A stretch of DNA of 64,000 nucleotides from an uncultured Methanosarcinaceae archaeon (GCA_963847185.1 CAWJYV010000004.1:64001-128000), one strand, 5' to 3'; numbered from the stretch's first letter, positions 1 to 64,000 are shown. The notes: a model not told the origin generated them from the sequence alone. A program made the numbers and translations.

Positions 1-1
1 T

Positions 2-703
2 TTAATTAATGAAAAGAGACCAACAGGGACTGTTACTGTTGAACTGGATGATGAAGGAATCCCTATTTTCACAATCAACAAGGATGTAGCCTGGGATGCG
101 ATCAGTCCGGACGAAGGGAAATTCAGGGCTCTTGCAGAGGAGGAATGGGACGTTTTCTGCTTCGGAACGCTTGCCCAGAGGTCAGAAGAAAACAGGAAGA
201 CTCTTAAAAGGTTATTTTCGGAAATAAACGCAAAGCATTTCTTTTATGACGTAAACCTAAGAGCCGGGTTCTATAAAAAGGAGTGGATATTATCCTCTCT
301 CGAACACTCTACTATTCTCAAAATGAACGAAGAAGAAGCTGCCTTTATTTCGGGCATGCTATTTGATACCAGATATGCTTGCAAAATGCTCTCTCGTCTC
401 CTTACAGAGAAGTATCCTGAAATCTCTGTAATCTGCATAACAAAAGGCCCTGAAGGAGCTGCTGTTTATCATAACGGAGTTTATGAGGAAATAAAGACTA
501 ATCCTGTAAATGTGGCAGATACGGTAGGAGCTGGAGATGCCTTTTCCGCAGGTTTCCTTTATACCTATCTTTCAGGATACGAAGCCTCAAAAGCCGTCTC
601 AGTTGCCTGTATTCTTGGAACTTATGTTGCATCAAAACCGGGTGCAGTGCCTGAATATTCACGGAAACTTATAGAAAAAATGCACATGAAATTCCTCGAA
701 TAA
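2..703 (+). CDS. PfkB-family carbohydrate kinase (fructokinase-like), 5' end outside the window
   Basis: Frame open from base 2 (LINEKRPTGTVTVELDDEG...FGTLAQR...DVNLR); C-terminal PfkB signature DTVGAGDAFSAG. Confidence 0.9.
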   Translation, partial: LINEKRPTGTVTVELDDEGIPIFTINKDVAWDAISPDEGKFRALAEEEWDVFCFGTLAQRSEENRKTLKRLFSEINAKHFFYDVNLRAGFYKKEWILSSLEHSTILKMNEEEAAFISGMLFDTRYACKMLSRLLTEKYPEISVICITKGPEGAAVYHNGVYEEIKTNPVNVADTVGAGDAFSAGFLYTYLSGYEASKAVSVACILGTYVASKPGAVPEYSRKLIEKMHMKFLE

Positions 704-790
704 CATGTTCAAATAAATGAAAGTAATTTTGACTTACCTTTTTTCGTTATTTGCTCTATTGTTAACTCAGGACAGTAAGGTTGTCTTTTA

Positions 791-964
791 GGCTCTTCGC
801 TGGTTCTTATAGGTTTAAAATAATTGACGAGTTAGAAAGTAGTCAGGCCAAAAAGAGAACATCAAGCTTGAGTGTTTTTTTGACACAACTGCTTATAAAT
901 CTTATAATGTTCATTAACATTTAGGAGATGAACAAAAGTTACCCACTCGAAACAGCGAAGAGAC
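791..964. mobile_element. MITE-like element, family A
   Basis: Terminal inverted repeats GGCTCTTCGCTG...CAGCGAAGAGAC, no ORF; alignable by eye with 41868-42036. Confidence 0.75.
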
Positions 965-1183
965 ATTAACTAATTAATCCCGTCTATAATCCCGTCTAAT
1001 TAACTTTATCCAGCTCACCCGCAATATTTCACTGAAATTCTTAGCCTCAAGCCATAATTTTACTAGACGGTAATGGGCGATAAGCATCCATAATCTATTC
1101 CTTCTGAAACAAGGAGGAATGTAATACTGACTCGAAAACCTCATGATGAGGTTAATTTAGAAGAATTCACAAAGTCGTTTCGG

Positions 1184-1870
1184 ATGGTATACGCGGTCTC
1201 AATAAGGAATCTTTCAAAAATCTTTACGGGAAGCTCACAGCAAATGAAAACCTGCGCTTCTTCGGGCAGATGTACGGAATCAAAAAACAGGAACTTGATG
1301 AAAAAATATATCTTCTTTTGTCTGAGATCGGGCTTAAAGCGAAAATGGATGAAAGAGTTAGTACTTTTCCAGAGGCATAAAGCAGAGGCTTTCGATTACA
1401 AGGGCTTTCTTTACAAGCCCTCTCTTCTCATTCTTCCTTTATATTCGGGACAGGGCCTTCAAATGGGATATTTATGCCCGCACAGCTGCCGAAATTTGCA
1501 CTCTTTTTCATTCCTTGTTTGTTACGGGCTCTATCTGGGCAAAGGACGCCTGGGGATGGTACTGAACCTCGGATATCAGGCTTACTACTTCCCTGGTTCT
1601 TTTCTTGTCTACCTTGCATATAGTATGCTCAGGAAATCCGTAGAAGAAGCCGAAAACAGAGCCCTTCTATCAGCAATGCTCGAAATCCTTGGCTTTATAT
1701 CGGTCCCCCTGAGCTTCTTCTTAATATGGGTCTGGCCTCAGCTCATCCTCTCATGTTCGGAGGAAACATGGGAGAAAACGGGGAAGGACTTGAAGGATTA
1801 GCTCTTCAACTGACTTTGCTTGTCAATTTTATAGCTTATTTCTGCTTTTCCTGACTCTTTTTTCCTTAAA
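1184..1870 (+). pseudogene. ccmC: Collapsed remnant of cytochrome c maturation genes (ccmA fragment joined to ccmC fragment)
   Basis: Across shifting frames: ENLRFFGQMYG...LSEIGLKAKMDERVSTF (ABC ATPase-like), then WDIYARTAAE, IWAK...WGWY*T...RLTTSLVLFLVYLAYSMLRKSVEE...LSA..ILGFISVPLSF (CcmC WWD region). Confidence 0.7.
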
Positions 1871-2142
1871 GGTTCAGAATGAATGGATTGAAGAAGAACT
1901 TAATGAACGCCGATATACTGAATAAGAAACCGGATTTTTTCTCAGCTTATCTTTTCCTCTACCTTATTTTTCCCTCAACAATTTTTTTCAGTGACCTTCC
2001 TTCCATGCCCTTCCTGCTTTTTTATACTTCTATTTGATGACTTTGTGGGAACATAAGGAAAAAAATAATTCAGTTATTATTTTTTACTAACCGTTAGATA
2101 ACTAGGTAAACTTTTTTATAGTATTTTAACGCATTAACAAAT

Positions 2143-2235
2143 ATGATTGATAATGAATCCTGGTCAATTTTGGTCCTGATGATCCTCATTTTTGCCTCAT
2201 TAGCAACTTTTTTTGTTACGGCCTCAATTTTATAA
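2143..2235 (+). CDS. Putative 30-aa single-helix membrane peptide (MIDNESWSILVLMILIFASLATFFVTASIL)
   Basis: ATG-TAA ORF, uninterrupted hydrophobic stretch, TTTTATA box about 25 nt upstream. Confidence 0.45.
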   Translation: MIDNESWSILVLMILIFASLATFFVTASIL

Positions 2236-2541
2236 ATTTGGCATTGTGCTTAAGTCAATGACTTTACCCAACCATCTCACGTGGTCACTTACTCAGAACA
2301 ACGTTTAATCAGTGAACTCCTCTTGTTATATTTACCAATTGTGAGAAGACTTAGTAAACTTTTTATCTGATTATTGCTTATTATTGATATGTTCGAGCGT
2401 CCGAATTGGTCAATTCTACTGTTTCTGGTCATAATTTTCGTATTCATCACAGTTTTTTTCGTAACCGCATCATATTTATGAATATTATATTGTTGTTTAA
2501 TCAGTGATCTTTCTCGAACACTCAAACGGCGGGTTATTGAA

Positions 2542-2619
2542 TCAAACCGCCCACGTCATGCACCAAATCGCGAACCCGAGGAACAACACCAATTCAACGA
2601 ATTCATCGAACGTAATCAT
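2542..2619 (-). CDS. Putative 25-aa hydrophobic peptide (MITFDEFVELVLFLGFAIWCMTWAV)
   Basis: Strong RBS GAAGGAGAGG before ATG; ATGA overlap with the upstream 21-aa ORF. Confidence 0.45.
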   Translation of the reverse strand: MITFDEFVELVLFLGFAIWCMTWAV

Positions 2620-2681
2620 ATCCTCTCCTTCAATTTGCCTCTTTCCCGATACTCTTCTAACAGATCAGATTTTGTGTCCAT
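2616..2681 (-). CDS. Putative 21-aa ORF (MDTKSDLLEEYRERGKLKERI), short paralog of 3420-3617
   Basis: RBS GGTGG; KSDLLEEYRER resembles KAELLDGYRKK; same upstream repeat. Confidence 0.35.
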   Translation of the reverse strand: MDTKSDLLEEYRERGKLKERI

Positions 2682-2712
2682 ATGTACCACCTGACCGAAA
2701 TAAGACTGGACT

Positions 2713-2812
2713 GAACTTATAGGGCGCGAACCACGCCATTTATTTTTATAAGGTGATAGGACTAGACAGGAAGATAGTTACTGAATTGACCGCAGATTTC
2801 TAATGCAATATG
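2713..2812 (-). promoter_or_regulatory. Repeated upstream/promoter element, copy 1 of 3
   Basis: Degenerate direct repeat with 3254-3348 and 3651-3740; core ATTTATTTTWATMRGGTGAT; TATA-like box on the minus strand at the ORF-proximal end. Confidence 0.55.
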
Positions 2813-3028
2813 GTAATGTTCTGGAAAAAAAGAGAGCGTTAAACTGGTTTGTGGGGGAATCGATATCGATACTATTCGTTTCATGGGAGCTTATCTAAAA
2901 GGGGTACATCTTCAAGCTACGACAACGAATGCCTTTGTTGCTATTGATGTAGTTATAGCTTCTACAACCTTTTATGTTTTTGTTATTAGGTGAGTAACTT
3001 AATAACTTCCTTTTTCATGTGTTATATT

Positions 3029-3205
3029 TTATTCTGCTTCAGTTGAGTCCGTGATCTTTCTGTTCACTATGCTGTTCACTGTTTCCGAGCCAGTGGCCAC
3101 GTTACGGTACCTCTCTACGATTGCTAACCAAATCGCACAGATAGTCATAAAACAGATTACTAAAACACAGTTAATGTACTTTTTGAGTGTCATAATTAAA
3201 CTCAT
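3029..3205 (-). CDS. Putative 58-aa membrane peptide (MSLIMTLKKYINCVLVICFMTICAIWLAIVERY...)
   Basis: RBS AAATTGAAGGA shared with the 25-aa ORF; one hydrophobic helix with the same AIW motif. Confidence 0.45.
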   Translation of the reverse strand: MSLIMTLKKYINCVLVICFMTICAIWLAIVERYRNVATGSETVNSIVNRKITDSTEAE

Positions 3206-3253
3206 GACTATTCCTTCAATTTCATACTTCCTGACATGAAATCGACATATTCT

Positions 3254-3348
3254 AACTTATAGGACGCGAATATGGGCATTTATTTTAATAGGGTGATGGA
3301 ATGATAACATAGCTACTGACTAAAAGGCGGGCTTCTAATGCGATCAGG
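3254..3348 (-). promoter_or_regulatory. Repeated upstream/promoter element, copy 2 of 3
   Basis: AACTTATAGGACGCGAA...ATTTATTTTAATAGGGTGATGGA...TTCTAATGCGAT matches copy 1. Confidence 0.55.
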
Positions 3349-3419
3349 TGGGAAACGGTGACCACCACAAAAGAAGGCACTGACAAAAAAGCAATATATC
3401 GCAGAAATAAAAAGCGAGC

Positions 3420-3617
3420 TTAAGCCTGCTCCTGTAAATTAGATCCACTCAAAATAGCTATTTCAGAAACAGTTGTCATTTGTTCTATAGAACTAATTAC
3501 GTCACATAATGATTTTATTTCTGCTTCGATTTCTGATTTCTTAAGTTCCGCATTTCTTAATTTTTTTCTATACCCGTCGAGCAATTCCGCTTTTTCGCTT
3601 CCTAGCAAGAAAGCCAT
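3420..3617 (-). CDS. Small coiled-coil hypothetical protein (65 aa)
   Basis: ATG at 3617 behind GGTGG RBS; heptad-like LRNAELKKSEIEAEIKSL. Confidence 0.55.
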   Translation of the reverse strand: MAFLLGSEKAELLDGYRKKLRNAELKKSEIEAEIKSLCDVISSIEQMTTVSEIAILSGSNLQEQA

Positions 3618-3650
3618 GTATACCACCAGTCTGAGTAAGGGAAAGCGGGT

Positions 3651-3740
3651 ATTTATATGGCACGACTCGTGTTATTTATTTTAATCGGGTGATATGAATA
3701 TCAATAGGAGTGTCACTTACTAGGTGCCGGGCTTTCAGAT
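3651..3740 (-). promoter_or_regulatory. Repeated upstream/promoter element, copy 3 of 3
   Basis: ATTTATATGG (TATAAAT on minus)...ATTTATTTTAATCGGGTGAT. Confidence 0.5.
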
Positions 3741-4082
3741 AAATCTTGTTTAAAAATATCACAGCTAAGTCGCATAGTCTATTTACAATACACGATCTTT
3801 ATAAATATAATAAAACTCGACTAAATAATTTCGATAACAAAATAGTCGTTATTTTTCTCATGCTTTCTTCCTTCCTCTCCCTTTTTTCTGTCTTCCTTTT
3901 TGCAGGGCCACCAGACAAAGCTGGCGGGTGTTCTCCATGAAAATTTGATGAAATGCAATTTCCGTAGGTAAGGAGATATTATACAATTGATTTTGACTAA
4001 CAAAGTTGTTTTTTCAGAAGTCTCAGGGTTTTATCACCAGGATCCAGATAACTATTTACCCTCGCCGATCCTACTTTTTTCC

Positions 4083-5180
4083 ATGATTTTTGATCCTATT
4101 AAAGTCTGCAATCTGGAACTCCAGAATCGCTTTGTAAGGTCTGCAACACATGAATTTATGGCTGAAGAAGATGGGACGCCAACCACCAGACTCGGAGATC
4201 TCTATGAAGAGCTTGCAAAAAACGAAATAGGGTTGATTGTAACAGGTTATTCTTATGTTCTTTCAGGAGGGCAAAGCGACAGATTACAGCAGGGCGTTTA
4301 TGATGACCGTTTTATAGAGCCATACAGGAAAATTACCGGGAGAGTGCACAGGCATAGAAGCAAGATCGTTCTTCAGATCGTACATGGAGGAAGGCAGGCG
4401 AATGTTTCGGATGAATATCCGGTTCCGATTGCTCCATCTGCGGTTAAAAACGGACGTTCAGCAGTGGTTCCCAGAGAAATGACTGAAACGGAAATTCTGG
4501 AAATGATTGAAGCCTTTACTCTGGCAGCTGTGCGGGCAAAAACTGCAGGTTTTGATGGGGTTCAGCTCCATTGCGCTCATGGTTTCCTGCTAAGCAGCTT
4601 TATTTCGCCTTATACTAATGTCCGGACAGATCGCTGGGGAGGTTCCATAGAAAATCGGACCCGAATTGTTACGGAAATTGTCAGGCGCATTAAAGAGGAA
4701 ACTGGAGGTGACTTTCCCATTCTTGTTAAAATGAATGCAACAGACGGTTTTCCACCCAGTTCCTCAAAAGCAGGGCTGGGACTCGATGCCCCTGAAAGCA
4801 TAGAAATTGCCAAGCTTCTTGAAAAGGCAGGGGTCTGTGCAATCGAGGTCAGCGGAGGGATAGGTGAAGCTGGAGGGGTGACTATCAGGACTGCGATCAA
4901 CTCTCCTTCAAAAGAGGCGTATTTTAAGAACTACTCAAAAATGATAAAAGCCGCCGTGAATATTCCCGTAATTCTGGTAGGAGGAATCCGATCTCTTTAT
5001 GTTATGGGATGCCTTCTTGAAAACGGATGTGCAGATCTGATTTCCATGAGCAGGGTGTTTATCAGTGAACCTGATTTTATCCCAAAACTTAAGTCTGGAA
5101 TAACAAAAAAAGCGAGATGTGTATCCTGCAACCTTTGTTTTGATCCCAAGGGGATCAGGTGCAATTTCGAGTTTGACTGA
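4083..5180 (+). CDS. NADH:flavin oxidoreductase (old yellow enzyme family)
   Basis: MIFDPIKV..L.NRFVRSATHE, QIVHGGRQ, AGFDGVQLHCAHGFLLSSFISP..N.RTD.WGGS.ENR, C-terminal CVSCNLC; ATG 4083 is the likely start. Confidence 0.93.
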   Translation: MIFDPIKVCNLELQNRFVRSATHEFMAEEDGTPTTRLGDLYEELAKNEIGLIVTGYSYVLSGGQSDRLQQGVYDDRFIEPYRKITGRVHRHRSKIVLQIVHGGRQANVSDEYPVPIAPSAVKNGRSAVVPREMTETEILEMIEAFTLAAVRAKTAGFDGVQLHCAHGFLLSSFISPYTNVRTDRWGGSIENRTRIVTEIVRRIKEETGGDFPILVKMNATDGFPPSSSKAGLGLDAPESIEIAKLLEKAGVCAIEVSGGIGEAGGVTIRTAINSPSKEAYFKNYSKMIKAAVNIPVILVGGIRSLYVMGCLLENGCADLISMSRVFISEPDFIPKLKSGITKKARCVSCNLCFDPKGIRCNFEFD

Positions 5181-5625
5181 AAGCAGTACATTTCACCAAT
5201 TTCAAAGCATATATTTTTCAAAAAATTGATGAGCTCTTTATCTAAAAGAAGTTTTTTACGATACTTTACACAAAAAAACCATGTGGTATCTTATTTTACA
5301 GACATAATAGCGAGGTATTCGACTGAAATAAACATTGGTTGATAAATTGAATTTTCCTCAGTTTTTTGGAAATAACTCAAAAGAGTATTACTGGATAAAG
5401 CAGGGAAAGAATTGTTGATTTGGAATAAATATCTGTTTAAATTTAATTTCCTTTACTTGATTTCGGAACTTCCTTGCCCTACGTGCTTCCCCAAACTTCC
5501 TCTTCACTACTAAGAATGTTGTCTCTAATATTGCTTTGATTGTATTTAATATTGTCAAGGACCAAATGCAATTGTTTTCTATATCTTCTATATTTTCTCC
5601 CTTTTTATTTGCCTTAAAGGTATAG

Positions 5626-5751
5626 GTGATGGGTATGAGTCATTGAAAACCAGAAGCATAAGAATCTCTCAATATTTTTCTCAAATACGGAGGATGTACT
5701 CACTTTTCCAGAATGATCAATAACTCGCGTACACGACCAAGGTATAATTGA
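5626..5751 (-). repeat. Dispersed conserved non-coding element, copy 1
   Basis: Direct similarity to 22758-22883 and inverted similarity to 6019-6108. Confidence 0.65.
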
Positions 5752-6018
5752 GTCTGATTTGATTTTATTCTCCAATATAAGTATGTATTTTTTCGGAATC
5801 ATACCTTTTGTCCATCGCCTAACATTGTGATTTTCTTACCTTATTTGATTGCCTTGTGAAAGAATGTTTGCATGTTTAATTTCATAATCTGTTTTTTGAC
5901 TAATTTTTCCATCCTAGTACTCCTTTACTTCGTGTCTGCATTTGAAGTTCACAGGTAACTTCTTCGTAGCTTCCCATTCAGCGGGAAAATAACTTGCATA
6001 AGAACTCGTAAGTGCCTG

Positions 6019-6108
6019 CAAGTTATTGATCATTCCTGAAAAAACGAGTATTACCCTACATTTGACAAAATGAAATGATTCTCGTGCTCATGTTTTTCAG
6101 TAACTCGT
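6019..6108 (+). repeat. Dispersed conserved non-coding element, inverted copy 2
   Basis: AGTTATTGATCATTCCTGAAAAAACGAGTA...ATTTGACAAAA...GATTCTCGTGCT matches the reverse complement of 5640-5727. Confidence 0.6.
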
Positions 6109-6220
6109 GGGTATGTCGTAAACTAGAGGGCAATGTTTAAATTTCTTTACAATGTTTTACTTTACAAAGTTAGGATTTTCTTAGTACTATATAAAAAATT
6201 TAAGATAAGGGGACACATTA

Positions 6221-8032
6221 ATGAAAACTAATAAAAAATCTTGTTCCACACTTTTAGCTTCAATGATTATGATATTGTTTTTAATTCTTACTTCATCTAT
6301 GGCAACTGCAGATCCTGAGGAAAGCTCCTCGTCCATGGGGCCATATGCGTATATTACTAACTATGGTAGCAATAATATTTCTGTGATTGATACATCGAAC
6401 GATACTGTTATAGCTACTATAAATGACGGAAACTATCCTGAAGCAGTTGCAGTAAACCCGACAGGAACAAAGGTTTACGTGGCAAACAGGAATAGTGGCA
6501 TTATTTCTGTAATTGATACAGCTACAAATACGATTACAGGCACTGTTTCTGTAGGAAGCTACCCAATAGGAGTTGCGGTGAACCCGACAGGAACAAAGGT
6601 ATATGTTACAAATCGGGATAGTAACAATGTTTCTGTAATTGACGTAACCACAAACACTGTTACAGCCACGGTAGACGTAGAATTTCCTCATGGAGTTGTA
6701 GTAAATCCAGCAGGAACAAAGGTATATGTTACTAGAGAACTCGCTAGTATTGTTTCCGTAATTGACGTAGCTACAAATACTGTTACGGCCAATATTTCTG
6801 TAGGAAGCTACCCTGTTGAAGTCGAAGTCAGTCTGGACGGAACAAAATTATATGCAGTGAATCAGGAAGGAACTGTCTCAGTAATTGACACAAACACAAA
6901 TACAGTTATAGCCACAATAAACATAGGTGAAGGAAATTATCCTTTAGGAGTTGCAGTCACGCCGGATGGAACAAAAGTATATGTGACCAATTCCGGCAGC
7001 AGCACTGTCTCTGTAATTGACACAGTTACAAACAATGTTGTAGCCACAGTGGCTGTAGGAAATTATCCATTTGGGGTTTCAGTCACTCCGGATGGAACAA
7101 AGGTATATGTGGCTAATTCTTACAACAACACTGTTTCTGTAATTGACACCGCCACAAACAACGTCACAGATACGATAAATGTAGGATCTGAACCTCGTGC
7201 CTTTGGGAAGTTTATAGGTCCTCTTCGAGTACATCCTGTGGCGAATTTCAGTAGCAATGTTACTGAGGGTTATGCTCCCCTTTCTGTTCAATTTACAGAC
7301 CTATCAGAAAATGCAACAGTGTGGTATTGGGACTTTGGAGATGTATCTAATTCAACCGAGCAGAATCCAACGCATACTTACTCTACAGCAGGAAACTATA
7401 CGGTTAACCTGACAGTAAGCAATGCAGTGGGCAATAATACTCTAACAAAATATGAGTATATACGCGTAGCTCCTAGTCTAACTCAGATTACATATTTCGA
7501 GGATGGGGAAAGCACTGCAAACTGGACAAACATGTCAGGCGGTATGATCGAATCATCAGCGGCAAGAGTATACAGCGGCAACCATTCGTTCAAATATACA
7601 GATCTATCTGCCACTAAATATAATGATGACTGCACATTTATGTTGCCTGTAGAGACAACTAATGCAACTGTAGAATGGTATGCAAACCCAAGTCAAAATA
7701 AAACATATTCGAGGCTTACTATTTTAGACGGAAATGCATCTAGTAAGAGAGGTCCTTGGACTGTATTCGGAGATAATGGACAGATTCAATATTGGGACGA
7801 AGCAAGCTGGCATAATGTAAAAAGATATTCAGCAGGCAACTGGTATCATTTCAAACTGGTGGTGAAATCTGGAACTAAATATGATTTGTACGTGGATGAT
7901 ACCCTAGTAGCAAGCGACATCAACACACAGAATCCAGCTAAAGTCTATGATAGGGTAGTAATTTTTGGATTCAATGTCGCTGGCAGTTCATGTTATTATG
8001 ATAATATTAATATAACAGTGCCGAGAGGCTAA
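6221..8032 (+). CDS. Cell-surface protein: signal peptide, YVTN beta-propeller, PKD domain, C-terminal ~180-aa beta-rich (lectin-like) domain
   Basis: Seven P.GVAV.PDGTKVYVTN repeats; WDFGD...EQNPTHTY PKD motif. Confidence 0.92.
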   Translation: MKTNKKSCSTLLASMIMILFLILTSSMATADPEESSSSMGPYAYITNYGSNNISVIDTSNDTVIATINDGNYPEAVAVNPTGTKVYVANRNSGIISVIDTATNTITGTVSVGSYPIGVAVNPTGTKVYVTNRDSNNVSVIDVTTNTVTATVDVEFPHGVVVNPAGTKVYVTRELASIVSVIDVATNTVTANISVGSYPVEVEVSLDGTKLYAVNQEGTVSVIDTNTNTVIATINIGEGNYPLGVAVTPDGTKVYVTNSGSSTVSVIDTVTNNVVATVAVGNYPFGVSVTPDGTKVYVANSYNNTVSVIDTATNNVTDTINVGSEPRAFGKFIGPLRVHPVANFSSNVTEGYAPLSVQFTDLSENATVWYWDFGDVSNSTEQNPTHTYSTAGNYTVNLTVSNAVGNNTLTKYEYIRVAPSLTQITYFEDGESTANWTNMSGGMIESSAARVYSGNHSFKYTDLSATKYNDDCTFMLPVETTNATVEWYANPSQNKTYSRLTILDGNASSKRGPWTVFGDNGQIQYWDEASWHNVKRYSAGNWYHFKLVVKSGTKYDLYVDDTLVASDINTQNPAKVYDRVVIFGFNVAGSSCYYDNINITVPRG

Positions 8033-8120
8033 GTTCTTGCAATCACTTCTACATTTCATTTTTTTCAATGGTAATGTAGCGAAAGTTCTGTAAGTGCGAC
8101 AAGAAGTTATGTCATAAATG

Positions 8121-8240
8121 GCTCTGTAGAAATCCTCTGAAACAGCGAATCTTCATTAATTTGAACTGAATAACCTGATACACTTTTATTGATCTGATTT
8201 CAGTCTCTTGTAGTTGAATTAAAAAGGTTTTCTACAGAGC
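8121..8240. mobile_element. MITE-like element (120 bp)
   Basis: Terminal inverted repeats GCTCTGTAGAAA...TTTCTACAGAGC. Confidence 0.7.
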
Positions 8241-8387
8241 AATAAGCTCTACAATAAAATCCGTTTTTATTTCTATTTCAAAAAATCTATGATACGGGTA
8301 AGTGTCAATTACTAACATTTTTATAGGAAAAAGAAACTATATATGAAATACTGTATGAAAAATTTTATGAAGATTAATGGAAATAAG

Positions 8388-11285
8388 ATGAAAACTAAAC
8401 AAATAATTTATTCGATAGCGGCAGCATTAGCAACTTTTATTTTATTTTTAATTTTGGTTTCATCTACGGTATCGGCATCTACAACTCCTCTTGATCAAAA
8501 TACTTCTCTGTCTATTGCAGGCCCATATGTAGGCTCCCTTGTATATGACTCTCCGGCATCTGGAGTAAATAATCAATACGGTCTCGATACAGGAAAACAG
8601 TCCAGAGTAAGACAAAATGGATATATTAATGCAGTACAATTTGCAATCGCTAATGCAAATAAAGTTAACAGGTTCAATGTTTGCATTTGGAGAAGAAACG
8701 ATGATACTGGTAAATATAATCTGGTTGCAAAAAGTAACAATCTAACTCCTGATATTACTACTAGCGGGATCCAAAATATCTTTCTTTCCACTCCATTATA
8801 TGCACATGAAGGTGACTATATTGGATGGGAAGCAAATTCAGTAGACACTACGAATCTAATTATGACATCTAAAGTTCCAGCAGGAACAACTGATGCTAAA
8901 ATTCATTGGGGTACAGCTCGTACTTTTTCAGTTGGCGATGAATACGACTTTGTAAACTCTTCAACTTATCATGTTTCTAATAAAACATATCGTTTAAACA
9001 TATTTATGAGTACAGTAGACACGGCTTTCATAGGGGATTCAGTGGTATCCGGTAGACCCGTACATACATCCTATGTTGATCCTGCTGCTTATTACAATCC
9101 CTGGTCATCAATGTCTTATTGGTGGGGCCTTTACTCAGGTAGGACATATCAAAACCTCGGATGGAGAGGACAAACTACCGCTGAAATCAAAAACAGATTC
9201 TACGCAGATGCAATTGCTTTACATCCGTCAAATGTCTTCATTCAAGGAGGGTTAAACGATTGGGTATATTCGATTAATAAGACGACAACTCTTTCAAATT
9301 TGTGCTGGATGGTAAACGAAACGGTAGCTAATGGATCACACGCCTATCTATGTGAGATTCCCCCGTCTACTGGAAGCGGGAATGCTATAAATTGGGCAGA
9401 CTGGCAATGGATAAATAACCAATTGAAAACGATTTATGCAAATAATTCAAGTGTTACTTTAATTCCAATTAGAAATTATGTTGGACAGAAATATGCTTCT
9501 GGTCCGGCTGGCAACCTATGGGAAATAAATACTGCCTATGATGGTGGAGATGGCCTACACTATAACATTGTAGGGTATCAAAAATTTGCATCTGTCATTT
9601 ACAATTATCATTCAAATAGATATACAGCAGATGTGATAAATGGAACTGCACCACTGTCAGTTCACTTTTCTATACTGAGCCCTACAATATTAAACTCATC
9701 TCTTCCAACTCTGGCAGGGTGGAGCAGGTCAGCAGCAATCGAACCCTCAACAAAAAAATCTTTAAGTGAGTACATTTACATTCCAAAATATCCAGATATG
9801 AAAGCCGATAGTAGCGACGTTAGGTTCTTCCTAAGTAACGGAACGATTCTTCCTTCTCAGTATCAATCAACCTCATCAGGAGTATATTTCATTTACAGAT
9901 ATGCTCATCCAGCAAACGCTCCAGTATATTGTGCGTGGGGGAATAACAGTGCTCTCAATTTGACCCAGGGTACATATTTCGAGGATGGGGAAAGCACTGC
10001 AAACTGGACAAATATGTCAGGCGGTATGATCGAATCATCAGCGGCGAGAGTATACAGTGGAAATCATTCGTTCAAATATACAGACCTATCTGCCACTACA
10101 TATAATGATGACTGCACATTTATGTTACCTGTAAAGACAACTAATGCAACAGTAGAATGGTATGCGAACCCAAGTCAAAACAACACATACTCACGGCTTA
10201 CTATTTTAGATGGAAATGCGTCTCTTAAGAAAGGACCTTGGACCGTATTCGGAGATAATGGACAGATTCAATATTGGGATGGAACAAGCTATAAAAATAT
10301 AAAAAGATATTCAGCAGGCAACTGGTATCGTTTCAAACTGGTGGTGAAATCTGGAACTAAATATGATTTGTACGTGGATGATACCCTAGTAGCAAGCGAC
10401 ATCAATACATTAAATCCAGCTACAGCCTATGATAGAGTAGTGCTTTTTGGATATAATGTCGCTGGCAGTTCATGTTATTATGATAATATTAATATAACAG
10501 TACCGGTAGGCTCAGTTGCAATCACTTCTAATATTTCATATTTTACAATTCCATCAACATCTCTTCCAAATATATATTCGTGGAACTTTGGAGACGGGAT
10601 TAATTCAACCGAGCAAAATCCAACGCATACTTACTCTACAGCAGGAAACTATACAGTTAGTCTGACTGTAAAGAATGCAGTGGGCAATAATGCGCTAACG
10701 AAATATGAGTATATACGCGTAGCTCCTAGTTTTACTCATGTTACATATTTCGAGGATGGGGAGAGCACTGCAAACTGGACAAATATGTCAGGCGGTATGA
10801 TCGGATCATCAGCGGCGAGAGTATACAGTGGAAATCATTCGTTCAAATATACAGACCTATCTGCCACTACATATAATGATGACTGCACATTTATGTTGCC
10901 TGTAAAGACAACTAATGCAACGGTAGAATGGTATGCGAACCCAAGTCAAAACAACACATACTCACGGCTTACTATTTTAGATGGAAATGCGTCTCTTAAG
11001 AAAGGACCTTGGACCGTATTCGGAAATAATGGACAGATTCAATATTGGGACGGGACAAGCTATAAAAATATAAAAAGATATTCAGCAGGCAACTGGTATC
11101 ATTTCAAACTGGTGGTGAAATCTGGAACTAAATATGATTTGTACGTGGATGATACCCTAGTAGCAAGCGATATCAACACATTAAATCCAGCTACAGCCTA
11201 TGATAGAGTAGTAATTTTTGGATTCAATGTCGCTGGCAGTTCATGTTATTATGATAATATTAATATAACAGTACCGAGAGGCTAA
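8388..11285 (+). CDS. Cell-surface protein with SGNH/GDSL hydrolase domain, split PKD domain and two copies of the beta-rich domain
   Basis: Signal peptide MKTKQII...; FIGDS (block I), G.RGQTT, GGLND (block III), DGLH (block V); WNFGDG...EQNPTHTY. Confidence 0.88.
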   Translation: MKTKQIIYSIAAALATFILFLILVSSTVSASTTPLDQNTSLSIAGPYVGSLVYDSPASGVNNQYGLDTGKQSRVRQNGYINAVQFAIANANKVNRFNVCIWRRNDDTGKYNLVAKSNNLTPDITTSGIQNIFLSTPLYAHEGDYIGWEANSVDTTNLIMTSKVPAGTTDAKIHWGTARTFSVGDEYDFVNSSTYHVSNKTYRLNIFMSTVDTAFIGDSVVSGRPVHTSYVDPAAYYNPWSSMSYWWGLYSGRTYQNLGWRGQTTAEIKNRFYADAIALHPSNVFIQGGLNDWVYSINKTTTLSNLCWMVNETVANGSHAYLCEIPPSTGSGNAINWADWQWINNQLKTIYANNSSVTLIPIRNYVGQKYASGPAGNLWEINTAYDGGDGLHYNIVGYQKFASVIYNYHSNRYTADVINGTAPLSVHFSILSPTILNSSLPTLAGWSRSAAIEPSTKKSLSEYIYIPKYPDMKADSSDVRFFLSNGTILPSQYQSTSSGVYFIYRYAHPANAPVYCAWGNNSALNLTQGTYFEDGESTANWTNMSGGMIESSAARVYSGNHSFKYTDLSATTYNDDCTFMLPVKTTNATVEWYANPSQNNTYSRLTILDGNASLKKGPWTVFGDNGQIQYWDGTSYKNIKRYSAGNWYRFKLVVKSGTKYDLYVDDTLVASDINTLNPATAYDRVVLFGYNVAGSSCYYDNINITVPVGSVAITSNISYFTIPSTSLPNIYSWNFGDGINSTEQNPTHTYSTAGNYTVSLTVKNAVGNNALTKYEYIRVAPSFTHVTYFEDGESTANWTNMSGGMIGSSAARVYSGNHSFKYTDLSATTYNDDCTFMLPVKTTNATVEWYANPSQNNTYSRLTILDGNASLKKGPWTVFGNNGQIQYWDGTSYKNIKRYSAGNWYHFKLVVKSGTKYDLYVDDTLVASDINTLNPATAYDRVVIFGFNVAGSSCYYDNINITVPRG

Positions 11286-12010
11286 GTTCTTGCAATCACT
11301 TCTAATATTTCATATTTTACAATTTCGTCAACATCTCTTCCAAATACATGTTCGTGAAACTTTGGAGACGGAGCTAACTCAACCGAGTGGATCTAACACA
11401 TACTTACTCAACAGCAGGAAATTATACAGTTAACCTGACTGTAAGCAATGTAAACGGTACGAGTTCGAAATTTACTAGAATAATAATTATAACGCAGCCA
11501 GTATTTTCTGCATTCCTAGCTTCAGGAAAAGAGTCGTTTACTGTCATTTATTGACCAGAGCACAGGATCGCCAAATTCGTGGAACTGGAATTTTGGAGAT
11601 GCAGTTACTTCGACTGAAAAGAATCCTCTACACATCCTACATTCGGCAGGTCGACATTTAATTTTTAATAATTTTTACTGATGGCGATTTTAGGATAATG
11701 CTCTATAATTGTGTTTAGTTATTAGGTTTAAATATGATCCAAACATGAAATCTCATACTAAACTTTGAGGAATAAATTATTCAGTTTTTATATACGTCGA
11801 GAGAGTTTTAGACACAAGTTAACCAGCTTTAAACATAACCTATAGTTAGCTAATGTTCTAAAACGGCATCGGCAAAATTATTCTGATTTATCATGTCGAC
11901 CTGCCGAAAGTGGGATATATACAACAAGGTAGGACAATATCATGTCTACCTTGATATTAAATAATACATGGGGCAGTATTGCAGTGACAAAATCCATTAT
12001 ACTGCTTTTC
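11286..12010 (+). pseudogene. Decayed PKD-domain sequence continuing after the stop codon
   Basis: DNA continues to match 10506-10700 with stops/indels; second relic WNWNFGDAVTSTEKNPLH, resumed after the insertion as YNKVGQY. Confidence 0.7.
11634..11916. mobile_element. MITE-like element inserted in the PKD relic
   Basis: 24-bp terminal inverted repeats ATCCTACATTCGGCAGGTCGACAT / ATGTCGACCTGCCGAAAGTGGGAT (22 of 24 match). Confidence 0.75.
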
Positions 12011-12370
12011 AAACGGTTTTGAGGTCATGGTTGTGGCTTTTTCTGCCGCCCCAACTTCACGATCTGCAAGCCGATGGTATGCTGTAAAGTTACATTCGAT
12101 CTATAAATATTTGAGATTCTTTCGATCGTGTTACTCCAATGTAAAGTTACAGTAGCTCAACATTTTTAGTATAGGCTCATTAAGTAATGATTTTAAAAAT
12201 AATATTGGATCTGAAAGTACTTTGTTTAACTCAGAAAGCAATTATACTGTTAAAAACAGTCTTATTCTTCAACCAAGTTGTATACTTAAAGCCGAGAATA
12301 CTTTCTTTTACAGCACATCATATCCGTCGATAAACTGTTAAGCAGCAAACTAAAAAATCTTCATTAAATT

Positions 12371-13876
12371 TTAATTTTTTGTATAAATATTATATATACC
12401 AATTGATGTTTCTAGCTTGTAAGTATTATTTATAAACATTGATACATTACTAAAATAACTAGGTTTAGAATACTGACCCTGCGTAATTACATAAATATTA
12501 CCGTTCTTTAATTTATTAATAATTTCATTTTCCAATTTTTCACTATGCCTAAATTTATCAAATATAATTATATTAGCAACTGGTTTTCTACCAGATAAAT
12601 AATAAATAGAAGGCTGATAAGTGAAAACGAATATGCTATCATTATCAAGAGTGTGAGATATAATATAATTAGATGTATCTATTTGCTCCTTATAAATAAT
12701 TCTTCCATTGTGTACAGTAGTGTTTGCTAAATACAGATCATATACAAACGAAGATGTGACCATTCCAATTATACAGGTGATTGTAAAAATTTGGATATAG
12801 TCTCTCTTTAAAAAAGTCTCCTTAACTGATTTCAATCTAAACTTCGGAAAAGTATTTATAATTAATATGGATGCTAAAATACAGGCATGAGGAAGAACTG
12901 GAATGAAATAATGTCCATATTGTCTTGAGGTCAAAGGATATAAAGAAATTATAAATAAAATTGCTATAAAAAGAATTTTTTCGTTATAATTGCTACGAAT
13001 GTACTTATATCCAAGGATAAATATCGCCACTAAAGACAAAACCCATATTGCAGCATAACTTATAAAAATTTTAAGCAAACCTGTAATGTCAACTGGCTCT
13101 TCCTCAAGGACATATATAAATTTCATAGCCTGAAAAATGAAATAGGTTGATACTGAATCTATGTGATGAAAATACAAATATCCTATAAATGCTGGAATTA
13201 TAAATCCAAAGGTTATTAAAGACATTTTTTTAATTGAACTTATTATATAGCTTTTATTGCGATTTTGAGGGTCATGCAAATTTAATATAAAAAATAATCC
13301 AATGCTTGCTATATAAAATAGCCCTATTGTCTTGCAAAGAGATGAAATCGAGAATAAGAAACCAGACAATACTAGATGGAATGTGTCATCGGATTTTAAA
13401 AAATAGTATATCCCTATTAAACCAAAAAATAACATAAACGGTTCAGTTAATACCATGTACATTTGAAAAGTTGGTATAAGAACTCCAATCAAAAAAAGAA
13501 TACAGGCTACTTTTCCAACTTTTTCGTCAAAAAGAAAACTGCCAATTTTAAAAATAAGAACCGCATTTAAACCATTAATAATAAATAATATTATTCTCGG
13601 ATATATAATAGAGTCCCCAAATATAAATAATACTAAAGAGAGTATCCCGTAAAATGCGGGATAGCCTCCAACTACCCATGAATCTCTTTGATTAAGTGAC
13701 CCAGATAAAATACTCTCTGCCTTGAATAGATAATAAGCTTCGTCTGGACCTATAAAATTTCTAATATAAATCAACTGTCCGAATAAAAGAGATACAAATA
13801 TAAACAAAAAAGTGATATCATAATTTTTAAGTTTATAAATGATATCACAATTTTTAAGTTTATTATGGGCTTCCAC
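12371..13876 (-). CDS. GT-C fold membrane glycosyltransferase (ArnT/GT39/GT83-like)
   Basis: GPDEAYY in first outer loop, YPAFY, LTEP, multiple TM helices, HYFIPVLP. Confidence 0.8.
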   Translation of the reverse strand: MEAHNKLKNCDIIYKLKNYDITFLFIFVSLLFGQLIYIRNFIGPDEAYYLFKAESILSGSLNQRDSWVVGGYPAFYGILSLVLFIFGDSIIYPRIILFIINGLNAVLIFKIGSFLFDEKVGKVACILFLIGVLIPTFQMYMVLTEPFMLFFGLIGIYYFLKSDDTFHLVLSGFLFSISSLCKTIGLFYIASIGLFFILNLHDPQNRNKSYIISSIKKMSLITFGFIIPAFIGYLYFHHIDSVSTYFIFQAMKFIYVLEEEPVDITGLLKIFISYAAIWVLSLVAIFILGYKYIRSNYNEKILFIAILFIISLYPLTSRQYGHYFIPVLPHACILASILIINTFPKFRLKSVKETFLKRDYIQIFTITCIIGMVTSSFVYDLYLANTTVHNGRIIYKEQIDTSNYIISHTLDNDSIFVFTYQPSIYYLSGRKPVANIIIFDKFRHSEKLENEIINKLKNGNIYVITQGQYSKPSYFSNVSMFINNTYKLETSIGIYNIYTKN

Positions 13877-14114
13877 TGTAAGTCTCCCTAGTCTTTTTAA
13901 GCAATTAGTCTGTCCTCTGCCATCAATTATAGTTTATTAATCTTTGATATGAGTAAAGAAGAATCTGCTATATTTCGTAGTATTTTCCAACGTATAATCA
14001 GACGAAAGCATAAAAATGGACATATTGATATTGCGTTGCCTTTATAGAATGAGCGATTATTAACAGAAGAAATAAAGCAATATCCTTTAAAAACAATGTA
14101 TCTTCTTTTGTAAA

Positions 14115-15005
14115 TTAGCCAATAGTAACCCTCTTAGTAATTTTTTTATTTAAAGTGACATACACTGCTCCACCGATTACACCAACGCCAACCTTCGCAA
14201 AATATAATAGTAAAGATATCATAACTGCGATCGATGAATCAATACCAATAAATGAAAATAAAACTGCCATTGTTCCCTCCCTGACCCCTAGACCACCAAA
14301 TGAAATTGGAATGAGTGATGAGACATATACTAGAGGCATAATCACCATAACGTGGTATATTGTAACTGGTAGGGAGAAATTATAACAAAAAAGTCTAACT
14401 ATTAACATATCTCCTAGTTGTCCTAACATGGATAATATAAGAATAATTGTTATTAGCTTGTAATTGATGTCTATTTTTTGATCCAAATATATTTTGAGTA
14501 AAACAGTAGCTACAATCGTTGTAATTATTATGAGAAATAAAAAAGATCTATCATAATTTAGCATCTTATAATAATCTGAGACTATAAGAGAACTAAAACA
14601 AAATATCAGAACAACTGAAACAAGCCCCACGGTTCTTTCTATAAATACGAATAATGTGGATTTTTTAACTGTTATATCATATTTTTTTGAAACACTATAA
14701 ACTCTTGTAATATCTCCTCCAATTGACCCGGGGAGGAAAATATTGAAAAACGCTCCTACTAAATAAAAATTAAAAAGTTCGGTTAATAAACACTTACAAG
14801 CTGTATATTTCTTTAAGAGAATTTCCCATCTAATAGACATAAAAAGTAAACTCGCAAGAGTAATAATAATTGATAAAAATAAGTAATAAATAGTTAAAGA
14901 ATCAAGCTCTTTCAGTATAGTTAGATCTATTGTTGTAAAAATATATAGTAAAATACATAAAGAGATAGTTAATTTTAATAACATCTTATTTTTTATATTT
15001 TTCAT
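14115..15005 (-). CDS. UPF0104 / lysylphosphatidylglycerol-synthase-TM-like flippase
   Basis: RWEILL, FFNIFLPGSIGGD..R, ER..G, LIPISFGGLGVREG; start may be 15005 or 15065. Confidence 0.85.
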   Translation of the reverse strand: MKNIKNKMLLKLTISLCILLYIFTTIDLTILKELDSLTIYYLFLSIIITLASLLFMSIRWEILLKKYTACKCLLTELFNFYLVGAFFNIFLPGSIGGDITRVYSVSKKYDITVKKSTLFVFIERTVGLVSVVLIFCFSSLIVSDYYKMLNYDRSFLFLIIITTIVATVLLKIYLDQKIDINYKLITIILILSMLGQLGDMLIVRLFCYNFSLPVTIYHVMVIMPLVYVSSLIPISFGGLGVREGTMAVLFSFIGIDSSIAVMISLLLYFAKVGVGVIGGAVYVTLNKKITKRVTIG

Positions 15006-15322
15006 AAGTCGGCTCCAAGTTCGTAAATTTTTTCCAAATTCAGATGTTACATATTTTCTGGCCATCTATCTTGACAAAAACCTTCTACCTTTTATATTAT
15101 GAAAATTATTGATAAAATGAATTGTACCTCAGAGCGCATTTTCCGCTTTTCAACGTTTGAAATTTTCCAGTTAAATCTTATTGTTTAATTGTTCCAAATT
15201 AATTTTTTTGTCGAAGCAGTTTAAATAATATCTCAAAAATTTACAATTTTTTTAATCATGTAATTCTTCTAATATCGTTTCCTAATTGAAATATAATCTT
15301 AAAATAGTAGAACCATTCGTAC

Positions 15323-16552
15323 TTATAATAGGGTTGGAACTAATAAAGTAGGAGTCTCTATCAATTTTATTTTTATTCTACCCAAAAAATCAATACATCT
15401 TCTTTCAGCATTTTCTACGTTATTATCTTTTACAATAATTTCTCCAATTCTATCTGGCCCAATTTGGAATTTATTTACGAAATCCCCTTCTTTAATATCT
15501 GCAGAAATATTTACGACATATGGACTATTTTTCAGATTGGAAGGGATCATAATACTTTTTAATATACCTGATTCTTTTGAAGTAATAAGCATAGCAGAAG
15601 TAGCCTGTTTTTTCTTTGCCTGAAAGTCGGGTTCTTCTCCCATAGCTATTTTCATACATTGCTTAGTAACATCAATTCCAGTATATACTTCAGTTAACTC
15701 TGGAAGACAAGTTGCTCCCATTCTAGCTCCAACTTCGAATACTTTTACACCATCCTCAGTTAGGATAAGATCTAAATTGGCAGCACAGTTGTTTATTTTC
15801 AATGCGCTAATGGCTTTTTTACAAGCAGACTTTACTTCGTCCAAAATTTCAGTATTTTTGAAAGGATAAGAGTGTCCTATTGGTACACAATGCGGTGGGG
15901 GTGTAATTATATCATTATGTGCACAAATCAATTTCACTTCTTCATTAAATATGAAAGCTTGAGCGCCAAATTCACTTCCGTCGAGGAATTCCTCTATCAA
16001 AATGTTCTCGTTATTTTTTGAGTATTCTTTTGCAAATTCCCATGAAGCTTTTAATTCAGAATCTGAGTTTGCTTTTGTGATCCCTCTACTCCCTGAACTA
16101 TTTATTGCTTTTACCATTACAGGATAACCAATAAAGTTAGCAATACCCTTGGCTTGCTCTAAATTATTCACGATTTCGAATTTTGCGGTTGGTACTCCAT
16201 TTTCTTTGAATGCTTTTTTCATAAGAATTTTATTTGTAGATAGTATACATGCTTCGAAACTTGGTCCCGTGAGGTTAAGCTCATCGTTGACTCTTCCTAA
16301 AGCAGGCAGTGCAACGTCAGTTCCTGTGGTAAAAACCCCTTGAATATTATACTTTTTTGCTACATCCAGTATCTTAACAATATCAGTTGTATCTACATTA
16401 AGGGCTATATTTGCAAATTTATAACCTGGATATTGTTCAATATCATAACTCAAAACGATGGTTTTATACCCCAATTCGTTAGCTTTTTTTATTGCGGGAA
16501 CCTGGTAAACTCCTGCCCCCAATATTAAAATGTACTTTTCATTTCGTTTCAT
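15323..16552 (-). CDS. ATP-grasp domain protein (putative amino-acid/acyl ligase in sugar modification)
   Basis: ILGAGVYQVPAI, NK..MK, GYPVMVKA..SSGSRGI, IEEFLDG.E, FEVGARMG. Confidence 0.88.
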   Translation of the reverse strand: MKRNEKYILILGAGVYQVPAIKKANELGYKTIVLSYDIEQYPGYKFANIALNVDTTDIVKILDVAKKYNIQGVFTTGTDVALPALGRVNDELNLTGPSFEACILSTNKILMKKAFKENGVPTAKFEIVNNLEQAKGIANFIGYPVMVKAINSSGSRGITKANSDSELKASWEFAKEYSKNNENILIEEFLDGSEFGAQAFIFNEEVKLICAHNDIITPPPHCVPIGHSYPFKNTEILDEVKSACKKAISALKINNCAANLDLILTEDGVKVFEVGARMGATCLPELTEVYTGIDVTKQCMKIAMGEEPDFQAKKKQATSAMLITSKESGILKSIMIPSNLKNSPYVVNISADIKEGDFVNKFQIGPDRIGEIIVKDNNVENAERRCIDFLGRIKIKLIETPTLLVPTLL

Positions 16553-16574
16553 ATTTATCAAAACCAAGTTGATT

Positions 16575-17072
16575 TTAAGTTCTGTATTTTACGACTCTAC
16601 CCGGATTTCCAACTACAACCCCATATTCAGGAATATCTTTAACAACAACAGTTCCTGCTCCAATGACAGCTCCATTTCCTATAGTCACTCCTTTTAGTAT
16701 TGTAGCATTAGCTCCTATCCAAACATCATTCCCAATTTTTATTTTTTTATACAAGTGAGGCTGATTTCTAATTAATTCTTTTTTTTCAATTCCATGATCT
16801 CTACTCCATATTACTGTTTTTGGACCAATTAATACATCATTTCCAATTTCTATCTCCCCTAATAGATGACACCCAGAATTCATGTAGAAATTATCTCCTA
16901 TTGTGATTCCAATTCCTGGATAACCATTAATTCGACAGTAAGGCTCTACAGTAGCTTTTCCTAAAAATTTAACCCCATAAAACCTGCAGTTATTATAAAT
17001 ATAGACCCCTTGCCTTTTTAATAAAATTCTTTCAATATAGGTCTTTAATTTTGTTGTAAGCCTTTTAGTCAT
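16575..17072 (-). CDS. Hexapeptide-repeat (left-handed beta-helix) acyltransferase
   Basis: IKIGNDVWIGANATILKGVTIGNGAVIGAGTVVVKDIP..VVVGNPG. Confidence 0.92.
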   Translation of the reverse strand: MTKRLTTKLKTYIERILLKRQGVYIYNNCRFYGVKFLGKATVEPYCRINGYPGIGITIGDNFYMNSGCHLLGEIEIGNDVLIGPKTVIWSRDHGIEKKELIRNQPHLYKKIKIGNDVWIGANATILKGVTIGNGAVIGAGTVVVKDIPEYGVVVGNPGRVVKYRT

Positions 17073-17131
17073 TGGAAACTCGCACTATTTTATTATATAA
17101 TGTATCAATATTGGGATATCTATAATTTTAT

Positions 17132-18058
17132 TTAGGCACATATTTCTTTTATTGTATATTGATTATCATTATTCACCTGTCTAATTATTCTAATTAAGTA
17201 CTCTCCAATGATCCCAATAGAGAATAAAAGGATGCCAAAGAAAAATAAAAGCAGAACCATTAGGCTCGTCCATCCTTCTGGAGCCTTATTGAACTCGAGT
17301 TTTTTCCAGATCAAATAAGAAGATAATACAAAACTCATAAAAGATGTAAATATTCCAATCATGCTAATTGTTTTCAAGGGGAGAGTTGAATAGTTTATAA
17401 TATTATCCAATGTTGTTTTAATCATTTTAGTTACATTATACCCCGATTTACCTACCTTTCTTTCTTTGTGCTCAACCATCACATTTTTTAAATTAAGTGT
17501 AGTTGATAAAAGTATAGGCCCGATAGTTGGATTATGGGATTTATTTTGCGCCATTACCTCTACAATTTCTTTACTTAATATTCGAAAAGAACCCATTTTC
17601 AAACTTTTAGGCTTCCCGAATATCTTATAATCCATTTCTCCTACAAACCAACTTCCTAAATTTCTAATATATCCATGCTCTTTTTTGAAGGGTTTTCCAA
17701 TAATTCCATCTACACCTTTATTTTCGTCAAAAGCATGTATAAGCTTAGGAATTTCTTCCGGTGGGTGCTGTAAATCGTCATCCATTGTAATAACTTTGGA
17801 GCCACAAACGTGGTTGAAGCCGCACATTAACGCATTATGTTGACCAAAATTCTTAATTAATTTTATAATCTTCACTTGCTTGTCTTTATAATTCAATTCT
17901 TTCATTATTTTCCAACTACTGTCACGACTACCATCATCAACTAGTATAATCTCATAGTCCTCACTAATAGTCAAAAATACTTTTTTGATCCTTTCATACA
18001 ATTCATTTAAAGTGGATTCCGAATTATATACAGGAATTACGATGGAATATTCAGTGAC
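17132..18058 (-). CDS. GT2 polyprenol-phosphate glycosyltransferase (ArnC/GtrB-like); apparent GTC start
   Basis: YSIVIPVYN upstream of the track start, VDDGSRD, NFGQHNA, MDDDLQHPPEEIP, two C-terminal TM helices; GGTGA RBS before GTC, in-frame TGA further upstream. Confidence 0.85.
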   Translation of the reverse strand, partial: VTEYSIVIPVYNSESTLNELYERIKKVFLTISEDYEIILVDDGSRDSSWKIMKELNYKDKQVKIIKLIKNFGQHNALMCGFNHVCGSKVITMDDDLQHPPEEIPKLIHAFDENKGVDGIIGKPFKKEHGYIRNLGSWFVGEMDYKIFGKPKSLKMGSFRILSKEIVEVMAQNKSHNPTIGPILLSTTLNLKNVMVEHKERKVGKSGYNVTKMIKTTLDNIINYSTLPLKTISMIGIFTSFMSFVLSSYLIWKKLEFNKAPEGWTSLMVLLLFFFGILLFSIGIIGEYLIRIIRQVNNDNQYTIKEICA

Positions 18059-19236
18059 GGTATCACCACTTTCTCATAATCATTGAATTCCATTCTGAGA
18101 CAGGACAACAAATATTCAAGGTTTTCTTCATTTATCCCAGCATACAAAGGCAACCTTAATATCCTTCCACTAACATCTTCTGTAACAGGAAGATCACCTT
18201 CTCTACCTCCCAATTTCAACCCGAGAGGTGCTGAATGAAGTGGAATGTAATGAAATACAGAATAAACCCATTTTTTTCTTAGTCCATCCATAAAATCGTT
18301 TCTTGTTTTGTTGATATCGAATAATATGTAAAACATGTGAGCGTTATGCTTCGCATACTTAGGAACAATCGGCAGACTGACTTTTCCCTCATCTTCAAAG
18401 GGTTTTAATGCATCGTAATAAGCATTCCATACTTCCATTCTCATTTCTTGAATTTCGTCCATTTTCTCCAATTGAGCGTAAAGAAATGCTGCCAAGATAT
18501 CACTCGGAAGATAACTTGATCCAATGTCAACCCATGTATATTTGTCCACTTCTCCACGGAAGAATTTACTCCTATCAGTTCCTTTTTCTCTAATGATTTC
18601 CAAGCGCTCAGTTATAGTTTCATCATCAGTGTTGACTAAAAGAGCTCCCCCTTCTCCACAAATGTAATTTTTAGTTTCATGAAAACTGTAACATCCAAAA
18701 TCCCCAATTGTCCCAAGGTATTTATTTTTATACTTTGCGTTGACACCATGAGCTGCATCTTCTATTACTTTTAGGTCATTATCTTCTGCAATTTCCATAA
18801 TTTGTTTCATATCACAGGAAACTCCTGCATAATGAACAGGATATATGGCCTTCGTTCTAGGAGTAAGCTTTCTTCTTATATCTTCAGGATCTATGTTCAG
18901 CGTTCCTTCTTCAATATCTGTAAAGATAGGTTTCGCTCCAGCAAGTAAAATCGCATTAACAGTTGAGGAAAAGGTATAAGAAGGAACTATAACTTCGTCC
19001 CCAGGTTTAAAATCAAGAGAATAACTAATAAGTTCAAGAGCACTTGTGCCTGAAGTAGTGAGCAAAACCTTCTTCGCTCCGAATTTTACTTCCATAAATT
19101 CCTGAACTTTATGAGTATATTTACCATCCCCACTGAGATGTGAGCCGTCTTCACCCTTTTTCACTGAGTTAAACAGATCCTCTATATACTTTAGTTCGTT
19201 TCCAGTAAGATAAGGCTTATTAAATGGAATATGCAT
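18037..19236 (-). CDS. rffA: dTDP-4-amino-4,6-dideoxygalactose transaminase (RffA/WecE family)
   Basis: IPFNKPY, VHYAGVSCDM, EDAAHG, SFHETKN..CGEGGAL, EKGTDRSKFFRGEVDKYTWVDIGSSYLPS. Confidence 0.92.
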   Translation of the reverse strand: MHIPFNKPYLTGNELKYIEDLFNSVKKGEDGSHLSGDGKYTHKVQEFMEVKFGAKKVLLTTSGTSALELISYSLDFKPGDEVIVPSYTFSSTVNAILLAGAKPIFTDIEEGTLNIDPEDIRRKLTPRTKAIYPVHYAGVSCDMKQIMEIAEDNDLKVIEDAAHGVNAKYKNKYLGTIGDFGCYSFHETKNYICGEGGALLVNTDDETITERLEIIREKGTDRSKFFRGEVDKYTWVDIGSSYLPSDILAAFLYAQLEKMDEIQEMRMEVWNAYYDALKPFEDEGKVSLPIVPKYAKHNAHMFYILFDINKTRNDFMDGLRKKWVYSVFHYIPLHSAPLGLKLGGREGDLPVTEDVSGRILRLPLYAGINEENLEYLLSCLRMEFNDYEKVVIPSLNIPS

Positions 19237-19756
19237 GGTAAGTCTCCATTATTGAGTTTTAAATTAGAGAAATGTATTAATTCCCTCAATTTCTTTTAGA
19301 AGAAAATCTGGGAAGCATTTGTAAGCTTTGATATTTGTAATCTGGAATGTATCTCACAGGAGGTTTACGTTATTATGTGCACAGTTATAATTAATTTATA
19401 AAGTTATAAAGTTTTCTACAAACACTTTTTAAAGATAAAGGATAAGATTTCAGTCGCGTCTTCGAGTTATTGATCAAATCAGAAAAAGCGAGTGCGCCTC
19501 CGGCATTCCAGAAAATATAGAGAGATTCGTATGCTTACTATTTTCTATAACTCAGACCCATTACCCAATTATGGATGGCAAATTTATTGATTTATTCTGG
19601 ACTTTCTTAAAGCTACTTTTTAATGTGTCATTAAAAAGATATTTTTTTATAATAGATAGATGCAAAAGAGATAAGCCTGCAAAGGCTATCAACAGGAACT
19701 CTGGTTTACATTTTTCTGCAGGGTCCGCTAGTAAAACATGTGTGAGGTTTTGAGTA

Positions 19757-20335
19757 ATGTCAGAAGAGAACCGTGTCGGTAGTAAGATACGCCAGCTTAG
19801 AGAAGCCAAGGAGATGACCGTCGAAGAACTGGCTGAGGCCAGTCAGAGCAGCGTGGAATTAATCCAGCAGTTAGAAGACGGAGCCCTGGTTCCATCCTTA
19901 ACGCCTCTTTTAAAGATTGCCCGGGCTTTAGGCGTCCGCCTAGGTACTTTTCTGGACGATATGCCCCAGAGCGGACCTGTAGTTGTCAGGGCAGGGCTGT
20001 CTGAGAATGTAGTTCGTTTTTCGGGAAAGACTGAGAGACCAAAAAAGAGTGCTCTTGATTTTTATTCCCTTGCTTCGGACAAAGCAGACCGCCATATGGA
20101 GCCTTTCATAATTGATATCCATCCTTCTCCTGAGGAAAGCCATATGCTCTCTTCTCATGAAGGAGAGGAGTTTATCTATGTCCTTTCAGGGGAAATCGAG
20201 ATTTTTTATGGTAAGGATGTTCATAGGCTGAACGCCGGAGACAGCATTTACTATGATTCGATTGTTCCGCATGACGTCCATGCAGCAGGAAAAGAGGATG
20301 CAAAAATACTGGCTGTAGTTTATGCTCCTCTGTGA
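19757..20335 (+). CDS. XRE-family HTH / cupin transcriptional regulator
   Basis: N-terminal HTH ([10 protein letters not shown]...[10 protein letters not shown]), C-terminal cupin [12 protein letters not shown]...YYDSIVPH. Confidence 0.92.
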
Positions 20336-20439
20336 ATTCGCAATCAGGTAGAGAAGAAAGTAAAACTTAACATTAATTAGCGGGAAGTTCGAAACTAAAG
20401 GAAATCAGATATTAGTATTAAAAATTCAGGGAATCCAAA

Positions 20440-20883
20440 ATGTTCAGTACAATAGTCAGTCCACGCTTTGGGGACATAGACGGGCTTGGGCATGTAAACA
20501 ATACAGTCCTCCCGGCATGGTTCGAAATAGGAAGAAACTCCGTGTTCCGGCTTTTTTCACCGGATCTTGATCTCAGCCCTGATGTGTGGCACCTTATTCT
20601 TGTCAGGACCGAGTTTGATTTTCTGCGCCAGATGTATTTCAGGTCTGATGTGGAGATCAGGACGTTTATTGCAAGAATAGGGAACAGTTCCTTTACTGTC
20701 GGGCACGAGGCCTGGCAGGAAGGGGAACTTAAAGTAAAGGGCCAGGCAGTGCTGGTCTACTATGACTTCAAGCTCCAGAAAGCAATCCCCCTTCCTGATT
20801 CGATCCGTGACATGTTGAAAGAACATATGCTTCCTGTGATGGAAACTGCTGAGCTTGATACGGATTCTCCCTGTTCTGTTTGA
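20440..20883 (+). CDS. Acyl-CoA thioesterase (4HBT/hot-dog fold)
   Basis: RFGDIDGLGHVNN...WFEIGR; IGNSSF. Confidence 0.9.
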   Translation: MFSTIVSPRFGDIDGLGHVNNTVLPAWFEIGRNSVFRLFSPDLDLSPDVWHLILVRTEFDFLRQMYFRSDVEIRTFIARIGNSSFTVGHEAWQEGELKVKGQAVLVYYDFKLQKAIPLPDSIRDMLKEHMLPVMETAELDTDSPCSV

Positions 20884-20990
20884 GTGTACTTATGGAACGC
20901 CCGCAAACTGGATTTTAAAGTACAGGATTTGTTCCTGCACTTAAGTCAACAGTCTTTAAAGGTAAATAGTGCAAGTGAGAGGCTAAAACC

Positions 20991-22640
20991 ATGTATCTTA
21001 TAGAAGATTCTCTAGGAGAATACTTTGAAAAACAGGTGGCTGTAGACCCCGATCACGAATTTATAGTTTATCCGGACCGTAACCTGCGTTTTACTTACGG
21101 GCAGTTCAACGAAAGAGTCAATAACCTTGCAAAAGGGCTGCTTGCCATAGGGATAAAAAAGGGAGACCATGTAGGAATCTGGGCAAAGAATGTCCCTGAT
21201 TGGCTAACTTTCATGTTTGCCACTGCAAAAATCGGAGCAGTGCTTGTAACTGTGAATACTGCTTATAAGAGCCATGAAGTAGAGTATGTGCTCAAACAGT
21301 CAGATATGAAGGCTCTGGCTCTTATTGACAGCTTTAGGGACGTTGATTATCTTGAAATTATCAACGAACTGGTGCCTGAGCTCAAAAGCTCAGAAAGAGG
21401 GCGCTTAAAGAGTAAAAATTTCCCCCACTTAAAGAGCGTTATTTACGTAGGCCAGGAAAAGCACAGGGGTATGTATAATACCAGCGAACTTATGCTTCTC
21501 GGCAGCCATTATCCAGATGATGAACTAAAAGAAATTCTGGCCAGCGTCAGTGGAGACGATGTGGTCAATATGCAGTATACTTCCGGAACTACAGGTTTCC
21601 CGAAAGGTGTCATGCTGACCAGTAAAAACATCCTCAACAATGGGCTTTCCATAGGTGACCGCCAGAAGTTCACTCCTGCAGATAGGCTATGTTTGCCTGT
21701 GCCTCTTTTCCACTGCTTCGGGATTGTACTTGGAGTTATGGCAGTTTTGACCCACAGGGCTACACTTGTCATGCTTGAGGTTTTCGACCCTCTCCTGGTG
21801 CTTGCTGCAGTCCAGAAAGAAAAGTGTACGGCTCTCTATGGTGTGCCTACGATGTTTATTGCCGAGTATACCCATCCGATGTTTGATATGTTTGACCTCT
21901 CTTCCATGAGGACAGGGATCATGGCTGGCTCGACATGCCCTGTGGAAGCCATGAAAAAGGTCGTAAAAGATATGCACTGCTATCAGATTACCAGTGTTTA
22001 CGGACTTACGGAAGCCTCCCCTGGAATGACCCAGACAACCGTGGATGATCCTGTAGAACTCAGGGTCGAAACCGTAGGTAAATGTTTTCCGGGTGTAGAA
22101 GTAAGGGTAGTTGACCCTAATACCAATGAACCGGTGCCCTCAAACACTGTAGGAGAGATATGCTGCCGCGGGTATAATATAATGAAAGGTTACTATAAGA
22201 TGCCCGAAGAAACGAAAAAAGTTATCGATGAAGGCGGCTGGCTTCACAGTGGAGATCTTGGAACCTGTGACGAAAATGGCTACTACAGGATTACTGGTCG
22301 TATAAAGGATATGATTATTCGGGGTGGAGAAAACATTTATCCTCGGGAAATTGAAGAGTTTCTGCATGAGATGCCCGGAGTTAAAGATGCCCAGGTTGTG
22401 GGCATGCCTGATAAAAAATATGGGGAAATTGTAGGAGCTTTTGTGATTCTGGAAAAGGGTGCAGATCTTACAGAAGCCGACATAAGGGACTACGCTGTAA
22501 GCAAGATCGCCCGCTACAAGGTTCCGAGACATATTTTTATTGTGGACGAATACCCGCTTACTGCAAGCGGCAAAATCCAGAAATATAAGCTAAGGGAACT
22601 GGCTGTAGAGCTCCTTAAAAAACAGGAGAATGGCTGTTAA
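20991..22640 (+). CDS. AMP-binding acyl-CoA synthetase
   Basis: [51 protein letters not shown]. Confidence 0.95.
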
Positions 22641-22663
22641 AACAGAAGAACTGCATAAAAAGA

Positions 22664-22711
22664 CAGGATCATTAACAGGATCGTTAATAGGATAGTTAAT
22701 AGGATAATTAA
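22664..22711. repeat. Degenerate 12-bp tandem repeat (AGGATMRTTAAY x4)
   Basis: aggatcattaac aggatcgttaat aggatagttaat aggataattaa. Confidence 0.7.
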
Positions 22712-22757
22712 TTCAGTATATCGGCCATAAGGCCGGTATTTTTCCATTAAAATTTTA

Positions 22758-22883
22758 GTTGTGGGTGAGAGTTATGGAAAATAGTAAGCATAAGAATCTC
22801 TCTATCTTTTCTGAAATACAGGAGATGTACTCGTTCTTTCGGAGTTGATTAATAACTCGGAGGACACGACCAATTTTTAATTG
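22758..22883 (-). repeat. Dispersed conserved non-coding element, copy 3
   Basis: AAGCATAAGAATCTCTC...AAATAC...GATGTACTC...AATAACTCG...ACACGACCAA shared with 5626-5751. Confidence 0.65.
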
Positions 22884-23084
22884 ACTGTTTTTAGTTGACT
22901 GTTTTTTTGCGTTAAAATTTTGAAGCAATTAAAAAATTAGATGTCGCCATATATTAACATTTCATTATAGTTTTGTATTAGATTGTAAAATGCGCTCTCA
23001 TACAAAACTTCACGAGAATGCAAAAATGGAAGGCCTTTGAATATTTAACGTAATTTATTATATATAGAATTTCAGCATTAGAAG

Positions 23085-23365
23085 GATGTAATTGTAGGAG
23101 AAAGGCTATATGCACTGTTGTGCCGAACTAATGGGGAGTTTTTACAGGGTTTTATCTGATTGAGAGTTCAGGGGTCATTATTAAGAACTCTTAATCATCG
23201 CCACAACAATATAACCGCAGCAAACAAGATCTTTACAGCTTTCTCTTGCAATTGGATGGAGAATATGTGGGAGTATTCTTCAAAGGGGGTTTCATCTGAT
23301 TGAGGGCCAGGGACAATAATAAAAGGCTCTCAATCAATCACTAATCTTTTTTCCATTCTCTTTTC
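23085..23365 (+). ncRNA. Candidate small transcript with two paralogous hairpin modules
   Basis: TTATATATA box near 23057; stems 23157-23197 and 23297-23336; T-tract after 23345. Confidence 0.45.
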
Positions 23366-23709
23366 TTCATTTGTTTAAGTACAACTTCTTCTATTATTTC
23401 CAATCGTCTTTAACTTCTAAGCAAAAATTATGATTCGGATAGGATGCCTAAAGAATGGTAAATCTCTATAACTTTATTTAATCAATTATCCCCTAAATAC
23501 TCCTATACCTTTACTAATTATTTTGAATAACTAATAACTATGCCATCCTATTTAAGTCCTTTGATGCTACACCTTTGCTATGTGAATACTAATAAACACT
23601 AATTTTATTCTCTCATATACTCAATTTTCTTGTGTCTCTTTTTTTGGACTTACCTTTAAAATAGTTCTCAGACATATGTGTTTAAGAAGCTGTCATTTAC
23701 TTTTTCTTA

Positions 23710-23947
23710 GAGCGTGTCTTAAAATTAAATTTGATTCTACAATTGGATCGGACTTATCCATTTGAACTGAAAAACGGTAGCATTAAACTGTTAAATATCT
23801 AAAATGTGAATTTTAACCATGACGCCTAATGTGTTTGGTTTTATACTTGAGCGATCAAGTCCGATGTAATAAATTTACGGTCTAAGTTTAAAATCAACGA
23901 TGCCTACTATCCAAATGTAGAAATGGTTTGAATTTTAAGACAGCCTC
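23710..23947. mobile_element. MITE with IS5-type ends
   Basis: TIR GAGCGTGTCTTAAAATT / AATTTTAAGACAGCCTC, TTA on both flanks; same end as IS5 remnant at 59681. Confidence 0.8.
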
Positions 23948-24208
23948 TTAGAAATTTGCATATAATAATTAATACATTATTGCACAAAAATAGTATAGAA
24001 CTATCATTTAGTGCTACTTTAATGAACAATTGATTAGTTCTCATATTATAGAAATTACAAATTTTCAGACAACTTAAATATTATTTTAGAATCTTACATC
24101 CATATTGGAAATTTGAAGAATTGAAAGGGTCATTTTGAATGTTAAATTATATATAAAAATCCTCTTAATAACTCTTATTGTGATATAAACACAATGGGGG
24201 AGTGAAAT

Positions 24209-24439
24209 ATAGCTGATAAGACTGACAAAGTCGCTGAAAATATTCCTGGGCCTTATTATTGTGACTACAGTTGCATAGCGTGCCACGTGTGTGTAGATAC
24301 TGCACCAGAGAATTTCAAGATGAATGACGATGACTCCAATGCTTTTGTATATAAGCAGCCAGAAAACGATGAAGAAACAGAAGCCTGTGAAGAGGCATTA
24401 GAAAGCTGCCCTGTAGATGCGATTGGAAACGACGGCTAA
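24209..24439 (+). CDS. Single-cluster ferredoxin (76 aa), absent from the ORF track; apparent ATA start
   Basis: (I)ADKTDKVAENIPGPYYCDYSCIACHVCVDTAPENF...ALESCPVDAIGNDG: CxxCxxC...CP; RBS GGAGTGA; in-frame TGA two codons upstream. Confidence 0.85.
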   Translation: MADKTDKVAENIPGPYYCDYSCIACHVCVDTAPENFKMNDDDSNAFVYKQPENDEETEACEEALESCPVDAIGNDG

Positions 24440-24514
24440 AAATAGCTATTTCAGGTATGCCAAGTTTACCTGATTTCCCTATATTTTACCTATTTTACCT
24501 ATTCACCTATTTTT

Positions 24515-25285
24515 TTATTCCCGCCCGATTTCGTAGTATATTCTGGAAAGTCCCTGCAAAGTTGAGTATCCTTTTCTTGTGATGATATAGTCTCCACGTT
24601 CATTCCTCTGTAAAACCATGCCTGCCTCAAGCAGTTTTTGGAGGTGGAAAAGCAGGTTTCCTCCGCGCAGCCCTGTAAGTTTGGAAAGCTCAGAAAAAGT
24701 TTTACTTTCGCCTGAAATCGCCTTGAGCATCAGGAGACGCTGTTTATTTGCTACCGGCTCGCAGACCTCAGAGACCAACCTGTCAGGTTCCATTTCGCTT
24801 ATGTCAGCCTTTTTATTTTCTTCTTCTCTCTCTTCATAGATTTGGAGGGAACGCATAAGTTTTACTTGCTTTTCAAAAAGATTGGAAGCTTCCGAAAAAC
24901 ACCTGTTGCAGCTGGGATTTTTTGCCTCCTTTTTTAACTTTTCCAGCCTGTCCCTATATTGCTTTAGAGTCTCAGCATCAATTTTGCCTTTTCCCATAAG
25001 GCCTGCTGTTTCCTGCAAAAATTCCCTGAAAGTCGTTTCGCAAAGTTCCCTCATTCCGCAGTCTCTTGTCTGGCTACTAATTCTTTCGCATGCATCCTCA
25101 CAGAGGTAGTCAACCATAGGCTTCATGAAACTCTTCCTCATCTCCGCAAGCATTCCCTCGATATGCTGCTGGTTTGCCCTCTGCAAAAAGCGTGAAAATT
25201 CATTTCTTAAAGATGTAACTTCTTCTTTAATAGAGTGCAGTTCTTCTCTGTAATAAACCTCGGTATTTTCATTTACTGCTTCCAT
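24515..25285 (-). CDS. Winged-helix (ArsR-like) regulator with Cys-containing N-terminal domain
   Basis: C-terminal ANKQRLLMLKAI...KTFSELSKLTGLRGGNLLFHLQKLLEAG...Y.IT.KG. Confidence 0.85.
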   Translation of the reverse strand: MEAVNENTEVYYREELHSIKEEVTSLRNEFSRFLQRANQQHIEGMLAEMRKSFMKPMVDYLCEDACERISSQTRDCGMRELCETTFREFLQETAGLMGKGKIDAETLKQYRDRLEKLKKEAKNPSCNRCFSEASNLFEKQVKLMRSLQIYEEREEENKKADISEMEPDRLVSEVCEPVANKQRLLMLKAISGESKTFSELSKLTGLRGGNLLFHLQKLLEAGMVLQRNERGDYIITRKGYSTLQGLSRIYYEIGRE

Positions 25286-25575
25286 TTTTATCTGTCCCAA
25301 AATTATATACCTTGAAAAATGTTCGAAAATCGGATTAGCCAATTTATGTAATTACTGGCAGTTTCGATTAAGGAGTGATTTATTCATGCCTTTACTAATG
25401 CTGTTGACTAAAAGCTACTTTTGAAGACAAATCAATAACAACAACCATAAATTAATGTTAATGCCTTTATCAAAGGTCATCGTCAGGTTATTTTTCTGTA
25501 CAACTCCAACTAGGTACATAATTATAACGCTCAAGTATATAAATATATACAACCTTCTAGATTCTGGTGACAATC

Positions 25576-25776
25576 ATGGAATTACAGGACATAAACAACT
25601 TCGTACAGACAGCAAATGAAGAACAGCTCAAAGCCTTTGGCTTTCTCGGCCAGTGGATGATGGATATGATACCAAAATACTGCACCTGCGCCTCAAAATG
25701 TTCACAAAACTGTAAGATGGCACAGACCCTTGGCGGAGCCCTACAGACCGCAGGTCAGAGGCTTCAGGGACAATAA
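25576..25776 (+). CDS. Small Cys-cluster hypothetical protein
   Basis: YCTCASKCSQNC motif; GGTGA RBS; divergent from the regulator. Confidence 0.7.
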   Translation: MELQDINNFVQTANEEQLKAFGFLGQWMMDMIPKYCTCASKCSQNCKMAQTLGGALQTAGQRLQGQ

Positions 25777-26022
25777 GTGCAGAATGAAAGCAAAAAAGCT
25801 GTGTAGAGTGAAGTAAAGACTATAAAACTGAATCAGGAAGAGTTTTTCAAGCAGATTTCAAATAAGAAATCTGCTCTCCAATAGTTTTTTTATTTTTGTT
25901 CTTGTCTGTTGTTTATGGTCTTGTTACTGGAAGTAATTTTCTGTACTGGCCGGAGACAATGTTATACCTTTTATATAAATTGAAATATATCTCTAATTTA
26001 GAATCTGGTTGAGGAATTAAAA

Positions 26023-26466
26023 ATGGAATCGATAAAATCCGAATGGGAAAGCTTCTGGGAAGCAAAAGCCTATGCAATAGTTACGGATCATACAAAGCCT
26101 GCAATGAAATGGACCACATCCGAACTTAAAAACCGGGGCAAGAATGTCTATATTGTTGACCTGTCCGAAAACCCTGAACCCGGATCGTTAAAAAATGTAT
26201 CAGAACTTCCTCCCGGTCTTGACCGTGCAGTCCTTGGCGTCACAAAAATTGACCCTGGAGATCTTATCTCTGCCCTCCAGGAAAAAGGCATAAGTAAAAT
26301 ATGGCTCCACTGGAGAACCGAAACTCAAAAAGCCATCGAAATCTGTAAGAGTGAAGGCCTTGAATGCATGACTGAGCACTGCCCAATGCTGTACCTCGGA
26401 AGCGGTCTCAGCATACATGGGATGCACAGGGCAGTTGCGAAGATAACTGGAAAGTATTTAAAATAA
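26023..26466 (+). CDS. CoA-binding domain protein
   Basis: GAGG RBS; Rossmann-like pattern, KGISKIWLH, CPMLYL, HGMHR. Confidence 0.7.
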   Translation: MESIKSEWESFWEAKAYAIVTDHTKPAMKWTTSELKNRGKNVYIVDLSENPEPGSLKNVSELPPGLDRAVLGVTKIDPGDLISALQEKGISKIWLHWRTETQKAIEICKSEGLECMTEHCPMLYLGSGLSIHGMHRAVAKITGKYLK

Positions 26467-26595
26467 TTGGGAAATATTGAAAATAACTGGAAATTGTTAG
26501 GAAGAGGTTTTCTTTTCTTCCATAAATGCTTTTTTTCAATTTAGAAACATATACAGTTCGTTTAATCGAAACATCTTATTTCATTCGAATATCTC

Positions 26596-26703
26596 GCTAG
26601 TGTCAAAGCAACTTAATTATGGGGCGTTAATGCATAGACAACTCCTCATCCATGTCCCTTTCTTAATTATATTGACTCATAACTAAATTTCCTAGACACT
26701 AGC
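26596..26703. mobile_element. Short MITE-like element
   Basis: Inverted ends GCTAGTGTC...GACACTAGC. Confidence 0.5.
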
Positions 26704-26778
26704 TTGCTGCGGGGTGCGCCAGCGCAACTTTGATTTATAATGTATTAGATAAAGTTGAATGGAATAAAAGATGGTACA

Positions 26779-27564
26779 ATGAACCTGAAAACTGTAGATT
26801 TCTATTATTTTTCCGGAACAGGAAATACTTTTTTAATAGTTAAGAAAGTGGAGGATACTTTTAGTAGAAATGGGGTTAAGGTAAATTTGTATCGAATTGA
26901 AGGTTCAAAGCCAGATGATGTAAATTTAGAACATACTATAGGTCTGGGGTTTCCTGTAGCTGAATTATCAACTTATGATTTTGTATGGGATTTTGTAAAA
27001 TCACTTCCTGAAGCCCGGGGTACATATGTTTTTATGGTAGCTACATTTGGAGGAATTTCAGGAGGGGTTGTAGGATCTATGCGTGAAATCCTGAAGAATA
27101 AGGGGTATACGCCTATAGGGGCTGAGGAAATTGTAATGCCTCCTAATATCTTTTACATTCAGGACGAGAAAACTTGCAATGTCAAGATGGAAAAAGGAAT
27201 TAAAAAAGCTGAAGAATACGCAATGGCTCTTATGAGTGGGAAATCCAAGTGGGACAGAGCTTCTGTATTTTCTGATGTGGCCTATTATATATCCATGGCT
27301 GGTTTAAAGCTGACAGAGACGGGCATAAATCAGAAATTAATCCACCTGCAAACAGATATAAAAAAGTGCACTAAATGCGGAATATGCATTAAACTTTGCC
27401 CTGTGGGAAATATAGAGATAAAAAAAGAGTACCCAGAACACGGCTTTGAATGTAGATACTGTTTAAGATGTACGTCTTTTTGCCCCTCAAAAGCTATTTC
27501 CTGTCCTGTTAATTACAAAGGGAAGACTTACAGAGCAGTTAAAGTTAGAGAGCTTCTTAAATGA
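26779..27564 (+). CDS. EFR1-family flavodoxin-ferredoxin fusion
   Basis: YFSGTGNT, GLGFPV, two clusters CTKCGICIKLCP and CRYCLRCTSFCP. Confidence 0.9.
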   Translation: MNLKTVDFYYFSGTGNTFLIVKKVEDTFSRNGVKVNLYRIEGSKPDDVNLEHTIGLGFPVAELSTYDFVWDFVKSLPEARGTYVFMVATFGGISGGVVGSMREILKNKGYTPIGAEEIVMPPNIFYIQDEKTCNVKMEKGIKKAEEYAMALMSGKSKWDRASVFSDVAYYISMAGLKLTETGINQKLIHLQTDIKKCTKCGICIKLCPVGNIEIKKEYPEHGFECRYCLRCTSFCPSKAISCPVNYKGKTYRAVKVRELLK

Positions 27565-27689
27565 TAACCGGTTTTTATGCGTATTTTGGAAATTCTAAAA
27601 TATACACACAACTAAAACTTATACATAAGATTTCAAAATCTTTTTTCCAAAAATCGAAATATAAAAGGAGTGGAATTGGAGGTTGAATC

Positions 27690-28440
27690 CACTAACAGAG
27701 GCCCCGCATATTTACTCATAAAATCCTCCATTAAAATAAACTCTCCGCTAAATCCTGCGTAACTGCGCTCGAGTATAACGCGATCAAATAAAGGGAATGA
27801 GACCGTCAGGTCTATGGCATTGAATTCAGGACCGGTATGAAAGTTTAAAGATAACTTGCAAGCAAGAACATGAAACTTCTGTCTTTTAAGTTCTGCCGGA
27901 TTTTGCACGCGTCAACTTCATAAATTATCTCGGGCCATGCAGGAGTTTCAAGGCCAGTTGTCAGCTCCTCATTTATTAATTCACGGGCTTCTTCAGGTGG
28001 ATTATCCGTTATCTGGATAATGTCAGGCAGATATCCCATTTCATTTGCAAGGTATTTTGTAATGCTTACAGCCTAATTGCTGTCTGCAACCACCGCAAAA
28101 TAAGGATGTGACCTGGCAATTAATAGTATATCACCGACAAACTCTGCAAATCTGTAAGCACGTTTCTCCTCTCTGGCAATCAGATCTTCGATAAGTTCAG
28201 ATTGAACATTCAGCTTTTTCCGATAACTCTGAGAAATTCTGAGATTTGCTTTGGTCCTATAGGGACTCCAGGGAAGGAAATATAGGGAGTATCGAACTTT
28301 AGGGAGTATCGAACTTTAGGGAGTATCGAACTTTTCTTCCAGTTTCTGTGCCATTTTATGCCCTATCCAGCTTGAGAGGACAATATTATATTCAGCAGCC
28401 GGAATTTTCTTCAGGTTCTCAAGGGCATCAAATTCTCCTA
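27690..28440 (-). pseudogene. Nitrogenase component-1-type oxidoreductase, C-terminal remnant
   Basis: KLEEKFDTP..YISFPGVPIGPKQ..EFLRV, FAVVADSN*AVSITKYLANEMGYLP, VSFPLFDRVILERSYAG; frameshifts and stop. Confidence 0.7.
28284..28334. repeat. Perfect 17-bp tandem repeat x3 (AGGGAGTATCGAACTTT)
   Basis: Three exact copies, inside the pseudogene. Confidence 0.95.
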
Positions 28441-28964
28441 CTATCAGATTTGGCTTATGCCTACTTTCAAGAATCGTTTTTAGCTCTCTTGCTTCTCTTC
28501 TCCAGAATATATGCTACGGAAGAACCATCCATAATACTTCTATCAACCTTTTTTACTTTCAGGAGTTTTTTCAAGAAGGTAATCGATTACAGCATCAAAG
28601 TAACACTCATAACCTTCATATGAGGTTCCTGCAAAAGGAGGTTAGCGGGAAAAAAATGGCTGAGATAACAGACGAATTAATGATTCGTGGAAATCACATT
28701 AAAAGCAGTGAGCGAAAGTTCATAGATTCTGATTGAATCTTGTCTTCTAATTAACGCAGCAATGAAAGGCTTGTTGTTTTACTGATGTATAGGTTTACGA
28801 TAAAGCTTATACATCGATAGTCCATCAATTTATTCAAGAAACCACTAAAGTCATTTCTGGAATTGTTCAGATTATTTACTGCATTTAAGATTTAGTGAAA
28901 TATTTTAACTGACCTTCCGCAGATGTCTTACAAATTTATTAATTTTCTCCATTAATCTATAAAT

Positions 28965-29095
28965 GAGCCTATCCCATAACTCAAAACTGCGTCTCCAAAT
29001 CTCAAATTAGGAATAATCAATGAGTTTCCCATCATGGAAAATAGTTCTAAAACTCTTATCGATTTTGAGAATAATACTGGTTTTGGGATGAGTTC
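28965..29095. mobile_element. MITE-like element, family B (131 bp)
   Basis: GAGCCTATCCCATAAC / GTTTTGGGATGAGTTC ends; same length and ends as 61385-61515. Confidence 0.7.
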
Positions 29096-29264
29096 TTAGT
29101 TGATATTTTCTTGCTGGGGACTGTTGATAGAATTAGGGATTGTTTTAAATTCATTAAGAGTATTTTCTGGCAATCAAGTATATTGGAATTGCAAGTAAGG
29201 CTAAATAGGATTCTGGGTGCAAAGCCCATTAGTAGAAATTTATATATATGAATAACTAGGTAAT

Positions 29265-29415
29265 AAGCAACCGTATTCTTTCTAATATCGGAAAGAATAA
29301 GGGTTCTTCACTCTGCATATCCACAAAACCTTCCATAAGAACAAACCGGCAATACTCTTATAATGCAGAGTTTGAAGAACCTGAAAAACGTTTTTCATTT
29401 TTTTACGTTTTTTTA
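29265..29415 (+). ncRNA. Candidate small RNA
   Basis: TTTATATATA box at 29239; stem 29274-29299; long stem 29302-29318/29363-29381; T-tracts after; no ORF. Confidence 0.55.
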
Positions 29416-29883
29416 ATGCTAATAAGAGGTTGGGTTTTTCCCAGCTTAGTCCAGTAATTCCGATTTGCTGTAGTTCCGGATGAGGATTCTATTCGTTTTA
29501 CAATTTTTCCTAAATAGTTCACAAGAAAAGTCTTCATTTCATCGATTCTGTTTCATCCTGAAATTATTTCTCAGATTCAAAACCATTTAAAAATTCAATA
29601 TACTATACAAAAGCAAGCGACGCAAAAGGTTAAACATTGAGTAAATTCCAATTCTGTTTTGGTACTTGGAATGATCATGTAATATGAAACAAATATGAGT
29701 TGAAGTAAAAATAATGGGTTACCTGTATACGAGATATAAGTGAAATGAAATAAATTAAAAAAGCAAAATAATTTTGGGATAAAACAGTCTAATATAGATG
29801 TAGCACTACTTACATAAAGTATTCAGACCTTAACCTCGAACATAATTTATAGATTCCAATCCAAGTTTTCAGCTGGAGCAGTT

Positions 29884-30954
29884 ATGACAATAAAACAGCA
29901 GGTTCTTAATTTTCTGAAAAATTACGATCTTGAAAACCTTACTATTGCAACAGTCTGTTCTAACGCAAGCCTCCAGATCTTTGATGGAGCACGAAAAGAA
30001 GGTCTCAGGACTCTGGGGATATGTGTTGGCAAACCACCCAAGTTTTATGAGGCTTTTCCCAAAGCAAAACCGGATGAATACCTCGTTCTTGAGAGCTATG
30101 AAGATATAATGACTAGAGCTGAGGAGCTTAGAAAGAAAAATGCTATCATTATTCCTCACGGTTCACTTGTCGCTTACCTGGGAAAAGAAAATTTTGCAAA
30201 GTTGGCAGTACCTATATTCGGAAATCGGACGGCAATAGAATGGGAGTCAGACAGGAATAAAGAACGCCAGTGGCTACTTGGAGCAGGTGTTCGAATACCT
30301 GAAATAATCAACGATCCTCATGATATTAAGGGACCTGTAATGGTTGAATACGAAGGGGCAAAAGGAGGAAAGGGCTTTTTTGTTGCAAAAACCTACGAAG
30401 AATTCGAAGAGCTCTTGGATAGGAACCAAAAATTCACAATCCTGGAATTTATTACCGGAACCCGTTATTACCTGCACTACTTCTATTCCCCTATCCGAAA
30501 AGAAGGCTATACATTAAGCAAAGGCAGCCTTGAACTCCTGAGCATGGACCGCAGGGTAGAGTCCAATGCCGATGAGATTTTCAGGCTCGGCTCACCAAGA
30601 GAACTCATAGAAGCCGCTATATGCCCGACATATGTGATTACCGGTAATGTACCCCTGGTAGCAAGAGAGTCCCTCCTGCCGCGTATCTTTTCTCTGGGAG
30701 AAAAGGTAGTAGAAGAGTCTCTACACCTTTTTGGCGGGATAATAGGGACTTTCTGTATCGAAGCTGTTATCACGGACTCGCTTGAAATTAAAGTCTTTGA
30801 GCTTTCTGCCAGGATTGTCGCAGGGACAAACCTTTACATTTCAGGCTCACCGTACTCGGACCTGATGAAGGAAAAACTTTCCACTGGCCGGCGAATCGTC
30901 CAGGAAATCAAAGATGCAGCCCAAACAGACCAGCTGGAAGAGATAATATCATGA
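29884..30954 (+). CDS. purP: PurP-family formate--AICAR ligase paralog
   Basis: IATVCS..SLQIFDGARKEG, IIPHGS, GAKGGKGFF, DRRVESNAD, GNVPLVARESLL, FELSARIVAGTN, GRRI. Confidence 0.88.
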   Translation: MTIKQQVLNFLKNYDLENLTIATVCSNASLQIFDGARKEGLRTLGICVGKPPKFYEAFPKAKPDEYLVLESYEDIMTRAEELRKKNAIIIPHGSLVAYLGKENFAKLAVPIFGNRTAIEWESDRNKERQWLLGAGVRIPEIINDPHDIKGPVMVEYEGAKGGKGFFVAKTYEEFEELLDRNQKFTILEFITGTRYYLHYFYSPIRKEGYTLSKGSLELLSMDRRVESNADEIFRLGSPRELIEAAICPTYVITGNVPLVARESLLPRIFSLGEKVVEESLHLFGGIIGTFCIEAVITDSLEIKVFELSARIVAGTNLYISGSPYSDLMKEKLSTGRRIVQEIKDAAQTDQLEEIIS

Positions 30955-30988
30955 ACAAATGAGGTTAATGTATAATTTAGAGTTTTTA

Positions 30989-31121
30989 GAGCAAACTGAC
31001 TCCCAAAATTCCATATTGCTTCTCTAAGTCTAGAATTTTAAATAGACAATCGAGTTTATAATCATGAAAAATAGCCTTGAGACTTTTATTAAGTTGAAGA
31101 AAATTGGTTTGGGATGAGCTC
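30989..31121. mobile_element. Degenerate MITE, family B
   Basis: Right end GGTTTGGGATGAGCTC, eroded left end GAGC..CTCCCAAAA; similar length. Confidence 0.5.
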
Positions 31122-31181
31122 AGCAAATAATTAGCTTCCCTTCACCTTCTATTTTAAAAAACATTTCAATCTCTTATTCAT

Positions 31182-31895
31182 TTACCAGTATACTTGATAT
31201 TTTTTTACAATTCCCTTTGAATAGTATGTATAATTTCCAATGCTTTCAGGCTTGTACCCTTTCCCAACTTTGAGATCTACTATCTTATCATTATCAGAGT
31301 TTCCATAGTTTGTGCAATCGATGAATACTAACCCGCGGTCTGCAGTATTGAAAGCATTACAGGCGTGTACGGCACCATGGTTAACATAATTAATTTCAAC
31401 CCAGGCACACTTATATCCGGCAGCTTCTGCATTATTATGAACACGTTCCGCAAAATCAGCAGGCACAAAATCTGAATGATTGTATGGAATTACATCTGTC
31501 TTATCTAGCATTATGAAATCCATTAACTGCTGGTATGTTGGGTCTACTGCATTCTTATTGTTGTAGAGTGTGATCCTGTATCCATCCTCGCCAGCCTCAT
31601 AGCAACTGGCACCTGAATACATCATCTGTTGAAATCCTTCCGGTAGTCCAGAGGAGGAGTTGTTTGCAATAATACTTTCGTTATGCTCAATACCTGTTAG
31701 AGTATCATCTTTCTGATTTCCTGTGTTTACCAAATTGTCCGAATGTCCGGAGCTTAAGAGATATAAGACCCCGATAATTATGAAAGAGCTGATAACTTTA
31801 TGCCTGCGCATGAAATGGACCGTTTTGTAAAGGAGCCATAAAACAAAAAGTATCACCTCTATACAGACTATTGCAGTAAACATCCTATCTGTCAC
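31182..31895 (-). CDS. Membrane-anchored protein with transglutaminase/papain-like extracellular domain
   Basis: Two N-terminal TM helices; DPTYQQL..FI..D.TD..PY...FVPADFA..VHNNAEAAG..C..V...HACNAFNT.DRGLVFID. Confidence 0.7.
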   Translation of the reverse strand: MTDRMFTAIVCIEVILFVLWLLYKTVHFMRRHKVISSFIIIGVLYLLSSGHSDNLVNTGNQKDDTLTGIEHNESIIANNSSSGLPEGFQQMMYSGASCYEAGEDGYRITLYNNKNAVDPTYQQLMDFIMLDKTDVIPYNHSDFVPADFAERVHNNAEAAGYKCAWVEINYVNHGAVHACNAFNTADRGLVFIDCTNYGNSDNDKIVDLKVGKGYKPESIGNYTYYSKGIVKKYQVYW

Positions 31896-32542
31896 CCACC
31901 ACCAGATTAGTACGTTTTATTAATCTGTCCGGTGTTGAATCAATATTAACACTTATCAATTTTTCAGAAACTTTTAGAGATATTAGCAAATGTTCAAAGT
32001 TTCTTTTTTAAGAATTAGCTGGGATTATTTTTTGGGCAAATCACTATACACAATCATAAGTGTGATATTTAAGTTCATCATCTCACAAAAATAACTGTCT
32101 AAAGCTTACTTGAATTTATATTTCATTATAAATTCGATAAATTGATTATAAAATAACAAACTTAAATATATATTTTCCTATTTGCTTCGACTTCTCTGCT
32201 GCAATCATTCTGTATTTAATTCAACAGTTTCTGGGGGATCAGCCAATTCTTTCGAATTCGAATTATTTGGTGGAATATTTCATTTTTTCTCGTAAATTTG
32301 AGTTCCGTTTTGTGGAAGCGCACAAATATCACAACATTCTCAAGTAAAAGGAGTCTGAAAGACTCATTTTATCTTTATTGAAAGTATGGGAAAAATAGAC
32401 AAAAATTATACACCTATATAGTCCTTCGTTTTTCGGAAATCTATATATGAAATATGCTTTATAACACGCATTTAAAATCAGTGTCATATATTAAAAACAT
32501 TATATATTAGTGAAATATTAAGTGAAATGAGGAAACGGAAAT

Positions 32543-32848
32543 ATGCTATTATTAGGTATAACGACTTTTGAACCCGAAAATAGTGCGGAGTTGCTTAAAC
32601 GATGGAAACATGTGAAAAGTACGGCTTCTCGAGAAGGGTTTAAAATCATTAACCAGTGGTTTGATGCGGGAGGAGGCCGTGTAATTACTTTATTTGATGT
32701 AGAGACTGTAAAAGATTATATTGCTTACAACCTCCCATTTATCGACTTGTGCCAAGTTGATGTTTTTCCAGTTATGGAAGCAAGTGAATTTAAACAGTTC
32801 GTTTCAAAATATATGGAAAAACTAAGTAATGTAAAGGACTCTCCATAG
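32543..32848 (+). CDS. DUF3303-like small protein
   Basis: TFEPEN...KRW...GFKIINQWFDAGGGRVITLFDVE...PF.DL..VDVFPVME. Confidence 0.75.
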   Translation: MLLLGITTFEPENSAELLKRWKHVKSTASREGFKIINQWFDAGGGRVITLFDVETVKDYIAYNLPFIDLCQVDVFPVMEASEFKQFVSKYMEKLSNVKDSP

Positions 32849-33081
32849 AGTACAGAACCTGTAAGTTTGCGACATTTTGGTACATTCAAATACTTCGAGG
32901 CTCGCTAGAGGATGAAAACTGCTTCAGAACAGTATGGGAGTCATTTACTCGAACAAAAACCAAAGTAAAATGAAACACAAGAAAAAACAAAAAGCATCGT
33001 AATTTTGAGCTCTAGATATTGAAAAAGTATTAATTATAATCGTCTAGTTCCATTAACAATAAAATTCTATTGTCATAAATT

Positions 33082-33759
33082 TCAGCAAACTTTTAGCATT
33101 TTATTTCCACCCTTTTGAAACTCGTATGCTACCTTTACTTCCGTCACATTTAGGTTTTCCGCTCTTAAGAACTCAATTACTGTATCAAGATATAGCGATA
33201 TTTTGGAATTTACATCCACCAGCGGAAATACTCTGACCTCATTTGAAACCCTGCATAACTCTTCCAGCGATTTTAAATGAAATTCCAGCGATAGGTTATC
33301 CGTATAGAGGAATAGCAAATGTGAGCAAAGGGCCAGATCAAATTCCTTGTCACCAAAAGGCAGTAAAGGTAATTCACCTGGCACATATCTCTTCTGCAGT
33401 ATGCCTTCCGGGAAATCGTCCAGAAATTTCGTCATTGCTAACATCCTGACTCTTTCAAGTTCCTCAACTGAGCTGATTTCTTGCCAGATGAATTTATCCT
33501 TATTTTTCCGGGTCTGGCCAATTATGTTATCGGAAGTTTCATCGATCCTATCTCTAATCTGCTCAGCACTGAAATTGTAAATAGGATCAACAGATATGAT
33601 ATTCCCACCTCGCTCCGTAAGCTCTGCATTAAAACTTGCCGGACCGTCCCCACAACCCATAATCTTTCGTTTGAGATCAGCAGGTGTCAGGCTAAACATT
33701 CTGACGTACTCGTCGAAAGATCTTCCCCAGGGTTTGACATTATCATACGCAATTGCCAT
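33082..33759 (-). CDS. SAM-dependent methyltransferase
   Basis: PWGRSFDEYVRMFSL, CGDGPASF, LPFGDKEFDLALCSHLLFLY, YEFQKGGN. Confidence 0.85.
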   Translation of the reverse strand: MAIAYDNVKPWGRSFDEYVRMFSLTPADLKRKIMGCGDGPASFNAELTERGGNIISVDPIYNFSAEQIRDRIDETSDNIIGQTRKNKDKFIWQEISSVEELERVRMLAMTKFLDDFPEGILQKRYVPGELPLLPFGDKEFDLALCSHLLFLYTDNLSLEFHLKSLEELCRVSNEVRVFPLVDVNSKISLYLDTVIEFLRAENLNVTEVKVAYEFQKGGNKMLKVC

Positions 33760-33818
33760 AATTTGTACACTAAAGTATGGAATCATACAGCTTATATATA
33801 AATTATTCTTGCAATTTT

Positions 33819-36800
33819 TTATTTTTCATGTCTACTGGCTTCGGACTTTCCATAACCTCCACCTCCAGGGGTTTCTATCATAAATACATCTCCGCTTTTC
33901 AGCTTTAATTCAGCCTGTCCTCCAACCTCGATAATGCTACCATCCCTGCGGATAAGCGTGTTCTTTCCACATCTTCCGGACATACCGCCGTTTAGCCCGA
34001 AAGGTGGGAATTTTCTGTGGCTTGAGAGAATTGCAGCGTCCATCTCTTTCAGAAACCTGAGTTTTCGGACAACCCCGTTTCCGCCTCTGAATTTGCCTTC
34101 TCCCCCGCTTCCCCGCCGGATGGAGAATTCCTCAAGCAAAACAGGAAACCTTGTTTCAAGGATTTCAGGATCGGTAATTCTGGAGTTGGTCATGTGCGTA
34201 TGAACAGCGTCCGTTCCTGAAAAATAAGGGCCTGCCCCTGTGCCACCGCAGATGGTTTCATAATACTGAAATTCGGAGTTCCCGAAAGTGAAGTTATTCA
34301 TTGTACCCTGAGAGGCTGCCAGGGTCCCCAGGGCTCCGAAAAGGGCGTCAACAATGTACTGCGAAGTTTCGACATTGCCTGCAACAACCGCAGCAGGAGA
34401 TTTCGGCCTGAGCATTGACCCGTCAGGGATGATTATTTCAAGCGGCCTTAAACAGCCCGCGTTCAAGGGAATTTCACTTTTTACAAGCGTCCTAAAAGCA
34501 TAGAGGACAGCAGCCAGACAAACAGAAGCAGGAGCATTGAAATTATTTTGAAGCTGGGAAGAAGTACCTGTAAAATCTATTTTGGCACTTCGGTTCTTGC
34601 GGTCAATTATAACTTTTATTTTTATTGAGTTTCCGTCATCAAGCATGTAGGTGAATTCTCCGTCTGAAAGCCTGTCAATAACTCTTCTGACGGCTTCTTC
34701 AGCATTATCCTGCACATGGCCCATATAAGCTTCAACGGTTTCGAGGGAAAACTCTTCGACCATCCTGAATAGCTCCTGAAGCCCTTTTTCATTTGCAGCT
34801 ATCTGTGCCCTAATGTCAGCCATGTTCTGTTCCGGATTTCTTGCAGGGTATTTTCCTGAGTTCAACCATGACTTTAGTTTCTCTTCACAGAAACGGCCTT
34901 CTTGAACTATTTTCATTCCTTCACTTAACACTCCTTCTTCTTCAATATTCCTGCTTCCTGGAGGCACAGACCCCGGGCTGATTCCTCCTACATCGGCATG
35001 GTGACCCCTGGAAGCCAGATAGAACAGAACTTCTTCTGAAAGAGCTTCTTCAGACCTGTTGCCAAACATAGGAGTTACAACCGTGATATCAGGCAGATGA
35101 GTGCCTCCATGATAGGGAGAATTTATCAGAAAAACATCTCCTGCATACATTTCCTTAAACTGAGTTCGAATAATAGATTTCACGCATTCCCCCATGGAAC
35201 CAAGGTGCACAGGGATGTGAGGGGCGTTTGCTATCAGGTTTCCATCTCTATCAAAAACAGCACAGGAGAAATCCAGCCGTTCCTTAATATTCACGGAGTA
35301 AGCTGTGTTCTGTAGAGTATATCCCATCTGTTCGGCAACTGACATGAATCTGTTATTGAAGATCTCGAGCATCACAGGGTCAGTTTCTGTCCCTATGGCT
35401 GTACGGGTAAGAAGGGGAACTTTACGGGTCAGGAATAGATGATTACACTCGGTAATCTCTCCTTCCCACCCTGGCTCAAGAATAATAGTAGTATTTTTCT
35501 CAATAAGGATTGCAGGCCCGTTTATACAGGCTCCGGGTTTGAGTTCGTCCCTCCGGAAAACAGGTGTCTCATGAAACTCTCCATAGCTGAACATCTGAAC
35601 CGTAGATATGGGAGAAAAAATAGCATTTGATTCGTTTTCCAGAATAGGATCAGAAACTCTTTCATTAATTCCGATGATCTCCACAGAAACGGCTTCAACA
35701 ACCATGGATTTACCTTCCATAACGAATCCAAAGCGTTTTCTGTGCGCTTCCTCAAAAGCAGTTCTAAGAGTATCTTTATCCGCAAAATTCACATCTAACT
35801 GCGTATCCGAGCCTGCATAACGAGTGTGAATCCTAAAAAGTGCAGCAATGAAATCCTCCTGCACTCCCTGTTCCAGCATCAGTAAGCGTCCTTCATTCTC
35901 AAGCTCGGAAAATACTGTTTTTAATCTCTCCACGAGATTTTCTGAAAGTTCAGCTCCTATATAACGCTCTTTTATCAGTCTCTGGTCTGCAATTCCCATT
36001 CCATATGCTGAAAGGACGCCTGCATAAGGGTGAATGAAAATACTCTTAATTCCAAGGTTGTCTGCAACCCTGCAGGCGTGCTGAGCTCCGGCTCCTCCAA
36101 AACAACAGAGAGTATATTCTTTTATATTGTATCCTCTCTGGACGGAAATTTTCTTTATGGCGTTTGCCATATTCTCAACTGCGACCGAAAGGAAACCTTC
36201 TGCTACCTGTTCAGGAGTTTTGAGGCTATTTTCACCGGAAGGATTTTTTTCAGAGGGTTCATTTCCAGGAGATTCGTTTCCAGAAGATTCATTTTCAGAA
36301 GATTCGTTTTCAGAGAACTCATTTTCGGAAATTTCTTTTGCAAGCTCTGTGAATTTCCTGCGCACCAGTTCGGAATCAAGATCCTGGTCTGCACTGGGTC
36401 CAAAAAGGTTCGGGAAAAACTCGGGTCGCAATTTCCCAAGCATGACATTGGAGTCGGTAACAGTCAATGGCCCTCCTTTTCGATAAGATGCAGGTCCAGG
36501 GTCAGAACCTGCAGAATCCGGCCCTACTCTGAACCGGCCCCCTTCGTAATGTAATATGGAACCTCCTCCAGCTGCAACCGTATGGATGCGCATCATAGGA
36601 GAGCGCAAATGTACACCTGCAATTTCGGTTTCAAGACTGCGCTCGTATTCCCCACTATACTGGGCTACGTCTGTGGATGTTCCCCCCATATCGAAAGTGA
36701 TAACCTTTTTTGCTCCTGCCATGACAGATGTTGCAACTGCCCCCACGATTCCGCCTGCAGGCCCGGACAGAATGCAGTCCTTGCCCTGAAAAGCTTCAGC

Positions 36801-37688
36801 ATCTATAAGCCCTCCGCTAGACTGCATGAACATTAGTCTGGGACTTTTATTTGTTTCTCGTTTTTCTCCCCTTACCTTTTTCTCGCCTTTATTTCCTTTT
36901 ACTTCTTCTCCAACCTCTAGTTTCCCAGACCCATTTTCTTCTTTTTCTTCTCTTTCCCCTCTTTCTTCCAGAGTTTCCTGAACCATGTCAACATACCTGC
37001 GGAGCACAGGAGAAAGATACGCATCCACAACAGTTGTTTCTCCCCTGCTCACGAGTTTTATCAGCGGGCTTGTCTGATGAGATAAGGATACCTGTGTAAA
37101 ACCTATTTCTCTAGCTAGCCTTTCAAGCTTAAGTTCATGCTCAGGATATCTGTATGCATGCATAAGAACAACGGCAGTTGACCGAATCCCTTCTTTGAAA
37201 GCTATTTCAAGCTCTTTTTTTGCGTTTTCAAGATCCAGATGCACAAGCTCTTTCCCGTCTGCTGAAAGTCTTCCGGAGACCTCAATAACCCTTTCGTAAA
37301 GCTGCTCCGGAAGTTCGATCTTTTGAGCGAAAATATCCGGGCGGTTCTGATACCCGATCCTTAAAGCATCCCCAAAACCCTTATTTATAACAAGAACAGT
37401 ACGCTCCCCTTTTCTCTCAAGAAGCGCGTTTGTGCCAACTGTTGTCCCCATCTTTACGGACTCTATCAGTTCTGCAGGCAAGGATGCATCTGCAGGCAGC
37501 CCCAGAATCTGACAAATTCCATTAATAGCCGCATCTTTATAATGAGAAGGGTCTTCGGAAAGTAGTTTGTGTGTGATCAGTTTTCCATCAGGGCTGCGGG
37601 CAACGATATCAGTAAATGTGCCTCCACGGTCTATCCAGAATTGCCATTGGGCTTTGGGGGACATGAAAGGAATAATTGCACAGGTCAT
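33819..37688 (-). CDS. Fused hydantoinase A/B, 5-oxoprolinase (ATP-hydrolysing) family
   Basis: IDRGGTFTD, MGTTVGTNALLERKG, DMGGTSTD, NIKERLDFSCA, HIPVHLGSM, HTHMTNSRITDPE, TPGGGGYG. Confidence 0.95.
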   Translation of the reverse strand: MTCAIIPFMSPKAQWQFWIDRGGTFTDIVARSPDGKLITHKLLSEDPSHYKDAAINGICQILGLPADASLPAELIESVKMGTTVGTNALLERKGERTVLVINKGFGDALRIGYQNRPDIFAQKIELPEQLYERVIEVSGRLSADGKELVHLDLENAKKELEIAFKEGIRSTAVVLMHAYRYPEHELKLERLAREIGFTQVSLSHQTSPLIKLVSRGETTVVDAYLSPVLRRYVDMVQETLEERGEREEKEENGSGKLEVGEEVKGNKGEKKVRGEKRETNKSPRLMFMQSSGGLIDAEAFQGKDCILSGPAGGIVGAVATSVMAGAKKVITFDMGGTSTDVAQYSGEYERSLETEIAGVHLRSPMMRIHTVAAGGGSILHYEGGRFRVGPDSAGSDPGPASYRKGGPLTVTDSNVMLGKLRPEFFPNLFGPSADQDLDSELVRRKFTELAKEISENEFSENESSENESSGNESPGNEPSEKNPSGENSLKTPEQVAEGFLSVAVENMANAIKKISVQRGYNIKEYTLCCFGGAGAQHACRVADNLGIKSIFIHPYAGVLSAYGMGIADQRLIKERYIGAELSENLVERLKTVFSELENEGRLLMLEQGVQEDFIAALFRIHTRYAGSDTQLDVNFADKDTLRTAFEEAHRKRFGFVMEGKSMVVEAVSVEIIGINERVSDPILENESNAIFSPISTVQMFSYGEFHETPVFRRDELKPGACINGPAILIEKNTTIILEPGWEGEITECNHLFLTRKVPLLTRTAIGTETDPVMLEIFNNRFMSVAEQMGYTLQNTAYSVNIKERLDFSCAVFDRDGNLIANAPHIPVHLGSMGECVKSIIRTQFKEMYAGDVFLINSPYHGGTHLPDITVVTPMFGNRSEEALSEEVLFYLASRGHHADVGGISPGSVPPGSRNIEEEGVLSEGMKIVQEGRFCEEKLKSWLNSGKYPARNPEQNMADIRAQIAANEKGLQELFRMVEEFSLETVEAYMGHVQDNAEEAVRRVIDRLSDGEFTYMLDDGNSIKIKVIIDRKNRSAKIDFTGTSSQLQNNFNAPASVCLAAVLYAFRTLVKSEIPLNAGCLRPLEIIIPDGSMLRPKSPAAVVAGNVETSQYIVDALFGALGTLAASQGTMNNFTFGNSEFQYYETICGGTGAGPYFSGTDAVHTHMTNSRITDPEILETRFPVLLEEFSIRRGSGGEGKFRGGNGVVRKLRFLKEMDAAILSSHRKFPPFGLNGGMSGRCGKNTLIRRDGSIIEVGGQAELKLKSGDVFMIETPGGGGYGKSEASRHEK
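36225..36330 (-). repeat. In-frame 15-bp degenerate repeats (SENEF/SENES/SGNES/PGNEP) within the oxoprolinase
   Basis: About seven pentapeptide units. Confidence 0.8.
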
Positions 37689-37752
37689 ATTAATTATTAA
37701 TCAGAGCTTTTAGCTTGCATAAGCGTAAAGTTATTTTTAATATATTGTTCCT

Positions 37753-38672
37753 TCTAGTGCATCGATTCCTAATTAATTCCTCTTTTTATACTATAATTTT
37801 TCCAGGCATTTCACCTCTTTCTTCCATTTTATATTTCCATGTAAAAATGACTGGCTTTTCGTTAATCTGATCTATATATTGACTAATTCTTTCCCTTGAT
37901 TCCTTTATCGATTCTACTCTTATTCCTCTCAGCAAGCTTCTTACCATTTTACTGAAAAAACTTTCAATAATGTTTAACCACGAAGCATGTTTGGGTGTGA
38001 ATATAAATTCAAATTTATCAGGAACAGTTTTCAGGTATTCTCGAGTTTCTATTGATGTATGTACTTTGTAATTATCCATCAGAATTTTGATTTTTTCTTT
38101 TGGGTAAATTAACTCCAGTTCTTTAAGGAATTGTATGAATTCCCAGCTTTTATGTTTCTCAAATACTTTATAATGAATTTTTCCTGATATCAAATCAATT
38201 CCAGCTAATAGTGAAATAGTTCCATGTCTTTTGTATTCATAATCTCTTGCTATTGTGGAATAACGCCCTTCTACTGGCATAAGATCTGGATAAACATTGC
38301 CAATTGCTTGAATACCTGGTCTTTCATCGTAGGAAATAATCACTGTATTAATTTCTTCTTTTTTTCATTTTTCCACTTAATTTTTTAGCCTCTCTATATG
38401 TGGCTAAGACATTGGCTGCTTTTTGATCAAACTCTGGATCAACTTTAGCAATATAAGAGCCAATTTTATGCGGTTTTATATTACTTGCATTGAGAATCTT
38501 TGAAACTGTTCCTTGATTTATCTTCGATAAATCAGGATGCCCCTCTTTAATACAATTTTCCCGGATATGTTTTACAAGAAGTCGCTGCGTCCATATTTCA
38601 TGAGGATAACCAAAATCCTTTGGTTTCATACATGCAAGTGAGACTAACCAAGCTCGTGATTCAGCGAGAATA
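37753..38672 (-). mobile_element. IS630-family transposase pseudogene (frameshifted, 5' truncated)
   Basis: WTQRLL, IKPHK, SYDERPGIQA, YEYKRHGT, MDNY..H, TPKHASWLN.IE.FFS. Confidence 0.88.
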
Positions 38673-39676
38673 CCTTGGTGTCTTCATTTCTGAATTTATC
38701 TGCTAAGCCTTCTGTCAAAGGGGTCACAGATTCCGTTGAAATTCTCAGATCCTGAAGTTGAAAAGAGGTCTTTTGATATCTATGAAACATTCAGTGAAGG
38801 TGATTTTAAATGAACAACTTCAACGATGAGATACTTCACACTAACCTGCAGTACCTGGAACTGATACTATTGAAGAGCTTCTGGACAACTGCCTTGAAAT
38901 TGCTGCAAGGGACAGCAAAACAACAATGGAAGTCCTTGATTATCTGTTTGAACAGGAAAAGAAACACAGGGAATCTACTGCAATTGAAAGGAGAATGAAA
39001 AGTGCAGTTTTCCCTGTGAAAAAGACTTTTGAGGAATTAGATTTTAAGTTTCAGTCCTCTATTTATAAAAAGTCACAGAAGACCTTGCAACCTTGAGATT
39101 TGTTCATAATTCAGAGGATGTTGTTTTGCTCGGTCCTCCTGGAATTGGAAAGTCTCACCTCACAATTTCTCTTGGAATTAAGGGTGCAGAAGCAGGAATT
39201 TCGGTTTACTTTACCAATGCAGGAAACCTTATTGAAAGGTTGAGACTCGCAAATAGAGAAGGAATGCTTGAAAAGAAACACAGGGACTTGATGAAGTATA
39301 AAGTGCTGATAATTGATGAAATGGGCTATCTTCCATTTGATGAAGAAGGAGCCCACTGTTTATTTCAGCTGATTTCCAGACGTTGGGAAAAGAGTTCAAC
39401 TATCTTGACGTCGAATAAGTCATGTGGAGGGTGGGGAGAGATATTCAAGGACCATGTAATAGCGGCTGCTGTACTTGATAGAATACTCCATCATTGTACG
39501 ATAATTAACATCAAAGGGGAAAGTTACAGGCTGAAAGAAAGTAAGAAGCAAGGAATAAAAACAGGAAATATGTGCCAGTAATTTCTAAAAAGTTTATGAA
39601 AAATTGAGTAAACTCTATATCAAAAGGTGAGGAAAATAATCCGGCCAAAGTGGGGAAAAGCAAACCGGCCTTGACA
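38673..39676 (+). mobile_element. istB: IS21-family remnant: istA tail, frameshifted istB, intact right end
   Basis: GPPGIGKSHL, LIIDEMGYLP, TSNK..WGEIF.D.VIAAAVLDRILHH, GESYRLK; end ...AAACCGGCCTTGACA. Confidence 0.9.
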
Positions 39677-39843
39677 AGCCTGAAAGCCGGATTTGATAAG
39701 AATGGTTCTACATTACTATATTTTATACGGGGATTGTAATAATCATTGGAGTTGTCCAGACAGACAACCTCTTCACCATGCTTTAATAATGCGTCGCATA
39801 GATGGGATCCTATAAAACCTGCACCACCAGTAACTAAGCACAA
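39677..39843 (-). pseudogene. NAD-dependent sugar epimerase/dehydratase N-terminal fragment cut by IS21
   Basis: [18 protein letters not shown]...[13 protein letters not shown]; homology stops at the IS end. Confidence 0.88.
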
Positions 39844-40206
39844 TATAATAAAAAAATGTGCAAATTTTTATTTATACCTATCGAACAACCTATCAGGCTT
39901 TCTGTAGCGATGGAAATTTCTTTGAAAACAGTTTTTACTATCTCTGCACATTTTTAATTACATTTGTACTTTAAGAAAGTCTTACTCAGTACACAGTGGA
40001 TTTATTGCTCACACTTTTCTCCCCAACATCAGTTGGAAGAAAGAGAGTGAATGATAATCAATCTGATAATCAATCCATCAACGATGATGTTTATTCTCTT
40101 GTTACAGATTGTCAATGAAGCGACATGTCTAAATAACATTAATGTTACGTAATTGCTTTGGGATTATTTTATAAGAGTTCAGGGATTAGCGTTTCAAAAC
40201 CAGGCT

Positions 40207-40701
40207 TCAAAGCTTCACTCCATCATCGGTTATCGTAATGTTACAAGTCCCAACAAAGAAAGCATCGTGAATGGCTACACCGTTTACGGTTTGCCGGGGG
40301 GTATCGTCTATTTCCACTGTACGATCGGTTATATGAATTTTCCTGTCCCCTGCATAAAAAGTTCCGGTCACTGCAAGGTATCCATCTTCTGTAATTCTGG
40401 CATTGAAAATAACATTACCACCCTCTTTCCTTGCCAGCGTAAGACCATTTCCTTTCTCGATTTCTCCTTGCACATCGAATTTTTCGTCAATTTGAATAAA
40501 CTCGTTTTTGTCAATTTTTGCTACAAGTTCGGAATTCTTGTCTCGGATTTCCGTTGTCAAAACCAAAACGCCATCGCAGTTTTCTAGAGTAAACAAATGT
40601 GTTTTGTCTCCGGTGCTTTTATCTGCCTGATACGACACTGTATACAGTGGATCTGCGTACATATTTGATCCGAGAATTAACATATAATCATCTTGAGCCA
40701 T
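40207..40701 (-). CDS. Hypothetical beta-rich protein
   Basis: 164-aa ORF with GGTGAG RBS; no recognised motif. Confidence 0.7.
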   Translation of the reverse strand: MAQDDYMLILGSNMYADPLYTVSYQADKSTGDKTHLFTLENCDGVLVLTTEIRDKNSELVAKIDKNEFIQIDEKFDVQGEIEKGNGLTLARKEGGNVIFNARITEDGYLAVTGTFYAGDRKIHITDRTVEIDDTPRQTVNGVAIHDAFFVGTCNITITDDGVKL

Positions 40702-41270
40702 GTCATACTCACCCGTAAGTTTTTACCACATAATGATAGATGGAATTGTATAAAATGATTCTTAACTGATATTTAAGCGGAAAGTTAAAGAGGCTGATTA
40801 TAAAATTATACTCTTTTTTCTTGACACTTCTTTGATGGCTTTTGAATGTATTTCATTTAACCTGTTATTTCATTTAACCTATTTATCCTGCTTGATAAAG
40901 TCTACTATAAGTGTTTTGAATGAAAAGAAGAACTAGAGATCCTGTAGCAATATTAGGTTTAAGCCTAATGCTATCATTTCTTGCTGATCTAAAGAGCAGT
41001 TTTCTCTGCAGGTGACTTTTACATCTAAGTTCCAGATATTTATTCGTTAACTTATTGAGCTATTTCCCAGAAAAGATATTAATCATAATTATTAATTATA
41101 GATACTGCAAAAGTAAAATAATATAAAGTAATATATTAAAAATTGAAACCAAATATAAAGTGAGAAAATGAAGGAAGACAATCTGAAGCTAAGGTAACCT
41201 GCTATAAAAATGTATAGAAGCCAGCCAAGGCAAACAGAACCGAAATTAAACTGTCTAAAGAGGGATTTCA

Positions 41271-41612
41271 ATTCGTGAAGTAAGAGATTATATCCAGGAT
41301 ATCTATAATGCAATGGAAGCGGCAGAAGAATTTGTCAGCAACTGGACATTTGAGAAGTTTGCTGCAGATCGCAAGACACAGTTTGCAGTAATTCGGGCTC
41401 TGGAGCTTATTGGCGAAGCAGCAGAAAATATCTCCTGCGAAGTGCGTGAAAAGTATCCATCTGTCCCATGGAAAAACCTGGAAAGAATGAAGGATGAGTT
41501 AATCCACACTCACTTCGGCATCAACCTGAAAGTTGCCTGGATGTCCGTAAAAGAAGGCATATTCGAAGCGAAACCGGATATAAGATATATTCTGAATGAG
41601 ATGAGAAATTAG
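41271..41612 (+). CDS. DUF86/HepT-like HEPN protein, orphan; apparent ATT start
   Basis: (I)REVRDYIQDIYNAM...FAVIRALELIGEAA...YPSVPWK...MKDELIHTHFGIN; GAGGG RBS 6 nt before ATT; first ATG is 41313. Confidence 0.75.
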   Translation: MREVRDYIQDIYNAMEAAEEFVSNWTFEKFAADRKTQFAVIRALELIGEAAENISCEVREKYPSVPWKNLERMKDELIHTHFGINLKVAWMSVKEGIFEAKPDIRYILNEMRN

Positions 41613-41867
41613 AGCTATTCTGTTTATTGAAACCAAGAATAAATTCCACTCTATTTTCTCATTTAGGTTCTATTCTCCCATTTAGGCTCTATTTTCTATA
41701 AGTGTGATTTGTTAGCATAAATTTCTCAGCCAGACTAGATTTCCTAAAAACTAACAGCTGCTTACTCAAGTTACAGGCAGAAATTCAAATAAATGATTTA
41801 ATTGGTATAAAAAATATCAGATAGTGTTCCCAATTTATTGATTAGGAATTTTAAACATTATGATTCC

Positions 41868-42036
41868 GGCTCTTCGCTGTCTTGTATGGATTTAAAATAA
41901 TTGCCTGGTTGAAAAATGACTGTTTCGGATAGAGAAACCTCGATCTTGAATATGTTTTTTCCAGATAAATTGTGTTCAAACATTACCCATATTTAGAAAG
42001 CAATTATAAATTATCCACTCGAAATAGCGAAAAGCC
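41868..42036. mobile_element. MITE-like element, family A
   Basis: GGCTCTTCGCTG...CACTCGAAATAGCGAAAAGCC; similar to 791-964. Confidence 0.75.
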
Positions 42037-42622
42037 TTAAATATTTGTGTTAGGAGATCAAAAAAGCAGATTATTAACTAATTCACAGAATAAAGTATAA
42101 CAGAAGGCTCTTTAGCTAAAAAAAGTATGTAGGGGAGCCGCAGTGATAATTCAAGAAAATATCACGCTTTAGAATTGTAATGTGTACAATAGCAGTTTTA
42201 GGTCCTGATACAGACGCTTGAAGCATTTTTCTTCAAATAGGATAAAATACTAGCTTTAATATGGTAGGACTTAAACAGTGGAACTGAAAACAACAGAATC
42301 TACAGGATTCTTTCTTATCGGCTACAGGGTAGCAAAGTCTGTTGGATCGTTTCCTTTAATTGATCAAATCTGAAAAAAGCTCTTAATGCTATTGTTTTTC
42401 AGTTAAATGAATTATTTTTATGAATAAAATTAGGTGAGACTCATTCGCCAGCCTTTTTTGGCGAATTCCTGTCAATTTCAGGAAAGGATCTACAAAACAG
42501 ATCAGACTTTAATATGATTAAGTTCTCCTGTTTCTGTAGTCCGCCGAAAGGCTGTACGAATGTGTCTTCATGGATTTTACGTTTTATGGAGTGTCTAAGA
42601 CAGATTATATTCTATTCTTTCA

Positions 42623-42654
42623 CTGTTTAGATAGCTAATAATTTATCTAAACAG
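42623..42654 (-). terminator. Hairpin downstream of peptide gene 3
   Basis: Perfect 11-bp stem CTGTTTAGATA/TATCTAAACAG. Confidence 0.5.
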
Positions 42655-42716
42655 CTTTTAATCCATGATGCGATTATTCAGCGGTCGGCGATTAGGATCA
42701 CTGCCGAAGCAATCGA

Positions 42717-42954
42717 TTAATCCCACCAGCCGCCGCGGCCTCTGCGACCTATGGCGCAGGCTCTACGAATTACGGTTGTTGCGCAAAGCCCTCGGTCCAC
42801 AGCCTCCGCCACAGCCACCGTCAAAGCCTCCCCAGCCTCCGCCGCAGCCTCCACCGCAGCCTCCAAAGCCACCGCAGCCTCCGCCACCAAAGCCAAATCC
42901 ACGATCAAACCCACGTCCTCTACCAAATCCACCAAATCCACCAAATCCGAACAT
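42717..42954 (-). CDS. Gly/Cys/Phe-rich peptide 3 (63 aa to TAG at 42763, or longer ending GGWWD via a 1-nt frameshift)
   Basis: GGGGGTAA RBS; MFGFGGFGGFGRGRG...GGCGGFGGCGGGCGGGWGG...; adjacent frame reads LCATTVIRRACAIGRRGRGGWWD*. Confidence 0.7.
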
Positions 42955-43756
42955 TTATTTTACCCCCATGTTGGTATATTATTTTAGATTTTTTTGTGTT
43001 TTTTTTCATTCTCGTATTTTCTACTTTTTGCATACAGGAGAAGACAAAACTTTTAAGATTAGAGTATGAAGTGGGTAAGAGTATACAATTACTCCAGGGT
43101 ATGCACTGAGCATACGATCCTCTAATCAAATTTTTTATCCACCCCTCAAATTGATAGTTACTTCTGGCAATTGTATTTGGAAACTATTCTAATCACTTCC
43201 TTCCGTCTGGAGAGAACAGATTCAAGTTTAACTGCCAGAAGTATAAACTAATATATAATTCTTGGATATATAAAATTAATAGAATATCTTTTACTTAATA
43301 CAAATAGGCTTTGAAAAACTGGGCACACATAACGTTAAAAAAGCGAAGTTACTTTTATATTTATTAGTAGATTTAAATCCTTTAAGTTATCCGCTAAAAT
43401 GAGGAGTTTTAGTCCATAATTCACGTTTTTACGCAAAAAAAGACCTCAATAATATAAATAAGACTTTTATGAGATGAATAAACCCCTTTTTCCAATTAAA
43501 GCCAATTAAAGGGTTCAAAATATACACATTTAGTTAAAAAAAGTTGTATTACTCTTTGATCACTCTTTCGAGATCTAAACTTCATGACTTTAGTATTTTT
43601 TTTAAAATTAAATTATTCGTATAAAAAGTAAAGTAACATAAAAGAGAACACATAGCCGTCAATCAAATGAGGTAATTCACCATATATTATCTCCCTTGCC
43701 TTGAAAAGACAGCTATGGTGTACTTCTTTATTTCAATACGTGGTGATCCTTTCATA

Positions 43757-43794
43757 ATAGCTGTTAAAAGCCATTGAAATCCATTAACAGCTAT
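43757..43794 (-). terminator. Hairpin downstream of peptide gene 2
   Basis: ATAGCTGTTAA...TTAACAGCTAT inverted repeat; duplicated near 44090-44127. Confidence 0.55.
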
Positions 43795-43803
43795 TAGCTA
43801 TAA

Positions 43804-43899
43804 TTACCACCAGTTGTTCCAGCCGCCACAGCCGCAGCGGTTCCAGCCGCAGCCGCCACCGCAGCCGCCCCAGCGTCGGAATCCAAAACCCCAAAACAT
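43804..43899 (-). CDS. Gly/Cys/Trp-rich peptide 2 (31 aa: MFWGFGFRRWGGCGGGCGWNRCGCGGWNNWW)
   Basis: GGAGGTAAACACA-ATG; GC-rich coding island in AT-rich DNA; paralog of 44136-44222. Confidence 0.8.
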   Translation of the reverse strand: MFWGFGFRRWGGCGGGCGWNRCGCGGWNNWW

Positions 43900-44135
43900 T
43901 GTGTTTACCTCCATAGATTACTAAATGGTTTTATTTACCTGTATTATTGGTTTATGTTACTTAAACCAATATAAAAGAAAACACCTAGCCATCAATTCAA
44001 ATGAGATAGTTCACCATAAATTATCTCCCTCGCCTTGAAAAGACGGCTACGATGATATTTCTTGTTCCAATACTGGTGGTTCTTTGAAGATAGCTGTTAA
44101 AAGCCATTGAAAGCCATTAACAGCTATTAGATGAA

Positions 44136-44222
44136 TTACCACCAGTCGCAGCCGCCACAGCCGCCCCAGCGGCCACAGCCGCCACAGCCGCCCCAGCGTC
44201 GGAATCTCCAACCCCAAAACAT
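44136..44222 (-). CDS. Gly/Cys/Trp-rich peptide 1 (28 aa: MFWGWRFRRWGGCGGCGRWGGCGGCDWW)
   Basis: Identical RBS/spacer GGAGGTAAACACA-ATG; length differs from the paralog by whole codons. Confidence 0.8.
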   Translation of the reverse strand: MFWGWRFRRWGGCGGCGRWGGCGGCDWW

Positions 44223-44956
44223 TGTGTTTACCTCCAGTGATTAATGTGTAGTTTATTTACTCTGTATTATTGGTTTTATCCGTTTACTCCCTTTACAGAA
44301 CAGGGAAGATGAACTTTCCGAGTTTAGATTGCTTAATTTTTGAATCAAACTCTTCTCAACCTCCCTTATCTGTTTTATGCTCATGGCAACTTATTTGTAA
44401 AAGCTACTTTGTTTATCAATTCTCATTTAGAGTGGAACAAACTTGTTTTTAATGAAACAAACTTGTTTTTAGCTGCACCGAGCATAATTAAAAATTATAC
44501 AAATTATTATATATAAATGCTAGAATAATTCATTCTTATCATTGATAGGCTTGGAAAAATTAGGTAAACCGCCTCGCCAGAGAGCGAATTTACTTTTAAA
44601 CTTAAGTTATAATTTCTAATTTTTTAATGCTCCAACAAGATCAGGATTTTTTTGTCTATAATCCCATGTTAGCCAAAAAATAAAGCTCCTTTAGTAAAAA
44701 TAAAGTACATTTCCCTGATCAAATTCCATTGAAAGTTTTAAAAACTGCTAATTTTGTCGAAAAAATAAAATAACTCTTTTGGTAAAAATATTAAGTAACT
44801 TCACTCTTTTTTTGCGAACAAAAGTTCCTTGCCAAGTATGATATTACGACAATAGATTTTTTTCGACAATAGATTTTTCATTCATACATTGGATAAGAAA
44901 TTCGAAAATTCTTCAAATAATTATGTCCAGATTAATCTGAATGAGAGTTTTTGTTT

Positions 44957-45598
44957 TCAAATCTTCAATATTTTTATTAATTCCTTTGCCCATTTCAGCT
45001 TTTTTTTCTTAATCTGACTAACATCCGGATCTTCAAAATCAAATCCTGCCAGCCTTACGCTTTTACCTCCAAACTCCATTGCCACAAAAGCACACCTGTC
45101 TCCATCACTGAATCCACCGAAATTGTACACTTTATCAAAAGGCTGAGCCTGGGTAGTTGCAATAAAGCGCTTGAAAAGAGGTACATATTTTTCAAGCTTA
45201 TCGATATTATCTCCATGTGCGTGGATCAGGACTAATGAGCCCTTCTCACAGGCATGGATTTCTTTTTCAATATCGGCCTCGGAATTACCGTCAAGGTCGG
45301 TACAGATAACCTCAGGTACACGACCGATATCCATCAGAACGGCAGCTGCTCCATCGGCTGCAATTACCACAAAAGCAGAAAGCTCGATTCCCGAAAGCTC
45401 TTCCCTGAGTTTTGGGGCATTTCCGCATACCAGGACAGGCTTTCCGAAAATTGCGACTTTAAGTTCAGAGAGATTGACAGTATTATCCTCTGTCAGCAGG
45501 CTGGAGAGGAAGCGAGCTGCCTCTTCATCACCTGCACGGTCGAACCCGAAATCCTCAAGGATTCTTTCGTAAATCGGCTCCCAGGCAGCAAAGTCCGT
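44957..45598 (-). CDS. mptE: 6-hydroxymethyl-7,8-dihydropterin pyrophosphokinase MptE (DUF115); apparent ACG start
   Basis: (T)DFAAWEPIYERILEDFGF..D, VCGNAP, IAADGA, TDLDG, HAHGDN, NFGGFSDGDR, KKKKLKWA; AGGTGTGA RBS; in-frame TAA upstream. Confidence 0.88.
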   Translation of the reverse strand, partial: TDFAAWEPIYERILEDFGFDRAGDEEAARFLSSLLTEDNTVNLSELKVAIFGKPVLVCGNAPKLREELSGIELSAFVVIAADGAAAVLMDIGRVPEVICTDLDGNSEADIEKEIHACEKGSLVLIHAHGDNIDKLEKYVPLFKRFIATTQAQPFDKVYNFGGFSDGDRCAFVAMEFGGKSVRLAGFDFEDPDVSQIKKKKLKWAKELIKILKI

Positions 45599-45662
45599 AT
45601 AATCACACCTTTTTCGTTTTTAATTTAAACGCCTATTTCTTATCGCATTTGCTTCTCAGTGC

Positions 45663-48600
45663 TTATTTCTTTGCAATTCCCATCTTCATGGCAATGCCTT
45701 CAACATCCCAGTCCTTTACAAGAGCTCCGGAAATCTCAATGTCGCTGCCAAGTTCAAAGGCATCAGCTCTTACCTCTTCTGCAATCAAGATTTTTAAGGT
45801 CTCGACGAGCTTCAGTACTTTTTCGTCTTCGATCCTGACAGACACACGGATATTTTCATCCACCACAAGGTCAAGTTCCTTCCTCATATCCTGGAGCCTG
45901 CGGATGACTTCTCTTGTATACCCTTCAGCTTCGAGTTCAGGGGTTAAGTTTGCATCCACATAGACAAGGCCTGCATCTGATTCGGCACTGGCTGCGCCTG
46001 CAGGCAGGGTTTCTTTGAAGTTTGCCATTCCTGGAGTAGCTATGGCAGTTGTTCCATCTGCAAGGATTAGTTCGAATTCTCCGGCCTCTTCAAAGGCTCT
46101 CTTTAAAGCAAAGCCGTCGAGCTTCTGCATGGCAGGTATGACTTTTCCTGCATCTTTCTTAAAGACAGGCCCGATCTTACCCGGATCTGGAATAACCTCA
46201 AGCCCAAGTTCTTCCCAGCTCCTACCTACATCTGTCAGGACAATTGCCTTGGAGTTGGTCTGGTCCATAAGAACCGAGCGCAGCTTCTCGACAGCCTTTG
46301 CTGCATCTTCACTAGTTGGAGATATAACTATTCTCGATATAGGCCACCTGAGTTTTCTTCCTGCCTTCTGGCGGGCATTTGAAGCAGCCTCAACAATGGA
46401 ACGGGCAGTGTCCATAGCTGCTTCAAGCTCAGGGTCAAGATAGTTTTCATTGACTTTCGGCCAGTCGCACATGTGGACAGATTCAGGAGCATTCGGGTCT
46501 ACATTCCTGATAAGGTTCTGGTACATCTCTTCAGCTAGGTAGGGCATGAAAGGAGAGATCAGCTTTGTAAGGATCACATAAACCTCGTAAAGTACACAGT
46601 AAGCTGCAAGCTTGTCAGGATCATCTGCTTCTGTCCAGGTCCTTGGGCGGATTAGCTGGATATACCAGCGGGAGAGGTCTTCCAGAGTAAACTCCAGGAC
46701 CTCACGGACCGCTTTGTGCAGCAGGTAACCGTTCATAGCCTCATCTACTGCTTTAACAACGGACTGGGCTCTTGAAAGGATCCACCTGTCTTCCTCACGG
46801 AGGGCATCTTTTACGGAATCAAGATTGACCTTCATGGGGTCGAAATTATCAAGAGCCATATAGGGCAGCGGGAACCTGAAGACGTTCCAGAGGATATTGA
46901 TTGAACGGTGGACGGTTTCCACTTCTTCAAGGTTGAACTTCAGATCTTCCCATGGTGCACTTGAGGAAAGCACATAGGCACGCAGGGTATCTGCCCCGAA
47001 CCTGTCGATAATGTCCAGAGGAGAAATAACATTCCCAAGGCTCTTGGACATTTTCTTTCCGCCTGCATCCAGAGTGAAGCCGTGCATGAGTACACTCTTA
47101 TATGGAGCCCTGCCAAAGCCAACCATGCTTGCTCCTAGCTGGGAATAGAACCATCCGCGAGTCTGGTCATGTCCTTCAGTTATGAAGTCAGCTGGCCACC
47201 ACTCATCAAACTGCTCCCTTGTCTGCGGGAACTTAAGGGTTGCCCAGGAAGCAACTGCCGAGTCAAACCAGACATCAAAGACGTCTTCAACACGCTTTTT
47301 CTCTCCCCCGCACTCACATGGGATAGTAACTTTGTCCACATAAGGACGGTGAAGCTCAATATCGCCGAAAGCCCCTGATTTTTCCAGCAGCTCGGCTTTT
47401 GTCCCTATTACCTCAAGCTTTCCGCATTTATGGCATTTCCACACAGGGATAGGAATTCCCCAGTAGCGTTGCCTGGAAATACACCAGTCCCGAGCGCCTT
47501 CAACCCAGGTTCTGAACCTTGCCGAGCCTGCCCAGTCAGGGTACCAGTCAACAGCATCGATTTCCTCAAGCATCTTGTCCTTGATCTCGGTAACTTTGAG
47601 GAACCACTGTTCGGTTGCAAGATAAATGATTGGAGTCTTGCAGCGCCAGCAGTGCCCGTATCTGTGGGTTACTGTCCCTTCAGCAAGGAGTCTGTTTCTC
47701 TCCTTCAGGTCTTCAATGACAATTGGATTTGCTTCCCTGACATTCTTTCCCGCGTATTCTCCGGCTTCTTCGGTATACGCCCCATTTGAGCCAACAGGGC
47801 AGAGAATAGGAAGCTTGTGCTTTACACCAAGATTAAAGTCGTCCATACCGTGCCCTGGTGCAATATGTACACAGCCTGTGTTTTCTACGGTTACGAAATC
47901 TGCAAGATAAACTCCGTGCTTTATATTTTTCTGGACGGGTACCAGATCTCCAACAGGACTTTCGTACTCGAGTTTTGTGAGCTCTTCCCCGAGCATAGTC
48001 TCAAGGACTTCATAGTCAACATACCTGCCCTGTTTAAGGACATTTTTGATCAGGTCTGTGGCAGCAATGAGAATTTCTTCCGAGCCGTCCTGCCTGACTG
48101 CCCTGAATTTTGAGTATTCGAAACCAGGGTGTACAGCTACAGCCACGTTTGCGGGAATTGTCCAGGGAGTTGTTGTCCAGATGACAATGAAGGTATTTTC
48201 TTCCCCTTTTATCTTGAATTTCACATAGATCGAAGGGTCGGTTCTCTCGGCATATTCAACTTCTGAGTCTGCAATTGCAGTTTCACAGCGCGGGCACCAG
48301 TTGACCGAACGTTTGCCCACATCCAGAAGATCTTTCTCATTTGCCTGTTTAAGGGTCCACCAGGCAGCTTCGATGTAATCATCCTTTAAAGTCATATAGG
48401 GTTCTGACCATCTCATCCAGACACCAAGCCTCTGGAACTGTTCGGTCATTGCCTGTTTCTGGGTAATAGCAAATTCTTTACATTTCTCTATGAAATTCTC
48501 TACCCCAAAGCTCTCGATATCCTTTTTGGATTTGAAACCGAGCAAACCTTCAACTTTGACCTCTATTGGCAGGCCGTGCATATCCCAGCCAGGGCGTTCA

Positions 48601-48839
48601 AGGATGTAGCGGTTATTCATTGAATAATAGCGAAGAATGGAATCTTTAATGATTTTGTTCCAGGCAGTCCCCAGATGAATATGCCCTGTAGTATATGGGG
48701 GACCATCAACAAAAAAAAGCCTTTTTCCGGTTTTGCGGCGTTCCCGAGTCTTCTCGTACGCATCGCTGTCTTCCCAGAATTGCGTTACTTTTTTTTCAAT
48801 TTTTTCTGCATCGTATTTGGCAGTGATTTCTTTTATCAT
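45663..48839 (-). CDS. ileS: Isoleucine--tRNA ligase
   Basis: [48 protein letters not shown]. Confidence 0.98.
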
Positions 48840-49476
48840 ATGGGAGTCTCCCTGATGAAGGATTAGCTATAACGGAACTATAATAATATGGTGAAAACAC
48901 GGCCAGTGAAAGCCCTATCTTGCAACTGCCCGGAAATAACTGATAATAAACCGTTTTCCGGTTTACAGACAGGCTCCACCACCGGCCGCTTATATATACG
49001 AAACCTTAACAAATATCTGACGGACACAATATCCATATCAGGAAAGCAAGCTTCATCAATCCCGAAAGAGAAAGGATCTTTTGTACGTCAATCAATTTAT
49101 TCAGTAATTACTGTACTTGATTTAAGCTTTGTTGTAACAAAACAGAAAAAACATTCCTTTGTCTCGTCAGATCCGTTTTCAAGGTAATTTACGGGCTAAT
49201 TCTTATCTAAGGATCAGGACTCAGGATAGAAAAGCTGCGAAAAATGAAGAATTGAAAACCGATCATGTAGACGAGTAAAAAAGTAAGTAAAAATATCAAT
49301 GACCTGGAAAATTTTGTTTAAGATTTCCTAATCATTGAAAGCACAAAGGTTATAGAGAAGCTCTGTAACTTAGAAAATCTGCTTGAGCAAGCAAAAAGAG
49401 CTTTTGTGCAAACATCTCTTGACTGGATGATGTTTTTATCTTAGGATAGTATTTTTAATCTTTTGAATGATACTTT

Positions 49477-49680
49477 TTAGCTCTTACCTTTAAGAGTCTT
49501 CCATATTACAGCAATTTTCTCGATCTCGATATGGGTATAACCCTCTTCTTTTATAGTCCATTTGAGACTAAGGATCCCATCTTTGCATTCTGCAGCAATT
49601 CCTCTGTACATAGTGTTTCCCCCAATGTCAATTTCGACTTCTTTACCCATATAATACTTCTCAATAAATTCCTGTTTCAT
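49477..49680 (-). CDS. Small Sm-like-fold protein (MM0924-like)
   Basis: MKQEFIEKYYMGKEVEIDIGG...G....CKDGILSL...THIEIEKIAVIW; GGAG RBS. Confidence 0.65.
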   Translation of the reverse strand: MKQEFIEKYYMGKEVEIDIGGNTMYRGIAAECKDGILSLKWTIKEEGYTHIEIEKIAVIWKTLKGKS

Positions 49681-49911
49681 TATTTTCAACTCCAACCTTT
49701 GGTTTCCGATCGTGTACGGAAAAACAATTATCAGAACATAGTTAGTTTCAGGCAGTATATTATATTTAAAAAAACACAATTTCTGAATATAGTTTCCTTT
49801 ATTTCTACAAAAAAGATATCAGCTGATGAAACTTATCTCAAAGCTGACCCAATTATCCGGAAAACTCAGAGAAACCGACTTAAAAGCCGGTTTAACACCC
49901 TGAGTACCCAT

Positions 49912-49999
49912 ATTTAACTCAAAGATTACAATTTAACTCAAAGATTACAATTTAACTTAAAGATTACAATTTAACCCAAAGATACAATTTAACTCAAAA
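49912..49999. repeat. 19-bp tandem repeat (ATTTAACTCAAAGATTACA) about 4.5 copies
   Basis: Head-to-tail units without spacers. Confidence 0.9.
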
Positions 50000-51223
50000 A
50001 TTAACCTCATTTTCACTAAATCCTGATTCACTCAATCCCATTTCGTTCAACTCCATTTCACGTCCTCTGGAAAAGGTATCAAAGAAAGGAATATCTGCCC
50101 CAACAAACCAGGTTTCAAGGAAACTTAAGAGATGATATTTCAGGAAAACGGAAAGAGGCACATTAATGAAGAGCAGAGTTCCAAAGAAAATCAGCAGTTC
50201 CATAAGGACAAAAGGAGTCAGGAGTATCCAGCTCCAGGGGTCAGATACCAGGGAAGAGAAGATGAAGTATAGAATTATATCTGCAATAAGGTAAATCAGC
50301 CCCAAAACCAGCAAGACCACCAGGAAAAGCACAATTGCGATAATTGCTGTTGCTATTCCGAGTACAATTCTGGTTAACCAATAGAGAAACACTTCCTTCC
50401 AGCTTTTTTTGAAATTTGAAAATACAAGTCCGAAAGATGAAAGAATTCCTGTGTTCCGATAAATGGAAATAGGAATTGCAAGGTTTAAAAATGAAGTTGT
50501 CCCAAGTACAAGCAGGATCAGCACAATAATCGCACCAATAAACCAGAGAATCCCGCCTACAGAAGGATCAGATTCCTCAAGTACCGAGGGAAGAAGAGGC
50601 AGAAAAGCTATTACAGTAAGAATAATAAAACCCAGAGCAAGAGCAAAATACACCATTAGAAGGTTGAAACCTTTTGCCACAAACTCCCTTGAATAAGCCC
50701 AGAATTTTACCTCGTTTCTTACCAGAGATTCCACAAAAACAAACTGCATAAGACTGGAAACATACATAAAAAACAGGATTATAAGAATTAACAATGAGAT
50801 TGCAGCAATCGTAAGCCCATACTGACCAAGAAAACTATCCGAAAAGTAAAGTTTCTCAACGGAAGTAGATATACCATTGGAAAAATAATCCGGAAAAAAA
50901 CCGGAACCTGATCGTATCAAGTTATGAATAAATCCAGAATTACCCTGTATCCCGGAATTTAAGTGAATTTCCTTAAACTGCAACGGGTTAAGGTTAAAAG
51001 GAAGTCCTGGTATTTTGGCAGGATCAATACTGGGAAGATTACCTAAATCCTCAGGATTCGTCTGATAGTTACCACCTGATCCTCCGTAATTGGAACCAAA
51101 GCCGCCCATGAGTAAAATAATAATTGCGAGTTTAACCCATTTCCAGAAATCAAAAGGTTCAAAAAGAGCTTTTCTTGTCCTTGAAAGAGCTCTATCCACT
51201 GCATCTATTGCATACCAGCTCAT
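49994..51223 (-). CDS. Conserved polytopic membrane protein of unknown function
   Basis: MSWYAIDAVDRA..RT...LFEPFD..KW.KLAII; multiple TM helices. Confidence 0.8.
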   Translation of the reverse strand: MSWYAIDAVDRALSRTRKALFEPFDFWKWVKLAIIILLMGGFGSNYGGSGGNYQTNPEDLGNLPSIDPAKIPGLPFNLNPLQFKEIHLNSGIQGNSGFIHNLIRSGSGFFPDYFSNGISTSVEKLYFSDSFLGQYGLTIAAISLLILIILFFMYVSSLMQFVFVESLVRNEVKFWAYSREFVAKGFNLLMVYFALALGFIILTVIAFLPLLPSVLEESDPSVGGILWFIGAIIVLILLVLGTTSFLNLAIPISIYRNTGILSSFGLVFSNFKKSWKEVFLYWLTRIVLGIATAIIAIVLFLVVLLVLGLIYLIADIILYFIFSSLVSDPWSWILLTPFVLMELLIFFGTLLFINVPLSVFLKYHLLSFLETWFVGADIPFFDTFSRGREMELNEMGLSESGFSENEVNF

Positions 51224-51344
51224 AATGGAGAAATTTACTCAGATAACAAATAAATAATTATCCTGAGAATTTAAGCTGAAACGTTAAAGACAAATTTAAA
51301 ACACCTGAAAATTGAAGTTCAGGCTTAAGATGTTGTAATATTAC

Positions 51345-51412
51345 TTTTCTGTTCTTTTTCTGTTCTTTTTCTGTTCTTTTTCTGTTCCTTTTACGTTCCT
51401 TTCTTGCTCCTT
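51345..51412. repeat. Pyrimidine-rich 11-bp tandem repeat (TTTTCTGTTCT)
   Basis: Four near-perfect and two eroded units. Confidence 0.75.
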
Positions 51413-51581
51413 TACACATGCGAAAGAGCCACAACACTTTTTAAATGGTGGACAGTCATATGTATACTTAATTACTCCTTCTGCTCTACCTGAGGTCAAA
51501 TCCGAGCTTTTCAATTCAATTTTGGAAATCCTATATCGATTTTGAGCCGCTCAGATCAATTATGAGGCATCCAAGTCAACT

Positions 51582-52502
51582 TTAAACCTCTTTATCTTCC
51601 CTCTGGCGAGAATTGCGAGCTTGGGACAATGCTTCAAAGCCGGAAATGACTTCAAACAGTTCTTCATCGATCCCACTCTGACGCAAACGATAATATGTTC
51701 CATTAAGCTCCTCCAGCAGTTCATCTATATTTTTATCTGCACGCTGCATTGCCGCCAGGCGGCTTGCGTTTTCGCTGGCAAGGGAATCGGCACAGGCCCG
51801 GAAAATTGAAACAAAAAGATATTCGCGAATGAGTGCCCGTAAAGTCACTGTACTGTCGCCCATTATGTCTGGCAGGAGATTCCTGGTAGGCCAGGGAAGT
51901 CTTGCCAGTTCACTTATCCAGACTTCATCAAGGGGAAGCAATCTCTGACTTACGGGTTCGTACATAGTCTTCGATTTGGGCTGGTTGTAAAAGAGATAAA
52001 GTTCAGCGGATTCGTCCTGGCTTTGAAGTTTTTCACTCTCTACCAGAATCTGCCCTACAAGCGGGGTAATGGCCTTGACGGAATTGGGTACCGTGAAAAG
52101 TCTATTCAGTGACAGATCAGTATCTTCCAGGCGAACATGAACGCGCTCACCAACAGCCCAGACCTGAGCTTTGCCAGGGAGAGTTGCAAGTTTCCTGGCC
52201 GCATAATCAGCAATGATGTCATTAAACTGTCCCACAAGTCCCTGATCAGAGCCAAATATAACCGCACCAATCACACCAGCTCCCTTCTTTCCTTTTTGCT
52301 TTCCCACAGTTATTTTCGCTTCTTCACGAAAACAGACCCCTAATCCCAGCTCCACGGTGCGATAATAATCAGCTAACGCACTAACCGCCTTCTCATACTG
52401 TCCGATACTTGAGGCTGCCAGAGCTTTCATAGTACGAACTACGGACTGAAGATCTTCCGCACTGCCGATCTTCTGGCGCAGACTCACAATATTATCGGCC
52501 AT
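51582..52502 (-). CDS. atpG: N-type F1Fo ATPase gamma subunit
   Basis: SVVRTMKALAA, GSDQGLVGQFN, SENASRLAAMQRA.KN, RQSGIDEEL. Confidence 0.95.
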   Translation of the reverse strand: MADNIVSLRQKIGSAEDLQSVVRTMKALAASSIGQYEKAVSALADYYRTVELGLGVCFREEAKITVGKQKGKKGAGVIGAVIFGSDQGLVGQFNDIIADYAARKLATLPGKAQVWAVGERVHVRLEDTDLSLNRLFTVPNSVKAITPLVGQILVESEKLQSQDESAELYLFYNQPKSKTMYEPVSQRLLPLDEVWISELARLPWPTRNLLPDIMGDSTVTLRALIREYLFVSIFRACADSLASENASRLAAMQRADKNIDELLEELNGTYYRLRQSGIDEELFEVISGFEALSQARNSRQREDKEV

Positions 52503-52624
52503 TAATCCTCCTGATTTCCAGACCTGGATTTGATTTCAGCATTAGTTTCTTGCTGGGACTCCGATTGGATTTCAGTTTTAGCTTCTTGCTGAGATTCGGA
52601 TTTGGTTTTAATTTTAGTTTTAGT

Positions 52625-54226
52625 TTATTTCTGAGCTTCGAGTTTGAATTTAGCATTAGTTTCTTGTTTAGACTCTTGTTCAGACCCGGATTCGGACGTT
52701 TGCTGGAAAGGTTTGAGAGCTTTGAAAGCTATCTGAAGAATTTTTTTACGATCTTCGTTGCTTAACTTTTCGTCTTCATAAATTCTATCACGTATCTCTT
52801 CAGGAATTTCTTCTGCCGCTTTGCGCAGAGTTTGCTCAGCATCCTTCATCCGGTCAAGGGGTACGCTGTCAAAGAGTCGCTCAGTCAACGCAAGCAGTAC
52901 GATGATTTGTTCAGGTACTGAAACAGGGTCGAACTCTGATTGCTTGAGAAAGGCACGGATCCTTCTCCCATGCTCTATAGTCTTACGGGTGCTCTCGTCC
53001 AGCCTGGCACCGAATCTGGAAAAAGTTTCGAGTTCTTCGAACTGCGAGTAAGCAAGCTTTATATCTCCTGCAACTGCTCGATAAGCTGCCAGTTGAGCTT
53101 TGCCGCCTACTCGTGAAACGGACTTACCGACGTCGACTGCAGGCAGTATGCCAAGTTCGAAAAGTGACGGTGAGAGATAGATCTGCCCGTCTGTAATAGA
53201 AATTAAATTGGTTGGAATATAAGCAGAAATATTCTGTGCTTCTGTTTCGATGATAGGAAGAGCAGTAAGTGAGCCGCCCCCAAGTTCCTTACGCAGATGC
53301 GTGGCACGTTCCAGTAGCCTTGAGTGAATATAGAAAATGTCACCAGGATACGCTTCACGGCCCGGAGGTCGGCGCAGCAGCAGGGAAAGTTCGCGATAAG
53401 CACGGGCATGATTTGTAAGGTCATCGTAAACTATCAGTACATCCCGACCCCCCTCCATAAAATACTCTGCAATACTGGTTGCTGCGTAAGGAGCTATATA
53501 AGCGAGACCTGAGGGATCACTGCCCTCGGTCACAACGACAACAGTATAATCCATAGCTCCTTTTTCACGCAAAGTTGCCACTGCTCTGGCAACAGCGGAT
53601 GTACGCTGACCTATGGCACAATAAACGCACAGCACATTGTAATTACGCTGGTTGATGATGGTACTGATTGCAATTGCAGTCTTTCCGGTCTGTCTGTCCC
53701 CCAGAATCAATTCACGCTGGCCTCGCCCTATAGGGATTAAGGCGTCAATAACTTTTATGCCGGTCTGGAGAGGGACCGTAACAGGAAATCGGTCCATTAT
53801 AGGTGCACTGGGCCGCTCAATAGGCAGCCGATTGCTTGAAATTACAGGTCCCTTTCCATCAAGAGGCCGGCCAAGAGGATCAATAACGCGCCCTATCAAT
53901 CCTTCACCTACAGCCACATCCATAACCCTGCCAGTTCGCTCAACTTCATCACCTGCATGCAGGTGCCAGTGTTCACCGAGCAGAACGACACCCACTTCAT
54001 CCTCGTCAACGTTAAATGCAATTCCAAATAATTCCCCGGGAAACTTAACGAGTTCGTCGAATTCCACCCCAGGAAGGCCGGAGATATTCGCAATGTCGGT
54101 AGATACGGTTTTAATCGTACCTATCTCACGTGGGGTTAGCTGAGGAGTGAATGCCTCTCTGACCTGGTTCATTATGGAGAATGTGCTGTCAAAAACACTC
54201 TGCAGATCTTCAGGCTCCATGTTCAT
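52625..54226 (-). CDS. atpA: N-type F1Fo ATPase alpha subunit
   Basis: [50 protein letters not shown]. Confidence 0.97.
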
Positions 54227-55205
54227 CGGCTCTTTGTCTGGAATTTGGATTGGGCTTAATCTCCTGTTCAGGTCCGGGTTTAGGCTTAGAATCTTCAGGT
54301 TCAGGCTGATCAGGTTTTAGTTTAGATTCCTTAAGTTTAGATTGATCAGGCTTAGGCTTAGAATCTTCAGATTCAGGTTGATCAGGTTTTGATTTGGACT
54401 TTTCAGGCTCAGGTTCAGACTCAGACCTGGTTTTGATTTCGGATTTGGACTTCTCTTTTAGAAGTTCGTCAATGCTTCTTTCAAGCGAAGATAGATAGTC
54501 TGCAATACTCCATGCTATCTTTTGTCCATCTGCGGTCAACTCAATGCCACTGACCAGTTCCGGATCTGTCTTGAAATCGGCTTGAGTTTCCATACCAAGA
54601 GTTTCCTTAATTGTCTCTTTAATCAGGTCACGCTGTTTCTGGGAAAGGGCAAATGCGGTGCGGATTAATACATGCCTGGGTGATATCTTAAATGCTGAGA
54701 CCAGTTGCTCCTTTTCCTCACCTTTTAGTTCATGCAACCTTTGAACAAACACATCAACCATGCGATCTTCCAAATTTGTTCCAGCCAGATCTTTCAGTAC
54801 TTTTCGCGTTATAGCTAAGACTTCCTGCTCAGTCCGACGGCTAATTTCCCGATTTAAGTTCTGGATTTCATTTCTCAATGCCTCTTGATGTTTTGAACTC
54901 AAATCTGAGGCCTCTTTCCGCACTTCTTCAAGAAGCCTATGGCGTTCGGCTTTCACCTCATCCTTTGCCTTGCTCAGGAGCGCAGCACGCTGCTGGTCAA
55001 ACTCTTCGTTCTTATGCTTGAATTCTTCTTTCTCTTTTTTCGCTTCTGCCTCTTTCGAAGCGGCATTTGCAAGCTCAGCTACGACCTTATTTTCACGGGC
55101 GTCGATGGCATTGAGAATGGGTTTGTAAAGGAAGCGCTTTAACAGCCATACCAGAATGAGGAAGTTAAGCACCTGCGCAATAACAGTGAACCAATCGATC
55201 AGCAT
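54210..55205 (-). CDS. atpF: N-type ATPase b subunit (b/delta-like fusion) with repetitive C-terminal tail
   Basis: [30 protein letters not shown]; delta-like [10 protein letters not shown]; SKPKPDQPE repeats. Confidence 0.92.
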
Positions 55206-55222
55206 AGGTTTCGTCCCTTGGT

Positions 55223-55492
55223 TTAGGAAATTGCCTGGTTCCAGAACGGATTGGCGAATATCAGGATCATAGAAACCACAAAACAATAGATGGCCAGAGA
55301 CTCAATCATAGCCAGTCCCACGAATAAAGTTCTGGTAATAGTTGCGGAAGCGTCGGGTTGCTGTGCCAGTGAACTCAATGCCGTTGCTACCGAACGCCCT
55401 TCACCAATTGCGGGTGCGATAACTCCAATGGCGATCGTAATTCCTGAGGTGGCGATTGATGCCACCGCAATTGTAGTCGAAAAAGTATCCAT
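55223..55492 (-). CDS. atpE: N-type ATPase c subunit
   Basis: PAIGEG, QQPD, TLFVGLAMIESLAIY, FANPF. Confidence 0.95.
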   Translation of the reverse strand: MDTFSTTIAVASIATSGITIAIGVIAPAIGEGRSVATALSSLAQQPDASATITRTLFVGLAMIESLAIYCFVVSMILIFANPFWNQAIS

Positions 55493-55521
55493 AGTTCCCC
55501 CTTCAGTTATCTATTCAATTC

Positions 55522-56211
55522 TTATTCTCCGGTTTCAGGCTTTGGTTTGTGGGTGCGCGTAGCAGCAGCAATGTAAACCGTAGCCAGGATGCTGAAGATG
55601 TAGGCCTGTACCATGCCGGTAAGCAGACCAAGAGCAGTCATAATTACTGGAAAGATAAAGGGCATTACTGTCAGTAGAATGGCAACTATCATGGACCCGC
55701 TCATAATATTGCCAAAAAGACGGATTGCCAGAGCTAGCGTGCGGGAAATTTCGCTGATTATATTAAACGGCAGCATGATGATGGTTGGCTCTGTGTATGA
55801 CTTGAGGTAACTGCCAATCCCTTGCTTTTCTGTACCGAAAATAGGTACAGCTGCAAAAACACATAGCGCGAGAGCAGCCGTGGTTGAGAGAGAACCTGTT
55901 GGAGGTTCATAGCCCGGAATGATAATGCAGAGATTGGCTATGGCAATAAACAGAAAGAGTGTACCCAGGAATCCCAGGTACTTTTTTGGTTGATCCAGGC
56001 CAACATCTTCAATTTGTTTCAAGATAGTTGTAACAACAATTTCCAGAATATTCTGCCAGCGAGAACGACTCAAACCTGTGGAAAGTTTACCTGTGATAAC
56101 CTTTGAGCCGACTACCATTACCAGCATTAATCCCCAGGTATACACAATCGTGGCATTAAGTTTGATAAAACCGTACTGCCAGAAAATCAGCTCATCAGGA
56201 CTAAGATGCAT
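55522..56211 (-). CDS. atpB: N-type ATPase a subunit
   Basis: PPTGSLST, SRTLALAIRLFGNIMSG, VQAYIFSILA. Confidence 0.95.
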   Translation of the reverse strand: MHLSPDELIFWQYGFIKLNATIVYTWGLMLVMVVGSKVITGKLSTGLSRSRWQNILEIVVTTILKQIEDVGLDQPKKYLGFLGTLFLFIAIANLCIIIPGYEPPTGSLSTTAALALCVFAAVPIFGTEKQGIGSYLKSYTEPTIIMLPFNIISEISRTLALAIRLFGNIMSGSMIVAILLTVMPFIFPVIMTALGLLTGMVQAYIFSILATVYIAAATRTHKPKPETGE

Positions 56212-56515
56212 TACTTGCCTCCTTTGTCAACTGGTTTGATTCTTCCTCCGGTAATCTGGTAAGTCTAATCACTACCTGGCGCATAATAAAAAAACCAAAA
56301 ATGCATATAAGAAGCCTCTCCAAATGCCCTCCCGAGACAAAGTAAAATCCAGCTACAGCAGTACTGGTCCGCAGCAGCAGACTGCCAAGGAACCAGAGTG
56401 CAGGTCTTCTGGATGAAAGTCCCCTCTGAACCGTCCACCAGAGGCCGCCAAAAAAAACAGCTCCAAGCAAAAAGCCCACTAACAGGGCAGAAATAAGACT
56501 TAAAGCTTCATTCAT
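56201..56515 (-). CDS. atpR: N-ATPase AtpR subunit
   Basis: FFGGLWWTV, SLLLR; position between atpQ and atpB. Confidence 0.85.
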   Translation of the reverse strand: MNEALSLISALLVGFLLGAVFFGGLWWTVQRGLSSRRPALWFLGSLLLRTSTAVAGFYFVSGGHLERLLICIFGFFIMRQVVIRLTRLPEEESNQLTKEASNAS

Positions 56516-56838
56516 TGCTATCCTCCTGGTTCTTTTGAATTTCCTTATGCTCCTTATTCACCCAGTGCCATGCATTCAAGCAGCCGATAAACAGACCAAT
56601 TATCAGCATAGTGAGCGTCCATGAATAGCTTACTGGATAATGCTCGTCTAGCCAGAGACCAAGGGCTGCACCAAGTAGAGTTGGAACTGCTACCGACCAG
56701 CCAATAAGCCCCATCATACCCAGGCCAAGCCAGACTGTCCGATTAACATTGCGTTGAGCTCTGAGTTTACGTTCAGCCTTAGTCCCAACCTGACGGGCTA
56801 AGGTCGGTTCGTCCTCTGATTTTGTATATGTCTGTCTA

Positions 56839-56846
<8 letters not shown>
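56508..56846 (-). CDS. atpQ: N-ATPase AtpQ (AtpZ/AtpI-like) protein
   Basis: GLGMMGLIGWSVAVPTLLG..LG.WLD, GCLNAWHWV. Confidence 0.85.
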
Positions 56847-58760
<1,914 letters not shown>

Positions 58761-59294
58761 TCATGTGTTCAGTCCGGTACCTGGAAAAAACACTGATCTG
58801 CAACGTAAAAGAGAAAACAGGTAGTTTGACTTTCGAATAATACTGGGATTCCTGAAATTATCGATTTCAAGAGATATCATTGGCAAATAAATTTTTCAAT
58901 ATAGTAAAAACCGTTTTTAGTAAAAGCCACCCATTAATTTCCACCCATTAATTTGCTTTCTCTTTCCCCGTGAAGAAATGTATCATTAAAGTATATTAAT
59001 CTGATTTTATAATTATTTTTTCTCAATAAGGCAAAGAACAGAAATCTTGAACAGAGGACAGAAAGCAAAGATTTTATGCCAGCAATTGTGTAGAAGGTTT
59101 CTTCAAATAGACAAATAAACCTCAAAATAAACGATATCTGAAAAAAAAGGCTAGAAATCCTGCAAGTGTCTTTTATCTACCCTGGAATCAAAACTTTTTC
59201 ATCATGGAGATATGCTCTATACCAGCTTCAAAGAAAAATTCGCCGAAGGATATCCTGAATTTGGTTACCGAGAGTTTCAATCCTTGTTTTAGTG

Positions 59295-59681
59295 GATCAT
59301 GCTCGCGAATATCCAGGATAGAGATGGAGTCAAACTTGTTATGGAACATGTTAAAAAGACATTTTCTCGATTACAGCTTATATGGGCTGATGCAGGTTTT
59401 TCTGGTCAACTGATTGATTGGGCAAGTTCAGTTTGTGGTTGGGTACTCGAAATAGTTAAGCGCAGAGAAGTTTCAAAGATTTTCAAGTACTTCCTCACCG
59501 ATGGATAGTAGGGCGTACATTTTGATGGTTGGGTTAGATATCGACGTTTAAGTAAAGATTACGGGGGATTGACAGAATCAAGTCAACCATTAATATACGC
59601 TGCGATGATGCATTTAATGGTTAAAAGACCAGGTCAAATAAAAAAATTAAGACAATGGTAACAGAATATTAAGACACGCTC
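59295..59681 (+). mobile_element. IS5-family transposase 3' remnant with right end
   Basis: ANIQDRDG, IWADAGF.G, VLPHRWIV.RTF*WL.RYRRLSKDY; end TTAAGACACGCTC-TTA. Confidence 0.88.
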
Positions 59682-60182
59682 TTAGAAATAGATAATAAGA
59701 AAGATTGGGCGGATTAATCATCATGTTTAAAACAACAAACATATCCTCAATTGTTAAAAGTGTAGAGATTTTATGCTTGCGGGTTGCAATAATTGACTTT
59801 CCAAAAAACTACAGATCTTTAGTTATTCTCCGGCGCCAAAAGATGTTCCTAATAAATATAAAAAAGGTATAGGACTCACGCAGTTGAACTGAATAACCAA
59901 CAACTTATCGTTTTCTTGACTTCGATATACTCGACTGCGTGCTGGCTGCACTATCCAAGTCAGGAAAAATAGTTGTCTCAAGTCAATCAAGTTATTCCGA
60001 TTATTTATATCCATATAAATATTTAAATAAAAGATATACTAATGGTCTATTATCAATTCTGGGTACTCTGTAAGGGATGTACATTTATCTAGATTCAACA
60101 GCTAAACGGAAAAAGTACTAATCCCCCTGCAGAGTACACAGAACCCTGTACGTCACTCAGATAAAGATTACATACCAGAGGA

Positions 60183-60659
60183 ATGTTTTTGGCATTGGCA
60201 AAGTCCCCATGGATTATACATGTGAATTGCAACAGTTGTAATGGCTGTGATATTGAAGTAATAGCTTGTCTTACTCCTTTATATGATGCAGAAAGATTTG
60301 GTGTTTTAAACGTCGGTACTCCCAAGCAAGCCGATATAATGGTGGTTACAGGCGCGGTAAATTACAAAAATGTGAATGTACTTAAGAACATCTATAACCA
60401 GATTCCAGATCCTAAAGTTGTGTTAGCAGTAGGGGCCTGCGCATCAACCGGTGGGATTTTCCACGGTTGTTATAATGTAATTGGTGGAGTGGATCAGGTC
60501 ATACCCGTGGACGTATGTGTTCCAGGATGCTGTCCGAGGCCTGAAGCTATAATTGATGGCATAGTAGAAGCAGCCTCGGTACTTGAAAATAAGAAGAAAG
60601 AGAATATAAAAGGGAAAGAAATACCATTTAAAGGAAAGGAGGTGCCATCCAATATTTGA
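60183..60659 (+). CDS. echC: Ech hydrogenase small subunit EchC, stand-alone copy
   Basis: AKSPWIIHVNCNSCNGCDIE, DAERFG, VGACASTGG, VPGCCPRPEAI. Confidence 0.9.
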   Translation: MFLALAKSPWIIHVNCNSCNGCDIEVIACLTPLYDAERFGVLNVGTPKQADIMVVTGAVNYKNVNVLKNIYNQIPDPKVVLAVGACASTGGIFHGCYNVIGGVDQVIPVDVCVPGCCPRPEAIIDGIVEAASVLENKKKENIKGKEIPFKGKEVPSNI

Positions 60660-60730
60660 GTAAACAGGAAAAAATAGATGTAGACATTATTGCGGCGCCA
60701 TTCTAGGTATCACAATCATCTTATTGCCAA

Positions 60731-61300
60731 CTAAAATATAACGTCTTTTGGGTCAAAATGTTCTGGGTCAAAATCTTCCCCTAGCCATTCTACGGTATCT
60801 TCATACTCCTCATGTTCAGGATCTTTCAGGATTTCCAAGAGATCCCCATAGCCTCCAACTCCTCCACTGTCCTCAGGAACAGATGCTCGTTTTCCAGCAA
60901 TACAGACTGGATATTCCAATCCAGCTTGTTTTGGAAGGATCTTTTCAAACTGAATTTTTACTTGCCAGTTATCCCCAAAATCATATGTGTATAGAGCAAC
61001 CTTATTTTCCAGGGTAAAATAATCAGAGATTTTAGCTTTCTTCTCTGGTACAAGCGCTCCTTCACCAAAATCTTCGTAATCGTCACTTTCCGTCCCTATT
61101 CTTTCAAAATTCTCAGTCTTTGGGTTTAGCATTTCAAACTCATGCAGATGATAATCTTCCCAATTCATTGCAGCCTGAATAGCATGATTAAGGTCTAGGA
61201 AGGTATAATTTTCTGGTACTTGGATTCTCCTCCATATTTGAGGGGTAATGTCCTTCATGGCAAGCTTGAACTGATAAACGTTCTCGAAATTTATTTTCAT
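60731..61300 (-). CDS. Plasmid pRiA4b ORF-3 family protein
   Basis: IWRRIQVP, AMNWEDYHLHEF, YTYDFGDNW, PEDSGGVGGY. Confidence 0.9.
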   Translation of the reverse strand: MKINFENVYQFKLAMKDITPQIWRRIQVPENYTFLDLNHAIQAAMNWEDYHLHEFEMLNPKTENFERIGTESDDYEDFGEGALVPEKKAKISDYFTLENKVALYTYDFGDNWQVKIQFEKILPKQAGLEYPVCIAGKRASVPEDSGGVGGYGDLLEILKDPEHEEYEDTVEWLGEDFDPEHFDPKDVIF

Positions 61301-61384
61301 CAATACTTCACCTAAGCACATATATTTTGATACCTTATTTTAGATTTTGGAGTATTTTATGTAAGAATTGTCAACGCCGATTTA

Positions 61385-61515
61385 GAGCCTATCCGAAAAG
61401 TCAGTAATGCATGTTGAAAAGTTACAATAAGTCTATAATTTCAGAGTCTCCGTTCCGGTTTTGCATATTTCAGACTGTAAAAGTTATAGCAAGTAACCAC
61501 TCTTCGGATAGGCTC
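61385..61515. mobile_element. MITE, family B (131 bp)
   Basis: Perfect TIR GAGCCTATCCGAA/TTCGGATAGGCTC with TTA on both flanks. Confidence 0.85.
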
Positions 61516-61817
61516 TTAATTACGTTGTGCAGGAAAATCCAGATATTGAATATGATAAGGAAGATAAGCCAGCTGCCAGGAATGAAGAGCAAGGCCAATA
61601 AATAGAGAAGATATGTAAATACTGTAATCAGCCTTTCTTAACTGACAGTCCTAAGAGAGAATACTGTTCTAGGAAATGCAATGATGTTCTTTTCAGGAGA
61701 AACAAGAAAGAAAGAGAATCCATTTTTGAGAAAATATTTAAAATGAAGAGATTTTGCAGGAAGCCACTCTCAAAGCTCCCTGCGAATCTGGGAATCAAGG
61801 TTTATCTTGCAATCTAA
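61516..61817 (+). pseudogene. Fragment with CxxC...CxxxC zinc-ribbon, in-frame TAA, cut by the MITE
   Basis: ...NEEQGQ*IEKICKYCNQPFLTDSPKREYCSRKCND. Confidence 0.45.
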
Positions 61818-61862
61818 CTACATCCTTCTTTTCTATAAAACTTAAAGAACAAATCCTCCTGA

Positions 61863-62993
61863 TGAATATTTCAGAGTGAATAATTTAACAAACTCATTGA
61901 GTCAGAAGGCGATTAGGGCACCTGGAGAAAAAAAGCCGCAGTATCAATTTTTGTGATCATTCGCAGAAAAAAGAGAATTAGTAAATGTTATCGTGATGGT
62001 CGTAATCCTCGAGGGTTACAGTCTTTTCTTCCTTATCAATAGGAAAAACTAAAAAAAATCCTTATTTGTTTTATTTTAGCAATTTTACTAATAGCAGTTT
62101 GTCATATTTGTTATGAAACCTATTATTTCCCAAAACCATCTCAAGATAAATTTACTGTTTTGATTTCTCCATTTAAGTTAGATAACTCCGACGTAGATTC
62201 TGACACTGCCAATGAAATAAAGAAAAAAATTGAAAACACCACAAATGGCAGTTACAAGCTAAAGTTTTAGATTCGTCTCCGACAACTAATGAGGACGAGG
62301 CTATTAGTAAGGGAAAAAAGATGATGCGCATATCGTTATATTCGGCGAACAGAGACGAAAAATGGATGTTGTTGATGAAACTGAGTTTCATGTAATTCCA
62401 GTTCAAACAAATCTTGACTCGCTGCCACCACAATCGATGATTTCAGATGTAACTGATAACTCAACGTTTAAAGCAAAATTTTGTCCTTACAGTGAGAAGA
62501 ATCCTATCTCAATCGTCGAATCTTTAACCGAAAACGTGTCTTCAACTTTATTTGCAGTTTATGCACTTGAAAACTATGAAAAATCTAATTTTGATTCTGC
62601 AATTGGCCTGTTTGAATCCATTGAAGATTTTGAAAGTAAAGACTCGGATTGTTCTATATAGGAAACTGTTATTATTCTAAGGGGGAGTTTAACAAGAGCT
62701 TGCAGTATTACAATAAATCAATTGAACTTGACTCTAACAGTTCAGATGCTTGGAATAACAAAGGAGAAGCTTTTGAGAATTTGGAGAATCACAAGGAAGC
62801 AATAAAGGCATATGATAAAGCGCTAGATATTGACCCTAACTATTCTGATGCTTGGTATAACAAAGGACTTACTCTTTATATTATGGGGAAGTACGAGGGA
62901 GCAATAAAGGCCTATGATAAAGTGCTTGAACTTAACCCTAAAGACTCAAAAGCATTGAGTTCCAAACAATTAGCTCTCAGTCAGTTGGATTGA
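61863..62993 (+). pseudogene. Frameshifted membrane-anchored TPR protein
   Basis: TM segment near 62055-62105, frame breaks, C-terminal AWNNKG/AWYNKG TPR repeats in 62649-62993. Confidence 0.75.
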
Positions 62994-63122
62994 TGAATAG
63001 GATTCGAACCTTAATTGAAGAAAAAAATGCTTTTATGACTGCGATCGACAGGTTTAGCCTACTAGTGTGTAAGTCCCATATAGTATAATCATTTGGAAAC
63101 ATCAGTATATGGAGATGGAAGC

Positions 63123-63725
63123 ATGTTGGAAAGCAGAATTATAGCCGCACGGTCTGATGACAATTCTATAGAAAAGATTTGCTTTGAAGGCGATATGCTT
63201 TCGGACGTCGAGATCTCAAAGATAGAATTTGAATCGGTACAGTTTATAGAATGCCAGTTTAGCAAATGTAAATTTTCAAAAATCAGCTTTTACAATTCGG
63301 TGTTTGATAACTGTAATTTTGCGAATTGCAGTTTTATGGAAAGCTACTGGAAAGGCTCCAAACTGTTACAGTGCAAGGGTGATGGCAGCAACTTCAGCCA
63401 GAGCCACATGAAAGAAACATCTTTAGCAGGTAATTCCTTTCGATATGCAGATTTTTCAAGTTCTGTATTGGAGAACTGCACCATTTGTGACTGCAATTTC
63501 GCAGAAGCCTTATTATCCGAGATTCAGTTAAAGAAACCCATGCTGAAAGCGGTTAATTTCACAGGAGCGGATTTCTTTAAAGCCTTACTCAAAGACATTA
63601 ATTTATCGGATTGTATCATTGATGGGATCACAGTATCCGATACATGTAAAGAACTTAGAGGGGCTATAATCAATGCCGATCAAGCAGTAGAACTTGCGCG
63701 GATTCTGGGAATCAAAATTGTATGA
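63123..63725 (+). CDS. Pentapeptide-repeat protein
   Basis: Repeated (x)FxxC/ADFS/VNFTGADF units; GGAG RBS before ATG 63123. Confidence 0.9.
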   Translation: MLESRIIAARSDDNSIEKICFEGDMLSDVEISKIEFESVQFIECQFSKCKFSKISFYNSVFDNCNFANCSFMESYWKGSKLLQCKGDGSNFSQSHMKETSLAGNSFRYADFSSSVLENCTICDCNFAEALLSEIQLKKPMLKAVNFTGADFFKALLKDINLSDCIIDGITVSDTCKELRGAIINADQAVELARILGIKIV

Positions 63726-64000
63726 GGCATTGATAATCTCTTTCAACAATTGCTATTTCAAAACTCTCCAGTGCTGCCCCATATTATGCTGGTTTTGATT
63801 TCCTGCTTAAATGCTTGGCAAGCATATTGTTCTGGGTATTCTCGTAATATCCTTCGTCACAACACTGCTCAGCTTGTTTCAATCCTTGTTTTAGTGGATC
63901 GTGCTCGTGAATTAATGCAAGAAATGAAAATATAAACTGTTTAGTCGGTTTCAATTCTGCTGCTTTTTCCCCTGCAAGAAGAAATTAAGAGAAAAAAATC

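Follow-up and report, generated by a model that had tools for sequence, protein, structure and literature searches.

A multicopy family of Gly/Cys-rich micro-proteins with its own structured leader RNA in Methanosarcina

Three Gly/Cys-rich ORFs on the minus strand of the window, the 64,000-nucleotide stretch of DNA from an uncultured Methanosarcinaceae archaeon analysed here (GCA_963847185.1, CAWJYV010000004.1:64001-128000), are genuine genes of a multigene family that is under purifying selection and present in RNA libraries. The genes are preceded by a leader RNA that is new and tied to the peptide family, though it is reused before other micro-peptides in two species. Our best guess is that the products are disordered thiol/aromatic peptides that bind metal or iron sulfide. 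Taken as a whole, the account of real genes, a genus-confined family, a cassette with its own leader and a putative metal/FeS-type role of the peptides seems to us quite possible, if somewhat short of an even chance.

Results

The gene cluster

The three minus-strand ORFs described in the first-pass annotation of this DNA are all present where it placed them (Table 1). They form islands of 60–69% G+C in surroundings of mostly 26–39% G+C, and each has the strong ribosome binding site (GGAGGT or GGGGGT, 7–8 nt 5' of the ATG) and the 3' hairpin that had been described. Compared with its orthologue in the nearest relative (L002), gene 1 gives a dN/dS of 0.20; gene 2 differs from its orthologue there by a single residue. 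Genes 1 and 2 are covered by a tandem duplication of about 330 bp, as reported before, with repeat copies spaced 323–334 bp. Each copy holds the SD, a W-type ORF, the hairpin and about 130 nt of 3' flank, and the repeat pieces (135, 77 and 57 nt) are 79–89% identical. An RNA-library contig in one run joins 44276 to 43963 across 10 letters of other sequence; we read it as a single-copy form of the duplication.

Table 1. Features of the peptide gene cluster, in positions of the window
Feature	Position	Strand	Details
mptE-like gene (6-hydroxymethylpterin diphosphokinase)	44960–45619	-	Outside the system, positional marker; Pfam PF01973, E 2.2e-25
Promoter of unit 1 (putative)	44510–44538	-	TAAGAATGAATTATTCTAGCATTTATATA; AGAAT-N5-ATTCT palindrome abutting the TATA box on its 5' side; own-genome pattern scan
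5' leader of gene 1	44223–44487	-	About 265 nt; P1 arms about 44471–44487 and 44375–44391; exact 5' end inferred
Gene 1, W-type micro-protein	44136–44222	-	28 aa, MFWGWRFRRWGGCGGCGRWGGCGGCDWW; ORF; L002 orthologue; RNA-library contigs overlap
3' hairpin of gene 1	44090–44127	-	-19.1 kcal/mol, z -5.28, 0/200 shuffles as good
Tandem duplication	43663–44276	-	Two copies, about 43663–43953 and 43997–44276
Gene 2 SD	about 43907–43912	-	GGAGGT
Gene 2, W-type micro-protein	43804–43899	-	31 aa, MFWGFGFRRWGGCGGGCGWNRCGCGGWNNWW; ORF; RNA-library contig spans ORF
3' hairpin of gene 2	43755–43796	-	-15.2 kcal/mol, z -3.07, 2/200 shuffles as good
Spacer 5' of unit-3 promoter	43298–43660	-	Conserved among paralogous units
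Promoter of unit 3 (putative)	43267–43297	-	TAAGTAAAAGATATTCTATTAATTTTATATA; same element in F-type units of many species
5' leader of gene 3	42955–43247	-	About 293 nt; P1 arms 43223–43243 and 43159–43179; inverted repeat I3
Gene 3, F-type	42763–42954	-	63 aa in the present assembly, MFGFGGFGG..., out-of-frame tail ..GPRALRNNRNS and stop
Gene 3, frame-shifted continuation	42717–42790	-	Family-typical C-terminus ..CATTVIRRACAIGRRGRGGWWD and stop; break at about 42786–42790
3' hairpin of gene 3	42622–42655	-	-14.4 kcal/mol, z -2.94, 2/200 shuffles as good

The third ORF does start at 42954, but compared with its paralogues it is truncated: a frameshift, missed in the first-pass annotation, ends it early. 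An intact paralogue (C1:35405-35665) reads ..GPRGACVTTVIRRVCAIGG.. within a single frame, and the alignment with the paralogues has a 2-nt gap at the frameshift site. Both of the run X2 RNA-library contigs that cross the site (2/2) carry two extra letters at the break. In the RNA-library contigs, the length differences listed for the gene 3 repeats are 3 nt each, except for the 2-nt difference at the frameshift site; those listed for leader 1 and the inter-gene spacer are 1 nt. The first 75 nt or so of gene 3 share 98–100% identity with two paralogues, whereas the leader shares only 77–79%.

Evidence that the ORFs are protein-coding genes

ORFs of this composition are not a chance product. A filter of G+C+W ≥55% and at least three Cys returned six ORFs from the real genome, none from the reversed genome and none from each of three block-shuffled genomes. 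A six-frame scan of the own genome gave 11 Gly/Cys-rich segments, among them eight leaderless family ORFs and two signal-peptide relatives. Across Methanosarcina, loci of other species included, there are at least 49 distinct leaderless family peptides, and GGAGGT is located 7–8 nt 5' of the ATG in nearly all of their genes. The diversifying paralogous family without leader peptides that had been proposed from the three ORFs is thus much larger than could be seen from them. The ratio dN/dS was defined in 19 of 21 hand-picked orthologue/paralogue codon alignments, with a median of 0.20 (range 0.03–0.87) and values below 0.5 in 16 of the 19 pairs. A nucleotide-level count of substitutions and indels over 258 pairs was dropped, as spurious low-complexity DNA alignments dominated it.

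Contigs from RNA libraries overlap the units in all four runs (four studies) and touch all three units, which agrees with transcription of the cluster; such contigs are no strict proof of it, and their depths cannot rank expression. One (42931–43209) runs from the leader into the start of gene 3, another (43700–43913) contains the entire gene 2 ORF, and unit 1 is overlapped by contigs at 44208–44472 and 44252–44472. For 43270–43617 and 44488–45000 no contig was found in the four runs, an absence that does not imply silence. The RNA-library contigs of the family come from sediment, soil and bioreactor samples.

These data bear on whether the ORFs are protein genes at all, rather than Cys/Gly/Trp-sensing uORFs or attenuators, GC-rich non-coding RNA repeats, or by-products of Pro/Gln-rich ORFs on the opposite strand. 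Tandem Trp codons and Cys-rich short ORFs serve as attenuators in bacteria and lend this idea a precedent. Polycysteine ORFs of mycobacteria are a reported example (bioRxiv 10.1101/834739). There are also long ORFs on the plus strand that overlap the repeats, one of them at 42665–43069 (134 aa). However, no regulated gene lies downstream in the same transcript and each unit closes with a hairpin. The amino acid sequence is under purifying selection, with non-repetitive motifs kept across species; SD and ATG are conserved solely on the minus strand, and promoter and leader have the same orientation. We regard a non-protein role as extremely unlikely.

Composition and predicted structure of the peptides

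W-type members, which include genes 1 and 2, have 28–37 residues and usually end in WW. F-type members, which include gene 3, have 60–90 residues, with an N-terminus rich in FG/RG followed by Cys-Gly repeats; they also have a conserved [CV]-[IV]-T-[AT]-[VI]-R-x-C segment and a GWW(D) end. The family consists of 38.6% G, 12.4% C, 10.7% F, 8.9% R and 7.9% W (F+W 18.6%), and the repeat number differs between copies. The median net charge is +2.5 for short forms and +3 for long forms, with 4 of 18 short forms lacking a net positive charge. In all 49 peptides the repeat region follows the Met directly (MF, MG, MW or MC). There are 2–12 Cys per peptide, and CC occurs 18 times. Among 271 consecutive Cys–Cys spacings, a spacing of 2 (CxC) is the commonest (54), a spacing of 7 is found 38 times and a spacing of 3 only 13 times; the Cys at every third residue described in the first-pass annotation is therefore a property of gene 1 and not of the family. 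A GGX/polyglycine-II periodicity was considered and dropped, the lag-3 enrichment of non-Gly residues being just 1.13-fold.

The family proteins are predicted to be intrinsically disordered. The AlphaFold2 model of an F-type peptide has a mean pLDDT of 42, with a single low-confidence helix across the conserved segment, and that of a W-type peptide has a mean pLDDT of 49.5 and lacks secondary structure. Pfam gave nothing above cut-off for the family peptides; NCBIfam gave no family for seven of eight and a single irrelevant sub-threshold match for the eighth, so there is no match to the bacteriocin-precursor models of those libraries. A PDB profile search returned no match and the ESM Atlas no usable one. 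The few database relatives are annotated only as 'hypothetical protein'. On a public metagenome contig (P0039), an F-type module follows a Sec-type signal peptide. Longer fused forms of the family were not found, which is weak evidence. No account of the family turned up in the literature we searched; supplementary sORF tables from Ribo-seq and proteomics work on M. mazei, outside that search, may already include members.

Composition alone could suggest RiPP precursors of the thiazole/oxazole or thioamide type, modified in trans by an enzyme encoded elsewhere. The core-like sequence is rich in Gly and Cys, gene 1 has CGGC repeats with Cys at every third residue, as in heterocycloanthracin/sonorensin and microcin B17-type (TOMM) peptides, and the genome has one YcaO gene. 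The parallel with heterocycloanthracin and sonorensin, which had been drawn for the cluster, is not supported: a leader peptide is absent from all 49 peptides, neither NCBIfam nor Pfam gave a match, few Cys spacings in the family equal 3, and in contrast to TOMM systems there is no adjacent cyclodehydratase or dehydrogenase. The sole YcaO gene is on contig C7, whereas the family genes are on C1, C4, C8 and C10, and methanogens use YcaO for the thioglycine of McrA. RiPP precursors are thus very improbable, and the peptides would be end products.

Promoter and leader RNA

Each gene, or tandem pair of genes, forms a cassette of its own, made up of a half-palindrome plus TATA promoter, a leader, a strong SD, the micro-ORF and a 3' hairpin. 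The motif ATTCT-N4-10-T[AT]TATA[AT] is found no more than 520 nt upstream of 44 of the 59 Gly/Cys-rich ORFs examined. We infer promoter function of this palindrome–TATA element from the TATA consensus. The leaders are 200–360 nt long and structured, opening with a long 5'-terminal stem, P1. Leader 1 folds with -28.1 kcal/mol (z -3.27, 0/200 shuffles as good) and matches the covariance model of the leader, R1, weakly at 44303–44461 (22.7 bits, E about 1e-3 in 3.5 kb). The gene 3 leader (fold z -3.24) matches R1 with 100.7 bits at 43039–43247; in its P2, GAGGGG pairs with CUUCUCC, and in its P3, GAUUAGAG pairs with CUCUAAUC. The separate TATA promoters and the long structured 5' leaders are not mentioned in the first-pass annotation.

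A hand-drawn leader structure was tested on 21 sequences, in a cleaner alignment than the full one of 450 columns; on the latter, misalignment of the W-type rows left RNAalifold with just a 6-pair helix. In the hand-drawn structure 85.7% of the cells are paired, against 36–48% with the partners slid, and double changes are present in 16 of 31 leader pairs, a figure reached by 1 of 500 shuffles. P1 is 91% paired, with a compensatory change in 8 of 14 pairs. P2 and P3 are conserved, with covariation not above controls (128 of 500 shuffles reach their paired percentage). A switch that sequesters the SD, with P2 as an SD-mimic and an anti-SD, stays an idea only because the P2/P3 covariation does not exceed controls. 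The leader would probably set mRNA stability, access to the ribosome site, or both.

In the own genome R1 has five matches, every one directly upstream of family genes. Rfam models gave nothing in 41000–46000 but a chance-level plant miRNA model (E 0.54). The same promoter type in the own genome also precedes other tiny ORFs that are aromatic-rich but Gly/Cys-poor, such as MFAYDFFVNFALIK.. and MGFFSLYYNKII..; in two other species, ORFs of this kind come after the leader as well.

Distribution and genomic setting

R1 matches were found in 26 of 34 other Methanosarcina species sampled, the leader being missing from the search results in the other 8/34, and in 0 of 116 genomes from 15 other genera of the family Methanosarcinaceae. 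The carriers of the peptide family include complete Methanosarcina genomes. A profile HMM of the F-type, run over 151 genomes of the order, did not recover the own-genome copies and its negatives are therefore worthless; it was replaced by a back-translated WGGCGGW pattern together with the RNA model. The single match of that pattern outside the genus (G166, L056) is antisense of a TTVPP-repeat protein and a false positive. As far as searched, the family is confined to Methanosarcina.

The site of the cluster, next to mptE/ileS, is conserved: mptE adjoins the peptide cluster at loci of at least 13 other Methanosarcina genomes. This position had been missed in the first-pass annotation. The flanks of the cluster are the mptE-like gene, IleRS and HepT; the paralogues have transposases and an integrase as neighbours. 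The spacer 5' of the unit-3 promoter was probably carried along in segmental duplications: its part at 43290–43600 is 72–88% identical across four paralogous units, with 1–8 gap columns per ~310 nt. Around the cluster and its paralogues, none of the family copies has a metal-related gene, regulator or transporter linked to it. The earlier statement that the window encodes no modifying enzyme or exporter holds for the surroundings of the cluster and extends to those of the paralogues; no exporter, immunity or processing gene adjoins either.

This setting weighs on the idea of leaderless 'archaeocin'-like peptides for antimicrobial competition, cationic and rich in Trp, Arg, Cys and Gly, released onto the membranes or envelopes of competitors. 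Class IId leaderless bacteriocins have dedicated export and immunity genes at the locus and a compact helical fold. The family resembles these and Trp/Arg antimicrobials in having no leader and in its small, mostly cationic, Trp-rich (also Phe-rich and Cys-containing) products of multi-copy, diversifying genes. Strong diversification, tandem duplications, a variable copy number and one broken copy would suit such peptides, as would restriction to one genus and a promoter (elsewhere also a leader) that drives tandem ORFs of other small peptides. The existence of signal-peptide forms means that the modules could work outside the cell. In contrast to class IId bacteriocins, export and immunity genes are absent beside the family genes, the peptides are predicted to be disordered (pLDDT 42 and 49.5) with no amphipathic helical fold, and their Gly content is extreme and their host archaeal. 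Moreover, 4 of the 18 short forms are not cationic, and dN/dS is mostly well below 1, where an arms race would predict positive selection. We consider the antimicrobial explanation unlikely, though it has real points in its favour.

Discussion

On the preferred reading, family members would be flexible, mostly cationic peptides, rich in thiolate and aromatic residues, that bind metal or iron sulfide; they would work in the cytoplasm and, for the relatives with a signal peptide, outside the cell. We put this forward as possible but rather doubtful. The peptides share with metallothioneins a small size, a high Cys content in which CxC is the commonest spacing, and the lack of a stable fold without metal. 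Metallothioneins, however, have few or no aromatic residues; the 18.6% F+W of the family is atypical of them, which counts against a metal role. The 39% Gly and the absence of any Pfam family at cut-off are further differences.

A second comparison is the tail of IssA, a thioferrate storage protein. This tail is described as cationic and rich in aromatic residues and glycine, with Trp/Gly/Arg repeats that are conserved and a single Cys, and wrapping of anionic thioferrate is the role proposed for it (PMC5524996). The likeness is one of composition only: both are predicted to be disordered, rich in Gly, Trp and Arg, and built on a repeating pattern. The differences are that the family peptides stand alone, without the NifX-like domain (IPR003731/PF02579), and contain 12.4% Cys against the one Cys given for the tail. 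In the own genome the NifX/IssA-domain (PF02579) proteins are separate genes, two short ones (108 and about 124 aa) without a tail and a third match (a 218-aa open frame, 27.2 bits) likewise with none. The short forms that are not cationic (4 of 18) weaken a purely electrostatic model like that of the IssA tail.

Closer in taxonomy are the small Cys-motif proteins of M. mazei, which share the genus, small size and several cysteines with the family; some of them were shown to bind zinc (PMC12704099). They have CxxC-x17-CxxC or ferredoxin-like motifs and predicted folds, unlike the family here, and in the main text of that paper the words glycine and tryptophan do not occur, and Gly/Trp-rich peptides are not mentioned.

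Two further points are set against metal binding. The aromatic-rich, Gly/Cys-poor ORFs share the promoter or leader, and therefore the theme common to the cassettes may be aromatic micro-peptides rather than thiols. The patchiness of the leader, the variable copy number and the frameshifted copy fit accessory or arms-race genes better than genes of core metal homeostasis.

The aromatic theme leads to self-assembling low-complexity proteins of the 'sticker-and-spacer' kind, which would form condensates, gels or an envelope or aggregate matrix, with Cys cross-links dependent on redox state or metal. In this concept aromatic residues and Arg are the stickers and Gly is the spacer, and the family has 39% Gly, 19% F+W and 9% Arg, FG/RG-rich N-termini in the F-type, predicted disorder and a repeat number that varies among copies. 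The other aromatic-rich micro-ORFs that share the promoter, and in two species the leader, and the secreted relatives with the same repeats also fit. W-type peptides of 28–37 residues are, however, short for a scaffold, and conservation of the C-terminus and of a non-repetitive segment suggests a specific interaction. Assembly of this kind seems to us improbable, if still deserving weight.

A more speculative form of metal or iron-sulfide binding is that genus-only cassettes with a shared promoter and leader drive several unrelated families of aromatic-rich peptides, and that the Gly/Cys/Trp/Phe members are mineral-interface peptides that bind Fe-, Ni- or Co-sulfide surfaces or clusters. That they would be released or displayed is suggested by the relatives with signal peptides. 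We hold this to be quite a long shot. If true, the peptides would open the Fe, S and trace metals of sulfide minerals to this genus, or put it in electrical contact with such minerals, and would thereby be an archaeal equivalent, made of protein, of metallophores or conductive appendages.

Methanosarcina, the leading genetic model among methanogens and a major environmental source of methane, has in this family a set of multi-copy genes for which we found no Pfam or NCBIfam family, solved relative or paper, and which are called 'hypothetical protein' where annotated at all. The apparent reuse of the promoter type, and in two species of the leader, for other micro-peptides points to an unrecognised layer of small proteins. 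If genetically tractable strains are among the complete genomes that carry the family, the question would be directly testable with existing methods. Should the peptides prove to bind metals or iron sulfide, the family would have a bearing on the supply of Fe, S, Ni and Co in methanogens, from acquisition to storage.

The window genes

When the minus strand of 42000-45500 was read and its ORFs were listed, the three small genes proposed in the first-pass annotation were recovered at their positions (see the table). As described there, they are GC-rich islands (60-69% G+C) in surroundings of mostly 26-39% G+C. The strong ribosome-binding sites are also present, GGAGGT in genes 1 and 2 and GGGGGT in gene 3, each 7-8 nt ahead of the ATG. 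The hairpins downstream of genes 1, 2 and 3 fold at -19.1, -15.2 and -14.4 kcal/mol, with 0/200, 2/200 and 2/200 shuffles folding equally well. The tandem duplication of about 330 bp that holds genes 1 and 2 is seen as pieces of 135, 77 and 57 nt with 79-89% identity at a spacing of 323-334 bp. The composition of these Gly/Cys/Trp-rich ORFs is far from chance. Six ORFs of the genome reach 55% G+C+W (Gly, Cys, Trp) with at least three Cys; the same filter returns none in the reversed genome and none in each of three block-shuffled copies.

The ribosome site and coding start of gene 3 are nearly identical to those of two paralogues, the adjoining leader being just 77-79% identical; synonymous sites are conserved in the coding start as well. 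This could stem from gene conversion or from constraint on the RNA. Past the far end of the cluster, the AT-rich region is delimited by a gene for a HepT-like ribonuclease toxin.

Coordinates of the micro-protein genes and associated features (unprefixed positions, window; C numbers, contigs of the same genome, G000; L numbers, loci fetched from relatives)
Feature	Position	Strand	Details
Gene 1	44136-44222	minus	28 aa; ORF listing of 42000-45500
Gene 2	43804-43899	minus	31 aa, counted from the ATG after the ribosome site
Gene 3	42763-42954	minus	63 aa; ORF listing of 42000-45500
Gene 3 ribosome site and first ~75 coding nt	42880-42975		98-100% identical to two paralogues
HepT-like toxin gene	41313-41609	plus	Pfam PF01934, E 9e-19
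RNA-library contig	42931-43209		Gene 3 leader and first 24 coding nt; 4 differences/279 nt
RNA-library contig	42528-42780		3' part of unit 3
RNA-library contig	43700-43913		Whole gene 2 and its hairpin
RNA-library contigs	44208-44279, 44252-44472		Gene 1 start and gene 1 leader
Leaderless paralogues	C1:35405, C1:37936, C1:180296, C4:45340, C10:710248		Six-frame scan
Sec-type signal-peptide proteins with W-type-like repeats	C8:75495-75860, C8:76863-77270	minus	Six-frame scan
Second tandem micro-ORF family	C1:31777-32500, C8:332977-333800	plus	30-33 aa; 2 and 3 copies
YVTN-type repeat protein	C1:28560-30517	plus	Secreted beta-propeller
R1 match and aromatic-rich ORFs	L081 (genome G031) ~4567-4747		
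R1 match and aromatic-rich ORFs	L082 (genome G037) ~8247-8409		

Words of the stretch are present in 12 RNA runs from 8 studies. Four runs from four studies were compared in detail and all four hold assembled contigs on the units (promoter, leader, ORF and hairpin), in keeping with the proposed genes; these contigs report presence only and say nothing of strand, ends or level, and carry-over of DNA is formally possible. Length differences inside the gene 3 repeats are of 3 nt, except for one of 2 nt at a frameshift site; those in the gene 1 leader and in the spacer that separates genes 1 and 2 are of 1 nt.

Relative to the intact paralogue at C1:35405, gene 3 is FRAMESHIFTED. The paralogue carries ..GGCGGGCGPRGACVTTVIRRVCAIGG.. 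within a single frame; in the window the matching residues, ..CATTVIRRACAIGRRGRGGWWD*, lie in a different frame that extends to 42717, and the alignment places a 2-nt gap at ~42786-42790. Both contigs of one RNA run (X2) that cross this site have two extra letters. As they are just ~91-93% identical to the window, they may originate in a paralogue or another strain. The break read here may be genuine or may come from the assembly.

Paralogues and genomic position

With looser criteria, six-frame scanning of the 4.04-Mb assembly gave 11 Gly/Cys-rich segments: the window genes, five further leaderless paralogues, two signal-peptide proteins and one unrelated Cys-rich protein. The proposed paralogous family thus stands, and is larger, with eight leaderless copies in this genome and 49 distinct leaderless peptides from loci of the genus. 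The paralogues' neighbours are IS-type transposases and an integrase; no enzyme or transporter adjoins any paralogue in the neighbourhoods inspected in this genome. The two signal-peptide proteins are adjacent and have a common C-terminus, SCNDVLIAALxNSPFGIGGAGFFDGFDDIF; the repeats of one are of GGC/DWNDGW type. A rhodanese-like ORF, assigned by our reading of the sequence and not by a family scan, is close to this pair.

An mptE-like gene (Pfam PF01973) adjoins the window cluster, and the same arrangement is found in at least 13 other genomes and three named Methanosarcina records. This conserved neighbour indicates that the window holds the ancestral locus, the remaining copies being dispersed duplicates. 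In six loci of other species (L018, L004, L028, L037, L062 and L087), the peptide clusters also contain incomplete duplicates of the mptE-like gene's 3' part (~50-60% identity), apparently left over from segmental duplications by which the arrays arose.

Conservation and coding evidence

Relatives were sampled rather than searched exhaustively. In this sample, matches to the locus DNA are present in 14/18 further genomes of the genus and absent from all 12 genomes of other genera; the gene 3 unit has a match in 31/58 other species of the genus. Scanning the fetched loci gave 59 distinct Gly/Cys-rich ORFs, among them the 49 leaderless family peptides. The W-type (genes 1 and 2) is short, 28-37 aa (e.g. 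MWFGNCGWGGCGGWGG...), usually with a WW end. The F-type (gene 3) is longer, 60-90 aa, with an FG/RG-rich start followed by Cys-Gly repeats and a GWW(D) end; it contains a conserved segment free of repeats (..CCITAVRACKIK.., ..ACVTTVIRRVC.. or ..FFNIRGCVxEKC..).

The ribosome site and ATG are conserved across the orthologous loci, GGAGGT lying 7-8 nt ahead of the ATG in nearly all. Of 21 orthologue or paralogue pairs picked by hand, 19 gave a defined dN/dS, which ranged from 0.03 to 0.87 (median 0.20; below 0.5 in 16/19). Because motifs, starts and stops are conserved and selection is purifying, these comparisons show the family ORFs to be, in all probability, protein-coding genes. The long Pro/Gln-rich ORFs of the plus strand are a mirror image of the repeats, with neither conserved motifs, start/stop nor purifying selection, and were rejected. 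Three loci of other Methanosarcina species (L012, L034 and L039) encode further secreted Gly/Tyr/Cys-rich proteins that end ..CGYPCGLGMNYPFYPYYPPINII[VL], with an ATTCT..TATA-like element ~460 nt upstream.

Searching 5.8 billion proteins with a single sequence yielded two relatives and a profile search 46, none with a Pfam domain. The few named ones are each titled 'hypothetical protein', and those named by organism are all Methanosarcina. When 1.84 billion cluster representatives were searched exhaustively with HMMER, eight relatives were returned, all of 45-76 aa. Pfam, NCBIfam, PDB and the ESM Atlas gave no match for the family, and no description of it was found in the literature, the M. 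mazei supplementary sORF lists lying outside that search. The family is outside every known family tested; only its general kind, small, Cys-rich, low-complexity proteins, is familiar.

Promoter and leader RNA

Ahead of the ATG, at a distance of 200-360 nt, is a conserved element, TAAG..ATTCTA-N-TTTATATA, which in many species is a palindrome, AGAAT-N5-ATTCT; the looser form ATTCT-N4-10-T[AT]TATA[AT] is upstream of 44 of the 59 ORFs. The conserved, structured region between this element and the ATG opens with a long stem, P1. The arms of P1 vary among lineages and keep their complementarity (UUUCUGGCAAUU with AAUUGCCAGAAG, UUCCUGAUAAC with GUUAUCAGGGG, GUACUUUCAUGAC with GUCGUGAAAGUAC). In an alignment of 21 sequences, 85.7% of cells are paired, against 36-48% when the partners are slid, and both sides change in 16/31 pairs, a value reached by 1/500 shuffles; within P1 the paired share is 91%, with compensatory change at 8 of the 14 pairs. 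The leader has two more conserved helices, P2 (GGGGAG with CUUCUCC, Shine-Dalgarno-like and anti-Shine-Dalgarno-like elements) and P3 (GAUUAGAG with CUCUAAUC). Their covariation is not above controls, and a ribosome-site switch in the leader therefore stays only an idea.

A covariance model of the leader, R1, has five matches in this genome, every one directly upstream of a family gene. It matches 26/34 other Methanosarcina species and no genome out of 116 from 15 sister genera in the same taxonomic family; its E-values are rough. The gene 3 leader scores 100.7 bits; that of gene 1 is a weak match (22.7 bits) and folds with a 5'-terminal stem (z -3.27). Rfam holds no family matching the leader. 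A reading of the ORFs as regulatory uORFs was rejected, since the transcript holds nothing beyond them and their amino acid sequence is conserved.

In two loci of other species (L081 and L082), R1 matches are followed by different tiny aromatic-rich ORFs, for example MGFFSLYYNKIIAYYESTQLYIWAGWD (two copies) and MGYFNLYFKNVICFYQETIFKFKFCF; promoter and leader thus appear to be reused for unrelated micro-peptides. The second tandem micro-ORF family (e.g. MFAYDFFVNFALIKACKAKVYAEITQVIVG), outside the window and with no Pfam match, is preceded by the TAAG..ATTCTA..TATA promoter type and a ~250-nt 5' region. The gene read by us, without a family scan, as a YVTN-type protein follows the same promoter element, within a 10-kb stretch that also carries FAY micro-ORFs and two F-type genes.

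Protein properties and possible function

The 49 peptides contain 38.6% G, 12.4% C, 10.7% F, 8.9% R and 7.9% W. Median net charge is +2.5 in the short forms (zero or below in 4/18) and +3 in the long forms (0/31). In AlphaFold2 predictions with family alignments, the F-type has a mean pLDDT of 42 and a single low-confidence helix, which covers the conserved segment, and the W-type has a mean pLDDT of 49.5 and no secondary structure; by themselves the proteins are most likely disordered. P0039, a database relative from a public metagenome contig, joins a signal peptide and a Pro/Ala/Thr linker to a complete F-type module. Together with the two C8 signal-peptide proteins, it suggests that the modules can work outside the cell too.

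A parallel with heterocycloanthracin/sonorensin-type RiPP precursors had been drawn from a Cys at every third residue. This is not a family trait: Cys-Cys spacings of 2 (54 times), 7 (38) and 6 (29) are the most frequent, and spacing 3 occurs just 13 times. Leader peptide and family match are also absent and the one YcaO is on another contig, so that the RiPP reading failed on every testable count.

Our best guess, held tentatively, is binding of metals or iron sulfide. Soft metals and FeS species would be natural binding partners of thiol-rich, flexible, mostly cationic peptides in a strict anaerobe. The tail of IssA is described as having Trp/Gly/Arg repeats and is proposed to wrap thioferrate (PMC5524996). 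That description fits the chemical character of the family. The NifX/IssA-domain proteins of this genome have no such tail. Against metal or iron sulfide binding, a linked metal gene is absent, aromatic content is high, some members are uncharged, and the same promoter type (with the leader too in two other species) precedes other aromatic-rich micro-ORFs poor in Gly and Cys. Antimicrobial or competition peptides would account for the diversification, copy-number change and restriction to a single genus, but export and immunity genes are lacking and dN/dS is low, and we consider this role unlikely. Self-assembly as sticker-and-spacer proteins seems an equally doubtful role.

What is new is the family itself, the structured leader RNA dedicated to it, and the way its promoter, and in two species its leader too, appears to serve other micro-peptides as well; also new is that the family is restricted, within the range of our searches, to a single important genus.
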